Source: Elusimicrobiota bacterium
Lineage (GTDB): Bacteria; Elusimicrobiota; Elusimicrobia; F11
NCBI GenBank assembly: GCA_044221725.1
Contig: JBGAON010000002.1
Coordinates: 544,001-608,000 of the forward strand
Reading direction: 5' to 3'
Length of the DNA stretch: 64,000 nt
Positions within the stretch are counted from its first letter, which is position 1; the number at the start of each line of letters is the position of its first letter. A program made the translations under genes and the position numbers. The notes beneath the pieces were generated by a model that did not search any database, was not told the origin of the DNA, and saw nothing but the letters and a program-made list of their open reading frames with translations. This document shows positions 1 to 64,000 of the stretch, piece by piece.

Positions 1-738
1 TGCGTGATCATCAAGCACAACAATCCGTGCGGCGTTGCGACCGCTCTCACACCGGCCGAAGCGTACCGCTGGGCGCTCATGTGCGACCCGGTGAGCGCGT
101 TTGGCGGCATCATTGGTTTTAATCGCGCGGTGGATCGCGAAACGGCCGAAGAGGTGAGCAAGCTTTTCGTTGAGTGCGTGATTGCCCCCAGTTATCACCC
201 CGAAGCGCTGGAAATTTTTAAAGCGAAGAAAAATGTTCGCCTGCTGGAGCAACCGACACTTTTATCAGCGCCGTATCAATCGGACGTTCGTCGTATCTCG
301 GGCGGTTATCTCGTGCAAGATATGGATGTTCTATCCGGTGCCGAATTTAGAGTTGTCACCAAACGTCAACCAACAGAAACCGAACGCGCATCGCTTGATT
401 TTTCGTGGCGCATTGCGAAACATGTGAAGTCGAACGCGATCGTGCTTGCACGCGGTCGGCAAACGGTTGGCATTGGCGCAGGTCAAATGTCGCGCATCGA
501 CAGCATCAAGATTGCGTCGATCAAAATGAAACAAGCGAAGTTGGACGTGGGAGAATCGCTCGTGATGGCATCCGATGCGTTCTTCCCGTTTCGAGATGTC
601 GTTGATGAAGCAGCGAAAATCGGCGTGACCGCCATCATTCAACCGGGCGGCTCGATTCGCGACAACGAATCCATTCAAGCGGCGGACGAACACGGAATAG
701 CCATGGTGTTCACCGGCACGCGCCACTTTAAACATTAA
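1..738 (+). CDS. purH: Bifunctional AICAR transformylase/IMP cyclohydrolase, C-terminal part (5' truncated by window)
   Basis: KHNNPCG, DPVSAFGG, KHVKSNAI, GAGQMSRIDS, SDAFFPF, IQPGGS, RHFKH motifs. Confidence 0.97.
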   Translation, partial: CVIIKHNNPCGVATALTPAEAYRWALMCDPVSAFGGIIGFNRAVDRETAEEVSKLFVECVIAPSYHPEALEIFKAKKNVRLLEQPTLLSAPYQSDVRRISGGYLVQDMDVLSGAEFRVVTKRQPTETERASLDFSWRIAKHVKSNAIVLARGRQTVGIGAGQMSRIDSIKIASIKMKQAKLDVGESLVMASDAFFPFRDVVDEAAKIGVTAIIQPGGSIRDNESIQAADEHGIAMVFTGTRHFKH

Positions 739-762
739 TGAAGGAAGCCGTCGCCGTGAACG

Positions 763-827
763 CGTCATCCTGGCAGGTCTTAAGCCAGGATCCATTTTAG
801 CCCTGGATTGAGCCATTCCAGGCGACG
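763..827. repeat. REP-like palindromic element, family A
   Basis: CGTCATCCTGGC..GCCAGGATCC plus CCCTGGAT..TTCCAGGCGACG; related copies at 3480, 18877, 21606, 23711. Confidence 0.8.
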
Positions 828-845
828 ATTCACTAACGAATTAAT

Positions 846-3470
846 ATGAATATCCGTCAATCTTTTCTTGATTTCTTCAAAAGCAAGGGTCACACCGTTG
901 TACCGTCCGATTCGCTCGTGCCGTCGAGCGACCCGACTCTTCTGTTTACCTCCGCCGGCATGGTGCAATTCAAAGCGCACTTCCTGCAGCAGATTCCGCT
1001 GACGTTCACGCGCGCGGCGTCGAGCCAACGGTGCCTGCGCACAACCGATATTGAATCGGTGGGCCTCACGGCGCGGCATCTGACGTTTTTCGAAATGCTC
1101 GGCAACTTTTCGTTCGGAGACTATTTCAAACAAGATGCGATCGCCTGGGGTTGGGAATTTCTCACAAAAGAGTTGGCGCTCGAGAAAGACCGTCTGTGGA
1201 TTTCGGTTTATAAAGATGACACGGAAGCCGAAAACATATGGAAAAAACTTGTTCCGGCCAATCGCATCAAACGCATGGGCGAAGAATCGAATTTCTGGAC
1301 CATGGGACCAACCGGCCCCTGCGGACCGTGCTCGGAAATTTATTGGGACAAAGAAGGAAAGAAAGATGGCCGGGAGCTGGATGAGTCCGACCGTTTTATG
1401 GAAGTGTGGAACCTTGTGTTCACACAATTCGATCGGCAGGCCGATGGAAAGCTGTTACCGCTGCCAAAGAAGAACATTGATACCGGAATGGGACTTGAAC
1501 GCCTCGTGTCCGTCGTCGAAAACGCGTCAACCAATTTCGACACGTCACTGTTAAGTCCGTTGATTAAATTCGGCGAATCAACCTTCGCCTACAAATACGG
1601 CAGCGACAGAAAGAAAGATATTTCCATGCGCATCATCGCTGATCATTTGCGGGCCGTGACATTCTTATTTTTTGATGGCATCTTGCCGTCGAACGAAGGA
1701 CGCGGTTATGTTTTGCGCAGGCTGTTGCGTCGCGCCACGCGCCAAGGAACGTTGTTCGGCAAAAAAGAGCCGTTCCTTTACAAAGGAGTGAACGTGGTGA
1801 CCGACCTCATGAAAGCCACCGCGCCCGATCTCGTCTCGCGCCAAGAAAATATCGCGCTGCTGTTGCGCCAAGAAGAAGAACGCTTTCATGAAACCTTGGA
1901 GACGGGACTCGAGAAGTTTAAAGATTTGTTGCAGAACGCGAAAGGATCCAAAGTCCTTTCGGGAAAGGACGCATTCCTCTTGTACGGAACTTATGGGTTT
2001 CCTGTGGAAGTGACGAAAGAAATGTTGAGCGAACAAGGCATGATGCTCGATGAAACCGGGTTCAAAAAAGCCGAAGAAGAAGCGCGCGATATTGCGCGCG
2101 AAGGCTGGAAGGGTTCCGGTCAACAAGACGTTACGATATACAACGAATTAAAAAAGAAACTGGGCACGACCCTATTCCGCGGATACGACACGTTGTCCGT
2201 CACGACAGCAATTAAAGCGCTGTTGAAAGACGGAAAAGCGATCGACACGTTAAAGGCCGGAGAGGAAGGCGATGTCATCCTATCGGAAACTCCGTTTTAT
2301 CCGGAAGGCGGCGGACAGGTGGGCGATAAAGGGTGGATCAAATCCACTTCGGGCGATGAACTGGCGCAGGTTCTCGATGCACAAAAACCCGTGCCAGACA
2401 TGGTCGTTCACATTGTGAAAGCGAAAAAAGATTTAAAGGTTGGCGACAAAGTTGAATTCGTTGTCGATAAAAACCATCGCGAGCCCACGAAGCGCCATCA
2501 CACGGCCACGCACTTGTTGCACGCGGCCCTGCGAAAGGTAATTGGCAAGACAGTCACGCAAGCGGGTTCGCTCGTGGAACCGGCGCGTTTGCGGTTCGAC
2601 TACACGCACAGCAAGCCGCTCACGCCCGAGCAAATTCGCGATATCGAAAACGTTGTGAACGACATTGTTCTGCAGAATTTAAAAGTGACTCCGAAAGTTT
2701 TCCCAGCCGAACAAGCCAAAAAGATGGGCGCCATGGCACTCTTCGGAGAGAAATATGGAAACGAAGTGCGTTGCTTGCTCGTGTCCGGAAAAGGTTTTGA
2801 AGATTACGCCGATGCGTTCAGTTTGGAATTGTGCGGCGGCACGCACGTGTCAGCGACCGGCGACATCGGCACCGTTAAAATTGTGAGCGATTCATCGGTG
2901 GCGGCGGGTGTTCGCCGAATGGAGGCCGTGGCAGGGCTCCGTACCATCGATTATCTGCGCGATCAAGAAAGAGGGTTGCAGACAATCGCCGATGCACTGA
3001 AATCGTCTCCCGAAGAAGCCGGTCAACGCGTGAACAAACTTTTGGATCGGCAAAAACAATTGGAACAGGAAGTCCGCGACCTAAAACTAAAGCTCGCTCA
3101 AGGCGGCGGGGGACAATCCAACGCTCCGGCAACGCAGTCGGTGAACGGCACCAATCTTGCCGTAAAGGTTGCCGACGGTCTTGATGTGAAAGAGCTGCGC
3201 ACGCTTGCGGATCGACTAAAAGATCAGATCAAGTCCGGCGTCGTTTTCGCGGCAACGAAGATTGTCGATGAACAGAAAGAAAAGGTCTCTTTCGTTTTTG
3301 CGGTAACCCCCGATCTAAAACCGAAAGGCATTGATGCGGGCAAGCTCGCCAAAGCCGCGGCAGCCGAACTCGGCGGTTCCGGCGGCGGCCGCCCCGACTT
3401 CGCGCAAGGCGGCGGAGAAGGTTTCGAAAAACTGAGCAAGCTCGTCGAAAAAATTCCTACTTTTCTTTAG
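846..3470 (+). CDS. alaS: Alanine--tRNA ligase
   Basis: DPTLLFTSAGM, HLTFFEMLGNFSFGDYFK, DTGMGLERL, HTATHLLH, ELCGGTH, GGGRPDFAQGG. Confidence 0.99.
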   Translation: MNIRQSFLDFFKSKGHTVVPSDSLVPSSDPTLLFTSAGMVQFKAHFLQQIPLTFTRAASSQRCLRTTDIESVGLTARHLTFFEMLGNFSFGDYFKQDAIAWGWEFLTKELALEKDRLWISVYKDDTEAENIWKKLVPANRIKRMGEESNFWTMGPTGPCGPCSEIYWDKEGKKDGRELDESDRFMEVWNLVFTQFDRQADGKLLPLPKKNIDTGMGLERLVSVVENASTNFDTSLLSPLIKFGESTFAYKYGSDRKKDISMRIIADHLRAVTFLFFDGILPSNEGRGYVLRRLLRRATRQGTLFGKKEPFLYKGVNVVTDLMKATAPDLVSRQENIALLLRQEEERFHETLETGLEKFKDLLQNAKGSKVLSGKDAFLLYGTYGFPVEVTKEMLSEQGMMLDETGFKKAEEEARDIAREGWKGSGQQDVTIYNELKKKLGTTLFRGYDTLSVTTAIKALLKDGKAIDTLKAGEEGDVILSETPFYPEGGGQVGDKGWIKSTSGDELAQVLDAQKPVPDMVVHIVKAKKDLKVGDKVEFVVDKNHREPTKRHHTATHLLHAALRKVIGKTVTQAGSLVEPARLRFDYTHSKPLTPEQIRDIENVVNDIVLQNLKVTPKVFPAEQAKKMGAMALFGEKYGNEVRCLLVSGKGFEDYADAFSLELCGGTHVSATGDIGTVKIVSDSSVAAGVRRMEAVAGLRTIDYLRDQERGLQTIADALKSSPEEAGQRVNKLLDRQKQLEQEVRDLKLKLAQGGGGQSNAPATQSVNGTNLAVKVADGLDVKELRTLADRLKDQIKSGVVFAATKIVDEQKEKVSFVFAVTPDLKPKGIDAGKLAKAAAAELGGSGGGRPDFAQGGGEGFEKLSKLVEKIPTFL

Positions 3471-3479
3471 TCGCAATTT

Positions 3480-3558
3480 CGTCCTCCTGACAAGTCTCAG
3501 CCAAGATCATTTTACCGACGGTAATGTGGGCCCTGGATAAAAACATTCCAGGGCGACG
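3480..3558. repeat. REP-like element, family A (degenerate left arm)
   Basis: CGTCCTCCTGAC..CCAAGATC and GGGCCCTGGATAAAAACATTCCAGGGCGACG. Confidence 0.7.
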
Positions 3559-3801
3559 ACCACTGGATTTGTGCTCGAAAGCCTACTTTCTTCCCTAAAT
3601 AAAACCTTAAAACGCCTCGATAAATCAGCTCGTTTCCCGACCTAAGTTGGTGTTTGTCTTCGTCCTGCGGCAAGTTTCTTCCGTCTATATTCTTTAAATC
3701 ACTTCTTTGTCACGACTCTTCTCTACGCTATGAACATGTAGCGCAACCGCTCAACGGTGACGAGCTACAAGAATGCATCGAGTTATCGAGGAGACTCGAT
3801 T

Positions 3802-4395
3802 ATGAATACCCACTGCAACCTGAAGTCGGCGTGGAGATCCTATGTTTATTCGGCCATGCTTATATTGAGCGTTGGGAGTAAGATTCATGCTGGCTATCCA
3901 ACGCCGTCTTCGTATCAACCATCGTCGGGCAGCAGCGACTCTGGATCAACAACGAACCTTGATTCGTTGAGCATGGGTTCCCGATATGATCCATCGGGAA
4001 GCGAATACTCTCCAGATGGCGGTGCCGCAGAGGGCGGCGTCGACGGCCAAATGAACCCGACCCCGGACTGTGAAGGGATGAGGCGGAAAATTCAAAAACT
4101 TAATCAAGACAGAGCCTTTTATCGTTCACTTATGGATGAGTTAATAAAAGAGCGCAACGAGCTGGAAGATGCACTCGCAGACTATAAGGCGGCCGTCAAT
4201 GATTCCAAGAGTAGCCCTCAAGCAAAACAACAATATGAAGAGCAAATTGCAAGGACGGAAGGCGAAATTGCAGCCTTAACCAAACGGATTGATGCCGCTA
4301 GCGACAAAATATATTCGGAGGATCCTCCGGGTATCGATAAGCAATTAGCAATTGAGAATGAAAAATACGCGCGACTCTGCCCTCAAGGGCACTAA
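3802..4395 (+). CDS. Secreted coiled-coil protein with two flanking cysteines (hypothetical)
   Basis: GAGGAG RBS before ATG 3802; signal-like N-terminus; Ser/Gly-rich linker; heptad region bounded by Cys; followed by a terminator. Confidence 0.75.
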   Translation: MNTHCNLKSAWRSYVYSAMLILSVGSKIHAGYPTPSSYQPSSGSSDSGSTTNLDSLSMGSRYDPSGSEYSPDGGAAEGGVDGQMNPTPDCEGMRRKIQKLNQDRAFYRSLMDELIKERNELEDALADYKAAVNDSKSSPQAKQQYEEQIARTEGEIAALTKRIDAASDKIYSEDPPGIDKQLAIENEKYARLCPQGH

Positions 4396-4434
4396 CACCC
4401 ACGCCAAAAGTTAAGCCACACGGGATTTAAATTC

Positions 4435-4468
4435 AGCGGCCTCCTTCGATCGAAGGGGGCCGCTTTTT
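4435..4468 (+). terminator. Rho-independent terminator
   Basis: AGCGGCCTCCTTCG-AT-CGAAGGGGGCCGCT followed by T-run. Confidence 0.8.
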
Positions 4469-4502
4469 CGTGATACAATGCCCGACGTTACCGATGAATA
4501 TT

Positions 4503-4574
4503 GTGCTCGTGGTGAAATGGATATCATTAAGCCCTCCGAAGGCTTCGTTCTGGGTTCGAGTCCCAGCGAGCACG
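4503..4574 (+). tRNA. tRNA-Arg(CCG)
   Basis: Acceptor stem GTGCTCG/CGAGCAC; anticodon arm AAGCC-CTCCGAA-GGCTT; T arm CTGGG-TTCGAGT-CCCAG; no encoded CCA. Confidence 0.95.
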
Positions 4575-4581
4575 CCCAAGC

Positions 4582-4670
4582 CGTCATTCCCGCGAAAGCG
4601 GGAATCCAGGTTTCAAACTATTTTTAGAATCACGTTTACGAACTGGATTCCCGCTTTCGCGGGAATGACG
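4582..4670. repeat. REP/RPE-like element, family B
   Basis: Perfect 28-bp inverted arms CGTCATTCCCGCGAAAGCGGGAATCCAG / CTGGATTCCCGCTTTCGCGGGAATGACG. Confidence 0.92.
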
Positions 4671-5753
4671 ACTGTACTTTCTTTAATTGCTTGTTCAAAC
4701 CTTTCCGCCGCTCCCCGAAGCAACCTGTTGCTGTCCCACAAATCGAAAGTCTGGCGCGTTGAAGCGTCGGGGGTGGCCGAGTCATTGGGGGTGGAGTTTG
4801 AAGGGGGGAACGATGTCGATCATCAAGGCACATCGTCGCCGGTCGTTTCGCCCGATCAAACGTTGTTGGCCTACACAAAAGCGAATGATTTGTGGGTGAT
4901 GAATCTTGCGGATCAGTCGTCGAGTCGGCTCACCAAATACGGACGCGCCGAAACCGCGAACACGACCAGTGTTTATGTTTTGATCTCGGCGTGGTCCTCC
5001 GATAGCCGCCAAATTCTTTATTACGTCTCACATTCCGATGAGGATACGCTCGATGACAGCCAAGCGACACTCGATATTCCGTCAGCACCGTATGGATATC
5101 GCGTTTACGATGTTCTCACGAAAACCAACACGGCGATAAAATTCCCGGGAGAATTTCAGATATGGCTACCCGATGGAAGTTTTCTTTTGACATCGGCCGA
5201 AACCGATTTGTTTGACCAACATCTGTTGCGTTACCACGTGGGCGAAGATTTGCCCCAGCTCGTGACGAATCTACGCGGATGGTGGGGGCAAACCAGCGTG
5301 AGCCCCGACGCGCGCACGCTGCTCATTGCGTTCAGCCAACCGGTACCGTCATCAAAAGACATCAACATGAGCACGGATATTGGCGACACGCCGCAACTCT
5401 CAAGCCGAATTCTCAAATACAATCTGCGCACGGCGAACTTCGTTAACGTGTCGCCGGTTGGGTTCTGGTCCGAATATCAAATGCCAAGCTATTCACCGTC
5501 GGGCAAACGCATCGCGTACGTGCAGCAAAGCGAAATGGACAGCGCCGGTTTTGTGCACGGAAAACTTATCATCGATGGAAAACCCGTGATCGATTTGCCA
5601 CACGCGCCGTTCGAATATTATTGGATCGATGACAACACGCTGACGACCGTTGAAGACGACACGTTGCTCGTCATAAATGCGAACACGGGCCGGGAACTCG
5701 GCCACACGCATCTCGCGGCCGACGAACCGACGCTCACGGCCTCGCCGAAGTGA
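4665..5753 (+). CDS. Exported TolB-like/PD40 beta-propeller protein
   Basis: Repeated VSPDQ, WSSDS, WLPDG, VSPDA, YSPSG motifs; start moved to ATG 4665 because 4470 would read through the tRNA. Confidence 0.75.
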   Translation: MTTVLSLIACSNLSAAPRSNLLLSHKSKVWRVEASGVAESLGVEFEGGNDVDHQGTSSPVVSPDQTLLAYTKANDLWVMNLADQSSSRLTKYGRAETANTTSVYVLISAWSSDSRQILYYVSHSDEDTLDDSQATLDIPSAPYGYRVYDVLTKTNTAIKFPGEFQIWLPDGSFLLTSAETDLFDQHLLRYHVGEDLPQLVTNLRGWWGQTSVSPDARTLLIAFSQPVPSSKDINMSTDIGDTPQLSSRILKYNLRTANFVNVSPVGFWSEYQMPSYSPSGKRIAYVQQSEMDSAGFVHGKLIIDGKPVIDLPHAPFEYYWIDDNTLTTVEDDTLLVINANTGRELGHTHLAADEPTLTASPK

Positions 5754-5779
5754 TCCCTTTCCAAATTAAAAGCGTAAGT

Positions 5780-5785
5780 TATAAT
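5780..5785 (+). promoter_or_regulatory. sigma70-type -10 box; probable leaderless promoter
   Basis: TATAAT 8 nt before ATG 5794, no SD sequence. Confidence 0.55.
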
Positions 5786-5793
5786 CCGCACTT

Positions 5794-6813
5794 ATGATTA
5801 TTGGACTCACGGGGCGGAATGCCTCAGGCAAAGGCGAGGTCGCTAACTATTTAAAAGAACGCGGCTTCACGTTTTATTCGCTGTCAGACGTTCTGCGTGA
5901 AGAACTGAAAAAGAAAAAGAAACCGGTCACGCGCACGAATCTCATTTGGCTGGGAAACAAACTGCGCGATGAGAAAGGCCCGTCGGTTCTTGCCGACAGT
6001 ATTCTCTGCCGTTTGCAAGATGATCATCACTACGTGATCGATTCGTTCCGCAATCCCGAAGAAGTGAAAGCATTCCGCCGCACCAAAGGAAAGGACTTCG
6101 TGCTCATTTCTGTAGAAGCATCACAGCGCCAACGGTTCGAACGGCTTCTCTCGAGAAACCGCGAAGCCGACGCAAAAACGTTTGAAGAATTTGTTCGTCA
6201 TGAAAACAAAGAGCTTCATAGTTCCGAACCCACCAAACAGAACCTAATCGCGTGCGCGGCCCTTGCCGATCATCATTTGCCGAACAATGGCACGCTTGAG
6301 GCGCTGCACAAACGGCTCAATTCCTTTTTCGCGAATCTGCTGATGCACGCGCCGCGTCCTGGATGGGACGAATATTTTATGCGCATCGCGCGCGTGGTTG
6401 CGTCGCGTTCGAATTGCATGAAACGAAAAGTTGCCGCGCTCATCGTGAAAGATGGCCGCATTATTTCAACCGGATACAACGGCACCCCGCGCGGCACCAT
6501 CAACTGCAACGAAGGGGGCTGCCCGCGTTGCAACGCGTTTAAACCCAGCGGACAAGGCCTTTCCGAATGTTATTGCTCGCACGCAGAGGAAAACGCGATT
6601 GTGCAAGCGTCCTATCACGGTATCGGCATTAAAGGCGCCACACTTTATTCGACCTTCTCGCCGTGCCTCATTTGCACGAAAATGATTATCAACTCGGGTA
6701 TCGCTGAAGTCGTGTACAACGAGGCTTACCCCCTCGGCCAGGAAGCATTGGCGCTGCTCAAGAAGCCGCACATCCGCGTTCGAAAATTTGTTTCGACACC
6801 GCTCGACGTGTAA
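5794..6813 (+). CDS. P-loop nucleotide-kinase-like domain fused to dCMP deaminase
   Basis: GLTGRNASGKG Walker A and DSFRN; RPGWDEYFM, STGYNGTP, HAEENAI, PCLIC zinc-deaminase motifs. Confidence 0.9.
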   Translation: MIIGLTGRNASGKGEVANYLKERGFTFYSLSDVLREELKKKKKPVTRTNLIWLGNKLRDEKGPSVLADSILCRLQDDHHYVIDSFRNPEEVKAFRRTKGKDFVLISVEASQRQRFERLLSRNREADAKTFEEFVRHENKELHSSEPTKQNLIACAALADHHLPNNGTLEALHKRLNSFFANLLMHAPRPGWDEYFMRIARVVASRSNCMKRKVAALIVKDGRIISTGYNGTPRGTINCNEGGCPRCNAFKPSGQGLSECYCSHAEENAIVQASYHGIGIKGATLYSTFSPCLICTKMIINSGIAEVVYNEAYPLGQEALALLKKPHIRVRKFVSTPLDV

Positions 6814-6816
6814 GGA

Positions 6817-7353
6817 ATGAAGAAAGCGCTCTTCGCACTGCTGCTCGTCACTGCCGCCCCCGCCGCTCACGCCGCCTTTTACGAAGAAGAACCGAGAATA
6901 TCGACCGAACCCGTTGGATCTCCGTTTTATCGTCACCTCGCGTTCGAACGCAAGGTCGATTTATTGGAACTGGAAAAGTTTGAAAAGCACGGCTTCACGC
7001 GAACCGAAGTCTGCACAATTGTTTTGCTCTCGAGCGCCACGCATGTGCCGATGAAAACCTATGGGAAACGGCGGCTCAAAGAAAAAATCTCCTATGAGAA
7101 ACTGGCCACCGAAGCGCACATCGATTACAGCAAGCTGCGCGAAGACGCGCACGCACTGAAACTTAAGATTGAAGCGATGGGCAGCGACAATTTGCCGCCA
7201 CCGGTTTACGAACCAACACCCGCGCCAACGCCGTCCCCAACCCCGGAACCGCCCAGTTCGAAGAAAGAAAAGAAGAATCAGAAGAAGGAAAAACCGCGGC
7301 AAGAAGAGAAAAGCAGTTCGGACGCGGAACCTGTTCCATCGGAGTTTCAATGA
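6817..7353 (+). CDS. Exported hypothetical protein with Pro/Lys-rich tail
   Basis: Signal peptide MKKALFALLLVTAAPAAHA; coupled to neighbouring genes. Confidence 0.75.
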   Translation: MKKALFALLLVTAAPAAHAAFYEEEPRISTEPVGSPFYRHLAFERKVDLLELEKFEKHGFTRTEVCTIVLLSSATHVPMKTYGKRRLKEKISYEKLATEAHIDYSKLREDAHALKLKIEAMGSDNLPPPVYEPTPAPTPSPTPEPPSSKKEKKNQKKEKPRQEEKSSSDAEPVPSEFQ

Positions 7354-8264
7354 AACTTGATCGCTTAAAACCAATTCATATTCTCATCGGGTTGCACGCA
7401 GCACTGCTGCTGCTCGCGATTGGCGTCATCGTTCGCCAAAAAGGGCGCGCGCCGCTCACGAAAGAAAAGATTGCGCTCGTGGCGATTGATGGGGAAATCT
7501 CCGGTGAGAAAGCGGGTATGGAACGCGGTGTCTCCGTGGGCGACATTGTGGATGCGATCAATGAATTCCGCGACGACGATGCGGTCAAAGCGATGGTGCT
7601 GCGCATCAATTCGCCCGGCGGTTCTGTCGGTGCCGTTCAGGAAATTTACTCGGCGCTCAAAAAATTTCGCGCCAAAAACAAAGTAATTGTTGCGTCCTTT
7701 GGAGATGTGGCGGCCTCCGGCGGGTATTATTTGTCGTGCGCGAGCACAAAAATTGTTTCGGAACCGGGCACGCTCACCGGCTCGATCGGCGTTATCATGG
7801 AAATTCCAAACGTGCAGGGATTGCTCGGGAAAATTGGTATTTCGATGCAAGCGCTTAAGTCTGGTTCCATGAAAGACGCGGGCTCGCCCTTCCGTTCAAT
7901 GACCGACGTCGAAACCGCGTATTTTCAGAAAGTGATCATAGACGCATACGACCAGTTTTTTGCGGCGGTCAAAGAAGGCCGCGCGATGAGCGATGAAACC
8001 CTGCGCCCACTCGCCGATGGGAGAATCTTTACTGGTCGCGATGCCAAAGAAAAACAGCTCGTGGATCAGATTGGAGACCTCGAAGACGCCACCGAACTCG
8101 CGAAGGAGCTCGCTGGCCTCAAGGATAAAAATCCCGAAATTCTTACCTACCATGAAAAAGCATCGTTGGCGCGATTGCTGGATTTGTTTTCGCGTTCGCC
8201 GCTTGGCGACTTAACCGCGGTCGCGAAGCGCGGCAAGATGCGCCTTTGTTATTTGCTGAGCTAA
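7350..8264 (+). CDS. sppA: Signal peptide peptidase (S49)
   Basis: LRINSPGGS, AASGGYY, TGSIGV, ADGRIFTG. Confidence 0.95.
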   Translation: MKLDRLKPIHILIGLHAALLLLAIGVIVRQKGRAPLTKEKIALVAIDGEISGEKAGMERGVSVGDIVDAINEFRDDDAVKAMVLRINSPGGSVGAVQEIYSALKKFRAKNKVIVASFGDVAASGGYYLSCASTKIVSEPGTLTGSIGVIMEIPNVQGLLGKIGISMQALKSGSMKDAGSPFRSMTDVETAYFQKVIIDAYDQFFAAVKEGRAMSDETLRPLADGRIFTGRDAKEKQLVDQIGDLEDATELAKELAGLKDKNPEILTYHEKASLARLLDLFSRSPLGDLTAVAKRGKMRLCYLLS

Positions 8265-8867
8265 ATGGATTTCGAACTACACTCTCCAACATCTCGGCCG
8301 GCATCGTTCAGCGAAAAATTCGAGCGTTTGCTGACGAATCGCGCGTGGGTTTGGCCACGCTGGACGGAAAGGCCGCCGCACGGTCTTGGTCTCGGGATTC
8401 TCTTCGTCGTTTGCGCCGAATTTGCGCTGACGTCCCATTTGCTGCGAATGGAAAACCTTTCGTGGTACGTTGTTCGTGACACCGGCATCGCCGCGCTTAT
8501 TCTGGCCTTCATCGAAGGAGCCTTGGCTCTCATCACAACGCAAGCCGCCACGGTTTTTGAAAAACAAGGAAGCACGCGAACACTTATGACGTTTTTTAAT
8601 CTCAGTCTCGTGCCACTGCTCGCGTATTTGCCGGTGACGCTCGTGCTTGTGATGAGCGGCGCGAATCCGACGTATCGGCTGATTTTTCTGTGCGTGTTTG
8701 TGGTGCAGGTGTTGCTGCGCTGGCAGGAAGCAATCGAACTCATTTACAAACTGTCCAAGACGCAAACGATGATTCTTCTCTACATCCTCTCCGCGGTGAC
8801 GTTCGTCACACTGCTTATTGGCTCCTACATTTTCCTATTTGGAAAATTGGCCGACCTGCTTTCCTAG
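8265..8867 (+). CDS. Polytopic membrane protein (Yip1-like)
   Basis: About 5 hydrophobic helices; abuts sppA. Confidence 0.6.
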   Translation: MDFELHSPTSRPASFSEKFERLLTNRAWVWPRWTERPPHGLGLGILFVVCAEFALTSHLLRMENLSWYVVRDTGIAALILAFIEGALALITTQAATVFEKQGSTRTLMTFFNLSLVPLLAYLPVTLVLVMSGANPTYRLIFLCVFVVQVLLRWQEAIELIYKLSKTQTMILLYILSAVTFVTLLIGSYIFLFGKLADLLS

Positions 8868-10762
8868 TCTCGTCCAAGCACTTTCCGGTCGTACCACTCC
8901 ACAAACATCAGCAGCGTCCACAAACGGCGCGCGAGATTCGTTTTCCGTTTCAGATGTTGGTCGAGCAATTGAATCGGATATTCCGGGTTTAAATAGGGGT
9001 TTGCTTTCAGTCGCGCCGGAGAGAATTTGTGGCGGGCCCATTCGAGCAAGTCGCCGGTCAACCATTTGGCCATGGGCGGAGAGAATCCCTTCTTCGCGCC
9101 CGACGTTATGTAGTCCGGCAGGCGCCCTTTCATGAGGCGGCGGATTAAATATTTCGTTGTCCAACCTTTAATCTTGTAATGCATGGGAATTTCGGCAGCA
9201 AATTCCACAATGCGGTGATCGAGAAAGGGCGGGCGCACCTCGAGCGAGTGCGCCATGCTGAGCCGGTCTACTTTAACCAAGAATTCATCCAACAAATGCG
9301 TGTTTTGATCGACGTACAAAAATTTCTCAAGACCGCTGCGACCATCCGCTTCCTGAAACGCCTTCACGTAACTTTCGCCGAGCGCGTGCTCGCGCGTCTG
9401 TTCCCAGAAAGCCGGCGAATACAAATCGCGCTTCACGTCTTTTGAAAAGATTTCGGTCCAACCAAAATGTTCGAGCGGAGACGGCCGATCGGATACGGCC
9501 ACGAATGCTTTCGCTTTGTAATCCAAGCTAATGCGGCCGTGCGACACCGGCAAGCTTTTTACAAGCGGCTCAATCAAATGCCGCCGCATCAGCTGTGGCA
9601 CGGCCTGATAAACCTGCGCGGCGCGATCGGCGATATACGTCGGATACCCTCCGAACAGTTCATCGCCGCCATCACCCGACAGCGCTACGGTCATTTTCTC
9701 CCGGGCCATCTTGGTGAGAAAATACGTCGGAATCATCGAATCGTCGCCGAACGGTTCATCGAAAATATCGATAAGGGGTGGGATTATTTCAAGAATGTGC
9801 GGCGACACTTCTTTTTCGATGTGATGGGTGCCCAAAAATTTCGCGACGCCTTTGGCTTCTTCCCGTTCCGAAAAAGACTTCTCGGCAAAATAAATATTGA
9901 ACGTCATGAGATCGGGCTTGTGTTTTTTCGCGTAGTAGGAAATTGTGGGAGAATCGACACCGCCCGAGAGAAAGGTTCCGAGCGGAACATCCGAAACCAT
10001 TTGCGCGCGCACCGCGTCGGCCAAGAGCGCATCGGTTTTCTCAAGGTAATAGCCCAAACCTTTGTCGGGGCCCGGCTGCGGCGTGAAATTCCAATATTTC
10101 TTGAACGAGACGCGGCCGTTCTCCCAGAGGAGAAGCGTTGCCGGCTCAAGTTTGCGGATCGATTTATAAATTGAACGCGGCGTGGGAATGTAACGCAGCG
10201 AAAGGAAATCGTCGACCGCGAACGGATCAATATCGCGCGGAACGCTTGGATCGGCGAGCAACGCCTTGATTTCGGATCCAAACACGAGTTTGTTTGGAAG
10301 CACCGCATAATAAAGAGGCTTTATACCCATCCGGTCGCGCGCGATCAGTAGTCGCTGGCGCCTTTTGTCCCACAACGCAAACGCGAACATGCCGTTCAGT
10401 TTTGCGGGCATCTCGTCGCCCCACACTTCGTAGCCGTGGACAAGCACTTCGGTGTCCGAATGCGTGCGGAACGTGTGGCCTTTGGCAACGAGTTCGGAAC
10501 GCAATTCTTGGAAATTGTAGGTTTCGCCGTTGTACACGACAACGACACTTCCGTCTTCGTTTTCGATTGGTTGTTTGCCGGTCGATAAATCAATAATCGA
10601 CAAGCGTCGCATCGCAAGGCCGACATCGCCGCCGGGGAACGCGCCAAAGAAATGGCCATCTTGATCGGGTCCGCGGTGCGTGAGCGTTTTGTTCATGCGC
10701 TCGACGAGCGAGCGGTCAACGCTCGCACCGTTCCACGTCAGCTCACCACAAATCCCACACAT
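8864..10762 (-). CDS. asnB: Asparagine synthase (glutamine-hydrolysing) family amidotransferase
   Basis: MCGICG, HRGPD, RDRMGIKPLYY, LSGGVDS, SGDGGDELFGGY. Confidence 0.95.
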   Translation of the reverse strand: MCGICGELTWNGASVDRSLVERMNKTLTHRGPDQDGHFFGAFPGGDVGLAMRRLSIIDLSTGKQPIENEDGSVVVVYNGETYNFQELRSELVAKGHTFRTHSDTEVLVHGYEVWGDEMPAKLNGMFAFALWDKRRQRLLIARDRMGIKPLYYAVLPNKLVFGSEIKALLADPSVPRDIDPFAVDDFLSLRYIPTPRSIYKSIRKLEPATLLLWENGRVSFKKYWNFTPQPGPDKGLGYYLEKTDALLADAVRAQMVSDVPLGTFLSGGVDSPTISYYAKKHKPDLMTFNIYFAEKSFSEREEAKGVAKFLGTHHIEKEVSPHILEIIPPLIDIFDEPFGDDSMIPTYFLTKMAREKMTVALSGDGGDELFGGYPTYIADRAAQVYQAVPQLMRRHLIEPLVKSLPVSHGRISLDYKAKAFVAVSDRPSPLEHFGWTEIFSKDVKRDLYSPAFWEQTREHALGESYVKAFQEADGRSGLEKFLYVDQNTHLLDEFLVKVDRLSMAHSLEVRPPFLDHRIVEFAAEIPMHYKIKGWTTKYLIRRLMKGRLPDYITSGAKKGFSPPMAKWLTGDLLEWARHKFSPARLKANPYLNPEYPIQLLDQHLKRKTNLARRLWTLLMFVEWYDRKVLGRD

Positions 10763-10800
10763 GTGTTTTATTTAGCAAAATATCGAAGACAGCTGTCACT

Positions 10801-11493
10801 ATGATTAAAGTCGCCTGCGCCGATTTTCCCGTTGGGAGAAAAACATACGAATCGAAGCTTCGAACCGTTGAGCTTGATCAACTGTTCGACAAAACGCCGC
10901 GCCCCGAAACGATTCTCAAATGGAAGAACGAAGCGCCCGATCAGTTTGATTTTATCGTCTGTGCATCCAAACTGATCACGCACGCCCCAACCGCTCGCGC
11001 GCACAGCACGCGCACAAGATCGCTGAGCACCGGCTCGTTCGCCGATTCGGCGATTGTTCGGCAGGCCTATACCAATACGCTGCAGATTGCGGAAGTTCTG
11101 CGCGCTCGTCTTGTGTTTTTCAAACTTCCATCGACGTTCGCTCCGAACGCCGACAACATTCAACGACTGCAGCGATTTTTCTCGCAAAAGCGTGGCCATA
11201 TTCTTTTTGTGTGGGAACCACCGATCTCGTGGCCACTGAATCTTATCGATGAACTTTCGGAAACCTATCGCATCATGCCGGTGATGAACCCGCTCGGAAA
11301 ACTGAAACCGACGCCGAATTCTCCAATGCGCTATTACCGCTTGGGGGGAAACGGAAAAACGTCCGGCACCGGCACAATTTCGTACGAAGAAATGAAAAAA
11401 GTGAAATCGCTCTGCGACACACCCCTCTGCTACGTCGTTTTCAACAACGGCCCCACCGCGTTCGAAGACGCCGTGAAATTTTCGCTGCTGTGA
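10801..11493 (+). CDS. DUF72 family protein
   Basis: TVELDQLF..P, KLITH, FKLPSTF, VWEP, YYRL.G, YVVFNN pattern. Confidence 0.8.
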   Translation: MIKVACADFPVGRKTYESKLRTVELDQLFDKTPRPETILKWKNEAPDQFDFIVCASKLITHAPTARAHSTRTRSLSTGSFADSAIVRQAYTNTLQIAEVLRARLVFFKLPSTFAPNADNIQRLQRFFSQKRGHILFVWEPPISWPLNLIDELSETYRIMPVMNPLGKLKPTPNSPMRYYRLGGNGKTSGTGTISYEEMKKVKSLCDTPLCYVVFNNGPTAFEDAVKFSLL

Positions 11494-11505
11494 GAAGCGC
11501 TGGGT

Positions 11506-11597
11506 CGTCATTCCCGCGAAAGCGGGAATCCAGGTCTTAAACTTTAGTTAAAAAGTATGAAACCATGCGTTTACTTGCTAACCAATCGGGAATGACG
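11506..11597. repeat. REP-like element, family B (right arm decayed)
   Basis: Left arm identical to 4582-4609; right remnant CGGGAATGACG. Confidence 0.85.
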
Positions 11598-11602
11598 ATT
11601 CA

Positions 11603-13321
11603 ATGTTAAACCCCGTTCTTGCAACAATTCTTTATGAAATGGGGGACTTGTTGGATTTGGCGGGCGATAATCCGTTTCGGATTCGCGCGTTTCGGCGCGC
11701 GGCGCAGACGGTTGAAACCTATCCAGAAGATTTTGGAAATCTCTCGCGCGAACAGATGCTCGCGATCCCGGGAATTGGAAAAGGTATTTGCGACATTGTC
11801 GATGAAGTCAAAGGCCGCGGAAAGAGTGCCGAACACCTGAAGCTGAAGCAGAAATTTCCAGAAGGCGTGCTGCAAATCATGCGTTTGGGCGGCGTGGGCC
11901 CGCGCCGCGCGGCACAACTATTTCGAGAACTGAAAATCGATTCGCTTCCGAAGCTCGAAGCCTCCGCAAAACGCGGTCTTCTTCAGAAACTCGCGGGCTT
12001 TGGCGACAAACTCGAACAAAAAATTCTCAAGAACATTGCGTATGCTGAGTCGACCGGCAAACGATTGATTGTAACCCAAGCGCGCGCGTTGGCCGAAGGT
12101 TTGCGCGCGCACCTATTGAAGTCTCCCCACATTCAACAGTTGGAGCTGGCCGGCTCGGCACGCCGTTGGAAAGAAACGGTCGGCGATCTTGATTTTCTGT
12201 GCACGAGCGACCGACCGAAAGACGCAATCGCTCATTTTTTGAAATCGGCCAGTATCAAACAGAACTTGGGCGCGGGCGACACGAAGGCCAGCGTGCAACT
12301 CGCGAGCGGCGTGCAAGTGGATTTTCGTGTGGTGGACGCCTCAAGCTTCGGCGCCGCGCTTTTGTATTTCACGGGATCCAAAGAGCACAACGTGCGCCTG
12401 CGCGAATTGGCCCAAAAAAAGGGCATGACACTGAACGAGTATGGTCTTTTCAAAATTTCAGATAAAGAACAAAAGAAACCCGTCGCTGGTAAAACGGAAC
12501 AGGAGGTCTACGAAAAACTTGGAATGCAATGGATTCCGCCGGAACTCCGCGAAGATCGAGGAGAAATCGACGCTAGCTTAAAAAACCAACTGCCCGATTT
12601 AATCGACGTTGAAGACGTCCTCGGCGATTTCCACAACCACACGAAACTTTCCGACGGCGCGCATTCACTTGAAGAAATGGTGGACGCCGCACAAAAACAC
12701 GGCTGGAAATGGTTTTTTAGTGGTGATCATTCGCCCTCGTTAACCATCGCGCACGGCTTGCCGGTTCCGGTGCTCAAACAGAAAATGAACGCGATCCAGA
12801 AATTAAACAAATCAATGAACGATTTTTCGGTGTATTCGAGCTCCGAAGTTGATATCTTGCCACAAGGAAAAATGGATTATCCGGCGGAAACACTCAAAGA
12901 ATTGGATTGCGTCATCGCGAGCGTTCACTCGCGATTTAATCAATCGGAACAAGAGATGACCGAGCGTATTTGCACGGCACTCAAAAATCCGGACGTGGAT
13001 ATTCTCGGCCATTTGTCGGGCCGGTTGCTGCAGCGCCGTGACAGTTACGCGCTAAACGTGGAAGAGGTGCTGCAAACGGCAAAAAAAACCGAAACGGCCA
13101 TTGAGATTAACGGCCAACCCGAACGACAGGAATTAACCGACGTGCACGTGAAACGCGCGATCGAACTTGGCATTCCGTTGGCGCTCAACACCGACGCCCA
13201 TTCGATGCAGGAACTTGAACACATGACGCTCGCCGTGCACATTGCGCGGCGCGGCTGGGCCGAACCCAAGCACATCATTAACTGTCTATCAGCGCAGGAA
13301 ATTATTGAATGGCTTCATTAG
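11603..13321 (+). CDS. polX: DNA polymerase X / PHP domain protein
   Basis: GSARR, VGDLD, YFTGSKEHN, PPELRE; PHP motifs HNHT, DHS, TDAH. Confidence 0.96.
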   Translation: MLNPVLATILYEMGDLLDLAGDNPFRIRAFRRAAQTVETYPEDFGNLSREQMLAIPGIGKGICDIVDEVKGRGKSAEHLKLKQKFPEGVLQIMRLGGVGPRRAAQLFRELKIDSLPKLEASAKRGLLQKLAGFGDKLEQKILKNIAYAESTGKRLIVTQARALAEGLRAHLLKSPHIQQLELAGSARRWKETVGDLDFLCTSDRPKDAIAHFLKSASIKQNLGAGDTKASVQLASGVQVDFRVVDASSFGAALLYFTGSKEHNVRLRELAQKKGMTLNEYGLFKISDKEQKKPVAGKTEQEVYEKLGMQWIPPELREDRGEIDASLKNQLPDLIDVEDVLGDFHNHTKLSDGAHSLEEMVDAAQKHGWKWFFSGDHSPSLTIAHGLPVPVLKQKMNAIQKLNKSMNDFSVYSSSEVDILPQGKMDYPAETLKELDCVIASVHSRFNQSEQEMTERICTALKNPDVDILGHLSGRLLQRRDSYALNVEEVLQTAKKTETAIEINGQPERQELTDVHVKRAIELGIPLALNTDAHSMQELEHMTLAVHIARRGWAEPKHIINCLSAQEIIEWLH

Positions 13322-13713
13322 ACCGACGCAAAATTCCGATTTCCAAATCACCGATTTGGCCGGCACTCTTATCGGCGCTCGTGGCGCCGGGCGTCGGCCA
13401 ATTGGCCAACCGCGATTTTGGAAAAGGGATTTTCTTGCTGGTCTCTTCCGTCGCATCGTTCGTTTGGTTTTCGAAAGTTGTGACCGAACGGCTATCGACG
13501 TTGTTGCCTGGAACACCGGAGCAGTGGGCCACCAATCCCGACGTTATGCGCGAAGCGCTCTTGAAGCTGGTGGGGGAAAACGGCGAAATGTTCGTGACGT
13601 TTCAAGTTTTGATTCTTCTCATTTGGGGTTTTGCCGTGCTCGACGCGTATTTCACCGCGCGAAAATTGCGAACAAACACTGTGACAAATGAAGATCCAAA
13701 CACTCTCGGTTGA
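13309..13713 (+). CDS. Small membrane protein
   Basis: LSALVAPGVGQ motif, about 3 TM segments, overlaps both neighbours. Confidence 0.7.
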   Translation: MASLDRRKIPISKSPIWPALLSALVAPGVGQLANRDFGKGIFLLVSSVASFVWFSKVVTERLSTLLPGTPEQWATNPDVMREALLKLVGENGEMFVTFQVLILLIWGFAVLDAYFTARKLRTNTVTNEDPNTLG

Positions 13714-14371
13714 TCAGGCGCGAAAACTCGACACGCGCGCCGAAAGCGAGTTTGGCATTCCGCTCTTGTTGCTAATGGAAAACGCCGGCATTGGACTTGC
13801 CGGCTACATCCGGCAGTACATGATTCCGCCGATCAATCGTTGCCGCGTTGCGATGATTTGTGGGACCGGAAATAAAGCGGGCGACGCGTTCGTGGCGGCG
13901 CGCCATTTGTATCAAACGGGAATTCTCTGCGACGTTTTTCTGGTCGGTGAGGAGCCGCGCATGAAAGAAGAGGCGGCGATAAATTTTCGTATCATCAAGA
14001 ACCTCGGAATCCCCTGCAAACCAATTGGCGAATTCGAGAAGGAAACGCAGCGATGGAGTTTCGTTCCGGTGCTGATCATCGACGCGCTCCTCGGAACCGG
14101 TTTCAAGGCGCCTTTGCGCGAACCGTTCCTCAGCGCGGTTCGTCGGATCAACAAATTTAAAAAGCTTCACAACTGTTCGGTAAAAGTGGTCGCCGTGGAT
14201 TTGCCGTCGGGGCTCGATGGGGATGAGGGGCCTCTCAACGAAGATGTGGTGCGAGCGGACTTAACGGTCACGTTCGCGTGCCTCAAAAAAGGCATGTCGA
14301 AACCCGAGGCGCGCGCGTTCGTTGGCCGAGCGGAAGTCGTTGATATTGGGATTCCAGAGAAATTATTCTGA
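13688..14371 (+). CDS. nnrE: NAD(P)H-hydrate epimerase (YjeF N-domain)
   Basis: LMENAG, IDALLGTG, AVDLPSG, ADLTVTF, DIGIP. Confidence 0.92.
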   Translation: MKIQTLSVDQARKLDTRAESEFGIPLLLLMENAGIGLAGYIRQYMIPPINRCRVAMICGTGNKAGDAFVAARHLYQTGILCDVFLVGEEPRMKEEAAINFRIIKNLGIPCKPIGEFEKETQRWSFVPVLIIDALLGTGFKAPLREPFLSAVRRINKFKKLHNCSVKVVAVDLPSGLDGDEGPLNEDVVRADLTVTFACLKKGMSKPEARAFVGRAEVVDIGIPEKLF

Positions 14372-14386
14372 CAGGAGGAGTGGAGG

Positions 14387-14620
14387 ATGATTACAGGACT
14401 CGTTTTGGTTCGACTGCAAGCTGGAAAAGAAAACCAAGCTTTGGTCAAAATTAAAGAAATCAAAGGGATTTCTCACGTCTCCGCTGTGTATGGTCGTTGG
14501 GACTTGGTCGTGGATATCGAGACCGATGATATGGCGTCCATGAGTCGTCTTGTCGTGGAAAAAATCCGCACGATTCCCGGAGTGTTCAATACCGAAACGC
14601 TCGTCACTACCGCCATATAG
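14387..14620 (+). CDS. Lrp/AsnC ligand-binding (RAM) domain protein without HTH
   Basis: 77 aa; VYGRWDLVV, IRTIPGV..TETL; strong GGAGG RBS. Confidence 0.85.
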   Translation: MITGLVLVRLQAGKENQALVKIKEIKGISHVSAVYGRWDLVVDIETDDMASMSRLVVEKIRTIPGVFNTETLVTTAI

Positions 14621-14629
14621 CGGCGCCGC

Positions 14630-15907
14630 ATGATCAGAACTCTCACCGAGGCGCCGCATCCGTTTAAGGGAACAGAAATTCACACGCTCCCAAACGGGCT
14701 TCAAATCATTCTCAAATCCGACCCGACGGTTCCCGTCGTAGCGCTCCAAGCCTGGACACGTTGCGGCGCCATCGATGAAGCCCCCAATATTTACGGTATT
14801 TCGCACGGCCTCGAACACATGGTGTTCAAGGGCACACCAAAACGGAGCGCCGGAGAAATTACCCGCGCCGTCGAATCCAGCGGCGGTTCAATGAACGCTG
14901 CCACTCAGCTCGAAACCACGCATTATTACATCGACATTCCTGCTTACTCGGCGAAGAAAGCCATCGACGTTCTGGCCGACACAATTTTAAATCCGACATT
15001 TCCCCAGGAAGAATTGGAGCGGGAACGGCTTGTCATTCTCGAAGAGATACATCGCCGCGACGACAGCCCCGACGCCACGCTTTGGGACGAATTTGCGTCG
15101 CATGTTTTCCATAACACACCGTATGGCATCAAAGTGATCGGGAGCGTCGAAACCGTTTCCGCTATGTCACGCGAAGATTTGCTGACGTATTTTGGAGCGC
15201 ATTACGTCCCGTCCAAGATGAGCATTGTCGTCGCCGGGGATTTCAAAAAAGACGCGGTGCTCAAGCAATTGACCGCTCTATTCGAGAATCAACCGTTCAA
15301 AAAACCACCGGTGACGCCGACCGTCGAAATTCAAGCGATCGCGACACCAACGCGCACGATTATTCAGAAGCCCGTTCAGCAGACGTATTTTGCAATGGGA
15401 CTCCCCACGATGGGATTTGGGGATCCGGATGTTGTTGGTCTCGATCTTTTGGCCGATGTTTTGGGCGGTGGTGCAAGCGCACGGCTTTATCAGCGACTCA
15501 GAGAGGAAAGCCAAACAGTTCTTTCAATCTCGTGTGATTATGTGCCGTTTCAACAACGGGGACTGTTCGCGTTCTTTGGCGAAGCGAAACCAGAGAAAGC
15601 TCAGGAAGCGATCTGGAGACTAACCGAGGAGGTCGATCGCTTAAAAACCGTGCCGGTGCAACCGGCGGAACTCGCGCGCGCGAAAGCGCGGATAAAAAGC
15701 GAATGGCTGCATGGATCCGAAACTCCGCACGGACAGGCGAACACGCTGGGCTCCTTGAGCGTGCTTGGCCACACGGAATTTATTAATACCTACCTTGCGC
15801 AGATCGATGCGATGAGACCCGATGATTTGATGGAAGTCTATCGGCGGCACCTGGAAGACAAGGCGTTTTTCACGACGATGGTCGTGCCCGAGACCGCGCG
15901 CTCATGA
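14630..15907 (+). CDS. M16 zinc peptidase, catalytic subunit
   Basis: LPNGL, HGLEHMVFKGT (HxxEH), ERLVILEE, SARLYQRLRE. Confidence 0.93.
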   Translation: MIRTLTEAPHPFKGTEIHTLPNGLQIILKSDPTVPVVALQAWTRCGAIDEAPNIYGISHGLEHMVFKGTPKRSAGEITRAVESSGGSMNAATQLETTHYYIDIPAYSAKKAIDVLADTILNPTFPQEELERERLVILEEIHRRDDSPDATLWDEFASHVFHNTPYGIKVIGSVETVSAMSREDLLTYFGAHYVPSKMSIVVAGDFKKDAVLKQLTALFENQPFKKPPVTPTVEIQAIATPTRTIIQKPVQQTYFAMGLPTMGFGDPDVVGLDLLADVLGGGASARLYQRLREESQTVLSISCDYVPFQQRGLFAFFGEAKPEKAQEAIWRLTEEVDRLKTVPVQPAELARAKARIKSEWLHGSETPHGQANTLGSLSVLGHTEFINTYLAQIDAMRPDDLMEVYRRHLEDKAFFTTMVVPETARS

Positions 15908-17193
15908 GAAAACTTTCGCTCAAGGAATTCCGATTTCCGAACGGTCTAACGCTTATTCATCTGCACACGCAAAATGATCCGATCTCGGCGTGCCACTTGT
16001 TTTTGCCGGGTGGAACGAACCGCGAAACGGACAAAAATGCCGGCATCACGTTTCTCATGTGGTCGATGCTCACAAAAGGCACCGATCACAGAAACGCACG
16101 GCAGATCGCCGAGGACATTGAATCGATTGGCGCCTCGATCGGCGCCGGTACGACCCACGACTATTCGGAAATTTCCTGTCACGCGGTATCCGACTATTTC
16201 GTTCCCGCGCTCGACATCATGGGCGAGATGTTGTTCCGTCCAGCGTTCGCGGCATCCGAGGTAGAAAAAGAGCGCGCAGCGCTTATGGCCGGCATTCGGT
16301 CGAAAAAAGAAAGTATTTTCACGGTGGCGAACGAGCAACTAAACAAGAATTTGTACGGCGCGCATTCGTACGCTCGGCCGTCGAGCGGCACCGAGGGAAG
16401 TGTGGCCTCCCTCCAGCGGTCCGATATCCTTCAATGGCACAAGAAAACCTTCATTCCCGATCAAGCCATCTTTGTCGTCGCATCAAATCTTAAATTTGAA
16501 CAGGTGAAGCACGAGACCGCGCGGTTGTTTGGCCCGCGCATCTGGAAGAAAAGCGGCGAGAAAGTTCGCAAACCGGTCTACACCACGCCGTTCAAAACGG
16601 CAAAAAACATTGCGCTAAAGGAAAAATTTGAGCAAGCCTATTTGCTGATCGGATTCGCGGCACCACCAATTTCATCGAAAGACTACGTTCCTCTAAAAAT
16701 ATTGAACGCTTGCCTGGGCGGCGGAATGAGCGCACGACTTTTCCAACAGCTGCGCGAACAGGAAGGACTCGCTTACGATGTCGGCGCGTTTTACGCGTCA
16801 AAGAAACTCGGCAGCGCGTTCGTGACGTACATGGGACTTCAACCGTCCCGACTCGAGGAAGCAAAGAAAAGAATCCACGCGGTGCTTCAAGATGTATTGT
16901 CGAGGCCAATTCCCGAGAAAGAGCTTTCCGAAACAAAGAACTACATCAAAGGCACCTACATTCTTGATCATCAGACCAACAGTCAGCGCGCTCATTATCT
17001 CGGCTGGTGGAAAATGCTGGGGCTCGGCACGCAGTTTGACTCCACGTACATCAAACAAATCGACCGCGTCACGAGCCGCGAGCTGCACCGCGTCGCGAAG
17101 AAAGTGCTCGGGGGGAAATCAATCACGGTAGAAATCACTCCGATAAAGATAAAAAATCCTAATCCCTCTCCCTTTAGGGAGAGGGTAGGGTGA
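15904..17193 (+). CDS. M16 peptidase, non-catalytic partner
   Basis: M16 fold, HxxEH replaced by FLMWS; GMSARLFQQLREQEGLAY. Confidence 0.9.
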   Translation: MRKLSLKEFRFPNGLTLIHLHTQNDPISACHLFLPGGTNRETDKNAGITFLMWSMLTKGTDHRNARQIAEDIESIGASIGAGTTHDYSEISCHAVSDYFVPALDIMGEMLFRPAFAASEVEKERAALMAGIRSKKESIFTVANEQLNKNLYGAHSYARPSSGTEGSVASLQRSDILQWHKKTFIPDQAIFVVASNLKFEQVKHETARLFGPRIWKKSGEKVRKPVYTTPFKTAKNIALKEKFEQAYLLIGFAAPPISSKDYVPLKILNACLGGGMSARLFQQLREQEGLAYDVGAFYASKKLGSAFVTYMGLQPSRLEEAKKRIHAVLQDVLSRPIPEKELSETKNYIKGTYILDHQTNSQRAHYLGWWKMLGLGTQFDSTYIKQIDRVTSRELHRVAKKVLGGKSITVEITPIKIKNPNPSPFRERVG

Positions 17194-17256
17194 GGGCCTC
17201 CCTGGGATCCCTCACCCGGCCGCCTTCGGCGACCGACCTCTCCCTAAAGGGAGAGG
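17164..17256. repeat. REP-like element, family D (CCCTCTCCC..GGGAGAGGG), inverted pair
   Basis: CCCTCTCCCTTTAGGGAGAGGGTAGGGTGAGGG ... CCCTCACCC ... CCTCTCCCTAAAGGGAGAGG. Confidence 0.85.
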
Positions 17257-18860
17257 TGATTCTTCTTTTCCTATTTCTCCTTTCCGCCTGCAATCCGATA
17301 AAAACCCACAAACTCACTTACGACAAATCAAAAGTCGACCTCACGCCGGTGAACGGCGGCTCCTATGTTGAAGCTTCAATTGGTGATGCCTCTTTTCTAA
17401 ATCCTCTGCTCGCCACCGACTCCGCGTCAAACGACATCAACGGGAATGTTTTCAACGGTCTCGTGAAATATGACAAAGACATCAACCTCGTGGGCGACTT
17501 GGCCGAACACTGGGAAATTGCCGATGGCGGCCGGAAAATCACGTTCCATTTGCGCAAAGACGTTCTGTGGCACGACCGCGAGCCGTTCACGTCGGCCGAC
17601 GTGCTGTTCACCTACAAAACGTTGATCAATCCAAAAATCCGCACGGCGTTCGCATCCGATTATCAATTGGTCGCCAGCGCGGAAACACCGGACGCTTACA
17701 CGTTTCGCGTCACCTACAAAGAACCGTTCGCACCGGCGCTTGAATCGTGGGGCATGGGAATTATTCCGAAACATATTTACGAGGGTCACGACGTGAACAC
17801 GTTCGAAGCGAACCGCCATCCGATTGGAACAGGGCCCTTCATGTTTAAAGAATGGGTTCCGGATGAAAAAATCATTCTCGTGGCGAACCCCAATTATTTT
17901 CGCGGGCGGCCACCGATCGATCGCTACGTGTACCGCATTATTCCGGACATGTCCGTGCAATTTTTGGAACTTCGCCAAGGCACGCTCGGCGGAATGACAC
18001 CGACCCCGGATCAATACAACGGCTATCCCGAATTTTTTGAGTCGTACGACAAATATCATTACCCGGCGTTTCGCTACGACTACGTGGCGTTCAATTTATT
18101 GAATCCGATGTTCACGGACGTGCGCGTGCGCCGCGCCATTTCGGAGTCTATCAATCGCAAGGAAATCATCGAGGGCGTGTACCAAGGGCTCGCGGTGCCG
18201 GCGACAGGCCCTTTTCCTCCGACAAGCTGGGCCTATAATCCAGACGTTCCACGAACGCCCTACGACTTGGCCAACGCCAAAAAGTTGTTGGCGGATGCCG
18301 GATGGACCGATCACGACAACGACGGAATCCTCGACAAAGGCGGCAAACCGTTTGAATTCACATTGTCCACGAACCAAGGCAACAAGGTGCGTGAGTCGAT
18401 GGCGCAAGTGATTCAGAACAGTCTCGCCAAGATCGGCATTCGCATGAACATTCGTATCGTCGAGTGGTCGGTTTTTATTCACAAATATGTCGATGAACGC
18501 CAGTTCGACGCCGTGCTCCTTGCGTGGAATCTATCGCGCGACCCGGATTGCCATCCGATTTGGCATTCGAGCAACACAAAGGTGGGGCAGTACAACTTTG
18601 TGAATTACAAAAATTCCGAGGTGGACCGACTCATCGAGGAAGGACGTCGCACGTTTGATGTTGAGAGACGAAAGACGATCTACCGAAAAATTCATGAGCT
18701 CATCGCGAACGACGTGCCCTATGCATTTCTTGTGGTGCCCGAATCGCTACCGGTCGTGCATAAAAAATTCATCGGCGTCCACCAAGCGCCGGCCGGCATC
18801 GGCTGGAATTTTGATAAGTGGTTTATTCCCAAAGAGTGGCAAACCGAGTTCGCGTCGTGA
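17190..18860 (+). CDS. oppA: Peptide ABC transporter substrate-binding lipoprotein (family 5)
   Basis: Lipobox LSAC; NGLVKYD, FTSADVLFT, PIGTGPF, DVRVRRAI; start uncertain (17190 or 17256). Confidence 0.92.
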   Translation: MRASLGSLTRPPSATDLSLKGEVILLFLFLLSACNPIKTHKLTYDKSKVDLTPVNGGSYVEASIGDASFLNPLLATDSASNDINGNVFNGLVKYDKDINLVGDLAEHWEIADGGRKITFHLRKDVLWHDREPFTSADVLFTYKTLINPKIRTAFASDYQLVASAETPDAYTFRVTYKEPFAPALESWGMGIIPKHIYEGHDVNTFEANRHPIGTGPFMFKEWVPDEKIILVANPNYFRGRPPIDRYVYRIIPDMSVQFLELRQGTLGGMTPTPDQYNGYPEFFESYDKYHYPAFRYDYVAFNLLNPMFTDVRVRRAISESINRKEIIEGVYQGLAVPATGPFPPTSWAYNPDVPRTPYDLANAKKLLADAGWTDHDNDGILDKGGKPFEFTLSTNQGNKVRESMAQVIQNSLAKIGIRMNIRIVEWSVFIHKYVDERQFDAVLLAWNLSRDPDCHPIWHSSNTKVGQYNFVNYKNSEVDRLIEEGRRTFDVERRKTIYRKIHELIANDVPYAFLVVPESLPVVHKKFIGVHQAPAGIGWNFDKWFIPKEWQTEFAS

Positions 18861-18876
18861 CCGCAATTCGTAAAAA

Positions 18877-18907
18877 TGGGCCCTGGGTAGAGACATTCCA
18901 GAGCGAC
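18877..18907. repeat. Half REP-like element, family A
   Basis: TGGGCCCTGGGTAGAGACATTCCAGAGCGAC matches the right arms at 3527 and 21656. Confidence 0.7.
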
Positions 18908-18915
18908 AAGAGCTT

Positions 18916-19890
18916 ATGATCTCCTATATTTTTAAACGCTTGCTCGGAACTGTTCCGATGCTGATCGGGATTTCGTTCATCACCTATCTCACCATCTTTC
19001 TCGCGCCGGGGGGGCCGGCCGCTGGCATCATGCAGGACTTAAATCCCAAAGTATCCGCCGAATACAAACAGAAACTCGTTGAGCATTTCCACTTCGACAA
19101 ACCGGTGCATGTGCAATATTTCTTGTGGGTCAAACGCATGGTGAAGCTCGACTTTGGCGAGTCGTACAAAGACAATCAGCCGGTATTGAAAAAAATTGCG
19201 ACGCGCCTGCCGCGAACGCTGTTGCTCACGTCGCTGTCGCTCCTTTTCACGTTTTTGCTCGCCGTGCCGATCGGAATGTTCTCGGCGCTGAAACAAAATT
19301 CGATCTGGGACCGGCTGCTGACCGTATTTGTGTTTATTGGATTCTCGGTGCCCGCGTATTGGGTCGCGCTATTGCTTATGATTTTCTTTGGTATTAACCT
19401 CGGATGGTTGCCCATCACAGGTTTTCGTTCGATTGTCGCTGACGAAATGACGACGGGGCAACAGATTATCGATATCGCGCGTCACCTGGCTTTGCCGATA
19501 ATCGTAACTAGCCTCACGAGCTTGGCCGGTCTGTCTCGCTACATGCGAAACGGAATGCTCGAAGTGATCCAACAAGATTACATTCGGACGGCTCGCGCCA
19601 AAGGCCTTCCGGAATCGAACATCATCCTCGTGCACGCGCTGCGCAACACGCTCATTCCCGTGATCACAATTCTCGGTTTTGCGCTGCCGGAATTGATTTC
19701 CGCCGGGGTTATTTTTGAAACGATTTTTTCTTATCCTGGGTTGGGACGATTGGCTTACGAAGCGGCCATGTCGCGCGACACATTTCTCATCATGCCAACC
19801 GTCACGCTCGGCGCTATGCTGACACTGGTCGGAAACTTGGTGGCGGACGTCTGCTACGCGTTGGCGGACCCGAGAATTCGGTACAAATAA
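18916..19890 (+). CDS. oppB: Peptide ABC transporter permease (OppB/DppB)
   Basis: QDYIRTARAKGL EAA loop, HALRN, ETIFSYPGLG, DPRI. Confidence 0.95.
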   Translation: MISYIFKRLLGTVPMLIGISFITYLTIFLAPGGPAAGIMQDLNPKVSAEYKQKLVEHFHFDKPVHVQYFLWVKRMVKLDFGESYKDNQPVLKKIATRLPRTLLLTSLSLLFTFLLAVPIGMFSALKQNSIWDRLLTVFVFIGFSVPAYWVALLLMIFFGINLGWLPITGFRSIVADEMTTGQQIIDIARHLALPIIVTSLTSLAGLSRYMRNGMLEVIQQDYIRTARAKGLPESNIILVHALRNTLIPVITILGFALPELISAGVIFETIFSYPGLGRLAYEAAMSRDTFLIMPTVTLGAMLTLVGNLVADVCYALADPRIRYK

Positions 19891-19900
19891 AGGAAAAATA

Positions 19901-21577
19901 ATGAACATTGCGGAATCAAAAGGTTCGTCGTTCGCGCGTACCAGCAATAATTGGAATAAATGGCGGTGGTACGCCGGGGCGACGGTTCTGTTGTTATTGT
20001 TTCTTCCATTTGAAAGCGTTCATGCCGACGACCAAAGCTTTCTTTCCAAAGAAGACACCTGGGCAAATTGGGAGCGCCGCTGGGACGATGCGTTTAAAAA
20101 TATTCCATCGCGCTCATTGCCGGGCCGTACCATGGGACTCATTGTTCCGTCCGATTCGCGAGACGACATTCTGCCGCTTTCGGCGTTTGGCTACGAAGTG
20201 TTGGCCCGAGGTTCGTTTCATACGGCGGTTATTCTTTTGCGCGCACCGGCCGATTATCCGGCGGACGGTCTCGTCGCGCCTGGCATTCCTTCGCTGGAAA
20301 CACCGTTCGGCCGTTTTCCCGTCGACACCGTTTTGCGGGATCAACTCACGGGGCCTGGCAAAGGGGTGAGCGTCGATCCGAATTTGTTTGTGAACGATAT
20401 GCCGAAGATTCTCACGCGCCAATTGGCCGCGCTCAAATACGTGCTGAAGAAAGACGTGGTGTCGATGCGCGTGCTACCGTTGTACGTAAAACTGTCGGAT
20501 GTGAATTCGCAGGCGAAAGACTTGGCGCCGTTTTTGGTCGACCGCATTCGTGATTACGGCGTTGATTCCGACGTTGTGTTTCTTATTTTGTCGAATCTTT
20601 CGCGCACGAACAGCGATGACAAACTCATTCAGACCGACGCACCGGTTCTCAAAGCAATTCGCGAACTGAACGTGGACGAGTTGCTAAACATGAAACAAGA
20701 AGACGTGATCCATGAAGATTTCGGTGTGCTTTTGCTCGGCGTGCTCACCATGCGTTGGATGGGCTCCGATCACGCGGATATTTTTGCGTACAGTCATTCG
20801 GGGCAGTTGGTTCTTACGAAGGACAAGAAAACGCCGCTGAGTTATATCGCGGGCGGGTTTGCTTCAAAGCCGCCAATCTTTTCCAAGGTTGCACATGTTG
20901 AACAAGAGAAAATGGCCGACACATTCGGCGAATTGCTCCGCTCCGATCTCCTGGCGCTTGCGCGGCAGACGCTTTTGTCAACAATTGATCCCACGGCCGC
21001 AAAGCCACCGGCCGTGAACAACCCACAGGCCGGGAAAAAGTGGCCCGTGTATGTTTCAATCTTCGACGCGCAAGGAAAATTGGCGGGGCAAGCCGGCTCC
21101 CATGTCGCAACCGGTCCACTCGAGGAGTCCATTCGCAAATACACGTTTGATGCCGTGCGGCGCGCGCAACCCGACTTAACGAAAGCGAACGCGAACGCCT
21201 ACGTGGTAGAAATCAGTATTCCGTACGGCTTCGAGAAGATAAACCAGCCGGATGACTACATTCCGCTATTGAACGGGGTTGTCGTTGAACAAAAATTAAA
21301 AACACAAGCGATGCATCCCGATATCTGGCGCACCTACCCCGACCCGCATCAAATGCTCAGTACTATTTCAACGCGACTCGGCGGCGATCCGTGGACGTAT
21401 GCAACGAGCGCCGCCAAATTGGATTCGTTCCGCGTGCTGTCGTTCAATGAGAAGGAACCGTTCCAACAGTTGGGTTCCACCAAGAAGAAAAAGAAAAAAT
21501 CTGCCGATGGACTCGAAGAGGATCTCGGGGGAGGTGGCGGAGGCGGTGGCGCTGGCGGAAGCCCGTTCGGCTTTTAA
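19901..21577 (+). CDS. Exported degenerate MEMO (AmmeMemoRadiSam B) + AMMECR1 (A) fusion protein
   Basis: ETPFGRFPVD, LSNLS, SYIAG (MEMO-like); LALARQTL, VYVSI, VEISI, GVVV, MHPDIW (AMMECR1-like); N-terminal signal. Confidence 0.65.
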   Translation: MNIAESKGSSFARTSNNWNKWRWYAGATVLLLLFLPFESVHADDQSFLSKEDTWANWERRWDDAFKNIPSRSLPGRTMGLIVPSDSRDDILPLSAFGYEVLARGSFHTAVILLRAPADYPADGLVAPGIPSLETPFGRFPVDTVLRDQLTGPGKGVSVDPNLFVNDMPKILTRQLAALKYVLKKDVVSMRVLPLYVKLSDVNSQAKDLAPFLVDRIRDYGVDSDVVFLILSNLSRTNSDDKLIQTDAPVLKAIRELNVDELLNMKQEDVIHEDFGVLLLGVLTMRWMGSDHADIFAYSHSGQLVLTKDKKTPLSYIAGGFASKPPIFSKVAHVEQEKMADTFGELLRSDLLALARQTLLSTIDPTAAKPPAVNNPQAGKKWPVYVSIFDAQGKLAGQAGSHVATGPLEESIRKYTFDAVRRAQPDLTKANANAYVVEISIPYGFEKINQPDDYIPLLNGVVVEQKLKTQAMHPDIWRTYPDPHQMLSTISTRLGGDPWTYATSAAKLDSFRVLSFNEKEPFQQLGSTKKKKKKSADGLEEDLGGGGGGGGAGGSPFGF

Positions 21578-21605
21578 AAAATTATGAAGTACGTGATTAC
21601 CAATC

Positions 21606-21687
21606 CGTCATCCTGGCATGTCGTAAGCCAGGATCCACTCTATCGAGAGTTTAAATGGGCCCTGGATAGAAACATTCCAGAGCGGCG
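21606..21687. repeat. REP-like element, family A
   Basis: CGTCATCCTGGCATGTCGTAAGCCAGGATCC ... GGGCCCTGGATAGAAACATTCCAGAGCGGCG. Confidence 0.82.
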
Positions 21688-21701
21688 AATTACGTGATTT
21701 T

Positions 21702-22532
21702 ATGCTGAGGTTTTATTGGCAACGTTTTTGCAGAAACCCGCTGGCCGTGGCAGGCGGAATTGCCGTGCTCCTGCTTGCCGCTGCGGCAATTTTCGCTCCG
21801 TGGATTGCGCCGCAAGATCCTTTGAAACAAGATCTATTGATGCGGCTGAAACCGCCGTCGCATTCGCACCTGTTTGGCACCGACGAATTGGGCCGCGACG
21901 TGCTGAGTCGCCTCATCATGGGAATTCGAATTTCTCTCAGTATTGGATTCATTTCGGTTTTTATTTCGGTTGGCATCGGCACCACGTGGGGGCTCGTGAG
22001 CGCGTATTTTGGAAAGTGGGTCGACGTGGGACTCATGCGAATTGTCGACGTGATGCTTTGTTTTCCAACGCTGTTTTTGATTCTGATGATCTTGGCCGTT
22101 ATGGACAAACCGAATATTTTTGTCGTTATGGGCGTGATTGGCCTCACCTCGTGGCCTGGGCTCGCGCGGTTGGTGCGCGGTGAAGTATTAAGTTTGCGCG
22201 AACGTGACTATGTGATGGTCGCGAAAGGTTTGGGCCTCTCATCCACACGCATTCTGTTTGTGCACATTCTTCCGAATGTTATCTCACCTATTCTCGTTGC
22301 AGCCACGCTCGGCGTCGGCGGCGCGATCTTAACCGAATCCGGTTTGTCGTTCTTGGGCCTCGGCGTTCAACCACCGACTCCATCCTGGGGGGGTGTGCTC
22401 ACGTCCGGAAAAGACTTTATTCACGTGGCGTGGTGGCTGTCGGTTTTTCCGGGTCTCGCTATTTTGTTCACGGTACTCGCGTTTAATTTGATCGGCGAAG
22501 GGTTGCGCGACGTGTTGGATCCGCGGCTGTGA
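21702..22532 (+). CDS. oppC: Peptide ABC transporter permease (OppC/DppC)
   Basis: GTDELGRDVLSR, HILPN, ESGLSFLGLG, GEGLRDVLDP. Confidence 0.95.
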   Translation: MLRFYWQRFCRNPLAVAGGIAVLLLAAAAIFAPWIAPQDPLKQDLLMRLKPPSHSHLFGTDELGRDVLSRLIMGIRISLSIGFISVFISVGIGTTWGLVSAYFGKWVDVGLMRIVDVMLCFPTLFLILMILAVMDKPNIFVVMGVIGLTSWPGLARLVRGEVLSLRERDYVMVAKGLGLSSTRILFVHILPNVISPILVAATLGVGGAILTESGLSFLGLGVQPPTPSWGGVLTSGKDFIHVAWWLSVFPGLAILFTVLAFNLIGEGLRDVLDPRL

Positions 22533-23350
22533 GCGCACCGCTTCTTCAAATCACGAATTTGACGGTGGAATACACCAAAGGACACGCGCCGTTCACGGCC
22601 GTCCAAGGTGTATCGCTCACGATCAACAGAGGAGAATGCATGGCTCTTGTCGGTGAGTCGGGTTGCGGCAAGTCAACCATCGCCCTCGCTATCACGGGCC
22701 TGTTACCGAGAAACGAAAGCCGTGTTGCCGGTGGGGAAGTCTTACTCGATGGCCAAAACGTTCTGACAAATTCGGACGCTATGTGGCGATCGTATCGTGG
22801 AAAAAGAATCGCAATGATTTTTCAAGATCCGTTTTCGTCGCTGAATCCCGTGCTAACCATCGGGTATCAAATTGAGGAATCGCTCGCATTGGACGGCAAC
22901 GCCAATAAAAACAAAGCCTTTGAGCTTCTATCGCATGTACAAATCTCCGATCCGGAGCGTGTTTATAATTCTTACCCGCACCAGATTTCCGGCGGACAAC
23001 GGCAGCGCGTGATGATCGCGATCGCGCTGTCGCGCGGGCCGGAATTGCTGATTGCCGACGAACCGACCACCGCGCTGGATGTGACCGTTCAAGACGAAAT
23101 CATAAAACTCCTCAAACGGCTTCAGATTGAAACAAAGATGTCGCTGCTGTTTGTGACGCACAATCTGGGTTTGGTCAAATATATCGCCGACAGCGTTTCT
23201 GTCATGCGCAACGGAAAAATAGTCGAGACCGGTGCGGCCGACCACGTGCTATCCAAGCCCGCGCATCCGTACACGAAAGGATTGCTGCGCTGCATGCCGA
23301 CACTGAAAAAATCCGACGGCCCACTCCCAACGCTTGAAGGCATCGCGTGA
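22529..23350 (+). CDS. oppD: Peptide ABC transporter ATPase (OppD)
   Basis: [33 protein letters not shown]. Confidence 0.95.
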
Positions 23351-24174
23351 AACTCGTTGTTCGTTCGCTCACGAAAAAATTTCCGATCAATCGCGGCTTC
23401 TTTTTGGGCGTGAAAGGCGTCCTTCGAGCGGTGGACGACGTTTCGTTTGAATTGGAACCGGGACAAAGTCTCGGTATCGTTGGAGAATCGGGCAGCGGGA
23501 AAACCACGATCTCAAAACTTCTTGCCGGTTTTCTGACGGCCGATTCCGGCGAAGCCACGTTGGGCGAACACGACTTGCTGAAGCTCGACCGCCACGCGCG
23601 GGCGCGCCTGGTTCAAATGGTGTTTCAAGACCCGTTTGCGTCGCTGAATCCGAAATTATTGTTACGCACGCAGTTAAGTGAAGCTATCCACCCGGACCGA
23701 GCGGGCAATTCGTCGCCCCGGCAAGCTTTTGGCCGGGGCCGAGGTTCTCCAACGGAAAACCGGGATCCCGGCCAAAAGCTTGCCGGGATGACGCGTTTGA
23801 TGCAAGACGTCGGACTACCGCCGGAGTTTCTTGACCGCTACCCGCATCAACTTTCGGGCGGGCAACGGCAACGTTTCGCGATCGCTCGCGCGCTGGCCGC
23901 GGGCCCGCAGCTTTTGTTGGCAGACGAGCCGGTGTCGGCGCTCGACATCAGCGTGCAAGCCCAGATTATTAATCTGCTCAACAAACTGCGTGCCGAAAAA
24001 AAGTTTTCTCAAATCTTAATTTCGCATGATTTGGCCGTGATCGCGAACACGTGCGATACAATGCTCGTCATGAAAGATGGGAAAGTGGTCGAGCGTGGGT
24101 TCGTGGAGAAAGTGCTGGACCAGCCGGAACATCCTTACACGAAGCGACTCATTGCCGCTGTGCCGACGCTGTAA
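23347..24174 (+). CDS. oppF: Peptide ABC transporter ATPase (OppF) with in-frame palindromic insertion
   Basis: GESGSGKT, LSGGQRQR, DEPVSALD, HPYT; extra loop encoded by repeat. Confidence 0.93.
   Translation: MKLVVRSLTKKFPINRGFFLGVKGVLRAVDDVSFELEPGQSLGIVGESGSGKTTISKLLAGFLTADSGEATLGEHDLLKLDRHARARLVQMVFQDPFASLNPKLLLRTQLSEAIHPDRAGNSSPRQAFGRGRGSPTENRDPGQKLAGMTRLMQDVGLPPEFLDRYPHQLSGGQRQRFAIARALAAGPQLLLADEPVSALDISVQAQIINLLNKLRAEKKFSQILISHDLAVIANTCDTMLVMKDGKVVERGFVEKVLDQPEHPYTKRLIAAVPTL
23711..23793. repeat. REP-like element (family A-related) inside oppF
   Basis: CGTCGCCCCGGCAAGCTTTTGGCCGGGG ... TCCCGGCCAAAAGCTTGCCGGGATGACG inverted arms. Confidence 0.88.
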
Positions 24175-24188
24175 GAGGAATAATTTAT

Positions 24189-24594
24189 ACCCCACCCTAC
24201 CCTCCCCACTGAAACGACGTGGGGAGGAAACACCTCCCTCAAGATCCGACTATTCAACGTCAATCGCTGCCCCCTCCCCATGTCTCATCAATGGGGAAGG
24301 TAGGGTGGGGTAAAAGTGCGGTATTCAACGTCAATCGCTGCTCCCTCCCCATGTCTCGTCAATGGGGAGGGTAGGGTGGGGTAAGAGTGCGGCATTCAAC
24401 GTCAATTGCTGCCCCCTCCCCATGTCTCGTCAATGGGGAGGGCAGGGTGGGGTAAGAGTGCGGCATCCAACGTCAATCGCTGCTCCCTCCCCATGTCTCA
24501 TCAATGGGGAGGGTAGGGTGGGGTAAGGGTGCGGTATTCAACGTCAATCGCTGCTCCTCCCCATGTCTCGTCAATGGGGAGGGTAGGGTGGGGT
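24189..24594. repeat. Tandem array of five 71-bp units (family D REP) plus one inverted copy
   Basis: Units start at 24251, 24322, 24393, 24464, 24535; core CCCTCCCCATGTCTCRTCAATGGGGAGGGTAGGGTGGGGT; inverted core at 24189-24228. Confidence 0.95.
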
Positions 24595-24629
24595 GATAAA
24601 TCACTTCCTTATCACCTATAATTCAATAA

Positions 24630-26150
24630 ATGATTCTTCCTGACCTCATTCAACGCAACGCGGAACTTTATCCGGACCGAACAGCGCTCGTGTTCCGCAA
24701 CGAAAAGATCTCGTTTTCGCAACTGAACGAAAAAATTCTCACGTGCGCGCAAGGACTTTCCGACTTGGGAATCAAAAAGGGCTCGACGTTCGCGCTCGTG
24801 CTGCGCAATTCACCCGAGTTTGTGATTCTTTCGATGGCGCTCTCGCGGCTTGGCGCCATTTCCGTGCCTATTAATTTTCTCGAGAAAGCGGACCGCCTCG
24901 AACTAATTTTGAACGACGCGAAAGCGGAGGGGATTCTCACCGCGAAAGAATTTTTCCGCCACGTCGCGACCGCGATGAAAAAAGTGCCCACGCTCAAACA
25001 CAAATTTCTCCGCGAAGGTGATCACAAAGAATTCAAACCGTTTGCGGCGCTCATGAGCGACAAAAAATGGTCGGGCAACAACAAGGTGACCGAAGACGAT
25101 CTTATGATGCTGCTTTATACGTCCGGCACGACCGGCCTTCCCAAAGGCGCGATGCTCACGCACAAAAATTTCATTGCGAACGTGGATCAGTGCCTCGGCG
25201 CCATAAAGCTTAGCGAGAAAGACCGTTTTCTGTGCTTGTTGCCGCTGTTTCATTCGTTTTCGTGGACCACGTGCTTTCTTATTCCAATGAAAATTGGCGC
25301 CCGCACGGTCATCATTGAATCGCTGGCCCCGTTTGATCCGGTTATCAAGGCAATCTGGAACAACAAGGTGACGCTGTTTGTCGGCGTTCCGCAAATCTTT
25401 GCGGCACTGGCGCAGCGCGTGCAAGGCGTAAAAGCGATGTTCATTCGACTCATGAACCCCGTGCGCGCGTGCGTTTCGGGCGCGGCACCGCTACCAGAAA
25501 ATGTGCTCGTTCAATTCAAGAAGTCGTTCGGGGTGCCGCTTTTGGAAGGTTACGGCCTCACGGAAGCGTCGCCGGTTGTTTGCTTGAACCCGATGGACAA
25601 ACAAAAGAAGAACAGCGTTGGGAAACCCTTGCCCGGCATCGAGCTCACGTTGCACGATGATGATGGGAAACTTGTCGACGACGGCGAGGTCGGTGAAATT
25701 TGGGTTCGTGGCGCGAACATCATGAAGGGCTATTACAACAAGCCGAAAGAGACGAAAGAAGCGCTAACGAAAGACGGCTGGCTTAAAACCGGCGACATGG
25801 GAAAATTCGACAAAGACGGGTTCGTGTACATCGTCGACCGAAAAAAGGATTTGATCATCGTCAAAGGGTTGAATGTTTACCCTCAAGAAGTTGAAAATGT
25901 GATTGCGATGGACCCGGGCGTCAAGGAAGTGGCGGTTGTCGGGAAAGTGAACAAGGATGACGGCGACGAGATCATCCGCGCGTTTGTGACCATCAAAGAG
26001 GGAAAAACCGTCGAGAAGAAAAAACTTTTTGAATTGTGCCGCGAACATTTGGCCGCGTACAAACTGCCGAAAGAAATCATCATCATCGATGAAATGCCGC
26101 GCAACGCGCTGCAAAAGATCCTCAAAAAAGACCTGCGCCAACGCCCCTAA
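24630..26150 (+). CDS. fadD: Long-chain-fatty-acid--CoA ligase (AMP-binding)
   Basis: YTSGTTGLPKG, EGYGLTEASP, LKTGDMG, DRKKD. Confidence 0.88.
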   Translation: MILPDLIQRNAELYPDRTALVFRNEKISFSQLNEKILTCAQGLSDLGIKKGSTFALVLRNSPEFVILSMALSRLGAISVPINFLEKADRLELILNDAKAEGILTAKEFFRHVATAMKKVPTLKHKFLREGDHKEFKPFAALMSDKKWSGNNKVTEDDLMMLLYTSGTTGLPKGAMLTHKNFIANVDQCLGAIKLSEKDRFLCLLPLFHSFSWTTCFLIPMKIGARTVIIESLAPFDPVIKAIWNNKVTLFVGVPQIFAALAQRVQGVKAMFIRLMNPVRACVSGAAPLPENVLVQFKKSFGVPLLEGYGLTEASPVVCLNPMDKQKKNSVGKPLPGIELTLHDDDGKLVDDGEVGEIWVRGANIMKGYYNKPKETKEALTKDGWLKTGDMGKFDKDGFVYIVDRKKDLIIVKGLNVYPQEVENVIAMDPGVKEVAVVGKVNKDDGDEIIRAFVTIKEGKTVEKKKLFELCREHLAAYKLPKEIIIIDEMPRNALQKILKKDLRQRP

Positions 26151-27574
26151 TGAAGCTCAATCTCGCTCGTCACCTGCCCACCAACAATATCCACGTCGTT
26201 GGCGGGGCCGTAAGAGATCGTTTGCTGGGTCGCCCGGTCCTCGACATTGATCTCATTACGCCAATCGATCCCACCAAAATGGCGAACACGCTGGCCAACG
26301 AACTGAATGGCTCCGCGTTTCCGTTGGATGAAAAACGTGGCATCGTACGCGTAAAATTGCCGGACGGTGTCGTTGACTTCGCGAAATGGCAGGGGAAAAC
26401 GCTCGAACAAGATATCGATCGTCGGGATTTCACGGTCAACGCGCTCACGGTGCCGCTCGATACGTGGGAGAGGCCGAATTGGAAAAAGTTCATCATCGAT
26501 CGCCATTCGGGACTCCGTGATTTGAAATCGAAAAAGATCGGCGCCGTCAGCCCGTCTGTTTTTAAAGACGATCCGCTTCGTCTGCTGCGCGCGTTTCGCA
26601 TTGCGGCCGAGCTCGGCTTTGATATCCCCGCGCCCACCCGCGCCCTGATCTCCAAAAATAAAAACCTCATCCGCAAGCCCGCGCCCGAACGGGTGCGTGA
26701 AGAACTGCTCAAGCTTTTCGCAACGAACAATTCCTATCGGTATCTTAAATTAATGGACACGTGCGGGCTATTGGAAAAAGTTTTTCCGGAAGCGAACGCG
26801 CTTCGCAAAACCGCGCCCAACTATTACGGAAAAGGCGGGGTGCTCAAGCACACGCTCGACAGTGTGAAGTGTTTTGAAGAGATCCTTGCAGACCGGTCGT
26901 GGTTCCCTGGGCTTTCGACCAAGATAAATTCTTATTTGGCGGAGAAGATTGGCGGTCATTTGCGGCTCGCGCATTGCAAATGGGGTCTTCTGCTGCATGA
27001 CATCGGCAAACCGGCAACCATGAAAATGATCGACGGCCGGCTGCGCTTCTTCGAACACGAACACGTGGGCGCTGAGAAAGTGGGGAAACTCGCGAAGCGT
27101 TTCCGCTGGTCGTCCGATGAAACAAGCCGTTACGCGAACTACGTGCGGCACCATATGCGGCCCGGAAACTTAGCGTCGCACGACGAACTTACGGATAAAG
27201 CGATGCACCGCTTCTTTCGCGACTTGGGCGAAGAAGCAATTGCAATGCTGCTCATTTCGCTTGGCGATCACTTAACCTATTTGACCGCAAAACAAAAACG
27301 TGCGCGCAATTCCGCGCACGAGAAAGTGACGATAAAAATGGTGCGGCGCTACTATATGCACCGCGAGAAAATCGTTCCGCCCAAACTTTTGACGGGCTAC
27401 GATGTAATGAAAGCTTTTAATCTCAAACCGTCGCCGCTCATTGGTGCGCTCTTGAACGATTTAACCGAAGCACAAACCGAACACAAAATTAATTCGAAAG
27501 AAGAAGCGCTCAGTTATTTAAAGGAACGCCTGCCGTGGCACCAGGAAAAACTTCCGAAGACGAACTCCATTTAG
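26150..27574 (+). CDS. cca: CCA-adding enzyme / poly(A) polymerase family with HD domain
   Basis: VGGAVRD, DID, RRDFTVNAL, DDPLRLLRAFR, LLHDIGK. Confidence 0.88.
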   Translation: MKLNLARHLPTNNIHVVGGAVRDRLLGRPVLDIDLITPIDPTKMANTLANELNGSAFPLDEKRGIVRVKLPDGVVDFAKWQGKTLEQDIDRRDFTVNALTVPLDTWERPNWKKFIIDRHSGLRDLKSKKIGAVSPSVFKDDPLRLLRAFRIAAELGFDIPAPTRALISKNKNLIRKPAPERVREELLKLFATNNSYRYLKLMDTCGLLEKVFPEANALRKTAPNYYGKGGVLKHTLDSVKCFEEILADRSWFPGLSTKINSYLAEKIGGHLRLAHCKWGLLLHDIGKPATMKMIDGRLRFFEHEHVGAEKVGKLAKRFRWSSDETSRYANYVRHHMRPGNLASHDELTDKAMHRFFRDLGEEAIAMLLISLGDHLTYLTAKQKRARNSAHEKVTIKMVRRYYMHREKIVPPKLLTGYDVMKAFNLKPSPLIGALLNDLTEAQTEHKINSKEEALSYLKERLPWHQEKLPKTNSI

Positions 27575-28023
27575 ATCAAGCGGCGTGGTTCGCCGCGCAA
27601 GGAATGGAAATGGGTGCGGGCGGGCCGTTCGGCGCGATGATCGTTCAAGGCGGGAAAATCGTCGCGGCCGCGCACAACACGGTTCTTCGCACGAACGATC
27701 CGACCTCACACGCCGAAGTGAACGCCATTCGCAAAGCGTCCGAAAAACTGGGGAGATTCGATTTGTCCGGCTGCACAATTTATTCCACAACCGAACCCTG
27801 CCCGATGTGTTTCTCCGCTATTCACTGGGCGCGAATCGATAAAGTTGTCTACTCCACCACAATCCAAGATGTAAAGAAACTCGGTTTCAACGAACTGTCG
27901 ATTCCGAACACAAAAATGAAATCCCTCGGCAAAAGCCCCGTCACACTGAAAAAAATTCCCAACGCCGCCTGCAAAAAACTTTTAAGCGATTGGAAGCAAT
28001 CCCCAAACCGAAAGACCTACTAA
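27535..28023 (+). CDS. Zinc nucleoside deaminase (guanine deaminase GuaD-type)
   Basis: GGPFGA, DPTSHAEVNAIR, EPCPMC..AIHWA; AAGGA RBS. Confidence 0.85.
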   Translation: MAPGKTSEDELHLDQAAWFAAQGMEMGAGGPFGAMIVQGGKIVAAAHNTVLRTNDPTSHAEVNAIRKASEKLGRFDLSGCTIYSTTEPCPMCFSAIHWARIDKVVYSTTIQDVKKLGFNELSIPNTKMKSLGKSPVTLKKIPNAACKKLLSDWKQSPNRKTY

Positions 28024-28026
28024 CGC

Positions 28027-28160
28027 CGTCGTTGCGAGCCAGCATCCTTAAAACCATTAATCAATGCTGGCGAAGCAATCAAACAGATGGTGGGCGTGTT
28101 CGCCGAGATTGCTTCGCTCAGTTTTATTAATGATCTTTAATGACTGAACTCGCAATGACG
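28027..28160. repeat. REP-like element, family C
   Basis: CGTCGTTGCGAG..GAAGCAATC ... GATTGCTTCG..CTCGCAATGACG; second copy at 48843. Confidence 0.88.
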
Positions 28161-28179
28161 ACATAATGACGACATCATC

Positions 28180-28836
28180 ATGATCAAAGTCATCTTCTTC
28201 GACGTCGGCGGCACATTGATCCGACCGTACCCATCGGTTGGCGCCATCTATTCGAATGTCGCGAAGCGTCATGGCATAAACGAATCCGCCGAACGCTTGG
28301 AGCAAAAGTTCAAAGACGCGTGGCGATCTGAGAAATCCACGCGGTCAAAAGTGACGAAAGAATGGTGGAAACAGGTGGTGAACGTGGTTTTCGCCGAACA
28401 CAAATTCGACGAACCCGATGCCTTCTTTGAAGATATATATAAGGAGTTTGAGAAAAAAGAGGTCTGGCAGGTTTTCGACGACGTCCTTGTCACGCTAAAC
28501 GAGCTTAAAAAACGCAACATCCGCTTGGCCGTCGCTTCCAATTGGGACGAACGCCTGCCCGCACTTTTGACCACGCTCGGTTTGGCGCCATTTTTCGAAG
28601 CACAATTCGTGTCATTTCACGTTGGCTTCGCGAAACCGGACCGCCGGTTTTTCGACATCGCGCTAAAAACCATGAACGTCGATCCGCTGGAAGCCTTCCA
28701 CGTGGGCGACGACGAAAAAGAAGACATCGAAGGCGCCCAAACCGTGGGCATGCGCGCCTACCAAATTGACCGGTCCCGCAAACCCGTGAACTCCCGGCAG
28801 CTCGTTTCTCTAACCGAAATCCTCGCCCGAATCTAA
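28180..28836 (+). CDS. HAD-superfamily hydrolase (subfamily IA)
   Basis: FFDVGGTL, SNWD, KPD, HVGDD..D. Confidence 0.92.
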   Translation: MIKVIFFDVGGTLIRPYPSVGAIYSNVAKRHGINESAERLEQKFKDAWRSEKSTRSKVTKEWWKQVVNVVFAEHKFDEPDAFFEDIYKEFEKKEVWQVFDDVLVTLNELKKRNIRLAVASNWDERLPALLTTLGLAPFFEAQFVSFHVGFAKPDRRFFDIALKTMNVDPLEAFHVGDDEKEDIEGAQTVGMRAYQIDRSRKPVNSRQLVSLTEILARI

Positions 28837-28979
28837 CCTCCTAAAAATCACGCTGCATTTTCAGCGCGTTTTTCCGCCCCATTGGCCACTCCGGTGCATA
28901 TCTGTGTGCAAGGAAGAACTTTGCACTCTGTTCTGACCCAACTCCGTCGAAAGGCGGATTGAAGCACCAGGAGATTAAA

Positions 28980-29381
28980 ATGAAACGCTTAATTAGCCTA
29001 ACATCGACTCTTATTATATCTATACAATTATTCACATTTGCCGGTATCGCGGGTGCGGATGGATACAATCCGACTCCACGATCGTCACCAGGCCAAACGA
29101 ATGCCTGTGCAACAGAGGCTTATAACTTGAACACAGCGATAAAGGACTACGCAGGATTCTGGAGTCAATATATACAGATACAGAGGGAAATCATTGAATT
29201 AGAATCCCAGTTAAGAAATACAACTGATGAGATGATGAGAGTGTATCTTCAAGCACAAATCGACCAAGCCAACATTAATCTTGCGAACATTGGAAGATTA
29301 GTAGACATGCTGGTTAATCAAATCTGGGGCATGGGCGGGTTAAAAGAAAAATACGATGCATGCATGGCTGGTAAACGGTAG
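28980..29381 (+). CDS. Secreted coiled-coil protein with two flanking cysteines (hypothetical, AT-rich)
   Basis: AGGAG RBS, signal peptide MKRLISL..AGA, resembles the 3802-4395 protein. Confidence 0.75.
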   Translation: MKRLISLTSTLIISIQLFTFAGIAGADGYNPTPRSSPGQTNACATEAYNLNTAIKDYAGFWSQYIQIQREIIELESQLRNTTDEMMRVYLQAQIDQANINLANIGRLVDMLVNQIWGMGGLKEKYDACMAGKR

Positions 29382-29403
29382 TTTGAAATTATTGATCTCT
29401 GAG

Positions 29404-29442
29404 AAACGGCCCTGCCAAATTTGGCGGGGCCGTTTTTTGTCT
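29404..29442 (+). terminator. Rho-independent terminator (copy 1)
   Basis: AAACGGCCCTGCC-AAATTT-GGCGGGGCCGTTTTTT. Confidence 0.85.
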
Positions 29443-29449
29443 TGGAAAT

Positions 29450-30537
29450 GGGGTCAAGTCGCGACATCCGACATTTGTCCATTCAAAAGAGATTCCTCCA
29501 ACAACTTAATGATTGGCACATCGCAAAAATCATGGCGCGCTAAATATTTCTCGACGGCCTTATAGGAAACGCCGCCCAGCGCCATTCCAATCTGTTTGTA
29601 GCTAAGAAAGCAATTTTTGCGTAGGAAGTAGACGAGTGCCCATCTCTGTTCCGGGGAATTGGCGTCTTTGAAAGCGGCGTTGATCGTGTCTATAACGAAT
29701 GAAGGATTTAAAGCCTTCGTTTTTAGCAATTGGTTCTTTTGCGGGAGATCACGATTTATGTTTTGGCTCTTCAAATACGTTTCTCGAACCGACGCGATGA
29801 ACGATTTGATACCGAGAATGGCCGGCCATCTTTTCCGTGAGAGAATTTCAGCCAGCTCTTTGGGAACCCCTTGGAGAACGAACTGATGCAGGGCTTCTGT
29901 TTCGTTCGTCCGTTCACTCTGGAAATAGGAAAGAACGAGCGACCGCTCAAGCCAAGGAACAGCCTGTCTTGGATGAAGATAGTCCCAATGGCTGGAGTTG
30001 CCGTCAAGATCTGGGGAGGGATACAAACGCGCCTTCACACCATTGAGATGAATATAACGGACCAGCTCAAGAAAATACGATTCCTTTTGAACCAAAATTG
30101 ACTTGAACCGACCGCGAAAGATCGCGCCGTCGCGACCATGGCGCTTATTAAACCACTGTGTATAAACGCCATCGATGTGACGCATAGCCCGGCTTAAGTT
30201 TGGAACCGGTGTTTCGATCAACAAATGGTAGTGATTGTCCATCAAAGAGAACGCGTGGACGCGGATTTTCCATTGATCCACCGCCTCTCCGATCGCTTTC
30301 TTAAATTGAAATCGATCAGCATCCGCATCAAAAAAAATAGTGTTCCGGTTCGCTCCCCGATTCATGACGTGATAAAAAGCCCCCGGATATTCGATCCGTA
30401 AAGGTCGTGACATATACCACCAGCGAGGGAAAGATTCGGAGGGGAAGAATTTCTAGGAAGGGAAGAAACCGTCGACAATCAACGGTATCAAAATCGTGAG
30501 ACGAATTCACAAATGTCGGATGTCGCGACTTGACCCC
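29450..30537. mobile_element. RAYT/Y1-transposase unit bounded by perfect 29-bp inverted repeats
   Basis: GGGGTCAAGTCGCGACATCCGACATTTGT (29450-29478) and its exact reverse complement (30509-30537). Confidence 0.8.
29454..30413 (-). CDS. REP-associated tyrosine (Y1 HUH) transposase with C-terminal HTH-like extension
   Basis: RPLRIEYPGAFYHVMNRG, LMDNHYHLL (HUH), FRGRFKS, RYIHLN; SYKQIGMALGG HTH-like segment. Confidence 0.92.
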   Translation of the reverse strand: MSRPLRIEYPGAFYHVMNRGANRNTIFFDADADRFQFKKAIGEAVDQWKIRVHAFSLMDNHYHLLIETPVPNLSRAMRHIDGVYTQWFNKRHGRDGAIFRGRFKSILVQKESYFLELVRYIHLNGVKARLYPSPDLDGNSSHWDYLHPRQAVPWLERSLVLSYFQSERTNETEALHQFVLQGVPKELAEILSRKRWPAILGIKSFIASVRETYLKSQNINRDLPQKNQLLKTKALNPSFVIDTINAAFKDANSPEQRWALVYFLRKNCFLSYKQIGMALGGVSYKAVEKYLARHDFCDVPIIKLLEESLLNGQMSDVAT

Positions 30538-30569
30538 TTTTGTTTTTGCTTTCAAGAAGCTTTAAAAGC

Positions 30570-30610
30570 AAACGGCCCCGCCGTAATCCTGGCGGGGCCG
30601 TTTTTTGTCT
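30570..30610 (+). terminator. Rho-independent terminator (copy 2, possibly bidirectional)
   Basis: AAACGGCCCCGCC-GTAATCCT-GGCGGGGCCGTTTTTTGTCT. Confidence 0.8.
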
Positions 30611-30631
30611 AAGTCGCGAATGGGTTGGGTT

Positions 30632-31156
30632 TTAGTACTGTTTCGGTTTTCCAGCGGGTCCGTTGTGGCGGACGTTGTATTCAACCGGGAAGTTCATGAA
30701 GTTTTCACGCCAGTTGCTGATCTCGTCGGGTAATTTTTTTGCGTAGTCGTCGTTGTTTGTGAAGTACGACACTTTTTTATCTTCCTGAATTGCCGCGAAC
30801 GTTCCGTTTGATCCGAGCGAAAAAATTCCGCTCGACCGTTTCGCGCCGCCTGTTTTTCCGTTCACGATGAGCGTTCCGTAATCGTCCAAGCGGGTCCTTT
30901 CGATTTCGGACATTGCTTTGGTCAGGCGTCCATAATCTTTTCCGAGCACTTGCTTGAGGGGATTTGCGACCATCGGATCCGCAAAAAGTTCTTTCGCCGT
31001 CGGATTCGCATCTTTGTATTTTGCAAGCGGGTTCACAGCGGAGCCTCTTTGTTGTTTCACCGGTTCTTGTTTGGATTTATCTGTCATGTTCGAATGAACG
31101 GGGACAACCCCAACGCCAATCAGCAGCGTTATCACAGCGAGTTTTGTCGAGCGCAC
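30632..31156 (-). CDS. Exported hypothetical protein
   Basis: GAGGAGG RBS on the minus strand, signal peptide. Confidence 0.75.
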   Translation of the reverse strand: MRSTKLAVITLLIGVGVVPVHSNMTDKSKQEPVKQQRGSAVNPLAKYKDANPTAKELFADPMVANPLKQVLGKDYGRLTKAMSEIERTRLDDYGTLIVNGKTGGAKRSSGIFSLGSNGTFAAIQEDKKVSYFTNNDDYAKKLPDEISNWRENFMNFPVEYNVRHNGPAGKPKQY

Positions 31157-31383
31157 GTTCCCTCCTCTGAGTGAAATTTTTACGACTAACTCAAGAATAA
31201 CCGAACTTCCAATGAATACAAGTCATTCGACCAATTTTCTTCAGGATGCGAAAGCCGGTTATAGAAAGATTCGACTCCATCGATATCTCTGAATTGTTCG
31301 AATTTCCTCCTCATCCTTGCCTTTAATAGGCAAAGACATTTCAGGCAAGTGTTGCACTTACTATGCGAACTGGCGCATCGTAA

Positions 31384-31437
31384 TTTACCACTCGTTTACA
31401 AGCTTTTAAGAGATTTTTAAGACCGTTTCTTTACAAT
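31384..31437 (+). promoter_or_regulatory. Phased TTTA(C/A) direct repeats and -10 box upstream of the giant gene
   Basis: Half-sites at 31384, 31395, 31405, 31416; TACAAT at 31432, 7 nt before ATG. Confidence 0.4.
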
Positions 31438-31444
31438 TCGCGAT

Positions 31445-34400
31445 ATGAATCATCGGCGATTTGTCCGCGCGGCGGCCGCGGCACTTTCACTAATTTATCT
31501 CGCCACGAATTGTGCGTTCGCGTACAAATCCGAAGTGACCTTATGGGATGAACGGCGCCAATTTGCACAATTGCCAGCGCCTACAGGACCAACCGATTTT
31601 TCTCCACCGTTCCCGTCGCTTCCGAAAATCCACGCCTCTGTCCCACGTCGTTTTGAAAACAGCGTTTCAGGTCCCATCGCGGTCGGTCTTGTGCCACTTT
31701 TTCAGAGCTTATCCGCATCGTACGGTTCAATTCGCGACGTAAAGGTGCCCGCGCATTCGCGGACACCACGAACAATCATCCACATTCAAGATGTTCATGG
31801 AAATACCGAAGCGCAGCAAAACATCGGTCAAGCAATCCAACAGCTCATCAACGACAATCGCATCAACACCGTGGCGCTCGAAGGAGCGTTTGGTGTGATT
31901 GATCTCACCACAATCAGGAAATATTCCAACAAATCCTCTCGCGTGGTGGCCGATTACTTGTTGCGCGAAAAACGAATCTCGGGTCCGATTTATACGGCAT
32001 TTACCAGCGAACAACCGATTCCCACGTTTGTCGGCGTGGACGATGCTGAACACTACGTATTGAACGTCAACGCCTACCGGGAGTCCTCGCGTCAACGACC
32101 AAAGATAAAAAAGCAGCTCGAGCCCCTTAAAAACAATGTGCGGAACCGAACGGCCGAAGTTTTTAACGCTGCGCTACTCAAATTCGATAGCAGCGTTCAA
32201 GCTTTTCGAGAAGAGCGCCTGCCGTTGGGCGCGTACGCTCAACTTCTCGCTCAACAGACTCCGAAGCCGTCGCCAACATTGAAGCTGTTTGTTCAAGCGC
32301 TCGAGTTGGAGAACACGATCAATTTTTCTGCCGTTGAAGCCGAACGAAGTCACCTTCTTTCCGAATTGCTGCCGAAGCTGTCGCAAACCGCTCGTGAGAA
32401 ATTGGTGGCCGCCAGCGTCGCCTATCGCACCGAAAATCTTTCGCATGCTGATTTTTATGGGCACTTAAAAAATCTGTGCCAAGCGAACGGCATCCGCCTC
32501 ACGCGTTATCCAGCGATGAATTCTTATTTGCGGTACGTTATCGCGACCGATCGCATCAATACCGAAGATTTGTTCCGTGAGCTCAAGCAAACCGAAAAAA
32601 TGATTTATTCGTCGCTCGCAAAAACAACGGAGGAAAAAGACCTCGTCGCGTGGTCGGCCCGCGTCTCCCTCACCGAAAAGTTGTTGGATTTTTCGCTAAC
32701 AAGAGAAGAATGGAACGATTACAAAAGCGAGGTTCACTCCTTGTACCCGGTGGCGCGGGAAGACCTTCTCCGCTTTGAGCAGTTTTACTCAGAAGCCGAA
32801 AAACGAGACGAGCGTATGACGGCAAATCTGTGCCGCGCAATGAATGAAGTTCAAGGAAAGGATCGCAACGAAAACGCCGCGGCGATTCTTGTGACGGGGG
32901 GATTTCATTCCTCTGGCATCGACCAACGTCTGGTGGCGGCGGGTTACACGGTAATCTCTTTTGTTCCAACGGTGACAAAATCAGATTCAAAAAACGGCTC
33001 GGCGTATTTGAGCGTGTTCACCCAACAGAAGACACCGCTCGATCAACTGTTCGCGGGGGAAAAACTCTTCTTGGCCGAAGCACCGATGACCACCAACGGG
33101 TTGCTGCTCGAGAAACTTTTTGAATTGCAGCAACAATCGAATTTCCGAGAGGGGCGGTTCGTTGTTCCCTACGATTCGAAAAGAGAACTGATCGGACAAT
33201 TTGGGCCAGCGGGAAAATCAATCACGTCGGTGACCCTGTCGCATGCACCGTGGCTGGCACGGTTATCGCCCCAAAATTTGAATCGATGGATAACGAAACG
33301 GTTGCGCTTCGTTTCGTGGCGAGCAAATATCCAGTGGAAGAAGCGCGTCTTTCGCCGCCGCGTTAATGAGATCGTCAAAAAATTTCCGCAATTCGACTTA
33401 GCGTTCGTGCCACATCTATTGCCGCCGTTGCTTGATCAAATACTGAAGAGATTCCCGCGGAAGGGGCCAACCTTTTTGGATGACCTATCCGGTGGAACGC
33501 ATGGGTTTGGACATTTTCTCGATGTCGTGGAAATTTCTTTGCGAATGCTCGCTCGCTCACCAAACGGAGAAAAGGCCGAATTAAAACCGGTCGTCTTGGG
33601 CGCGTTTTTGCACGATGTCGGGCATTTGCTCGATGAAGCGCGGCAAGAGGAAGTAGGAGTCGGATTGGCTGACAAATTGATGCGTAACTTTTCGGTCACC
33701 GACATCAGCCTCGAGGACCGCGAACACGTCAAAGGAATAATTCGGTCTCATCGGAAAACGTCGGGCCCGCCGCCCGTTACATCAGCGGAGAAGCTTGTCG
33801 CCGACGCGGATCGTCTGAGCGCCAACCCGGACCGCATGATGCGCGTCAATCGGGATTTTGACCGGCGTTTCTTGACCAAGACAGATTTCCACAAACTGGT
33901 TCGTCTTCTGCTTCAGAACAAGAACAACTGGTACCGCGATAGCAATACGGTCATGCATTTGTTGAAAAGTCTCGTCATCAATACAAACCCGGCAAAATAT
34001 CAAACCACCGTTGGGAAAATGATGGCGCGCGACTTGTTCTATGTCTATTTGGGACAAATTCGGAAAATCTTTGAAAGCAGTTTTCCTGATCCAAAAACAT
34101 TGGAGACATCGTGGTTTTCGGTAATTCGATTTCTTCGCGTTTGGGGCAAGGAGGGCGGGTGGTTACCGGCCGAGATCAAGAACACTCTTCTCAATCAGCC
34201 GAACAGACGCTCCGCCTCTGCGCTAACCAAAGTTGCATCGCGAGCGAACGAAGCATCGTCGAACAAATCAACACTTCAATCGTGGTCGGGCACCGCGGGT
34301 GGTTGGGGCCTATACGGTTGGCTCATGCCGTCCATCGAAGAATCCCTGCGCTGGTACGCCATTGCGAGCGGCGAAATTTGGGGAGGGGCAATCTACGTGG

Positions 34401-37400
34401 GCATCCACGCGTTTCTGCATTTCTATGTCGACGTGTACGCGGCGCGCGGAGAACCGCTTAACTTCCGCTCGGCCGTCGGTTATCTCTCATCCCGAAATTT
34501 TTGGGTTCGCGTCCTTTTCTCTGCTGCGTTTTCTATTCCGTACCTGCTTCTGTTTTCCGCCGATCACGCTTTTGTTTTTGCGGTCTGTGCCCACGTCGTG
34601 AACAACGCGTTTGTTCATCCTTTTATCCGATCCGTTGGCATCTCCTGGCCGTTGATGTCGGTCATCGACCCCGCTGAATTCGACGGCTACGAACCGCCAA
34701 CCATTATTCTTGAAATTTACGCGGACATGCTCACGAAATACTATGAAGCCGAACACATTGGCCCGGCCACCAGCAATCGCGCAACAACGATCCTGAGGCG
34801 AGTGCGATTCGCAAGCGAGCTGGCGCAGACCGCCAAATTTGAATACGCGGCCGTTGAAGAATTGCATCGTCTGTTTTACTTGGCACGCTACGCGGAAGAT
34901 GCGAGCGGGAAAACCATTGATGCCCCGGAGCGACGAAAAATCAAAGCCGCTATTTTAAAGGCGCTGGCCTCGTTACCCGATCACCTTCACGACGCCATTC
35001 GATTAATCGATAGGACCGCGACGTCTTTTTCGGAGGAAGCAACGTTCACCGCCGCCGCGCTCGTCGGCGCCAAGATGTCAAACATTCCGGAGTCCGAACG
35101 AATTCTCACGGAGCTGTTTGATCGTGCAAAACGAAAAAAACTGCACGTTGATGTTCCGCTCGATCTGTTGCAGGAGATGATTAAGATCTCTCAATTGGGG
35201 GACATTATCGAACAGAGGTCGCTTCAGCTCTCGCCCAGCGCGCGGCCCGATGCAATGGCGAGCTTAACAAGAGAACGCGTGCACCAACAGCGTTGGGAGT
35301 CGGCGGTTGAATCGATGAACCAAGCCATGGGCTCCACATCCGATATGTTTTTCACGAGCATCCTTGAATTGGCGAAGCATCTTGAATACCTGCCGCTGGT
35401 GCTCAAATTCGTCGAACGCGTGCCCGACACCGACGATCATCTGCGCGAACAAAAGATCAAATCGCTGGTGTTGCTTGGGCACCTTTACAAAAAACGGGAT
35501 GACGAACGGACCGCGCAGCGACTTTGGAGAAACGCGTTCATCTTGTCGCAACGGAATGCTCAGACAAGCACGAATGCCTTTCGTCCAGAAGTTTTATGGA
35601 TCAGTCTCTTTTTTCCGATCATGCGCCATCACGCGATTCGATTTGGTGGATTGGAACGTTCAACGGTTTTAAAGACCGGAAGCAATATTCTGCTTACCAT
35701 CGATCCGGCGTTTCCAGGCTGGGCAGAGTTGGCCGGTGCAATTTTTCATGAGCGTGTTCGAGCTGGTGAGTTCAAATCCGCCATCGCTTTTCTTAACGCG
35801 CTGGAAAAACAACTCATCGACAGGCTGCCGATCGTTGTGGACCGGGGCCTTAGCAAACGCGACGAGAGCAGACTTATTGAGATACAGGGTGCCATCGACG
35901 AGCGCAGCGATACGCTGTACAGAAAAACGTTGTTTGGTGCCGGTCGCACCGCCGTTGCAAGTCACCACGACGACTGGGCTCGCATTCTCTTGGAGCTGGC
36001 GCGGGAACACATCCCGGACGACGCCGGCGTCGAAGCCGAAGAAATTGCGCTTGCCTATGCGCGCCGAGGAAATTTCAGGGAAGCAAAGGAATACGCGCTT
36101 CTGTCGGCGACACTGTTTCGCGATAGCGTTGAGTACCGTGATTTCGAAGACTTGGGCCATCGACGTCCGGTGTCCTCTCGAGCGCTTTTGGCCATCTCGA
36201 ATATGGAACTGCGCCGTGTGCAAGTCGAGGATCCCGAGGCTATTGTTCGAATCAAAGACAATATTTTTACGGCAGCCAGCATTGGACTTGATGCTCAGGA
36301 TCTCCGGAATCTTTTAAAAATGATCGACGAGAATCCGATTTTTTCCGAAGACGAACTGGTTCTGCTGGCCCAAACGATCAACGAAAACATTCAAGGACAA
36401 CAGCTGCGTCATTACGTGAGTGACGAATCTTCCTTGACTGAATTTTTGGAGTTTCTGCGCAGCGCCTTTCCATTCATCGGCCTGCACCAATTCGTTGAGG
36501 AAAAACTAACGCCGGTGGCCACAATATTTTTTGGCGATGCGGCGAGCAATTCAACGACAATTGCCGCGCGCATAAAAAAGTGGTTCTTGGGGACCGCCGT
36601 GCTTCTCGCGCGTTGGTTCACGCGCGGCGGGCGGCCAAACTCCATTTCCTTCTACCGCGATCTGCTGAACGGCATGGTTCCCGCACAGGCCGCGCCTCGC
36701 GCGATGAAATCCATGCGAATAGAAGCCGCTGTGCTCGCCGGAATTCCAGGCATCGCGTTTGCGGCGCTTCCACCAGTGTACGCGCAAACCACCGCGCTTC
36801 TGTTTACGATTCTGCTCGTGATCTTTGCGAACCTGCATGCCAAAGCGCTGCGAAAACTTCTGGCGCGCCGGAATCAAACGCGCGGCCCCACCGCAAGTGT
36901 CGCCATCCCGAACGAATTCATCTTGTTTGTCCATTTTGCATTTGGTTTTTCGCCGTATTTTCTGGCTTATTTCACGTATGTCGTCACCGCTTCGCCGCTG
37001 TCCACTTTGCTGTTTTTGGCGGCCGTCGTTTGGCATTACGCGTTTGATATTCGCGAAATCTACGGTTCACCATCTGAAATGAAAGCTCTTTTTGCGAAAG
37101 ACGTGCGCTACATGTCCGTGCTCGGCCGTCCGACCGCCGGGAAAGGAACGTTAATCGCGAAATTCCGAAACGAAATAAACACAAATCTGCCCCCGGGTAT
37201 CTATTACGAAGCTATCGGATGGGGAGAGGTGCGGCGCGCACTGAAGGAAAGAATTCTTGCCGAACGTGAGGGACGGGAAGCCGATTCCGCCATTGTTGGA
37301 AGATGGGGCAACGTTGCGATTCCGCAAACGATCAAACAATTTATCGCCGCGGATTTGCCTTTTCCACAGGAAGAGCTTGTCCGAATGCTCAACAGCATCT

Positions 37401-40024
37401 TGGACCAAGAACCGTTCAAGAGCGCGCACGGCATTATTTTTGACAACTTCCCCCATGGAGTTGCGAGCCAAGAAACGCTGACGAACGGATTGTTGTTTCA
37501 CCGTGGGCACGCCGTGAAAATGGATTTGTATTTGCTGATGCACATTTCCAAGGATATCGCTCGCGAACGGGCACGGTTGCGACGCCGCGCGGACGACACG
37601 ATGGAAATTTTAAACAAGCGGTTGATCAAGTTTTTCTCTTCCTGTTTGCCGGTGATTCAATCCATCCAAAACAATTTTAACCACATCAATTTGAACGCAA
37701 CCGTTTCCGCCGCCGACGTGTATGCCGATTTCAGCAACAAACTTCGGCTTAAACTCAAATGGCCAGAGTTTCCCTATCGGCCGTGGGAGAGAACAAAACG
37801 CGTCCGCGTTCAACCCGACCTCAGCTTTGACGTCGAACGGGTGGACAATATCTTTACGGAAGGGAACAGGTTTTTGCTGGAACGGATGAAACCGGAGTCG
37901 CGAAAGGCGTTCGTGATTGCGCAAGGCGAACACTGGAGAAATATCGCCGAACGCTACTTAAGAAGCGTTTATGCGAACGCAGAAATTCCGCAAATAATGG
38001 TATTGCCCAAAGAAATACCGGCGGATCAGACAGAGGCATGGGTTCGACGTGTATTTGAAGCGGCGGACGAAGCCAACATCAACCGTAAAGATATTTTCGT
38101 TCTTGTCGGCAACGAAAAATTTATGAAACTGACGAGCCGCGCCGCGGCCGAGTTTCATCGCGGGATTGCCACGATCCAAATACCGACCACCAAAGCCGCC
38201 GCCATGCGCAAACCCGAACGTACCGGCGACGGTGACCGATGGTTCCTGTCTTCTCCGGAAGCCGTGCTGATCGACAAAACAATTCTTCAATCGGTCGATG
38301 CAATTACCGTCGGAAGATCGGAGCGACAGCCTGATTCAAGTTACGATGTCACGATGACGCGCGGCATATTCGATAAACACAACGACTTGTTAAATAAACG
38401 TTTGCGCAATGGAAAAGACGGCCGCCGATTCATTGTCGCGATCGATTCGTTCGTTGGAAAAGAAGTGATCGCTCAAGCGCGCCAAAAATTTGAACAGATC
38501 CTCAAAGCCCGCGGCCAACCGGCGTCGGACCTCGTTATTCTGGAGGTGGCCGGTGGCGAGAGCATCAAGAACGAGCGCGCCGCTGATTTCGTGAACGAGG
38601 TTCATCGACAGGCCCGGCAGGCGAATCTCACAAAACGTGACGTGGTTGTTGCCATCGGCGGAGGCGCGGTCATTGACGCTGTGGGCTTTGCCGCCAGCAC
38701 GTTTGACGGCGGCATTCCGCTGTTTCGAATTCCAACGACATTGCTCTCCGCTGTGGATGGTGGCGTCGGTACGAAGAACGCCGTAAATTTTAACGGTAAG
38801 AAAAATTTCCAAGGCGTTTTTGCTCCACCCGAAGTTGTCTATGTGGATCCGTTGCTCTTGAAAAAACTGCCGCGACGAATTTATCTCTCCGGCATCGCTG
38901 AGATGATCAAGGTATCGCTTATTAAAGACGCGCATTACTTCGCGCTGCTCGAAAACCATCTCGACGATCTTGTAAACCGGCGTTTCAACGACACCTCCCA
39001 TGCCGAGGAGTTGATGTGGCGTTCCATCGTGCTTCACCTCGAACAAATCGAAACCGATCCGTACGAAACCAAACTGGCGCGCCCGCTTGACCTTGGTCAT
39101 GAGCACGGCCACCGACTTGAGTTTCTCACGAATTTCGCTTTGCTTCATGGCGAAGGCGTCACGATTGGCGTTGCGATCGATGCGGTCATTTCGTGGTTGC
39201 GAAATCTTTTGAGCAACGAAGAGCTGTTGCGAATCCTCAAAATGATTGAACGCGCCGAGCTGCCCATTTTCCATGAATTAGCGACCGTCGAGAACTTGGT
39301 GCCGGGTCTGAACGACTTCGCGAAACATCTGGGCGGCGAGCCGACGTTCTCGCTGATCGGCGGCATCGGAAACAAAAAAGATGTTCATGCGATCTGGCCA
39401 AAAGAGTTGGACCATGCGTTGGATTATCTTCGCGCGCGCATCGCGCGGCCTCTCGGCGCGGAGCGCTCAAACACGCCACCGACAACTCCACCTCAAACGG
39501 TGATCGAAGCGCTGCTGTACGATCGACCGTTGAACCTTGGGGTGGGGGAGAAGTATGTTTCGGTGTCGGACACTCTCTCGGCCCAATCGGCCAAAACGAA
39601 TTCGGCCACCATCATTGTTGTGGATGAAACGACGACGCCTTTCCTGACGAGGAGTGTGATGAAGGCGTTGACGCAAGATTCCGAGACAAACAATCACAAA
39701 TTGATTCTCATCGTTAAACCGGGAACGCGCTTACCAAAAGCCGTGCCATTGAATGCGCCCAATCTCGCTGTACGTCACGTGGATGTGTTCTCTAACAGCG
39801 GCGGGCGACCGGTGATCGAGTGGAAAATGATTAGCAAACTGCTTGGCGACGATCTCAAGTCGAAGGCCTCTGTGGATCTCTATCTTCCAAATCTTCCGAT
39901 CAACTGCGAACACCGGCCGGAAACAGACTGGGACCATCTCAATCTGTTTTTTGTTGGCAAGGAAGACATGGCTCCGATGCTTTCGTTCCACGAATTCATG
40001 CGGCGACTCGCAAGCTCTGCGTAA
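31445..40024 (+). CDS. Giant exported multidomain protein (2859 aa): conserved N-domain, HD, CPBP-like TM x2, helical/TPR-like, adenylate-kinase-like, DHQS/sugar-phosphate cyclase
   Basis: Signal peptide; HIQDVH..EAQ.NI/VALEGA/LVTGGFH; H..LHD..DADR; EESLR/HAFLH/HVVNN; GRPTAGKGT/RADD; IGGGAVID/PTTLL..VD/RPLDLGH/LLHGE. Confidence 0.85.
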   Translation: MNHRRFVRAAAAALSLIYLATNCAFAYKSEVTLWDERRQFAQLPAPTGPTDFSPPFPSLPKIHASVPRRFENSVSGPIAVGLVPLFQSLSASYGSIRDVKVPAHSRTPRTIIHIQDVHGNTEAQQNIGQAIQQLINDNRINTVALEGAFGVIDLTTIRKYSNKSSRVVADYLLREKRISGPIYTAFTSEQPIPTFVGVDDAEHYVLNVNAYRESSRQRPKIKKQLEPLKNNVRNRTAEVFNAALLKFDSSVQAFREERLPLGAYAQLLAQQTPKPSPTLKLFVQALELENTINFSAVEAERSHLLSELLPKLSQTAREKLVAASVAYRTENLSHADFYGHLKNLCQANGIRLTRYPAMNSYLRYVIATDRINTEDLFRELKQTEKMIYSSLAKTTEEKDLVAWSARVSLTEKLLDFSLTREEWNDYKSEVHSLYPVAREDLLRFEQFYSEAEKRDERMTANLCRAMNEVQGKDRNENAAAILVTGGFHSSGIDQRLVAAGYTVISFVPTVTKSDSKNGSAYLSVFTQQKTPLDQLFAGEKLFLAEAPMTTNGLLLEKLFELQQQSNFREGRFVVPYDSKRELIGQFGPAGKSITSVTLSHAPWLARLSPQNLNRWITKRLRFVSWRANIQWKKRVFRRRVNEIVKKFPQFDLAFVPHLLPPLLDQILKRFPRKGPTFLDDLSGGTHGFGHFLDVVEISLRMLARSPNGEKAELKPVVLGAFLHDVGHLLDEARQEEVGVGLADKLMRNFSVTDISLEDREHVKGIIRSHRKTSGPPPVTSAEKLVADADRLSANPDRMMRVNRDFDRRFLTKTDFHKLVRLLLQNKNNWYRDSNTVMHLLKSLVINTNPAKYQTTVGKMMARDLFYVYLGQIRKIFESSFPDPKTLETSWFSVIRFLRVWGKEGGWLPAEIKNTLLNQPNRRSASALTKVASRANEASSNKSTLQSWSGTAGGWGLYGWLMPSIEESLRWYAIASGEIWGGAIYVGIHAFLHFYVDVYAARGEPLNFRSAVGYLSSRNFWVRVLFSAAFSIPYLLLFSADHAFVFAVCAHVVNNAFVHPFIRSVGISWPLMSVIDPAEFDGYEPPTIILEIYADMLTKYYEAEHIGPATSNRATTILRRVRFASELAQTAKFEYAAVEELHRLFYLARYAEDASGKTIDAPERRKIKAAILKALASLPDHLHDAIRLIDRTATSFSEEATFTAAALVGAKMSNIPESERILTELFDRAKRKKLHVDVPLDLLQEMIKISQLGDIIEQRSLQLSPSARPDAMASLTRERVHQQRWESAVESMNQAMGSTSDMFFTSILELAKHLEYLPLVLKFVERVPDTDDHLREQKIKSLVLLGHLYKKRDDERTAQRLWRNAFILSQRNAQTSTNAFRPEVLWISLFFPIMRHHAIRFGGLERSTVLKTGSNILLTIDPAFPGWAELAGAIFHERVRAGEFKSAIAFLNALEKQLIDRLPIVVDRGLSKRDESRLIEIQGAIDERSDTLYRKTLFGAGRTAVASHHDDWARILLELAREHIPDDAGVEAEEIALAYARRGNFREAKEYALLSATLFRDSVEYRDFEDLGHRRPVSSRALLAISNMELRRVQVEDPEAIVRIKDNIFTAASIGLDAQDLRNLLKMIDENPIFSEDELVLLAQTINENIQGQQLRHYVSDESSLTEFLEFLRSAFPFIGLHQFVEEKLTPVATIFFGDAASNSTTIAARIKKWFLGTAVLLARWFTRGGRPNSISFYRDLLNGMVPAQAAPRAMKSMRIEAAVLAGIPGIAFAALPPVYAQTTALLFTILLVIFANLHAKALRKLLARRNQTRGPTASVAIPNEFILFVHFAFGFSPYFLAYFTYVVTASPLSTLLFLAAVVWHYAFDIREIYGSPSEMKALFAKDVRYMSVLGRPTAGKGTLIAKFRNEINTNLPPGIYYEAIGWGEVRRALKERILAEREGREADSAIVGRWGNVAIPQTIKQFIAADLPFPQEELVRMLNSILDQEPFKSAHGIIFDNFPHGVASQETLTNGLLFHRGHAVKMDLYLLMHISKDIARERARLRRRADDTMEILNKRLIKFFSSCLPVIQSIQNNFNHINLNATVSAADVYADFSNKLRLKLKWPEFPYRPWERTKRVRVQPDLSFDVERVDNIFTEGNRFLLERMKPESRKAFVIAQGEHWRNIAERYLRSVYANAEIPQIMVLPKEIPADQTEAWVRRVFEAADEANINRKDIFVLVGNEKFMKLTSRAAAEFHRGIATIQIPTTKAAAMRKPERTGDGDRWFLSSPEAVLIDKTILQSVDAITVGRSERQPDSSYDVTMTRGIFDKHNDLLNKRLRNGKDGRRFIVAIDSFVGKEVIAQARQKFEQILKARGQPASDLVILEVAGGESIKNERAADFVNEVHRQARQANLTKRDVVVAIGGGAVIDAVGFAASTFDGGIPLFRIPTTLLSAVDGGVGTKNAVNFNGKKNFQGVFAPPEVVYVDPLLLKKLPRRIYLSGIAEMIKVSLIKDAHYFALLENHLDDLVNRRFNDTSHAEELMWRSIVLHLEQIETDPYETKLARPLDLGHEHGHRLEFLTNFALLHGEGVTIGVAIDAVISWLRNLLSNEELLRILKMIERAELPIFHELATVENLVPGLNDFAKHLGGEPTFSLIGGIGNKKDVHAIWPKELDHALDYLRARIARPLGAERSNTPPTTPPQTVIEALLYDRPLNLGVGEKYVSVSDTLSAQSAKTNSATIIVVDETTTPFLTRSVMKALTQDSETNNHKLILIVKPGTRLPKAVPLNAPNLAVRHVDVFSNSGGRPVIEWKMISKLLGDDLKSKASVDLYLPNLPINCEHRPETDWDHLNLFFVGKEDMAPMLSFHEFMRRLASSA

Positions 40025-40061
40025 TCTTTTTTGCAATTTTGATATAAATACCGCAGCGAAT

Positions 40062-40132
40062 GCGGGTGTCGTTCAGTGGTAGGACGAAAGCTTCCCAAGC
40101 TTTAGATGTGGGTTCGATTCCCATCACCCGCT
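40062..40132 (+). tRNA. tRNA-Gly(CCC)
   Basis: Acceptor GCGGGTG/CACCCGC; anticodon arm AAAGC-TTCCCAA-GCTTT; T loop TTCGATT; no encoded CCA. Confidence 0.95.
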
Positions 40133-40145
40133 CGCCTGGAACGAA

Positions 40146-40838
40146 ATGACAATTGCAAACATAAATATCGACACGATCCTTTCGCAACCGCTGCTCATGG
40201 TGGCGGCGGCCTTCATCGTTCTTGGACCCATTCTTTTTCTCGTGGCGTTGATTCAATTTTTCCGGTCGGGCCGAAAGAAAACCGAATATCCGGCGTTCGA
40301 AGAAGACGAACCTCTGGAATTGTCGTCGCCTTCGTCGCAAGAAACCGCTCCGGTCAGCAGCGAAAGTCCCGAAGAACCCGAATCGACGGAGCCCTCCGAA
40401 TCCATTTATATTAAGGGAGCATCAACCCAAGAAACACCGGAACCCGTTGAGAAATTACGAAACGTTCAAAATATCGATACGGATAAAACGGTGGTCATGG
40501 CATCGGGCGTGGGCGAAGTGCAGGGCCAACTTGAAATCGCGTTCAGCCAAATCAAATCGATGAACAAGAAAATTTCGCAGCTGGAATCGGATCTCGAGAC
40601 ACTGTCGCGCAACGCCGCCACAAAACTCGAACCGAACGAATTAAAAGAAGCGCCGATGAATCCGGCCGACTTCACCGCAAAACTTTTAAAACTCGCCGAA
40701 CATGTGATCGTGCTTGAAAAAGAAGTTTCTCGACTGAAAAGCACGGCAAAACCCAACGGAAATTCTCAGCCCGCTGGCGGTGCTGCAGCGCCAGCGGAAT
40801 CTCAGCCGTCGGGCAAACCACCCATATTGCCGATATGA
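40146..40838 (+). CDS. Single-pass membrane protein with acidic linker and coiled coil
   Basis: N-terminal TM helix, Glu/Ser/Pro-rich linker, heptads. Confidence 0.7.
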   Translation: MTIANINIDTILSQPLLMVAAAFIVLGPILFLVALIQFFRSGRKKTEYPAFEEDEPLELSSPSSQETAPVSSESPEEPESTEPSESIYIKGASTQETPEPVEKLRNVQNIDTDKTVVMASGVGEVQGQLEIAFSQIKSMNKKISQLESDLETLSRNAATKLEPNELKEAPMNPADFTAKLLKLAEHVIVLEKEVSRLKSTAKPNGNSQPAGGAAAPAESQPSGKPPILPI

Positions 40839-41338
40839 CACGCGCCGCTTGGGGGGGAGTGATGGTTTTGTCGTTGGCGATGACCGGTGGAGCCGCGTAT
40901 CTGCTCGTCACACAAGCAGGACCGGCGAACACCGCCATGACGCTGCCGATGAAGGAATCGCAGCCGCCACTTCCGGAGGTGCCGGCCGCTCCGCCCGCAG
41001 CCAACCCAACAATTGAAAAGAAGGATTCCCCTGCGCCTGCCGCGACGCCCGAACCTGCTAAAGCGGTCGAATCGGAGAAGAAACCCACTCGCAATATTTT
41101 GTTTCGCTTGCCAAAACCCAAAGCGAAATCGGTAGGAATCATTGGCGATTTCAATGACTGGAAACGCCAAGCATTGAAAAAACATCCGAAGGGATGGGAA
41201 GTGACGCTTCCACTCGAGCCCGGCACCTACAAATATTTGTACGTGGTTGACGACAAGCGCATCAAAGATCCGAACAACAAAAATACCGAGGACGGAAAGT
41301 CCGTCATAACGGTAAAACCTCTCGCACCCACGAAGTAA
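40835..41338 (+). CDS. Membrane-anchored CBM48/AMPK-beta-type glycogen-binding domain protein
   Basis: AKSVGIIGDFNDW, LEPGTYKYLYVVD, DPNN; TM helix + Pro-rich linker. Confidence 0.85.
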   Translation: MTRAAWGGVMVLSLAMTGGAAYLLVTQAGPANTAMTLPMKESQPPLPEVPAAPPAANPTIEKKDSPAPAATPEPAKAVESEKKPTRNILFRLPKPKAKSVGIIGDFNDWKRQALKKHPKGWEVTLPLEPGTYKYLYVVDDKRIKDPNNKNTEDGKSVITVKPLAPTK

Positions 41339-41390
41339 CGTTACGAATCACCGGTTTTCTCCCATCTCTCACGTCATTCGCCGGTCCTTT

Positions 41391-43205
41391 TTGGCGAGCA
41401 CGTTTTTTGTCGCTGCAAACCTTTCGCTGGCGGGCACGCTCCCGACAAGCGTCACGGTTATTACACAAGCGGATCTCGTGTCGCGCAATATTTACTCGGT
41501 GGGCGACGCGTTACGCGATGTGCCGTCGCTCAAATTGGAACAAGACGGTTCCCGCGGCACACGGATCCGCCCAAAGATGCGCGGCCTGTCCTCCAGCAAC
41601 AACGTGCTCGTGCTGATCGACGGTCGCCCGCTTACGCACGAATACAACGCGGATGTCGATCTCACGCAAATTCCCGTCGGGATGGTGGACCGCATTGAAA
41701 TCACGCGCGGCGGCGCCCCCATTGCCTACAGCGCGCAAGCGATTGGCGGCACAATAAATATTGTGACGCTAAAGCCGGACCGCAAAGGACTCGTCACCGA
41801 TTTGGGTGCCGGCGTGGGCCGCAACGGCGAGAAAAATTTCATCGGAAAATTCCGTGGTCGTTCGAATTTGGGAGACCTCACGTACACGCCGTCCAACGAA
41901 GCGTCCGGCGGGTTCGCGGACAACGAAGATTTCGACACAAAGAATCACTTCGGTAATTACACGCGCTCGCTTAATGGCAAAGGTTACTGGGGTGCCGAAT
42001 ATATGTACCACGAATCGCGCGTTGGCGTTTCGAACGGCACGTTAATTCCGTTCAGCGATTGGAACGGACACCTGGAACAAAAATCCGCCACGCCGCAAGC
42101 GCAGCGCACGCAGAACATGCAAGACGTGCGCGCATTTCTCGCGCGGCCGCTCATCGCCGGGGGCACGACATACGCAACCTACACCCAAAGCTGGCGCACG
42201 AGCGACGATCGCGAATCGCGCGGCGGCACGTCGCTTCGGCACGAGGAGCACAGGACTTCGATTTTCGATTTGTCTTGGAAAAAGAAAGAAACCGAGATGG
42301 GACTGCAATTCCAGGAACTGAAGCGCAACGTTTACCCCGAAGACGACCATTACGCGTACACGAGCAGTCTTTTCGCAGCACGCGAATGGAACTTAGGATC
42401 CTTATTATTTAAGCCGGGGCTACGTTTTGATCACCATTCGCGCTCCGGCAGCTATTTTGCGCCACGCGCGGCCGTTGTCTACGAGGCGACACCCTCGTTA
42501 TCATTTTCGGCCACGGCGCAAGGCGCGCACCGCAATCCAAATTTTGATGAACTCTTCTCCTCAAGCACCGTAAAAAACAATCCGAACTTGAAAGACGAAA
42601 AGAGCGTGAACACCGACGTTGGTATCGACTGGTCGCCCAGCGATTACGTGGGAATCAAGTCGACGCTTTTCAATATTCATAAGAAAGATGTCATCGCGGC
42701 CGACGCGAATAACATTTATCAGAACGATGGTACCGAGAAGTCGCACGGCGTCGAAACGGAAGTGTCGCTTCGGCTCGGCAAAAACGACGCAAGGTTCTGG
42801 CTGTTCTCTGGAAATTGGACGGTTCAAAAGAGTCAACGCTCTCTCGCAACCACGAACGGTTATGTCGACGCCGCAATGTCGCCGCGGCAACTCGCGTTCT
42901 TAAAGATCGACAAACATTTGCGTCACAACATGGTTTTCACAAACGAAGTGCGTTACCAATCGGAGCAATTTGAAAGCGACAACAAGCAAGGCGAGCGAAT
43001 CCCAAGTTTTTACGTCTGGAATATGCGGTTTGCTGTTCGAATTTTGGCGGCCGATATGTACGTCGCAATGGACAACGTGACAAACCGCCGTTACGCCGAA
43101 GCGTTTGGACAAGCGCCGGTGGCGGGCGGGGGAACCACGACCGTTCTGTCTCCGCAACCGAACCGATCTTTTTGGACCGGCTTCTCGGTCCGTTTTCTAA
43201 ATTGA
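41391..43205 (+). CDS. TonB-dependent receptor
   Basis: Plug SVTVIT..DAL..VP, VLVLIDG, RIEITRGG, GGTINI; beta-barrel with C-terminal SVRF; start uncertain. Confidence 0.9.
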   Translation: MASTFFVAANLSLAGTLPTSVTVITQADLVSRNIYSVGDALRDVPSLKLEQDGSRGTRIRPKMRGLSSSNNVLVLIDGRPLTHEYNADVDLTQIPVGMVDRIEITRGGAPIAYSAQAIGGTINIVTLKPDRKGLVTDLGAGVGRNGEKNFIGKFRGRSNLGDLTYTPSNEASGGFADNEDFDTKNHFGNYTRSLNGKGYWGAEYMYHESRVGVSNGTLIPFSDWNGHLEQKSATPQAQRTQNMQDVRAFLARPLIAGGTTYATYTQSWRTSDDRESRGGTSLRHEEHRTSIFDLSWKKKETEMGLQFQELKRNVYPEDDHYAYTSSLFAAREWNLGSLLFKPGLRFDHHSRSGSYFAPRAAVVYEATPSLSFSATAQGAHRNPNFDELFSSSTVKNNPNLKDEKSVNTDVGIDWSPSDYVGIKSTLFNIHKKDVIAADANNIYQNDGTEKSHGVETEVSLRLGKNDARFWLFSGNWTVQKSQRSLATTNGYVDAAMSPRQLAFLKIDKHLRHNMVFTNEVRYQSEQFESDNKQGERIPSFYVWNMRFAVRILAADMYVAMDNVTNRRYAEAFGQAPVAGGGTTTVLSPQPNRSFWTGFSVRFLN

Positions 43206-43257
43206 CAATGCCGGGGAAACTTCATACGTATGTCGCTCCCATTTAAAAAAATCATAC

Positions 43258-44751
43258 ATGGCTAAAAAACAAAACTCGAAGACCCACCAAAACGGAACCA
43301 ACCAAGACAAAACGCCGCTGTTGGATACGCTGCTCTCGCACGCGCGCCGCAAAGTGATCTCGTTCCATACGCCCGGCCACAAAAACGGGAAAGGCGTCGA
43401 TAAAAAACTCGCGTCGTATGTGGGCCGAAACCTGTTCGCGCTCGACGTCACGGTTTTCCCCGAAGTTGATTCGCTGCACGACCCGACGGGCCCTATCCGG
43501 AAAGCGCAAACGCTCATGTCGCAGGCGTACGGCGTTGAACACTCTTTCTTTCTTGTGAACGGTTCGTCCGTTGGCAATATGGCCATGATCATGGCCGCCT
43601 GCCGGCCCGGCGAATCCATTATTATTTCTCGAAACGCGCACAAATCAACGCTGGGCGGTATTGTGCTGTCCGGTGTGTGGCCATTGTGGGTGCAGCCCAC
43701 CGTCGATCAGAATCTGGATATCCTTTTTGATTCAACGCCCGAGCAGATCGAAAAGACGCTGAAACAATTTCCGGAAGCAAAAGCCGTTTTTGTCACGAGC
43801 CCGACCTACAACGGCGTCACGACCAACCTCAAGAAAATTGCCGAAATCTGCCACGCGCGAGGAAAAGTGTTGCTTGTGGACGAAGCGCACGGCGCGCATT
43901 TGCACTTCAATCGCAATTTGCCCATGGATGCGATCCAGGCCGGTGCGGATTTGGTGGTTCAATCCACGCACAAAACACTTTCGGCGATTTCGCAGGGTTC
44001 GGTGCTTCACTTCAACTCAAAACTCTTGGACGTGAACCGGGTGAAGCGCATTGTGTCGATGCTTCAAACGACAAGCCCGAACTACCTCACTCTTTCCTCG
44101 CTCGACTTGGCGCGCTGGCAAATGGTTTCGCAGGGTGAGAAAATTCTCGACAAGTTAATTCAGAACACCGAACGGGCCCGGAGCGCGATCAATCATTTGA
44201 AAAATTTCTCGTGCATCACGCGCGCCGAAATTCAGGGCCGTGGATTTGATTTGGATTTGACGAAGCTCACCATCAACGTAACGCGCACCGGCTACGCGGG
44301 TCAGCACATTTCCGAAATCCTTGCGCACGAATTCAACATCCAGGTGGACGCTGCCGATCTCTTTAATCTTATTGCGATCACCGGCACAGGCACGGATCGA
44401 CACGACTTGGACGCCCTTGTGCGCGCGCTCGAGCAGATCGATCAAATGAAGCGCGGGGAAGCCCAGAATTGGGTGTTGAACATCCCATCGTTGTCGACCG
44501 AGCTCGTAATGAATCCCCGCGATGTGTTTTTATTGTACCGATCGAAACGTGTTCCGCTGCGTAAAGCGATAGGGCATATATCAGCTCAACCGCTCACACC
44601 GTACCCGCCGGGCATACCTGTCTTGATTCCTGGGGAACGTGTAACGCTTGAGATCGTTGAGTACCTCGAAGACTTGACCGAGCGCGCTGTCCGCGTGTCC
44701 GGCCAAGAGGCCGAAGCGCTCAAGACGGTCCGCGTTGTTGCCTCGCATTAA
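43258..44751 (+). CDS. PLP-dependent Orn/Lys/Arg decarboxylase
   Basis: FHTPGHK, VNGSS, RNAHKS, DEAHGAH, QSTHK, PYPPGIP. Confidence 0.92.
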   Translation: MAKKQNSKTHQNGTNQDKTPLLDTLLSHARRKVISFHTPGHKNGKGVDKKLASYVGRNLFALDVTVFPEVDSLHDPTGPIRKAQTLMSQAYGVEHSFFLVNGSSVGNMAMIMAACRPGESIIISRNAHKSTLGGIVLSGVWPLWVQPTVDQNLDILFDSTPEQIEKTLKQFPEAKAVFVTSPTYNGVTTNLKKIAEICHARGKVLLVDEAHGAHLHFNRNLPMDAIQAGADLVVQSTHKTLSAISQGSVLHFNSKLLDVNRVKRIVSMLQTTSPNYLTLSSLDLARWQMVSQGEKILDKLIQNTERARSAINHLKNFSCITRAEIQGRGFDLDLTKLTINVTRTGYAGQHISEILAHEFNIQVDAADLFNLIAITGTGTDRHDLDALVRALEQIDQMKRGEAQNWVLNIPSLSTELVMNPRDVFLLYRSKRVPLRKAIGHISAQPLTPYPPGIPVLIPGERVTLEIVEYLEDLTERAVRVSGQEAEALKTVRVVASH

Positions 44752-44820
44752 GGATTTTTTGGTATTCTCCGCGCCCGAGTTAAGCGCTCGACGAAAAAAT
44801 AAACGCTAGGAAAAGGAACT

Positions 44821-45204
44821 ATGAAGAAGAAAGAAACAAAAGTCGCCACGAAAAAAGTGGTTGAACCCATTGAAGATGTGGAATTTTATAAGGAGAAACT
44901 CGAGCAAATGCGCGAGAATCTCCTAAAAACCGTCAAAAAGAAAAAAGAAGAGGCCATTCCCGAAGCGGAAGTTGGCGATGAAGGCGACGTGGCCATGCGG
45001 TCCTTGGCGCGCGATCTTGTTTTTGAACAAACCGACAACGAACACCGTCTGTTGGACGACGTGGAAGCCGCCCTCCGACGCATTGAAAAAGGCGTTTATG
45101 GCATTTGCGAAGGAAACGGCGAGAAAATTGCGATCGCCCGTCTGAAGGCTATTCCGTACGCTCGCTACTGCATCAACTGCCAAGCTCGCTTTGAACGCCA
45201 ATAA
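44821..45204 (+). CDS. dksA: DksA/TraR family RNA polymerase-binding protein
   Basis: GDEGDVA coiled-coil tip, ALRRI..GVYGIC, RLKAIPYARYCINC. Confidence 0.88.
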   Translation: MKKKETKVATKKVVEPIEDVEFYKEKLEQMRENLLKTVKKKKEEAIPEAEVGDEGDVAMRSLARDLVFEQTDNEHRLLDDVEAALRRIEKGVYGICEGNGEKIAIARLKAIPYARYCINCQARFERQ

Positions 45205-45224
45205 GCGGCGGTCGTAGCGCATTT

Positions 45225-46706
45225 ATGCGGTTTTCCGCCTGTTCGCCAACCCAAATTCCCGCCAACAGCCATTTGATTCTCTTTGCGTTTGAAAAGGCAA
45301 AGAGACCGGTTGGTTCGTACGTGTACGGAAGCGTGGCCGACAAAGCGTTCGCCGAAGCGCAAAAAGACGGATTTCAAGGAAAGCCGAATCAAGTAACGAT
45401 TGTCTCGTCGTCTCAGCGTCCGTTTCGTCGCGTTGTTTGTGTTGGCCTGGGAACCGAAACCGACAGCAATCTCGATGCGTTGCGGCGCGCCACGTCTGTT
45501 GCGGCGCGGGCGGCATCGAGCATCAACGCGCAGACGCTTGTTTTAAAAGTACCTCCGCAGTTTGGCACGGCCGAAGAAAGCGCACAGGCGGTCGCCGAAG
45601 CAGTTTACCTGGGCCTGTACAAATTCTCCGGATTCCAATCGACCCCAGCTCAAAAGTCCAAGATCCAAGCCGTGTGGGTTGTTGCTAAAGACAAAGACGA
45701 GACGACGCAGATGTCGATCGGATTCAAGATGGGAGAAGCGTTCGGGGCATCCGTGTGCTACGCGCGCGATCTCATCAATCGTCCCCCGAGCGATACCACC
45801 CCGGAATTTATGACCGGAGAAGCAAAAAAGCTCGTTGGGAAACATATTTCGATAAAGATCTTCAATAAAGCGCAGATTCAGAAGATGGGAATGGGCGCCC
45901 TGCTGGGCGTGAACCGTGGAAGCCACGAGCCGCCTTATTTCTTGCATTTAACCTATCGCGGCGCCGGTGCGATCAAGAAGAAAATTGGTATTTGCGGCAA
46001 AGGCATCACGTTTGACTCCGGGGGGCTCTCTTTGAAGCCCGCAGGTTCAATGGAAACGATGAAATACGATATGTCGGGCGCTGCGTCGGTTTTCGCGGTG
46101 TTTCGCACGCTTGGTATTCTTAAACCCGCCGGCGTCGAAGTGCATGGCTTTACACCCTTGACCGAAAATATGCCGGGCGGCAGCGCTGTTAAACCGGGGG
46201 ATGTGTTGCGCACGATGCGCGGCAAAACAATCGAAGTTTTGAACACCGACGCCGAAGGACGTCTTATTCTTGCGGATGCACTTTCGTACGCGTCACGACA
46301 AGGGTTGGATGAAGTCTTTGATATTGCGACGCTCACGGGAGCTTGCGTGATTGCTCTCGGGAATCAGATTGTTGGACTCATGGGGAACAACGAAGCGTTA
46401 CTGAAACGCGTGAAAGAATCGGCCGCCAAAGCTGGCGAAAAAATTTGGGAATTGCCCCTCGATAAGGAATATTTGCCGCTCCTAAAAAGCAACGTCGCCG
46501 ATTTGAAAAATATTGGACCGGTCGGACAAGCAGGAACGATTATGGCCGGTTTGTTCTTAAAAGAGTTTGTCGATAAAGGTTTGCCGTGGGCGCACCTCGA
46601 CATTGCCTCAACGGGCTGGAGCAGCTCCACGACCGCCCTTTCCGATGTCGGCGCGACCGGCGTCATGATCCGCACACTTTTGCAGCACATTTTCTCTATC
46701 AACTAA
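45225..46706 (+). CDS. pepA: Leucyl aminopeptidase (M17)
   Basis: GKGITFDSGG, MKYDMSG, NTDAEGRL, DIATLTG, HLDIA. Confidence 0.96.
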   Translation: MRFSACSPTQIPANSHLILFAFEKAKRPVGSYVYGSVADKAFAEAQKDGFQGKPNQVTIVSSSQRPFRRVVCVGLGTETDSNLDALRRATSVAARAASSINAQTLVLKVPPQFGTAEESAQAVAEAVYLGLYKFSGFQSTPAQKSKIQAVWVVAKDKDETTQMSIGFKMGEAFGASVCYARDLINRPPSDTTPEFMTGEAKKLVGKHISIKIFNKAQIQKMGMGALLGVNRGSHEPPYFLHLTYRGAGAIKKKIGICGKGITFDSGGLSLKPAGSMETMKYDMSGAASVFAVFRTLGILKPAGVEVHGFTPLTENMPGGSAVKPGDVLRTMRGKTIEVLNTDAEGRLILADALSYASRQGLDEVFDIATLTGACVIALGNQIVGLMGNNEALLKRVKESAAKAGEKIWELPLDKEYLPLLKSNVADLKNIGPVGQAGTIMAGLFLKEFVDKGLPWAHLDIASTGWSSSTTALSDVGATGVMIRTLLQHIFSIN

Positions 46707-46716
46707 AGGTCTCCAC

Positions 46717-47571
46717 ATGAAATTATCCGAAACAACCACCGAAACGAAAATTCTCACGATTGGTCACACACCCGATCCCGATGACGCGTACATGTTCTAT
46801 GGATTTGCGTCCGGTAAAACGCAAATTCCGGGTTTCGAAATCAAACATGTGCTCGAAGACATCGAAACACTGAACCGGCAAGCCATGCGCGCCGAAATTG
46901 ATGTCACGGCAATTTCGACCGCCGTTTATCCATTTCTGCAAAACAAATATTGGATTATGCCCACCGGCGCCAGCGTCGGCCGTAACTACGGTCCGATCGT
47001 TGTTCGAAAGGTGGGGAACCCAAATCCCGAAACAAAGAAGATCGGTATTCCCGGCAAAAACACCACCGCGTATTTGTTGCTGCGACTTTATTGTTCCGCC
47101 TATCAACCCGTGGAAATGCGGTTCGACCAAATTCCGCAGGCCGTCGCCCGTGGCGACGTTGACTACGGACTTTTGATTCACGAAGCGCAGCTCACGTTCG
47201 CTGAATACGGATTGGAAAAACTCGTCGATCTCGGCGTCGAATGGTCAAACGATACCCATTTGCCGATTCCTCTCGGTTTGGACGTCGTGCGCAAAGACCT
47301 GGGTCGCGATGTGGCGCTTCAGATTTGGAATGGCCTTAAGAACAGTATTCTCGAAGCCAACAAAGACAAAAGCGACGCCGTTGATTATGCGTTGAAATAC
47401 GGCCGTGGACTTCAAAAGAATCTCGGTGAAAAATTTGTCGGCATGTACGTGAACAACGACACGCTCGAGCTCGGCACCGAAGGGGAAACCGCGCTCAATC
47501 TTTTGTTCGACAAGGCTTATCGGGCCGGCATTTACTCGAAGCCGACCATCGTCGATATTTTGCGACCATAA
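46717..47571 (+). CDS. mqnD: 1,4-dihydroxy-6-naphthoate synthase (futalosine pathway)
   Basis: GHTPDPDDAYMF, DIETLN, YGP, TTAYLLL, IHE, PLG, MYVN. Confidence 0.9.
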   Translation: MKLSETTTETKILTIGHTPDPDDAYMFYGFASGKTQIPGFEIKHVLEDIETLNRQAMRAEIDVTAISTAVYPFLQNKYWIMPTGASVGRNYGPIVVRKVGNPNPETKKIGIPGKNTTAYLLLRLYCSAYQPVEMRFDQIPQAVARGDVDYGLLIHEAQLTFAEYGLEKLVDLGVEWSNDTHLPIPLGLDVVRKDLGRDVALQIWNGLKNSILEANKDKSDAVDYALKYGRGLQKNLGEKFVGMYVNNDTLELGTEGETALNLLFDKAYRAGIYSKPTIVDILRP

Positions 47572-48791
47572 TGCTTTTCTCTGATTTCAATTTAGATCCC
47601 CGCCTTATGCGTGCAATCGAGGAACTCGGTTACACACAACCCACGCCGGTTCAAGAACACGCGATTCCTTTCGGATTGGAAGGTCACGACGTGCGTGCGT
47701 GCGCACAAACCGGTTCCGGAAAAACAATCGCTTTCACGTTACCGATTCTCCATCGCATGCTCACAAACCCGCCGGCCGGAAAACCGTCGGTGCTCATTGT
47801 GGTCCCAACGCGCGAATTGGCGGACCAGGTGGACAAAGTCGTTCGGGAAGCGGGAAAATTTGCCGGCATTCGGGGCGTTTCAATCGTTGGCGGCGCCAAT
47901 TTCGACAAACAAGTGCGCGCGATTCGCGGTGGTGCGCAAATCATTGCGGCGACCCCCGGACGATTGTTGGACCATCTGGAACAGCGCACGTTTAATTTGA
48001 AGCACATTCAAACGCTCGTATTCGATGAAGCTGACCGCATGCTCGATATGGGTTTTTTGCCCGACATTCGCCGCATCCTTGCGGTGTGCCCGCCAAAAAA
48101 ACAAACGATGTTGTTCTCGGCCACGTTTCCTCCAGAAATCCAAGCGCTTGTGACCCAATTCTTGCACGAACCGAAAACCGTGGATTTGTCACCATCGTTG
48201 CCATCATCAAATGTGGCGCAAATGATTTATCCGATCTCCCGCTCACAGAAGGAAGCGTTGCTGCAAGCGATCCTCGAAAACGCGAGCATCGCATCAAGTC
48301 TTATTTTTTGCCGCACAAAACACGGTGCGGATCACCTCGTTATGAAACTGAAGCAAATGGGGAAATCGGTTGGCGTCATTCATTCGAACAAAAGTCAAAC
48401 CGAGCGTTACGCGGCGATCGAAGGGTTCCGTAACAAGCAATTTCAAATTCTTGTGGCCACCGATATTGCGTCGCGCGGCATCGACATCAAAGACATTAGC
48501 CACGTGATCAATTTTGACGTCCCGCAACATCCCGAAGATTATGTGCACCGCATTGGTCGTACCGGTCGCGCCGAAGCCTCGGGGGACGCGTTCACGCTCG
48601 TCTCTCCGGACGAGGAACCGTACATCAAACGCATCGAAAAATTCATTAATAAGACGTTGCCGCGCGGGGTAATTCCAAATTTTCCTTACCTCGTGCAGCC
48701 ACAACTGATCACGAAACCAAAACCATTGTCCGAAAGTTTTGGAAAGTTTCGCCGTCGAATTCCCACTGGAAGCGCGCGCCGTTTTCGCTAA
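47571..48791 (+). CDS. DEAD-box RNA helicase (RhlE-like)
   Basis: AQTGSGKT, PTRELA, TPGRL, DEAD, SAT, HRIGRTGR. Confidence 0.96.
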   Translation: MLFSDFNLDPRLMRAIEELGYTQPTPVQEHAIPFGLEGHDVRACAQTGSGKTIAFTLPILHRMLTNPPAGKPSVLIVVPTRELADQVDKVVREAGKFAGIRGVSIVGGANFDKQVRAIRGGAQIIAATPGRLLDHLEQRTFNLKHIQTLVFDEADRMLDMGFLPDIRRILAVCPPKKQTMLFSATFPPEIQALVTQFLHEPKTVDLSPSLPSSNVAQMIYPISRSQKEALLQAILENASIASSLIFCRTKHGADHLVMKLKQMGKSVGVIHSNKSQTERYAAIEGFRNKQFQILVATDIASRGIDIKDISHVINFDVPQHPEDYVHRIGRTGRAEASGDAFTLVSPDEEPYIKRIEKFINKTLPRGVIPNFPYLVQPQLITKPKPLSESFGKFRRRIPTGSARRFR

Positions 48792-48842
48792 TTCTCGCTC
48801 GAAGAAACCACAAATCTTTTCGTATTATCCTGCGTCCCACGT

Positions 48843-48972
48843 TGTCATTGCGAGCCCAGCATCAATAGAATTTAATGCTGGCGAAGCAATCCAATAACGC
48901 AGGGCATACTCGATCATAAGATTGCTTCGGCTCATTCATTAATTGTTTTTAAGGACGAGCCTCGCAATGACA
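48843..48972. repeat. REP-like element, family C
   Basis: TGTCATTGCGAG..GAAGCAATC ... GATTGCTTCG..CTCGCAATGACA. Confidence 0.88.
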
Positions 48973-48982
48973 GGAGACGAAA

Positions 48983-49969
48983 ATGGCGCAAGACATACGA
49001 GCGATCAATGAAAAAGTCCGAAAAGAGAGCATCTTCATTGAGGAACTGTTCAACGAAATCGGCAAAGTCATCGTCGGTCAAAGATATGTTTTGGAGCGGT
49101 TGCTTGTGGGGCTGTTGGCCGACGGGCATATTTTATTGGAAGGTGTTCCCGGTCTCGCGAAAACATTGGCCGTAAAAACCATTGCGGACACCATCGACGC
49201 AAAATTTCAACGCGTGCAGTTCACACCCGACTTGCTTCCATCGGATCTCATTGGAACCATGGTTTACAACCCAAAATCCGGTGACTTCACAATGAAAAAA
49301 GGGCCGATTTTCGCGAATATCGTTTTGGCCGACGAAATCAACCGCGCACCAGCCAAAGTCCAATCCGCGTTGCTGGAAGCGATGCAGGAAAAACAAGTCA
49401 CGATTGGAGATACCACCCACGTTTTGCCTTCGCCGTTCCTCGTTCTTGCCACGCAAAACCCAATCGAGCAAGAAGGAACGTATCCGTTGCCAGAAGCACA
49501 AGTGGACAGGTTTATGCTCAAGCTTTCGATCACGTATCCGTCGCGTGAAGAGGAGCGCACCATTCTTGAAAAAAAATCAGGAACCGAGGAAAAAGTCCGC
49601 CAGATTATTACACCGCAACGTATTGAAGATGTGCGCTCGGTCGTCAGAGAGATCTACATGGATGACAAAATTAAGACCTATATTCTCGATCTTGTTTTTG
49701 CGACGCGCGATCCCGAACAATTCAATCTCAAAGAAATGAAGTCGCTGATATCGTACGGCGCGTCCCCACGCGCGACGATTGCGCTCGCGCTCGCTGCGAA
49801 GGCGTATGCGTTTATCAAAGGACGCGGTTACGTGACGCCCGAAGATGTGAAGTCCATCGGCCCCGATGTACTTCGGCACCGCATCATTCCAAGCTTTGAG
49901 GCGGAAGCCGAGAACAAAACGTCCGATCATTTGCTTCACCAGGTGTTTGATATCGTCGCCGTTCCTTAA
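48983..49969 (+). CDS. moxR: MoxR family AAA+ ATPase
   Basis: EGVPGLAKT, QFTPDLLPSD, DEINRAPAK, ATQNPIEQEGTYPLPEAQ. Confidence 0.96.
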   Translation: MAQDIRAINEKVRKESIFIEELFNEIGKVIVGQRYVLERLLVGLLADGHILLEGVPGLAKTLAVKTIADTIDAKFQRVQFTPDLLPSDLIGTMVYNPKSGDFTMKKGPIFANIVLADEINRAPAKVQSALLEAMQEKQVTIGDTTHVLPSPFLVLATQNPIEQEGTYPLPEAQVDRFMLKLSITYPSREEERTILEKKSGTEEKVRQIITPQRIEDVRSVVREIYMDDKIKTYILDLVFATRDPEQFNLKEMKSLISYGASPRATIALALAAKAYAFIKGRGYVTPEDVKSIGPDVLRHRIIPSFEAEAENKTSDHLLHQVFDIVAVP

Positions 49970-49992
49970 CCGTTTCGGCACGGACGCGCTGC

Positions 49993-50871
49993 ATGCTCAC
50001 ACCGGCAGAAATATTCTCGAAAACCCGACGCATTGAAATCCGAACGTCCCGTCTCGTCAACGAACTGTTCGGCGGCCGCTATCATTCCACGTTCAAAGGT
50101 CGCGGCGTCGAGTTTTCGGACGTGCGGGAATACATTCCCGGCGACGACGTCCGATCCATTCACTGGAATATCACGGCGCGCCTTGGAACTCCGTTTATCA
50201 AACGTTTCACCGAAGAACGCGAACTTACCATTCTCATCGCGGTGGATGTGTCCGCTTCCACGTCGTTCGGAACGCGCTCGCGACTAAAGTCCGAACTGGC
50301 CGCCGAATTGGTTTCGTTGCTGGCGTTTGCCGCGCTCAAAAACAACGACAAAGTTGGGCTCCTTTTGTTTTCCGACAAAATTGAAGAGTTTATTCCGCCC
50401 CGCAAATCCAAAAGCCACACGCTGCGTCTTGTGCGCGACGTTCTGGGATTCGTGCCCGAAGGAAAAGGCACCAACATCGACGGGGCGCTTGAGTATCTGA
50501 ACCGCGTTCAGAAGAAGCGGGCGATTGTATTTCTTATCTCGGATTTTCTTGACCACGATTTTGAACGGAGTCTCGGTATCACGCAACGGCGCCATGACAC
50601 CGTGGCGTTCGTGCTCGAAGACCCGATGGAAGCCGATTGGCCTTTGGCGAAGCGCTTGCTTTTGCAAGACGCGGAAACCCACGAACGAGGGCTCGCGGTC
50701 GGCAACGCGGCGTTCCGAGCGGATTTCGGCCGGTCCACTCAGCTTCAACGATCGCGACGCGACCGAATGTTTTCGAAAATCAATTTGGACCGTGTGGTGT
50801 TCCGGACGAACCAGGATTATGTGAGACCGCTGCTGCTGTTTTTTCAAGAGCGAGCGCGGAGGTTCCGTTGA
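49993..50871 (+). CDS. DUF58 family protein
   Basis: GVEFSDVREY.PGDDVRSI.W, EEREL, LISDF. Confidence 0.93.
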   Translation: MLTPAEIFSKTRRIEIRTSRLVNELFGGRYHSTFKGRGVEFSDVREYIPGDDVRSIHWNITARLGTPFIKRFTEERELTILIAVDVSASTSFGTRSRLKSELAAELVSLLAFAALKNNDKVGLLLFSDKIEEFIPPRKSKSHTLRLVRDVLGFVPEGKGTNIDGALEYLNRVQKKRAIVFLISDFLDHDFERSLGITQRRHDTVAFVLEDPMEADWPLAKRLLLQDAETHERGLAVGNAAFRADFGRSTQLQRSRRDRMFSKINLDRVVFRTNQDYVRPLLLFFQERARRFR

Positions 50872-51824
50872 GACTTCGAGCAGCTCCGGCAATTTGGTTG
50901 TTTTTAGGAATGGCACCCACCGCGTTCGCGCAGCCGTCTGTTGCAATTCGTGCGGAGGCAAACCCTCAGGAAATTTATGTGGGCGATCAAATTGCGTTTA
51001 ACTTGTTCGTCACGGTATCGAGCGATGTCGCCTGCGGGCCCGTGGCAACGTCAACCGCCATCGGCAACTTTGACGTTTTGGTCATCTCGTCGCCAACGGC
51101 AACCATCGACAAAGACGGCAAAACCACCAGCGCGTATCACTTTTTACTGACGACATTTTCAACCGGCACGCAGACCATTCCGCCCATCCCAATGCAATTT
51201 GCGATCGTGGGCGGGCCCGGGACAGAAACGACGACCGAACCGATCAATATTAAAGTTCGTTCGTTGCTTGAAGAAAAGGGAGACGAAGGCAACATTCGGC
51301 CGTTGAAAGGTTTGTTTGACTTCAAATCTTATTTCTGGCTGTGGGTATTGGCCGCGCTTGTTGGGACGGCACTGTTGCTCTGGTTGGGCTGGCGATGGAT
51401 CAAAATTCAGCGTGCTGGCGGCGTCGTGATTCCGGCAGTTCCACCGCGGCCCGCCGACCAAGTGGCGTGGGAAGCGATCACACACCTGGAGAACGAAAAC
51501 TTGGTCGCGGCCGGACAGACGAAGGAGTTTTATTATCGGTTGTCGGTGATCTTGCGCGAATATCTCGAAGCGCGGTATCAAATGTCCGCCATGGAAAAAA
51601 CGACCTCTGAGCTGCTGGCGGAATTTCGAAAACGCAGTTTCTCCATGACCATCACGCAATTGAGCCGCGACTTCTTTGACAGCGCGGATCTCGTGAAATT
51701 TGCGAAGTTCACGCCCTCTGCTGAAGACGTAGCGTCCGACCTGAACAAAGTGAAACAATTCATCACGTTCACAACGCCGCAGCAACAAGAGGCCGCTCCC
51801 GCAGAGGACAAAGTAACGTTATGA
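50868..51824 (+). CDS. bat-operon membrane protein (BatD-like Ig domain + TM)
   Basis: TTG overlapping the DUF58 stop gives a signal peptide; LREYLEARY, EKTTSE, ADLVKFAK. Confidence 0.8.
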   Translation: MRLRAAPAIWLFLGMAPTAFAQPSVAIRAEANPQEIYVGDQIAFNLFVTVSSDVACGPVATSTAIGNFDVLVISSPTATIDKDGKTTSAYHFLLTTFSTGTQTIPPIPMQFAIVGGPGTETTTEPINIKVRSLLEEKGDEGNIRPLKGLFDFKSYFWLWVLAALVGTALLLWLGWRWIKIQRAGGVVIPAVPPRPADQVAWEAITHLENENLVAAGQTKEFYYRLSVILREYLEARYQMSAMEKTTSELLAEFRKRSFSMTITQLSRDFFDSADLVKFAKFTPSAEDVASDLNKVKQFITFTTPQQQEAAPAEDKVTL

Positions 51825-52816
51825 GATTTGCGGATCCGGCATATCTCTGGCTGCTGCTCGCGGTACCGGTGATGGTCGTCTACCTCGTGTTTCTGCGCGA
51901 AAAAGACATTCCAACGCTGACCTTCTCTTCGTTCGCGTCCCTTTCAAATTTAAGGAAAGGAATAGAACTCCGCTCCTGGACGCTTGTGCCCGGCACAATA
52001 AAGATTGCGGCGTTTGTACTGATGGTGCTGGCCATGGCGCGCCCACAGAAAGGATTGCGGTCCGAAGAAATGACCACGAAAGCGACCGACATCATGATTT
52101 GTTTGGATGCGTCCCGCTCGATGCTCGCGATTGACTTTAAACCCGACAACCGGTTTCACGTCGCGAAAGGCGTGGTCGAAGATTTCATAAAGGGACGCGA
52201 GCAAGACCGGCTGGGCTTGGTGCTCTTCGCCGAATACGCAATAACGCAGTGCCCGCTCACAACCGACAAGTCGGCGCTGCTCACCATCCTTGAGTCGTTG
52301 CAAGTCGGATCGATTTCACCCGACCAAACCGCAATTGGCGTTGGGCTTGCCACCTGCGTTAACCGGCTCAAAAATTCCAAAGCGAAAAGCAAAGTGATCA
52401 TTCTCGTAACCGATGGCGCCAACAACGCCGGGAACATCGATCCCATCACGGCCGCCAAAACAGCGGCCGCGTTCGGGATTAAGATTTATTCCATTGGTGC
52501 GGGCACCACCGGCGAAACGATGATGCCCGTCGATGATCCGAACTTTGGTCGGCGACTGGTGCCGATTCAGAGCGATCTCAACGAAGACGAATTGCTGCGG
52601 ATCGCCAGCGAATCCAACGGAAAATATTACCGCGCGAAGTCGGAGGGGGCGCTGAAAGAGATATTCAAAGAAATCGATTCGCTTGAGAAAACCGACATCA
52701 AGATAAAAGAATTTGTCGATTACAAAGAATTGTATTGGCCGTTTCTTATCTCAGCGGCTCTGCTGCTCATGATCGAAGCGGTTTTGATTAAAACGCAGTT
52801 CCGGACATTGCCATGA
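51821..52816 (+). CDS. batA: vWA-domain protein BatA
   Basis: ARPQ, DASRSM MIDAS, PLT.D, TAIG, TDG.NNAG. Confidence 0.9.
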   Translation: MRFADPAYLWLLLAVPVMVVYLVFLREKDIPTLTFSSFASLSNLRKGIELRSWTLVPGTIKIAAFVLMVLAMARPQKGLRSEEMTTKATDIMICLDASRSMLAIDFKPDNRFHVAKGVVEDFIKGREQDRLGLVLFAEYAITQCPLTTDKSALLTILESLQVGSISPDQTAIGVGLATCVNRLKNSKAKSKVIILVTDGANNAGNIDPITAAKTAAAFGIKIYSIGAGTTGETMMPVDDPNFGRRLVPIQSDLNEDELLRIASESNGKYYRAKSEGALKEIFKEIDSLEKTDIKIKEFVDYKELYWPFLISAALLLMIEAVLIKTQFRTLP

Positions 52817-54570
52817 ATTTTCATTATTCCGAATCTTTTTATCTGCTTATTCCATTCGCGATCGTGATCGGTTTGTTTTTGTGGTCGCGTTGGCAGCGGC
52901 TGCGGGAATTGGCGAGGCTGGGCGACTGGCGTCTTGTAAAGCAGTTGGTGCCAATCGCGGCGATCAAGCGTCGCCGCAACAAAGATCTCATCGCGCTCGT
53001 GGTGTTGTTCTTGGTGATTCTGGCCGCCGCCGGCCCGCAGTTTGGCAGCAAACTCAAAGAGGTGAAACAACGCGGCGTGGACGTGTTTATCGCGATGGAT
53101 ACCTCACGCAGCATGCTGGCCGAAGACGTGCCGCCCACGCGCCTCGAACGCGCGAAACGAGCGCTCGGCGTGCTCATCGATAAACTGCAGGGCAACCGAA
53201 TCGGCATCATTGCTTTTGCGAAACGTGCGGTGATTCAGTGTCCGCTTACCTCCGACACCGACGCAGCGCGCATGTTTCTGGAAGTCCTCGACGATAAGGC
53301 GGTGCCCGAACAGGGAACCTCGATTGGTGACGCAATTCGGCTCGCGCTCGAAAGCTTTCCAAAAGACGACAAGAGCGGCCGTGCGATCGTGCTGCTGACC
53401 GACGGCGAAGATCATTCTTCGGATCCGACGGGCGCCGCGAAGGAAGCAAAGAAGCAAGGCGTGGTTCTCTTCACGATTGGCATCGGCACGAGCAAAGGAG
53501 AAGTGATTAAGGACAGGGACGAAAACGGCAAGGTGGTGTCGTTTCACAAATACAACGGAGAAATGGTGATGAGCCGAATGGACGACGGCTTGCTGAACGA
53601 GATCGCCACGCTTACAAACGGTCGTTATTACCGTGCCAGCTCCACCGATGCCGAGATCGATGAGATCGCCGACGCGCTAAACGGCTTCGACAAAAAAGAG
53701 TTCGCCTCAAAAATATACGAACGGTTGCAGGAGCGTTATCAGATTGTGCTGTTGCTCGCGCTGTTGCTGCTGCTTATTGAATTCTTCTTCGCCGAGAATC
53801 CCGGGCAAGGAGGCCGTGTGTATCGTTTTCTAAATCAGTCCGTCCACTTGATACCGAAAAGGCGGCAGACCGCCGCGAGCATCGTCGCCGTGCTTCTTGT
53901 CTTCCCAGCGATCGTGCACGCCGATTATAAAGATCACGTTCGAGAGGGGAACAAATTGTTGCGCAAAGGAAAACCCACCGAAGCGCGCGCCGCATTTGAA
54001 CAAGCGCGCATCGATTTGCCCGAAGCGCCATTCTTGCCGTACAACATTGCAGCGACGTATTACTTGGAAGGAAATTTTGACGAGGCGAAGAAACAATACG
54101 AATTGGCCTCGTCGCTCACACAAAACCCTGCCCTCAAATCAAAAATTGCCTACAACATGGGACACCTGTTGTTTAATTCGGGGCAATCGGCGCAAGCGAT
54201 TGAAAAATTTAAAGAGTGTCTGAAGTTGAATCCCAAAGATGTGGACGCAAAATATAATATTGAGTACATCCAAGCCGGCAAGAAACCGAAGAATCCACCG
54301 CCGCAGCAACAAAAGAAAGATGGGAAAGGCGGCGACAAACAGCAGCAACAAGGAAAAGAAGGACAAAAGGGTTCGGAGGAGAACAAGCAAGATTCGAATT
54401 CAAACGGTGATCAGAAAAAGCCCGGCGATATGTCCAAAGAGAACGCCGAACGCGTGCTGCAAATGATGAAAGATCAGGAATCCGAAAAAATGAGAGACGC
54501 ACAGATTCCAAAGGTCGGCCTCAAAAAACCCAAAGATAAAAAAGACGAGCAAGGCGGCGAAGACTGGTGA
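52813..54570 (+). CDS. batB: BatB vWA domain fused to BatC-like TPR domain
   Basis: DTSRSM MIDAS, LTDGEDH; TPR YN.A/YNMG/AKYN; Gln/Lys-rich linker; EDW end. Confidence 0.85.
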   Translation: MNFHYSESFYLLIPFAIVIGLFLWSRWQRLRELARLGDWRLVKQLVPIAAIKRRRNKDLIALVVLFLVILAAAGPQFGSKLKEVKQRGVDVFIAMDTSRSMLAEDVPPTRLERAKRALGVLIDKLQGNRIGIIAFAKRAVIQCPLTSDTDAARMFLEVLDDKAVPEQGTSIGDAIRLALESFPKDDKSGRAIVLLTDGEDHSSDPTGAAKEAKKQGVVLFTIGIGTSKGEVIKDRDENGKVVSFHKYNGEMVMSRMDDGLLNEIATLTNGRYYRASSTDAEIDEIADALNGFDKKEFASKIYERLQERYQIVLLLALLLLLIEFFFAENPGQGGRVYRFLNQSVHLIPKRRQTAASIVAVLLVFPAIVHADYKDHVREGNKLLRKGKPTEARAAFEQARIDLPEAPFLPYNIAATYYLEGNFDEAKKQYELASSLTQNPALKSKIAYNMGHLLFNSGQSAQAIEKFKECLKLNPKDVDAKYNIEYIQAGKKPKNPPPQQQKKDGKGGDKQQQQGKEGQKGSEENKQDSNSNGDQKKPGDMSKENAERVLQMMKDQESEKMRDAQIPKVGLKKPKDKKDEQGGEDW

Positions 54571-56408
54571 GAAACATTCGTTTGAAACAAATTCGTTCAA
54601 AAATTTTCTTTTCCGTCGTCCTGTGTCTCAGCCCGTTCGTTCACGCCGCAGAGCCCACCGTCACGGCGCGTGTGAGCGCCACCGACATGACGATCAATAG
54701 CCAGATCACTCTCGCACTCGAGGTGTCCGGCGTGAGCAATGTGAATGGTTCGCCGAATCTTTCTTTACCGGACTTTAGTGTACAAGCCGCGGGACAGACA
54801 AGTTCGTACCAGTGGGTCAACGGTCAAACGTCTTCGCTTGTTACGTTCAATTATGTGTTAACGCCCACGAAAACAGGCACGTTGCAAATTCCATCGTTAA
54901 CGTTGGATATCAACGGAAAAGGATACAGTTCGCAACCGATCACGATCAATGTTCGACCCGACAATTCGGGAGCAGCCACGGCCTCTCAATCGAACTCCAA
55001 CAGGGATGCGGGCTCGCGCCAAGTGCAGGTTCCGGCGGAAGGTTTGAAACCGCTCTTCATGACAGCTACCGTGGACAACGAAAAGGCTTATGTTGGCCAA
55101 CAGATTCTTTTGAAGATTCAGTTTTTGAAACGGCCCGACGTGCGATTCGCTTCCCAAGCGCGCTATTCCGAACCCGAGATGACCGGCTTTTTGGTGGAGC
55201 CGCTCGACAAACAAGAATACACCACCACGATCAACGGCGCGCGCTACGATGTCACCGAACTTCCGTACGCGCTGTTCCCGACATCGGACGGTGAGTTTGC
55301 GATCGGAAGCGCTCACATTGAATTGGCGGTGCGTTCGGAGCCCGATCCGTTTGATCCGAATAGTTTTTTCCAAAGCTTCTTTGGCAAAACGGATGTCGCA
55401 CGACTCAGCACGCGCGCGATTCCCATTCGCGTGCGTTCGCTGCCCGCCAACAAACCGATCAACTTTTCGGGCGCGGTCGGACGTTTTAAAATAAACGCGA
55501 AAGTGGACACGAACCAGCCGGAGGTGGGGAAACCGTTCAATCTCACGTTAACCGTGGAAGGTGTCGGAAATATCAAAACGGTCAAGGAACCCTTCTTGCC
55601 GGATTTGCGCGGATTCCGTCGCTACGAATCAATCTCCTCCTCGAAACTTTCCAAAGAAGGCAAATTTATTCACGGCAGCAAAGAATTCAAAATCCTCGTA
55701 ATTCCGCAAGTCTCTGGGCAACTCACTATACCGTCCGCATCCTTTTCGTATTTTAATCCCGCGAAAGGCGATTACGAGACCGAAACCACACAGGAAATTT
55801 CTCTGCAAGTGAAACCCGGAAATTTAAGCCAGGCCGACCAAGAAGCGCGTCCGCAACAGCCGACGGCCGGCCAAGCGACGGAAGGCGTGCGTGTCATGGA
55901 AAAAGATATTCGGTTTCTTAAACCCGGACGCGTCCAACCAATGACGAACCCGTTCTATCGGCGGCCCACTTTCTTGTTGTTCAATCTTATTCCACCGCTG
56001 TTCGCGTTCGTCGCGTTTCTGTCGCGACGTCAGTCGTTGTTGCGTGTGGAGCGGGCCGCCGAATATCGTTCGCGCGGGGCGTTAAAAACAGCGCGCAAGC
56101 AGCTCGCCGTTGCGAAGAAAAGAATGGCCGCTCTCGACGCCGTCTCCTTTTATAGCAGCATCCACGCCGCTGTGGCCGGTTATCTTGCGGACAAATTATC
56201 GTTGTCCGCCTCCGGGCTCATTTGGGATACCGTCGACCAACAATTGGCCAACAAAAAAGTGGAATCGCAGCTGCGCTCGGAAATTCGCGAAATTTTTGAT
56301 CAAGCTGACATGGCACGCTTCGCCACCTCGTCCTTCTCGGACGAATCACGCGATATTGCGCTTAACCATGCGGACAAAGTGCTGGCATTATTGGACGACG
56401 TGCTATGA
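54567..56408 (+). CDS. batD: BatD family protein
   Basis: Signal peptide, repeated Ig-like segments, FSGAVG, G.GN, C-terminal TM, ARFA. Confidence 0.88.
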   Translation: MRNIRLKQIRSKIFFSVVLCLSPFVHAAEPTVTARVSATDMTINSQITLALEVSGVSNVNGSPNLSLPDFSVQAAGQTSSYQWVNGQTSSLVTFNYVLTPTKTGTLQIPSLTLDINGKGYSSQPITINVRPDNSGAATASQSNSNRDAGSRQVQVPAEGLKPLFMTATVDNEKAYVGQQILLKIQFLKRPDVRFASQARYSEPEMTGFLVEPLDKQEYTTTINGARYDVTELPYALFPTSDGEFAIGSAHIELAVRSEPDPFDPNSFFQSFFGKTDVARLSTRAIPIRVRSLPANKPINFSGAVGRFKINAKVDTNQPEVGKPFNLTLTVEGVGNIKTVKEPFLPDLRGFRRYESISSSKLSKEGKFIHGSKEFKILVIPQVSGQLTIPSASFSYFNPAKGDYETETTQEISLQVKPGNLSQADQEARPQQPTAGQATEGVRVMEKDIRFLKPGRVQPMTNPFYRRPTFLLFNLIPPLFAFVAFLSRRQSLLRVERAAEYRSRGALKTARKQLAVAKKRMAALDAVSFYSSIHAAVAGYLADKLSLSASGLIWDTVDQQLANKKVESQLRSEIREIFDQADMARFATSSFSDESRDIALNHADKVLALLDDVL

Positions 56409-57160
56409 AGAAAATTCTCCTCGTAACAATCCTTCTGGGATTTGCGGGAATCACCTGGAGCGCCGAAAACCCGACGCCCACCGAACGGTTTACGCAAGCG
56501 AACCAAGCGCTCGAGAAAGGCGATCTTGAAAAAGCGAACGAACTTTACGACGCACTCGTGGCGCAAGGCTTTGAAAGCGCCGAACTTTATTACAACCTGG
56601 GAAATCTGTATTACCGAAAAGGGGAGCGCGGCAAAGCGGTTCTTTGGTACGAACGCGCGGAACGCCTGGCGCCACGCGACGCTGATATCCAATTCAATTT
56701 GAAGCTCGCTCGCTCGCACATCAAAGATGACGAGGGAAATGCTCTACGAAAAACCTTCCTTTATTTCACGGACAATGAACTGAGCGTCGTTCTCGTGGTG
56801 TTGGTTTGGATTTTTTTCGGAATTCTTGGCGGACGCACCATCGGCTGGATCAAGGCGGAAGTTTGGCCAACCACAGCATTGTGGTTCAGCGGAGTCATGC
56901 TGCTCATGGTGGGAGCTTGGTTCGGCGTGGCGCTCGCGATGGGCCGTGAACCCATCGGTGTTGTCATCAATCCTCCCGGAGAGGTGCGCAACGGTCCCGG
57001 TCCGGATTACGCCGTCGGATTTACAATTCCGGAAGGCAGTGATGTGGTTCTTCTTAATCGACGACCAGACTGGACTCAGGTGGGCGTGCCGAATCAGGGA
57101 CTTAAAGGTTGGATGCCCAACAGCGATCTTGAAGCGGTAAAGATTACTCCTTCTTCGTAA
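56405..57160 (+). CDS. batE: BatE (TPR + SH3b)
   Basis: YYNLGN.YY, YERA..LAP.D.DI..NL, VRNGPG, GW. Confidence 0.88.
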   Translation: MKKILLVTILLGFAGITWSAENPTPTERFTQANQALEKGDLEKANELYDALVAQGFESAELYYNLGNLYYRKGERGKAVLWYERAERLAPRDADIQFNLKLARSHIKDDEGNALRKTFLYFTDNELSVVLVVLVWIFFGILGGRTIGWIKAEVWPTTALWFSGVMLLMVGAWFGVALAMGREPIGVVINPPGEVRNGPGPDYAVGFTIPEGSDVVLLNRRPDWTQVGVPNQGLKGWMPNSDLEAVKITPSS

Positions 57161-59273
57161 GACTCACATCCATCGACTGAACCCAGCCTTGGGTTTTGCC
57201 CAGATCGATTTTGTACCACTCGCCCGAAATCTCAATCACCTGATAAATCGTCGGGGGATTAATCTGCTGAAGCATCTTTGCGGCGATGGATGGCCGACTG
57301 TACACGCCGACACCTTTCACGGTCGCCTTTGCCCACTCCGCTCGAAATTCGGATTTTTTACCGCGCTGACTCATGGGCAGACGCGGCGTTTCCAATTGCG
57401 ACGGTTGTTTAACCTCGGCCAGACGCAAATCCAATCCGCGGGCCCAGCCTGTCACACCGGAGCGAATCTGCAGCAGGAACCAACGGTCGGAATCGACTTT
57501 TTCTGATTTGATCGCCATGTAAGCGGTTTCGCTCGCCAACGTTCCGACTTCTTTAGCGCGATCGGAGGGTTTGTCAAAGTACGGTGCGTTTTCCGTAGCG
57601 GCTTCAAAATAGGTGGATTCTTTGCGAGCGCCTTCAATGTTTTCATGCGCTTGCGTCGGTGGCTCGGCTGCCGGCGTCACGCCTTGCGGAGAAAGATTAA
57701 AGATCGAAAGATTTTTTCCGTTCGCCCAGCCTTCGCCCTTTTTCGACTTCACTTGATACCACTTGTCTTCTCCAATCAACATTTCAAAATCGGCTTTGCC
57801 CTTGGTTCCCACGGGCAGCGATACACCGGTCGGCCCCTCCCCAGGATTTTGGAACAGTGGCACGTTTTGTTTTTTCACTTCAAACACAATGTCGACATAA
57901 TTCATCAGCGACCGTGTTTTCGGCGCCTCCTCGAGCACTGGAGGATTTGTGTCTTCGGGCCGCTCGGTGGCGGCGGGTTTTGTTTCCACGGCCGTCGGTT
58001 CGGTCGGAACCTGTTCGTGGGTGCCCGGTACCGGGAAATTTCGCGGCGGAATCTTCGTCACCGGGGATGGTGGCGGTGCGACCACTGCCGGAGACACCAT
58101 CGCAATCCGCGTTGGCTTCTTTTTTGGTTCCGCTTGCACCGGTTCTTGTTTCTTTTCTTCCACGGGAGCGGAGACAATAGCTTTCGCTTTCTCCGCCTCG
58201 GCTTTCGCCAGAATCTGTTGCCTCAATTGCTCTTGCCGCTGAATCTTTTCACGGCGCTCCATCGCGACGCGAATTTGTTCATCCCGACCTCGTTTGCGCT
58301 CGGCGAGCAAGCGCTCGTCTTCCTCCGACACTTTTAGTTGGCGGGGATACGGAGCACGCGCAAGGCCCAACGCCACCATAGCACGCTGCTCTTTCGTCAG
58401 TGACTCGGAACGCATTTCATGGTTGAGATAAACGAGCGCGTTGTCATAGCCGAGACGCGCCAACACAACCGCGATCGGCAGTCGCAGAGTGGGCCAGCTG
58501 GGCTTCTTATAATAAGGAAGAAGTTGCTCGCGCGCATTCTCCGGCTCGGATACAGCGCGAATGTTCAAAAGCGCCTCTTCGATGGCCAATTGCCCTTTCG
58601 GATCTTTCTCTACGGCAAACCGCGGAATTAACAGGAACAATGCATCTTCGGCCATGACATCGGAAACCCAGTTGCATGCGTGGCGTCGCACCAGCAGATC
58701 CGGGACCTGCAACATGAACGCGAACACCACCTCAGCGTACGCGCGAACCAACGGTTGACGCACCCCTCCCTGCTCGCGAATCTTCTTAATAATTTCATCC
58801 AACAGCGGAGCCTCCTCGTCATAGAGCCCAAGCAAGCCGCCCTTCGGGAGTTCGTTAAGAAACGGTTGCACCCAATCACTTGACTGTTCGAACTTTAGGA
58901 TCGCACGCAAGGCGCGAATGCGTTGGTCCTCAGAAAATCGCGAATCGATCGCGATGTCGAGCAACGGAGTGGCTTTCCGTTGGTTGATGTAGGTGGCCAA
59001 ACGGACGTTGAACATAAATTCCTGGTCGGCAGGCATATTCACAAAACCGAGATCGATTTTCGTAAACCGATAGACCGGTGTTGTTATCTTGCTGTAGAGA
59101 AGCGTTAAACCATTCACGGCGGGATCGACGCCTTTGTCCACGATGGTTTGCAGCGGAGAAATCGTGTTGTACAAGAATCCGAACGCAATCATCGCGCCCA
59201 TCACCGTCAAATCGCGGACGGATTTTCCGTATCGGTCAATAGCGGTTGGTGTGTAATAACGTCCCGGTTGCAC
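57144..59273 (-). CDS. Membrane-anchored HEAT-like / coiled-coil / Pro-rich / triple SH3b protein
   Basis: N-terminal TM; three repeats ending WYQV..GW, WFLL..GW, WYKI..GW. Confidence 0.7.
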   Translation of the reverse strand: MQPGRYYTPTAIDRYGKSVRDLTVMGAMIAFGFLYNTISPLQTIVDKGVDPAVNGLTLLYSKITTPVYRFTKIDLGFVNMPADQEFMFNVRLATYINQRKATPLLDIAIDSRFSEDQRIRALRAILKFEQSSDWVQPFLNELPKGGLLGLYDEEAPLLDEIIKKIREQGGVRQPLVRAYAEVVFAFMLQVPDLLVRRHACNWVSDVMAEDALFLLIPRFAVEKDPKGQLAIEEALLNIRAVSEPENAREQLLPYYKKPSWPTLRLPIAVVLARLGYDNALVYLNHEMRSESLTKEQRAMVALGLARAPYPRQLKVSEEDERLLAERKRGRDEQIRVAMERREKIQRQEQLRQQILAKAEAEKAKAIVSAPVEEKKQEPVQAEPKKKPTRIAMVSPAVVAPPPSPVTKIPPRNFPVPGTHEQVPTEPTAVETKPAATERPEDTNPPVLEEAPKTRSLMNYVDIVFEVKKQNVPLFQNPGEGPTGVSLPVGTKGKADFEMLIGEDKWYQVKSKKGEGWANGKNLSIFNLSPQGVTPAAEPPTQAHENIEGARKESTYFEAATENAPYFDKPSDRAKEVGTLASETAYMAIKSEKVDSDRWFLLQIRSGVTGWARGLDLRLAEVKQPSQLETPRLPMSQRGKKSEFRAEWAKATVKGVGVYSRPSIAAKMLQQINPPTIYQVIEISGEWYKIDLGKTQGWVQSMDVSLTKKE

Positions 59274-59305
59274 GCATTAAATGTAACTGGGAACAGACGG
59301 ATTTT

Positions 59306-60091
59306 TCAGGGCTTTTTGGAAGGAATTCTGATCGTTTCGAAGACACCCAAGCACAGCACCTCGGCCAATGTCGAATGGTTTTTCAATCCGCTCGCTGAAA
59401 CCGAACACAAGTAACGTTTTTCTTTTATGCCGAAGAGCGCCGTTTGATAGAGGGGAACCCAGAATCGTTTTAGCACCAAGTTCGACCAGATGCCGTGGCC
59501 GCCACTCATCAATTTCGCCGGACGCGTGGAGAACTGGAAAAGTCTCTTTTGTTTTTTGCTGGCGGACGAGAATGTCTTCACCATTTCTTCCAAGTACTGA
59601 GACGGTTTCTTCGGAATGTTCTCAAGCTCGCGAACACGGACCGTTAACTCAGAAACGCCCATGTATTGACTCCGGTCGCTCGGGTGCAACCGCACCCCCG
59701 CCTCCGTGGGAGAATGGATACCTTCAACGGCCCAACCGGTGGGCACCCGCAGCTCAAAAATTCCAGCGGGATCACGATAGTGCTGAGAAAGCCGTGGGAA
59801 TGTGAGAGACCGGTCAGATAAATGCGAGAGGAAAAGGGATTGAAGCACGAACGCGATGAGCAATAGACATACGTGCACACAAATGCTGACGACCGGGGCC
59901 GCCGAGATAGGAATGTTGCGTGAACGAGATTGAAAAATAGATACAAATGCAAAAACGAGGCCACATCCGGATGCAATATAAACACCGACCGGTCCCACGC
60001 CAATGCACAGTCCGACCGATAAAAAAATTGCGCTGATGGAGATGCCGAGCCAAACGGAAGTTGGCTTTTTGGAAATTTCTAGACCGGTCAT
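59306..60091 (-). CDS. Membrane protein (3 TM) with soluble C-terminal domain, possibly PsbP-like
   Basis: Hydrophobic N-half; YRDPAGIFELRVPTGW. Confidence 0.6.
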   Translation of the reverse strand: MTGLEISKKPTSVWLGISISAIFLSVGLCIGVGPVGVYIASGCGLVFAFVSIFQSRSRNIPISAAPVVSICVHVCLLLIAFVLQSLFLSHLSDRSLTFPRLSQHYRDPAGIFELRVPTGWAVEGIHSPTEAGVRLHPSDRSQYMGVSELTVRVRELENIPKKPSQYLEEMVKTFSSASKKQKRLFQFSTRPAKLMSGGHGIWSNLVLKRFWVPLYQTALFGIKEKRYLCSVSASGLKNHSTLAEVLCLGVFETIRIPSKKP

Positions 60092-60140
60092 TTCTTAGTG
60101 AAGTTTACCGGATACCGACGAAAAAAGTAACATTACGCTA

Positions 60141-60821
60141 ATGTTTAACATGCAACAAATGAAAAAGCTATTCCAAAAGATCCAAGTGGTTCGCTCGCCA
60201 AAACATCGTCTCTCCACGTTTGGAGACTCCCGAATTCAATACCGATTGGTGACAGAAGTACCCGGCTTGGCCGACCGCTCGCGACTGCGCGTGGGCATTG
60301 TCACCGCGCAGAAACCCACGATCATTACCGCGCAAGCGTTCAAAGATCAGTTTCAAGGTTTTGGGGACGACGTGCGCGATTACGTGGACACGCTGATTAG
60401 CCAGTACGGCAAAGCGCTTCGCGGTCTCGAGTATCAATTTAAGAATGAAATGGTATCGACGCACGTCGAGCTGACCCCGCCGGAGGAATATATGGCGCGT
60501 CTCACAAAAGAATTTGATCGCGCCGAAGAATACAACCAGGCATTGATCAAAGGCACCGACAAGACCTGGGAACTGTCAATAATGAAATTCATTGTTGAAG
60601 AAACGATGGCATCGTTCCAATCAAACGTTCAGGAGCTGCAAGATCGTGGCTTTTTCGACGGCGATGAACGCATTCACCGTCAGCGGCGCCGCGAAATTGA
60701 GACTCTTCTAAAAGTGGCCCGAAAGGATCGCAGCGCGATTCCGGTGCTCGGTGCAAAACTCAAACAGTACGCGCTTTTTGAAAAATATCAGGACGCGTTT
60801 TTCCAATTGGTTAACAAATGA
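60141..60821 (+). CDS. Conserved hypothetical protein
   Basis: 226-aa ORF coupled to ispH (ATGA overlap). Confidence 0.75.
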   Translation: MFNMQQMKKLFQKIQVVRSPKHRLSTFGDSRIQYRLVTEVPGLADRSRLRVGIVTAQKPTIITAQAFKDQFQGFGDDVRDYVDTLISQYGKALRGLEYQFKNEMVSTHVELTPPEEYMARLTKEFDRAEEYNQALIKGTDKTWELSIMKFIVEETMASFQSNVQELQDRGFFDGDERIHRQRRREIETLLKVARKDRSAIPVLGAKLKQYALFEKYQDAFFQLVNK

Positions 60822-61762
60822 AAATTTTAACCGTCTCTCCGCGCGGTTTTTGCGCCGGCGTTCGCCGCGCCATCGAAATCGTGGATATGGCACTCCGGAA
60901 GTTTCCAGCTCCGATATATGTGCGCAAAGAGATCGTGCACAACAAGGCGGTCGTCGAAGACTTCAAGCGCCGTGGCGTTATTTTCATTGATGAAGTACAA
61001 GAAGCCCCGGCCGGAAGTTGCGTGATTTTTAGCGCCCACGGTATTTCACCCGAAGTGCGCACAATGTCGAAAGACCGACAACTTAAAACGATCGATGCCA
61101 CCTGCCCACTCGTCACGAAAGTCCACCTCGAAGTTCACCGCTTTTTGAGAGAAGGTTATTCGCTGCTCTTAATAGGTCATAAACAACACGATGAGGTTGT
61201 GGGCACGATGGGGGAAGCCCCGGGGAAAATACAACTCGTCGAAACGCCCGAAGACGTGGCCGCCATTTCTGTCGCGAACCCGGACCGCGTTATGGTACTG
61301 ACGCAAACCACGCTCAGCATTGACGAAACAAAAGGCATTTTGGCCGCCATCCGAGCGCGGTTTCCCAAGGCCGCAACACCGCCCAAAGACGACATTTGCT
61401 ACGCGACCCAGAACCGCCAGGACGCGGTCCGCGAACTACTAAATCACGGAATTCAGGCACTCTTGGTCGTCGGATCGAAAAACAGCTCGAATTCTCAACG
61501 ACTTTGCGACGTCGCTCGCGATGCCGGTGTAAAGGCATTTCTCATCGACCACGCCTCAGAAATTAGATCCGAATGGCTTAACGACGTAGAAACGGTGGGT
61601 CTCACCGCGGGCGCGTCGGCTCCCGAATACCTCGTGCAAGAAGTGGTCCAATCGTTAATTGACCGTTATGAAGGCGTCGTGCAGGATCTTTTTGTTAGAG
61701 AAGAAAACGTCGTTTTTTCATTGCCAAAAGAGCTGTTGGAACCCGCCTCCGCTTCGAAATAA
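60818..61762 (+). CDS. ispH: 4-hydroxy-3-methylbut-2-enyl diphosphate reductase
   Basis: PRGFCAGV, IVHN, SAHG, DATCP, ICYATQNRQ, SSNS, TAGASAP. Confidence 0.98.
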   Translation: MKILTVSPRGFCAGVRRAIEIVDMALRKFPAPIYVRKEIVHNKAVVEDFKRRGVIFIDEVQEAPAGSCVIFSAHGISPEVRTMSKDRQLKTIDATCPLVTKVHLEVHRFLREGYSLLLIGHKQHDEVVGTMGEAPGKIQLVETPEDVAAISVANPDRVMVLTQTTLSIDETKGILAAIRARFPKAATPPKDDICYATQNRQDAVRELLNHGIQALLVVGSKNSSNSQRLCDVARDAGVKAFLIDHASEIRSEWLNDVETVGLTAGASAPEYLVQEVVQSLIDRYEGVVQDLFVREENVVFSLPKELLEPASASK

Positions 61763-61857
61763 ACGCTTTCAAAGAGATCTCAGAAAAACCCTCTTGGTGT
61801 CAACGCTTTGTCACTGGCTCCCCGGTATGCTCAAGTAGATTTACCGAGGAGGGACGT

Positions 61858-62238
61858 ATGAAAAAGGTTTTGCTTTTGATCCTGACACTTTTGTTACCAA
61901 TCGCGGCGCGGGCCTCTCGCCCCGTGGGACAAATGGCGAAACCCGAGCTCGATGTACCGTACGAATTTTCAACATCCGGGGAGACGCGCCGAATCGAGTA
62001 TGGCTGCCCAATTTCAAACGAGGTAATTGAGGGAACGAAAAAAGCCGTGCTAAATCAGCTCATTTCGGAGTGCGCCGAGCAAATCAAAACCGAAGCGCAG
62101 TCAAAGCCCGAAGTCGTCGCGGTGATTCAAACGTCGCTTATAGCGCCGAACGTCACGTTCCAGCAGACAAACGGAAAACAACAGGTCAACGGCACGCTAT
62201 TTTTCGAAGCAGCCGTTTTGATAAAACCAACACGATGA
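61858..62238 (+). CDS. Exported hypothetical protein
   Basis: GAGGAGG RBS, signal peptide, two Cys. Confidence 0.75.
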   Translation: MKKVLLLILTLLLPIAARASRPVGQMAKPELDVPYEFSTSGETRRIEYGCPISNEVIEGTKKAVLNQLISECAEQIKTEAQSKPEVVAVIQTSLIAPNVTFQQTNGKQQVNGTLFFEAAVLIKPTR

Positions 62239-62396
62239 ACAACGACATTCTGAAACCCAAAGAAGAGAATCTGTTCTCGCTGGCAGCGGAGCTGGGGCTT
62301 GTCGTTTTTTCCACGGAGTTGCCAACGAGCGACGAACAGAAAAACATTACCGAGAATCAATCCAATACCCCCAAACCATTCTGCCAATTAACCTGA
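62235..62396 (+). CDS. Putative 53-aa small protein
   Basis: ATGA overlap with the upstream stop; fills the gap. Confidence 0.4.
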   Translation: MNNDILKPKEENLFSLAAELGLVVFSTELPTSDEQKNITENQSNTPKPFCQLT

Positions 62397-62428
62397 TCCG
62401 CACACGAACCGTCATCGTTATTTTCTGT

Positions 62429-63205
62429 TTGCTGTTCCTCTTTTCGCAGCAAAGTTCGGCCTTGGATTCCTACAACCTGATCGAGGGCTTGATGAAAAAC
62501 GGAAACGTACCCCGCCTCCTCAATTCGACCGATATCGATCTCCAACCGAACGATCCGCAGCCACTGTTCTCGCCCATTGGCGATTTCAACAACGACGGTA
62601 TTCCGGATATGGCGATTTCGGGAATATACGAACTGCCATCTTCAAAAAACCGCTATTTCTTGTTGGTCGGAACGCAATTTGAAAAACCGCTTCGGTACGA
62701 ACGAATGTATTTCAAAGAGTTCGACAAACCCGTTTTCCTTCACAAGCCCGGCACCACCGGCGAAAAAGATTCCGGAGACCAGTGTTTCTCTGTAACCTTT
62801 TGTGCGGAATGCACGGATGGAATTGATTTTTATTGGAGTCCAAAAACACATTCATTTGATGAGCGACCGTGGGAAAAACGATTTCGTCGTTACACGCATG
62901 TTTCGTACATGCCTGCGGAACGGGAAGTTCCGGATGAAATGGTGGATCGTGCGCTCAAGGTGGTGGGAAATCTCGACGACGTAAAAATCTTTGTGGCCGG
63001 TCTCAAAAAATCCGGAAAGAAGTTAGGGACGCGCGTCCGCGCGGTTTCGAACGAGGCCGAACCAGCGGATCCAAACGCACCAATCCAAACAGTCACTGTT
63101 GAGATTTTTGAGAAGAAAAAAGACGCCGAAAAGCTTTACGACGAAGTGACCGTCGACGTCACGAAGGACGTGGTGGTGAGTCGGAAAACGAAAGGTAGGT
63201 CTTAA
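62429..63205 (+). CDS. Exported hypothetical protein with FG-GAP-like DFNNDG motif (start may be CTG 62393)
   Basis: GDFNNDGIPD motif; upstream in-frame signal-like sequence. Confidence 0.7.
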   Translation: MLFLFSQQSSALDSYNLIEGLMKNGNVPRLLNSTDIDLQPNDPQPLFSPIGDFNNDGIPDMAISGIYELPSSKNRYFLLVGTQFEKPLRYERMYFKEFDKPVFLHKPGTTGEKDSGDQCFSVTFCAECTDGIDFYWSPKTHSFDERPWEKRFRRYTHVSYMPAEREVPDEMVDRALKVVGNLDDVKIFVAGLKKSGKKLGTRVRAVSNEAEPADPNAPIQTVTVEIFEKKKDAEKLYDEVTVDVTKDVVVSRKTKGRS

Positions 63206-63479
63206 TTATTGTTTCAACATCGCTGAGCGAAACATTCGATACGAAATCATTCTGTGGCATGATCGCAACGTTCGGCCCAATTTCGCATTGTTCCTGACAT
63301 CCGGACTTCGCCACGCGCACAACGTTTTGCAGATTGTTTTTCTTCACGTGTTCTTTCAGTCGGTCAAGAATTTGCTGACCACAACGTCCCTCACCCGCAC
63401 AGCTGATCCGCTCGCCCGGCTTTCGAGCGTTGGTGCAAACGAAGATCAATTGCTTGTAAGGAAGAGAGGATTGATTCAC
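63159..63479 (-). CDS. Thioredoxin-like [2Fe-2S] ferredoxin
   Basis: IFVCTN.R...SC, SGCQEQCEIGP. Confidence 0.85.
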   Translation of the reverse strand: MNQSSLPYKQLIFVCTNARKPGERISCAGEGRCGQQILDRLKEHVKKNNLQNVVRVAKSGCQEQCEIGPNVAIMPQNDFVSNVSLSDVETIIKTYLSFSDSPPRPS

Positions 63480-63491
63480 GGCTATCGGCTA

Positions 63492-64000
63492 TTAGCCTTC
63501 TGCCAATGTTTCTTTGCTGACAGCCGATAGCTGAAAGCTGACAGCTTCATTCTTTCGGAACGAAACTTCGGGTCCAACCGCGATGGTGAGATCTTCATCC
63601 GACATCGTGCGCGGGAATCTCTTTAACTTTTCATACCGCGTGGTGCGCTGGACCGCATCAAACCCCGCTTCGTGAATGAGTTTGATTGTTTCGCGCAGTG
63701 TCGTCACGTTTACAAAGCCGGCTTCGGCGTGCACATTCTCTTCGTAAAGCGTTCCACCAAAGTCGTCGACGCCAAACAAAAGCGCCGCCTGGCCCGTTTT
63801 CTTTCCTTCGGAAAACCAAGACGCCTGCACGTGATCAAAATTGTCCAGATAAAGCCTTGATGCCGCGAGAATTCGCAGGTACGGAACAGGGCCGACACGC
63901 CGTGGGAATCGGCGCTCGAGCACCGTGTTATCCGGTTTAAAACTCCATGGAATAAAAGCGGTGAACCCGCCCTTGTTTTTCAGCGCCTTTGACTGGTCTT
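63492..64000 (-). CDS. mqnC: Radical SAM cyclic dehypoxanthine futalosine synthase (CofH/MqnC family), C-terminal part
   Basis: FTAFIPWSF, YLRILA.SRLYLDN, HVQASW, DDFGGTLYEENV; mqnD present in the window. Confidence 0.85.
   Translation of the reverse strand, partial: DQSKALKNKGGFTAFIPWSFKPDNTVLERRFPRRVGPVPYLRILAASRLYLDNFDHVQASWFSEGKKTGQAALLFGVDDFGGTLYEENVHAEAGFVNVTTLRETIKLIHEAGFDAVQRTTRYEKLKRFPRTMSDEDLTIAVGPEVSFRKNEAVSFQLSAVSKETLAEG

Follow-up and report, generated by a model that had tools for sequence, protein, structure and literature searches.

The window is a stretch of 64,000 nucleotides from an Elusimicrobiota genome (contig JBGAON010000002.1, positions 544,001 to 608,000). A single uninterrupted ORF of 2859 aa was found at 31445..40024 on the forward strand, as were all features described here, and is one of 26 head-bearing paralogues in the genome. 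The ORF, its domain order and the motifs listed for it in a sequence-only reading were borne out by the ORF call, by the motif positions (QDVH at aa 115, LEGA at 145, GVDD at 197, GGFH at 485, GRPTAGKGT at 1894, DNFP at 2000 and RADD at 2048) and by Pfam. The hydrolase head, the protease-like modules, the Sec-type nature of the leader and the Ala-ending helix were absent from that reading. Misassembly, which it had raised as a concern, was not found: contigs of a run from the possible source sample covered 30/30 bins of the ORF and those of an independent study 28/30, with no within-ORF differences listed for the latter. The longest contig over the ORF extends from 36508 to 38395, the whole ORF being spanned by no contig; insertions at 36660-36661 occur in one low-depth contig of the source-sample run, and one listed joint has a side of 20 letters. 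Codon-position GC is uniform over the full ORF length. A horizontal island was rejected because GC and codon pattern agree with those of the genome. Pieces of the ORF were present in the RNA runs of one study, which need not mean transcription. A tRNA-Gly(CCC) gene (40062..40133) lies just downstream, outside the system.

The Sec/SPase I-type leader with its family motif (31445..31558) comprises aa 1-26, with A-F-A at the predicted cut, followed by E-x-x-x-W-x-E-R-R (W34). Among 151 family members, a small residue was found at -3 in 147, A, G or S at -1 in 130, and at least two basic residues in the n-region of 136. By these tallies, and by the logo, the family leaders follow Sec/signal-peptidase-I rules, in keeping with the signal peptide noted earlier. 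Tat export was rejected; a twin-arginine-like motif was present in only 8/151 leaders, though the genome has TatC.

The head (31703..33088) was modelled with pLDDT 85 and, from the model, fold matches and conservation, is assigned a TIKI/EreA/ChaN-superfamily hydrolase fold, with a 2His/2Glu-type site plus a conserved basic residue. The best five of 48,161 chains were ChaN, HopBA1, EreC and two succinoglycan-biosynthesis (Bcr) proteins (Z 8.8-8.2; rmsd 3.3-5.5 over 155-187 residues), with the next unrelated row at Z 7.9; the Z-scores of the head (8.8) and of the membrane module described below (6.6) are within the range flagged by the tool as possibly common arrangements. Foldseek against the PDB gave nothing for the head under E 0.001 (Bcr135 ranked first), PDB sequence searches with the head and module alignments returned only noise, and PF04187 was weak in 7/25 paralogues, one above cut-off. 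The candidate active site consists of D116, H118, E146, R454 and H488, conserved in 358/359, 359/359, 361/362, 361/361 and 362/362 (the GGFH His) sequences, respectively. For this superfamily (ChaN, EreC, Bcr135/136, HopBA1, and the RRSP and PMT C2 domains) PMC6254334 describes a site of acid-x-His, Glu, distal His and Arg. Judged by motif order and spacing rather than superposition, the head has the same parallel beta-sheet core, acid-x-His, Glu 28 residues on (the H-to-E spacing of RRSP and Bcr135), distal His and invariant Arg; unlike its relatives, it has Asp rather than Glu as first acid, contains a helical insert of about 270 aa, and serves as the constant head of thousands of polyproteins. 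The earlier proposal that this domain is a carrier stood in so far as the head is constant; its hydrolase fold is not that of a known translocator. Some proteins, of 567-620 aa, are heads alone, and one giant of 8369 aa has the Ala tail and a similar leader but no head, so the head need not be the carrier. A head-tail complex prediction scored 0.00 and was uninformative either way.

Five cargo domains follow. The HD-domain phosphohydrolase (33485..34048) was identified by Pfam HD at aa 688-793 (E 2e-7) and by PDB 2pq7 (E 2.6e-7), with the H..HD..D motif intact. The adenylate/NMP-kinase-like cargo, of short-LID type (37103..37759), was identified by Pfam ADK at aa 1962-2074 (E 4e-6), NCBIfam and motifs; the P-loop and RxDD are retained, and His replaces the Arg of DG[FY]PR. 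Both domains had been named earlier and were upheld. The 643-aa cargo between them (34700..36628; aa 1086-1728), read before as TPR-like, was not supported as such: no Pfam, NCBIfam or PDB match was better than E 0.88, and no match was found in 120 other genomes of the class. It has no assigned family.

The last two cargos, a half sugar-phosphate cyclase with the N-terminal domain only (37790..38314; Pfam, tandem comparison and motifs) and a complete one (38327..39448), correspond to the degenerate and then complete DHQS-family cyclase of the earlier reading. Pfam DHQ_synthase in two stretches (E 7e-38) plus DHQS_C agreed with this description, but an AroB (true DHQS) identity was rejected: TIGR01357 gave 239.7 bits against a cut-off of 305, and in the tree the cyclase stands apart from the genome's own AroB and from AROM. 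The best PDB match was ValA (4p53, E 2.6e-45, vs 1.9e-36 for DHQS), the histidine metal-site motifs align with ValA, and NF004852 was passed (335.9 bits, cut-off 333); by these profile and tree comparisons the complete cyclase probably belongs to the EboD/ValA-like (PRK06203) branch. In a tree without reference EboD, the cyclases of giant proteins from two phyla form one group (support 84), whose sisters are stand-alone relatives, Bacteroidota proteins among them. Another protein, P0151, has the same head fused to the same tandem cyclase. The H-R-G motif of the half cyclase still has its conserved Arg (R2239); in the complete cyclase, Gly (G2422) occupies the position that is Arg in 103/103 readable stand-alone relatives. 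A single-chain pseudo-dimer, in which the Arg of the half copy, which we take to act in trans, replaces that of the full copy, was rejected because the other two tandem forms keep Arg in the full copy; the idea does fit this protein's own half and full cyclase. The EboD label, which is tentative, derives from PMC5133447, and no ebo operon is present at this locus. Separate housekeeping Adk and AroB are encoded in the genome, so that the cargo duplicates both.

Two membrane modules separate the cargos, module 1 at 34310..34669 (profile, alignment, model, fold match and motifs) and module 2 at 36707..37060 (profile, alignment and motifs), with hydrophobic four-helix stretches at aa ~956-1065 and ~1755-1872. 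Named membrane modules earlier, they are four-helix hydrophobic units; they are not plain anchors but protease-like cores of CPBP/Rce1 type, which may be proteolytic. Module 1 has E965-E966-x-x-R969, FxxxH992 and H1050xxxN1054, then W-P-L-M-S (aa 1068); module 2 has a single E1760, FxxxH1798 and H1864xxxD1868 (Asp for Asn). The full EExxxR motif is absent from both (EExxR and one Glu, respectively), and canonical EExxFR modules occur in Endomicrobia-type relatives. A first, conservative profile found 84 domains; in all, 169 modules were found in 106/226 family proteins, vs 2 reversed decoys, leaving 120/226 without a detected module. In the alignment the two His are present in 89% and 96%, N/D in 97% and the aligned E in 70%, with all four catalytic-type positions in 106/169 modules. 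In 140/144 modules the first His is preceded by a Glu at a distance of 22-52 residues; EE occurs in 22/144, and EExx(x)R/K in 14/144. Median spacings (E-H 35, H-H 58) are close to those of MmRce1 (33 and 54; PMC12067869).

PF02517 matched 8/70 modules weakly (best E 1.1e-4) and any other family at most one; it had no match in this protein or genome, and relative P0345 carries a precomputed PF02517 annotation. The module model has four membrane helices (pLDDT 80). SpdC was the top fold of 48,161 (Z 6.6, low for helical bundles; rmsd 3.8, 112 aligned; next row 5.6), Foldseek against the PDB gave nothing for the module under E 0.001, and the named Atlas matches were all CPBP (score 0.87), which is a lead only. 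Like the CPBP/Rce1 proteins (PF02517; MmRce1 4CAD, MroQ, myxosortase MrtX, SpdC 6U0O), the modules appear to have the TM4-TM7 four-helix core, in which E, FxxxH and HxxxN are similarly spaced and lie near the cytoplasmic side. Unlike them, they are stripped to four helices, without the other helices that wall the Rce1 cavity, are repeated in frame within a polyprotein, and mostly have no second Glu and Arg. Non-catalytic CPBP proteins exist, CflP being reported as one. Lys and Arg make up 1-3% of the short loops and 9-19% of the flanks and middle loop; this charge pattern and the Rce1 topology would place the cargo on a cytoplasmic face. A putative cut motif, P.A[SAT], was found within 40 aa after HxxxN in 24/131 modules vs 4.6 expected, and so follows only a minority of modules.

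The C-terminal domain (39512..40021) is weakly common to 7 other paralogues and ends in the family tail helix (39968-40021) with a terminal Ala; the tail was recognized by logo and by a profile built from family tails, whose matches to them are not independent. A helix ending in Ala was found in 21/26 paralogues vs 144/1,508 other genes, AA ends occur in 78/120 Endomicrobia-type hits, and the tmRNA tag of this genome likewise ends in LAA. The ssrA tag and other C-terminal Ala degrons are read by ClpXP and Tsp. The tail has their non-polar residues and terminal Ala; unlike them, it is a gene-encoded amphipathic helix with Arg at -7 and often S or Q at -2.

Genes with this head number 26, making up 6.4% of the DNA of this genome, and the head family comprises 9,745 clusters at 50% identity, with named relatives in Elusimicrobiota, including Endomicrobiaceae, and Omnitrophota. 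A genome survey scored 51 genomes positive for the head and 100 negative. The paralogue search proposed earlier found the N-domain to be multi-copy and its architecture variable; a constant N-domain with variable enzyme cargo is confirmed by the 26 paralogues, their differing cargo and mosaicism. Little of the body (≤5%) is shared with the nearest-head relative in 123/160 proteins, and in one pair with heads 86% identical both cassette indels border a module. Cargo among paralogues and relatives includes hexokinase, glycogen synthase, phosphorylase, PGM, PGI, PGK, PPDK, sigma70, PP2C and GGDEF, which need ATP, NAD, SAM or RNA polymerase; FHA, kinase and beta-CASP nuclease domains, and GH18 in one paralogue, were also seen. 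No Pfam cargo match at 1e-5 was obtained for 14/19 relatives. Unlike conflict effectors, certain Endomicrobia-type architectures (PGM+PGI) are conserved in many relatives. By crude gene calls, no immunity-like or common neighbour gene lies within three ORFs of the 26 paralogues; neighbour families shared among the loci were a transposase (3 loci) and two pairs, and most neighbours are housekeeping-like. Besides paralogue expansion and cassette swapping, and with the folds and conserved catalytic-type residues described above, the family follows a constant grammar that runs from the leader through the TIKI-fold head and repeats of [cargo, CPBP-like module] to a C-terminal helix ending in Ala.

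That cytoplasm-type enzymes are odd in an exported protein, as remarked in the sequence-only reading, was upheld by the leader tallies, helix counts and module charges, and the paradox of their export is genuine. In 60/211 proteins, this one and 59 others, the 260 aa that follow the head contain no predicted helix, and at least one helix after the head was predicted in 151/211 family proteins; the helix caller under-calls, typically finding 2 of 4 helices in modules. The head-to-first-cargo linker here is polar and basic. With no predicted membrane helix from head to first cargo, the leader and the modules imply opposite sides of the producer membrane. Paralogues consisting of leader, head and kinase, or leader, head and a methyltransferase-like domain, have no predicted helix at all. 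No dedicated translocon or second SecA was found in the genome, and an accessory SecA or enlarged Clp/Tsp sets were rejected on its counts of one SecA, one S41 peptidase, three Clp ATPases and two M41 proteases. The genome encodes 11 PilB/PilT-type ATPases, which were counted for delivery. An ATP/ADP translocase search gave no match in the genome, and its control likewise matched nowhere.

The Omnitrophota multi-enzyme giants, 'Archaeovorins' (10.1101/2023.11.21.568195) and the 'multi-enzyme metabolic' class (10.64898/2026.06.07.730766), likewise have a signal peptide, membrane helices and chained cytoplasm-type enzymes (glycolytic, glycogen, methyltransferase), and the head, together with a related cyclase and an Ala tail, also occurs in Omnitrophica protein P0155. 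The present proteins differ in size and number (1-9 kaa and 26 per genome, vs one or few >10 kaa), and the 2859-aa protein is far from the Archaeovorin type (≥30,000 aa, SecA-DEAD, C39/S8 peptidase), having none of these Pfam domains. CPBP/CAAX, Tiki, TraB and ChaN are unmentioned in the main texts of 10.1101/2023.11.21.568195 and 10.64898/2026.06.07.730766. Polymorphic toxin systems with PrsW-type peptidases share the constant N-terminal part and variable cargo, and a CPBP-related membrane peptidase was proposed for their processing and export (PMC3482391). Unlike them, this family has several modules and cargos per chain, metabolic or regulatory cargo instead of a single C-terminal nuclease, and neither immunity genes nor orphan cassettes were seen near the 26 paralogues. 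MARTX effectors are released by a built-in protease inside another cell. These autoprocessing toxins also combine several swappable effector domains in one chain (PMC6254334), whereas here RTX repeats and a cysteine protease domain were absent from the Pfam matches, the leader is Sec-type, and there is one membrane-protease-like unit per junction. The CAGE complex system appears unrelated from the available part of its preprint.

The explanation that we favour, tentatively, is an exported, self-processing enzyme array that inserts into the membrane of a partner cell and releases its cargo into the partner's cytoplasm; export, cleavage and delivery are steps that we infer. The leader would send the chain out of the producer cytoplasm via Sec. 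Once a partner cell (prey, host microbe or protist) is contacted, the modules, each of four helices, would insert into the partner membrane from the cytoplasmic side, the orientation required by the module charges and Rce1 homology. Cleavage in cis by the modules, close to the motif of P-x-A-S type often found behind them, would then release the HD hydrolase, the orphan domain, the NMP kinase and the cyclase into the partner cytoplasm, where these could divert nucleotides and sugar phosphates. The Ala tail may be recognized by an AAA+ motor or C-terminal protease, as a handle through which the process is driven or policed, and the head may be a peptidase or esterase that is active where the cells meet or on its own chain. 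Delivery is weakened by the modules being four-helix cores only, with few EExx(x)R/K, by the 120/226 module-free proteins, by the 151/211 proteins with a helix after the head, which would fit a normal producer-membrane protein, by the lack of a dedicated translocon, second SecA or shared neighbour gene, and by the stable PGM+PGI architectures and the fold Z-scores, possibly common arrangements.

It is rather unlikely, though worth weighing, that the proteins are instead a signalling or release device of the producer membrane, with a periplasmic sensor/hydrolase head and tethered cytoplasmic cargo that regulated intramembrane proteolysis would free or switch; the Ala tail would then be an ssrA-like degron that clears the last fragment. 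Such a device would need no unknown translocon, and the module charges and Rce1 topology, which place the cargo in a cytoplasm, would suit it, as would the helix predicted after most heads, the sigma70, kinase, PP2C, FHA and GGDEF cargo, and the AA ends and LAA tag. Yet in the 60/211 proteins with no helix between head and cargo, this one included, and in the several paralogues without any, an exported head would carry the cargo along, and fast cassette turnover and duplicated housekeeping enzymes are hard to explain by the producer's own metabolism.

It is unlikely that the proteins form a multi-enzyme coat at the surface or in the periplasm, as West-Roberts et al. read the Omnitrophota giants (10.1101/2023.11.21.568195). 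The chain would stand on the producer envelope or vesicles and process metabolites or polymers leaking from attached lysing prey, with the modules as anchors or sortase-like trimmers. The Sec-type leader, the GH18 cargo of one paralogue, the sorting of surface proteins by a CPBP myxosortase (PMC11980579), and the published model with the greater abundance of a giant protein in attached Velamenicoccus cells (10.1101/2023.11.21.568195; PMC10066038) all accord with a coat, but the modules would insert against the positive-inside rule, and an extracytoplasmic use is not obvious for sigma factors, GGDEF, beta-CASP nuclease or protein phosphatases. That the cargo is largely decayed pseudo-enzymes, kept by a variable surface antigen for binding, as decoys or as spacers, with only head and tail of importance, would agree with the lost kinase Arg, the cyclase Gly, the half cyclase and the relatives without Pfam cargo matches, but is improbable given the retained HD motif, P-loop and cyclase histidine motifs, a cyclase above its NCBIfam cut-off, and module His/Glu/Asn kept at ~10% mean column identity.

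The broader form of the favoured delivery explanation, which we regard as possible but doubtful, is an undescribed delivery system in Elusimicrobiota, Endomicrobia and Omnitrophota: Sec-exported polyproteins, threaded by an Ala handle and membrane-stitched via Rce1-like modules, would cut themselves into an enzyme kit that reprograms the carbon and nucleotide metabolism of a partner, the modules also acting as recombination joints across phyla. The papers cited leave open why small-genome PVC-related bacteria devote several per cent of their DNA to giant multi-enzyme proteins, whether the giants persist uncut, and which membrane, and which of its sides, the enzymes act on. Small pieces suited to expression follow from the grammar: the leader, the tail (18 residues), the hydrolase head (460 residues) and a candidate protease of 120 residues for which catalytic residues can be named and a cut motif proposed. 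If a CPBP core of four helices does cleave itself, it would be a minimal intramembrane protease and a possible tool for protein engineering. Endomicrobiaceae include a cultured species; the family reaches these bacteria, protist symbionts among them, and so may be testable in culture.

The ORF at window positions 31445-40024 (+) translated to 2859 aa with all of the expected motifs, and the Pfam scan bore out the domain order of the sequence-only reading: HD at residues 688-793, adenylate kinase at 1962-2074, and two separate matches to DHQ synthase together with its C-terminal domain. Misassembly was considered. Contigs from a sample that may be the source covered 30/30 bins of the ORF, and those from an independent study covered 28/30 with no difference listed inside it; none of the compared contigs spanned the whole ORF, and one low-depth contig carried insertions at 36660-36661. 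The domain junctions were not regarded as assembly artefacts because the pairing of this N-terminal domain (the head) with this tandem cyclase recurs in a different protein, P0151 (47% over 607 aa), and one paralogue repeats the second membrane module with the kinase. The gene is solitary and precedes tRNA-Gly(CCC) (40062-40133, +), 38 bp past the stop codon. An ORF resembling REP-associated tyrosine transposases (29454-30413, −; NF047646, E 7e-15, under cut-off) lies 1 kb upstream, where it is surrounded by small ORFs that look secreted and the GC content is slightly lower. Elsewhere in the window, a tRNA-Arg (4502-4578, +; ARAGORN) falls within the start of a 427-aa ORF called at 4470-5753, which probably starts later than called. 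The organism was placed through its relatives, 4/4 loci that carry a name being Elusimicrobiota.

A constant N-terminal domain carrying variable enzyme cargo had been proposed, and profile searching upheld this. The head profile matched 26 ORFs of 775-8862 aa in the 2.82-Mb genome (6.4% of its DNA), 22/41 related genomes, many with tens of matches, and 51/151 genomes across the phylum (32/44 in one family, 0/45 in another). A library search returned 9,745 clusters at 50% identity, with named relatives including Endomicrobiaceae, Endomicrobium, Ruminimicrobiellum and Omnitrophota. Cargo families exceeded the Pfam cut-off in 12 of the 25 other paralogues, comprising metabolic enzymes (2-hydroxyacid dehydrogenase, adenylate kinase, hexokinase with GH18, glycogen synthase, phosphorylase, PRK/uridine kinase) and other domains (PP2C with FHA, WD40 in two, protein kinase with sigma70, beta-CASP nuclease, GGDEF). 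Of the 150 relatives returned, 19 were scanned, with Pfam matches in 5 and none in the other 14; Endomicrobia-type relatives carried PGM, PGI, PGK, PPDK and UGPase. For 160 proteins longer than 1500 aa, the body shared with the closest-head partner was at most 5% in 123, 5-50% in 30 and more than half in 7, and the subject protein shared no body with the ten proteins nearest to it in the head. In a pair whose heads are 86% identical, each of the two cassette indels lies next to a module. Modules make up 4.4% of body residues yet overlap 93/346 shared body segments, a figure that module homology alone would yield. Comparison of paralogue neighbours found no common immunity-like family; two short paralogues (C2:130474-132300 and C3:314495-316387) are each followed by a homologous protein of about 620 aa (36% identical), and no other immediate downstream partner was seen to be shared. 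One transposase family, which we take to be IS30-like, lies directly upstream of three paralogues (C1:244467, C2:188164 and C3:448408-449372), two copies being identical.

The head was modelled from 25 sequences (pLDDT 85). Foldseek gave no significant match; among 48,161 chains the top five were ChaN, HopBA1, EreC and two Bcr proteins (Z 8.8-8.2; next unrelated chain 7.9). Five residues are near-invariant (D116 358/359, H118 359/359, E146 361/362, R454 361/361, H488 362/362), with the same residue order and H-to-E spacing (28) as the 2His/2Glu site that PMC6254334 gives for RRSP and Bcr135. The head probably acts as a hydrolase. Two other families have head-only proteins (L125, L126; 567-620 aa), which keep a W-x-x-R leader motif, lack the Ala tail (3/3) and are candidates for the ancestral stand-alone enzyme.

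Family leaders conformed to Sec/SPase I rules and were followed by W-x-E-R in 173/226 proteins. A terminal Ala was found in 21/26 paralogues and 45/54 relatives with a stop codon, versus 144/1,508 other genes; among Endomicrobia-type matches, some of them partial, 94/120 ended in Ala and 78/120 in AA, and one Omnitrophica protein was likewise Ala-ended. The genome's tmRNA tag terminates in LAA. An 8369-aa giant (L031-L032, C5:256705-281811) has a similar leader and an Ala-ending tail, and profile searches detected neither head nor module in it. An 18,006-aa ORF (L027-L030, C2:219210-273227) with a similar leader lies beside two pilus-type ATPases and a cluster of four paralogues; it has no head or Ala tail, and gave no Pfam match in four pieces. 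The genome encodes one SecA and 11 PilB/PilT-type ATPases. A different C-terminal tail (G-x-Y ... K-M-A-V-L-K type), which resembles a type IX-style C-terminal domain, is common to several long secreted proteins on contigs C3, C4 and C5.

Both membrane modules of the subject protein contain the E, FxxxH and HxxxN/D motifs. The iterated module profile found 169 units in 106/226 proteins and 2 in reversed sequences, and genome-wide matched head-bearing ORFs only. PF02517 matched 8/70 modules weakly, every other Pfam family at most one; NCBIfam gave two single weak CPBP matches among scattered others. The named Atlas neighbours of the module were all CPBP (score 0.87, a lead), and SpdC, named as an Rce1 homologue (PMC12067869), ranked first against the four-helix model (Z 6.6). 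The CPBP domain is placed at TM4-TM7 (PMC11980579); since MmRce1 has eight helices with both termini luminal (PMC12067869), this core begins and finishes in the cytosol by our derivation. K/R content in 131 non-redundant modules (1-3% in two short loops, 9-19% in the flanks and middle loop) agrees with that orientation. Three motifs were enriched in modules whose kin are not independent: P.A[SAT] after HxxxN (24/131 vs 4.6 expected), GG plus two aliphatics ahead of the Glu (12/96 vs 1.7) and R[AG]PP in the middle loop (19/131 vs 0.7). Counting against activity, EExx(x)R/K is kept in only 14/144 modules and the profile detected no module in 120/226 proteins; there is about an even chance that the modules cut the chain. 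Endomicrobia-type relatives (P0396, P0309 and P0297 among them) appear to carry a shortened module whose Glu and His are separated by about 14 residues, alongside fuller EExxFR modules in PPDK-bearing members. One protein (L052, G007:C31) has four closely similar modules related to module 1 of the subject protein, each followed by a K-W-G-V-L-x-M linker, and is a good case for substrate mapping.

In the cargo of the subject protein the HD motif is intact; the kinase retains its P-loop and RxDD, with His replacing a conserved Arg, and the middle 643 aa form an orphan domain. The earlier assignment of a DHQS-family cyclase held for the two DHQ_synthase stretches; the enzyme is not AroB. The full cyclase scores above the cut-off of PRK06203 and below that of the aroB model, and its nearest solved structure is ValA. 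A quick tree of 74 rows, in which every other stand-alone match was used, put it together with eight relatives on one side of a branch (support 84), apart from the genome's own AroB; seven of the eight are giant proteins, two of those from Omnitrophica. The substrate proposed for cyclisation by EboD-type enzymes is sedoheptulose-7-phosphate (PMC5133447). At a position that is Arg in 103/103 of the stand-alone relatives that were readable there (16 were unread), the full cyclase has Gly, and the preceding half copy retains the Arg.

Export of cytoplasmic-type enzymes, as first suggested, would fit the Sec-type leaders. Membrane helices were called with a simple hydrophobicity method that misses some of the helices in modules: within 260 aa past the head it predicted none in 60/211 proteins (including the subject protein) and at least one in 151/211, and paralogues built of a leader, the head and either a kinase or a methyltransferase-like domain had no predicted helix anywhere. 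In proteins without such a helix, exporting the head would also export cargo needing ATP or SAM. The modules call for cytoplasm on the cargo side, and the cytoplasm of a second cell would reconcile both. Our best reading, held tentatively, is that the chain would be exported from the producer, contact would be made with a partner cell, the modules would insert into its membrane and cleave the chain in cis, and the enzymes would be released. Tethering and later release of cargo in the producer's own cytoplasm would suit the modules, and is rather unlikely. An enzyme coat on the surface would suit the leader and oppose the modules; we consider it improbable. That the cargo consists of pseudo-enzyme decoys, to which the replaced Arg residues might point and the intact HD motif might not, is very doubtful.

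Published accounts of giant multi-enzyme proteins in Omnitrophota leave the N-terminal regions undefined and credit cleavage to C39/S8 peptidases (10.1101/2023.11.21.568195; 10.64898/2026.06.07.730766; PMC10066038; 10.1101/2025.01.14.632903; PMC12057145), and huge unannotated proteins are abundant in Elusimicrobiota (PMC11573180). PrsW-type processing has been proposed for polymorphic toxins (PMC3482391), and Endomicrobiaceae include protist symbionts (PMC11257099). Searches of the open literature pairing CPBP or TIKI with these phyla, and the main texts of two Omnitrophota preprints (10.1101/2023.11.21.568195, 10.64898/2026.06.07.730766), yielded no description of the head, modules or tail. 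The architecture of the protein family itself is secure: the family is real and polymorphic, and its head-modules-tail grammar is undescribed inside a known class of giant proteins. The mechanism is a proposal, and is directly testable.
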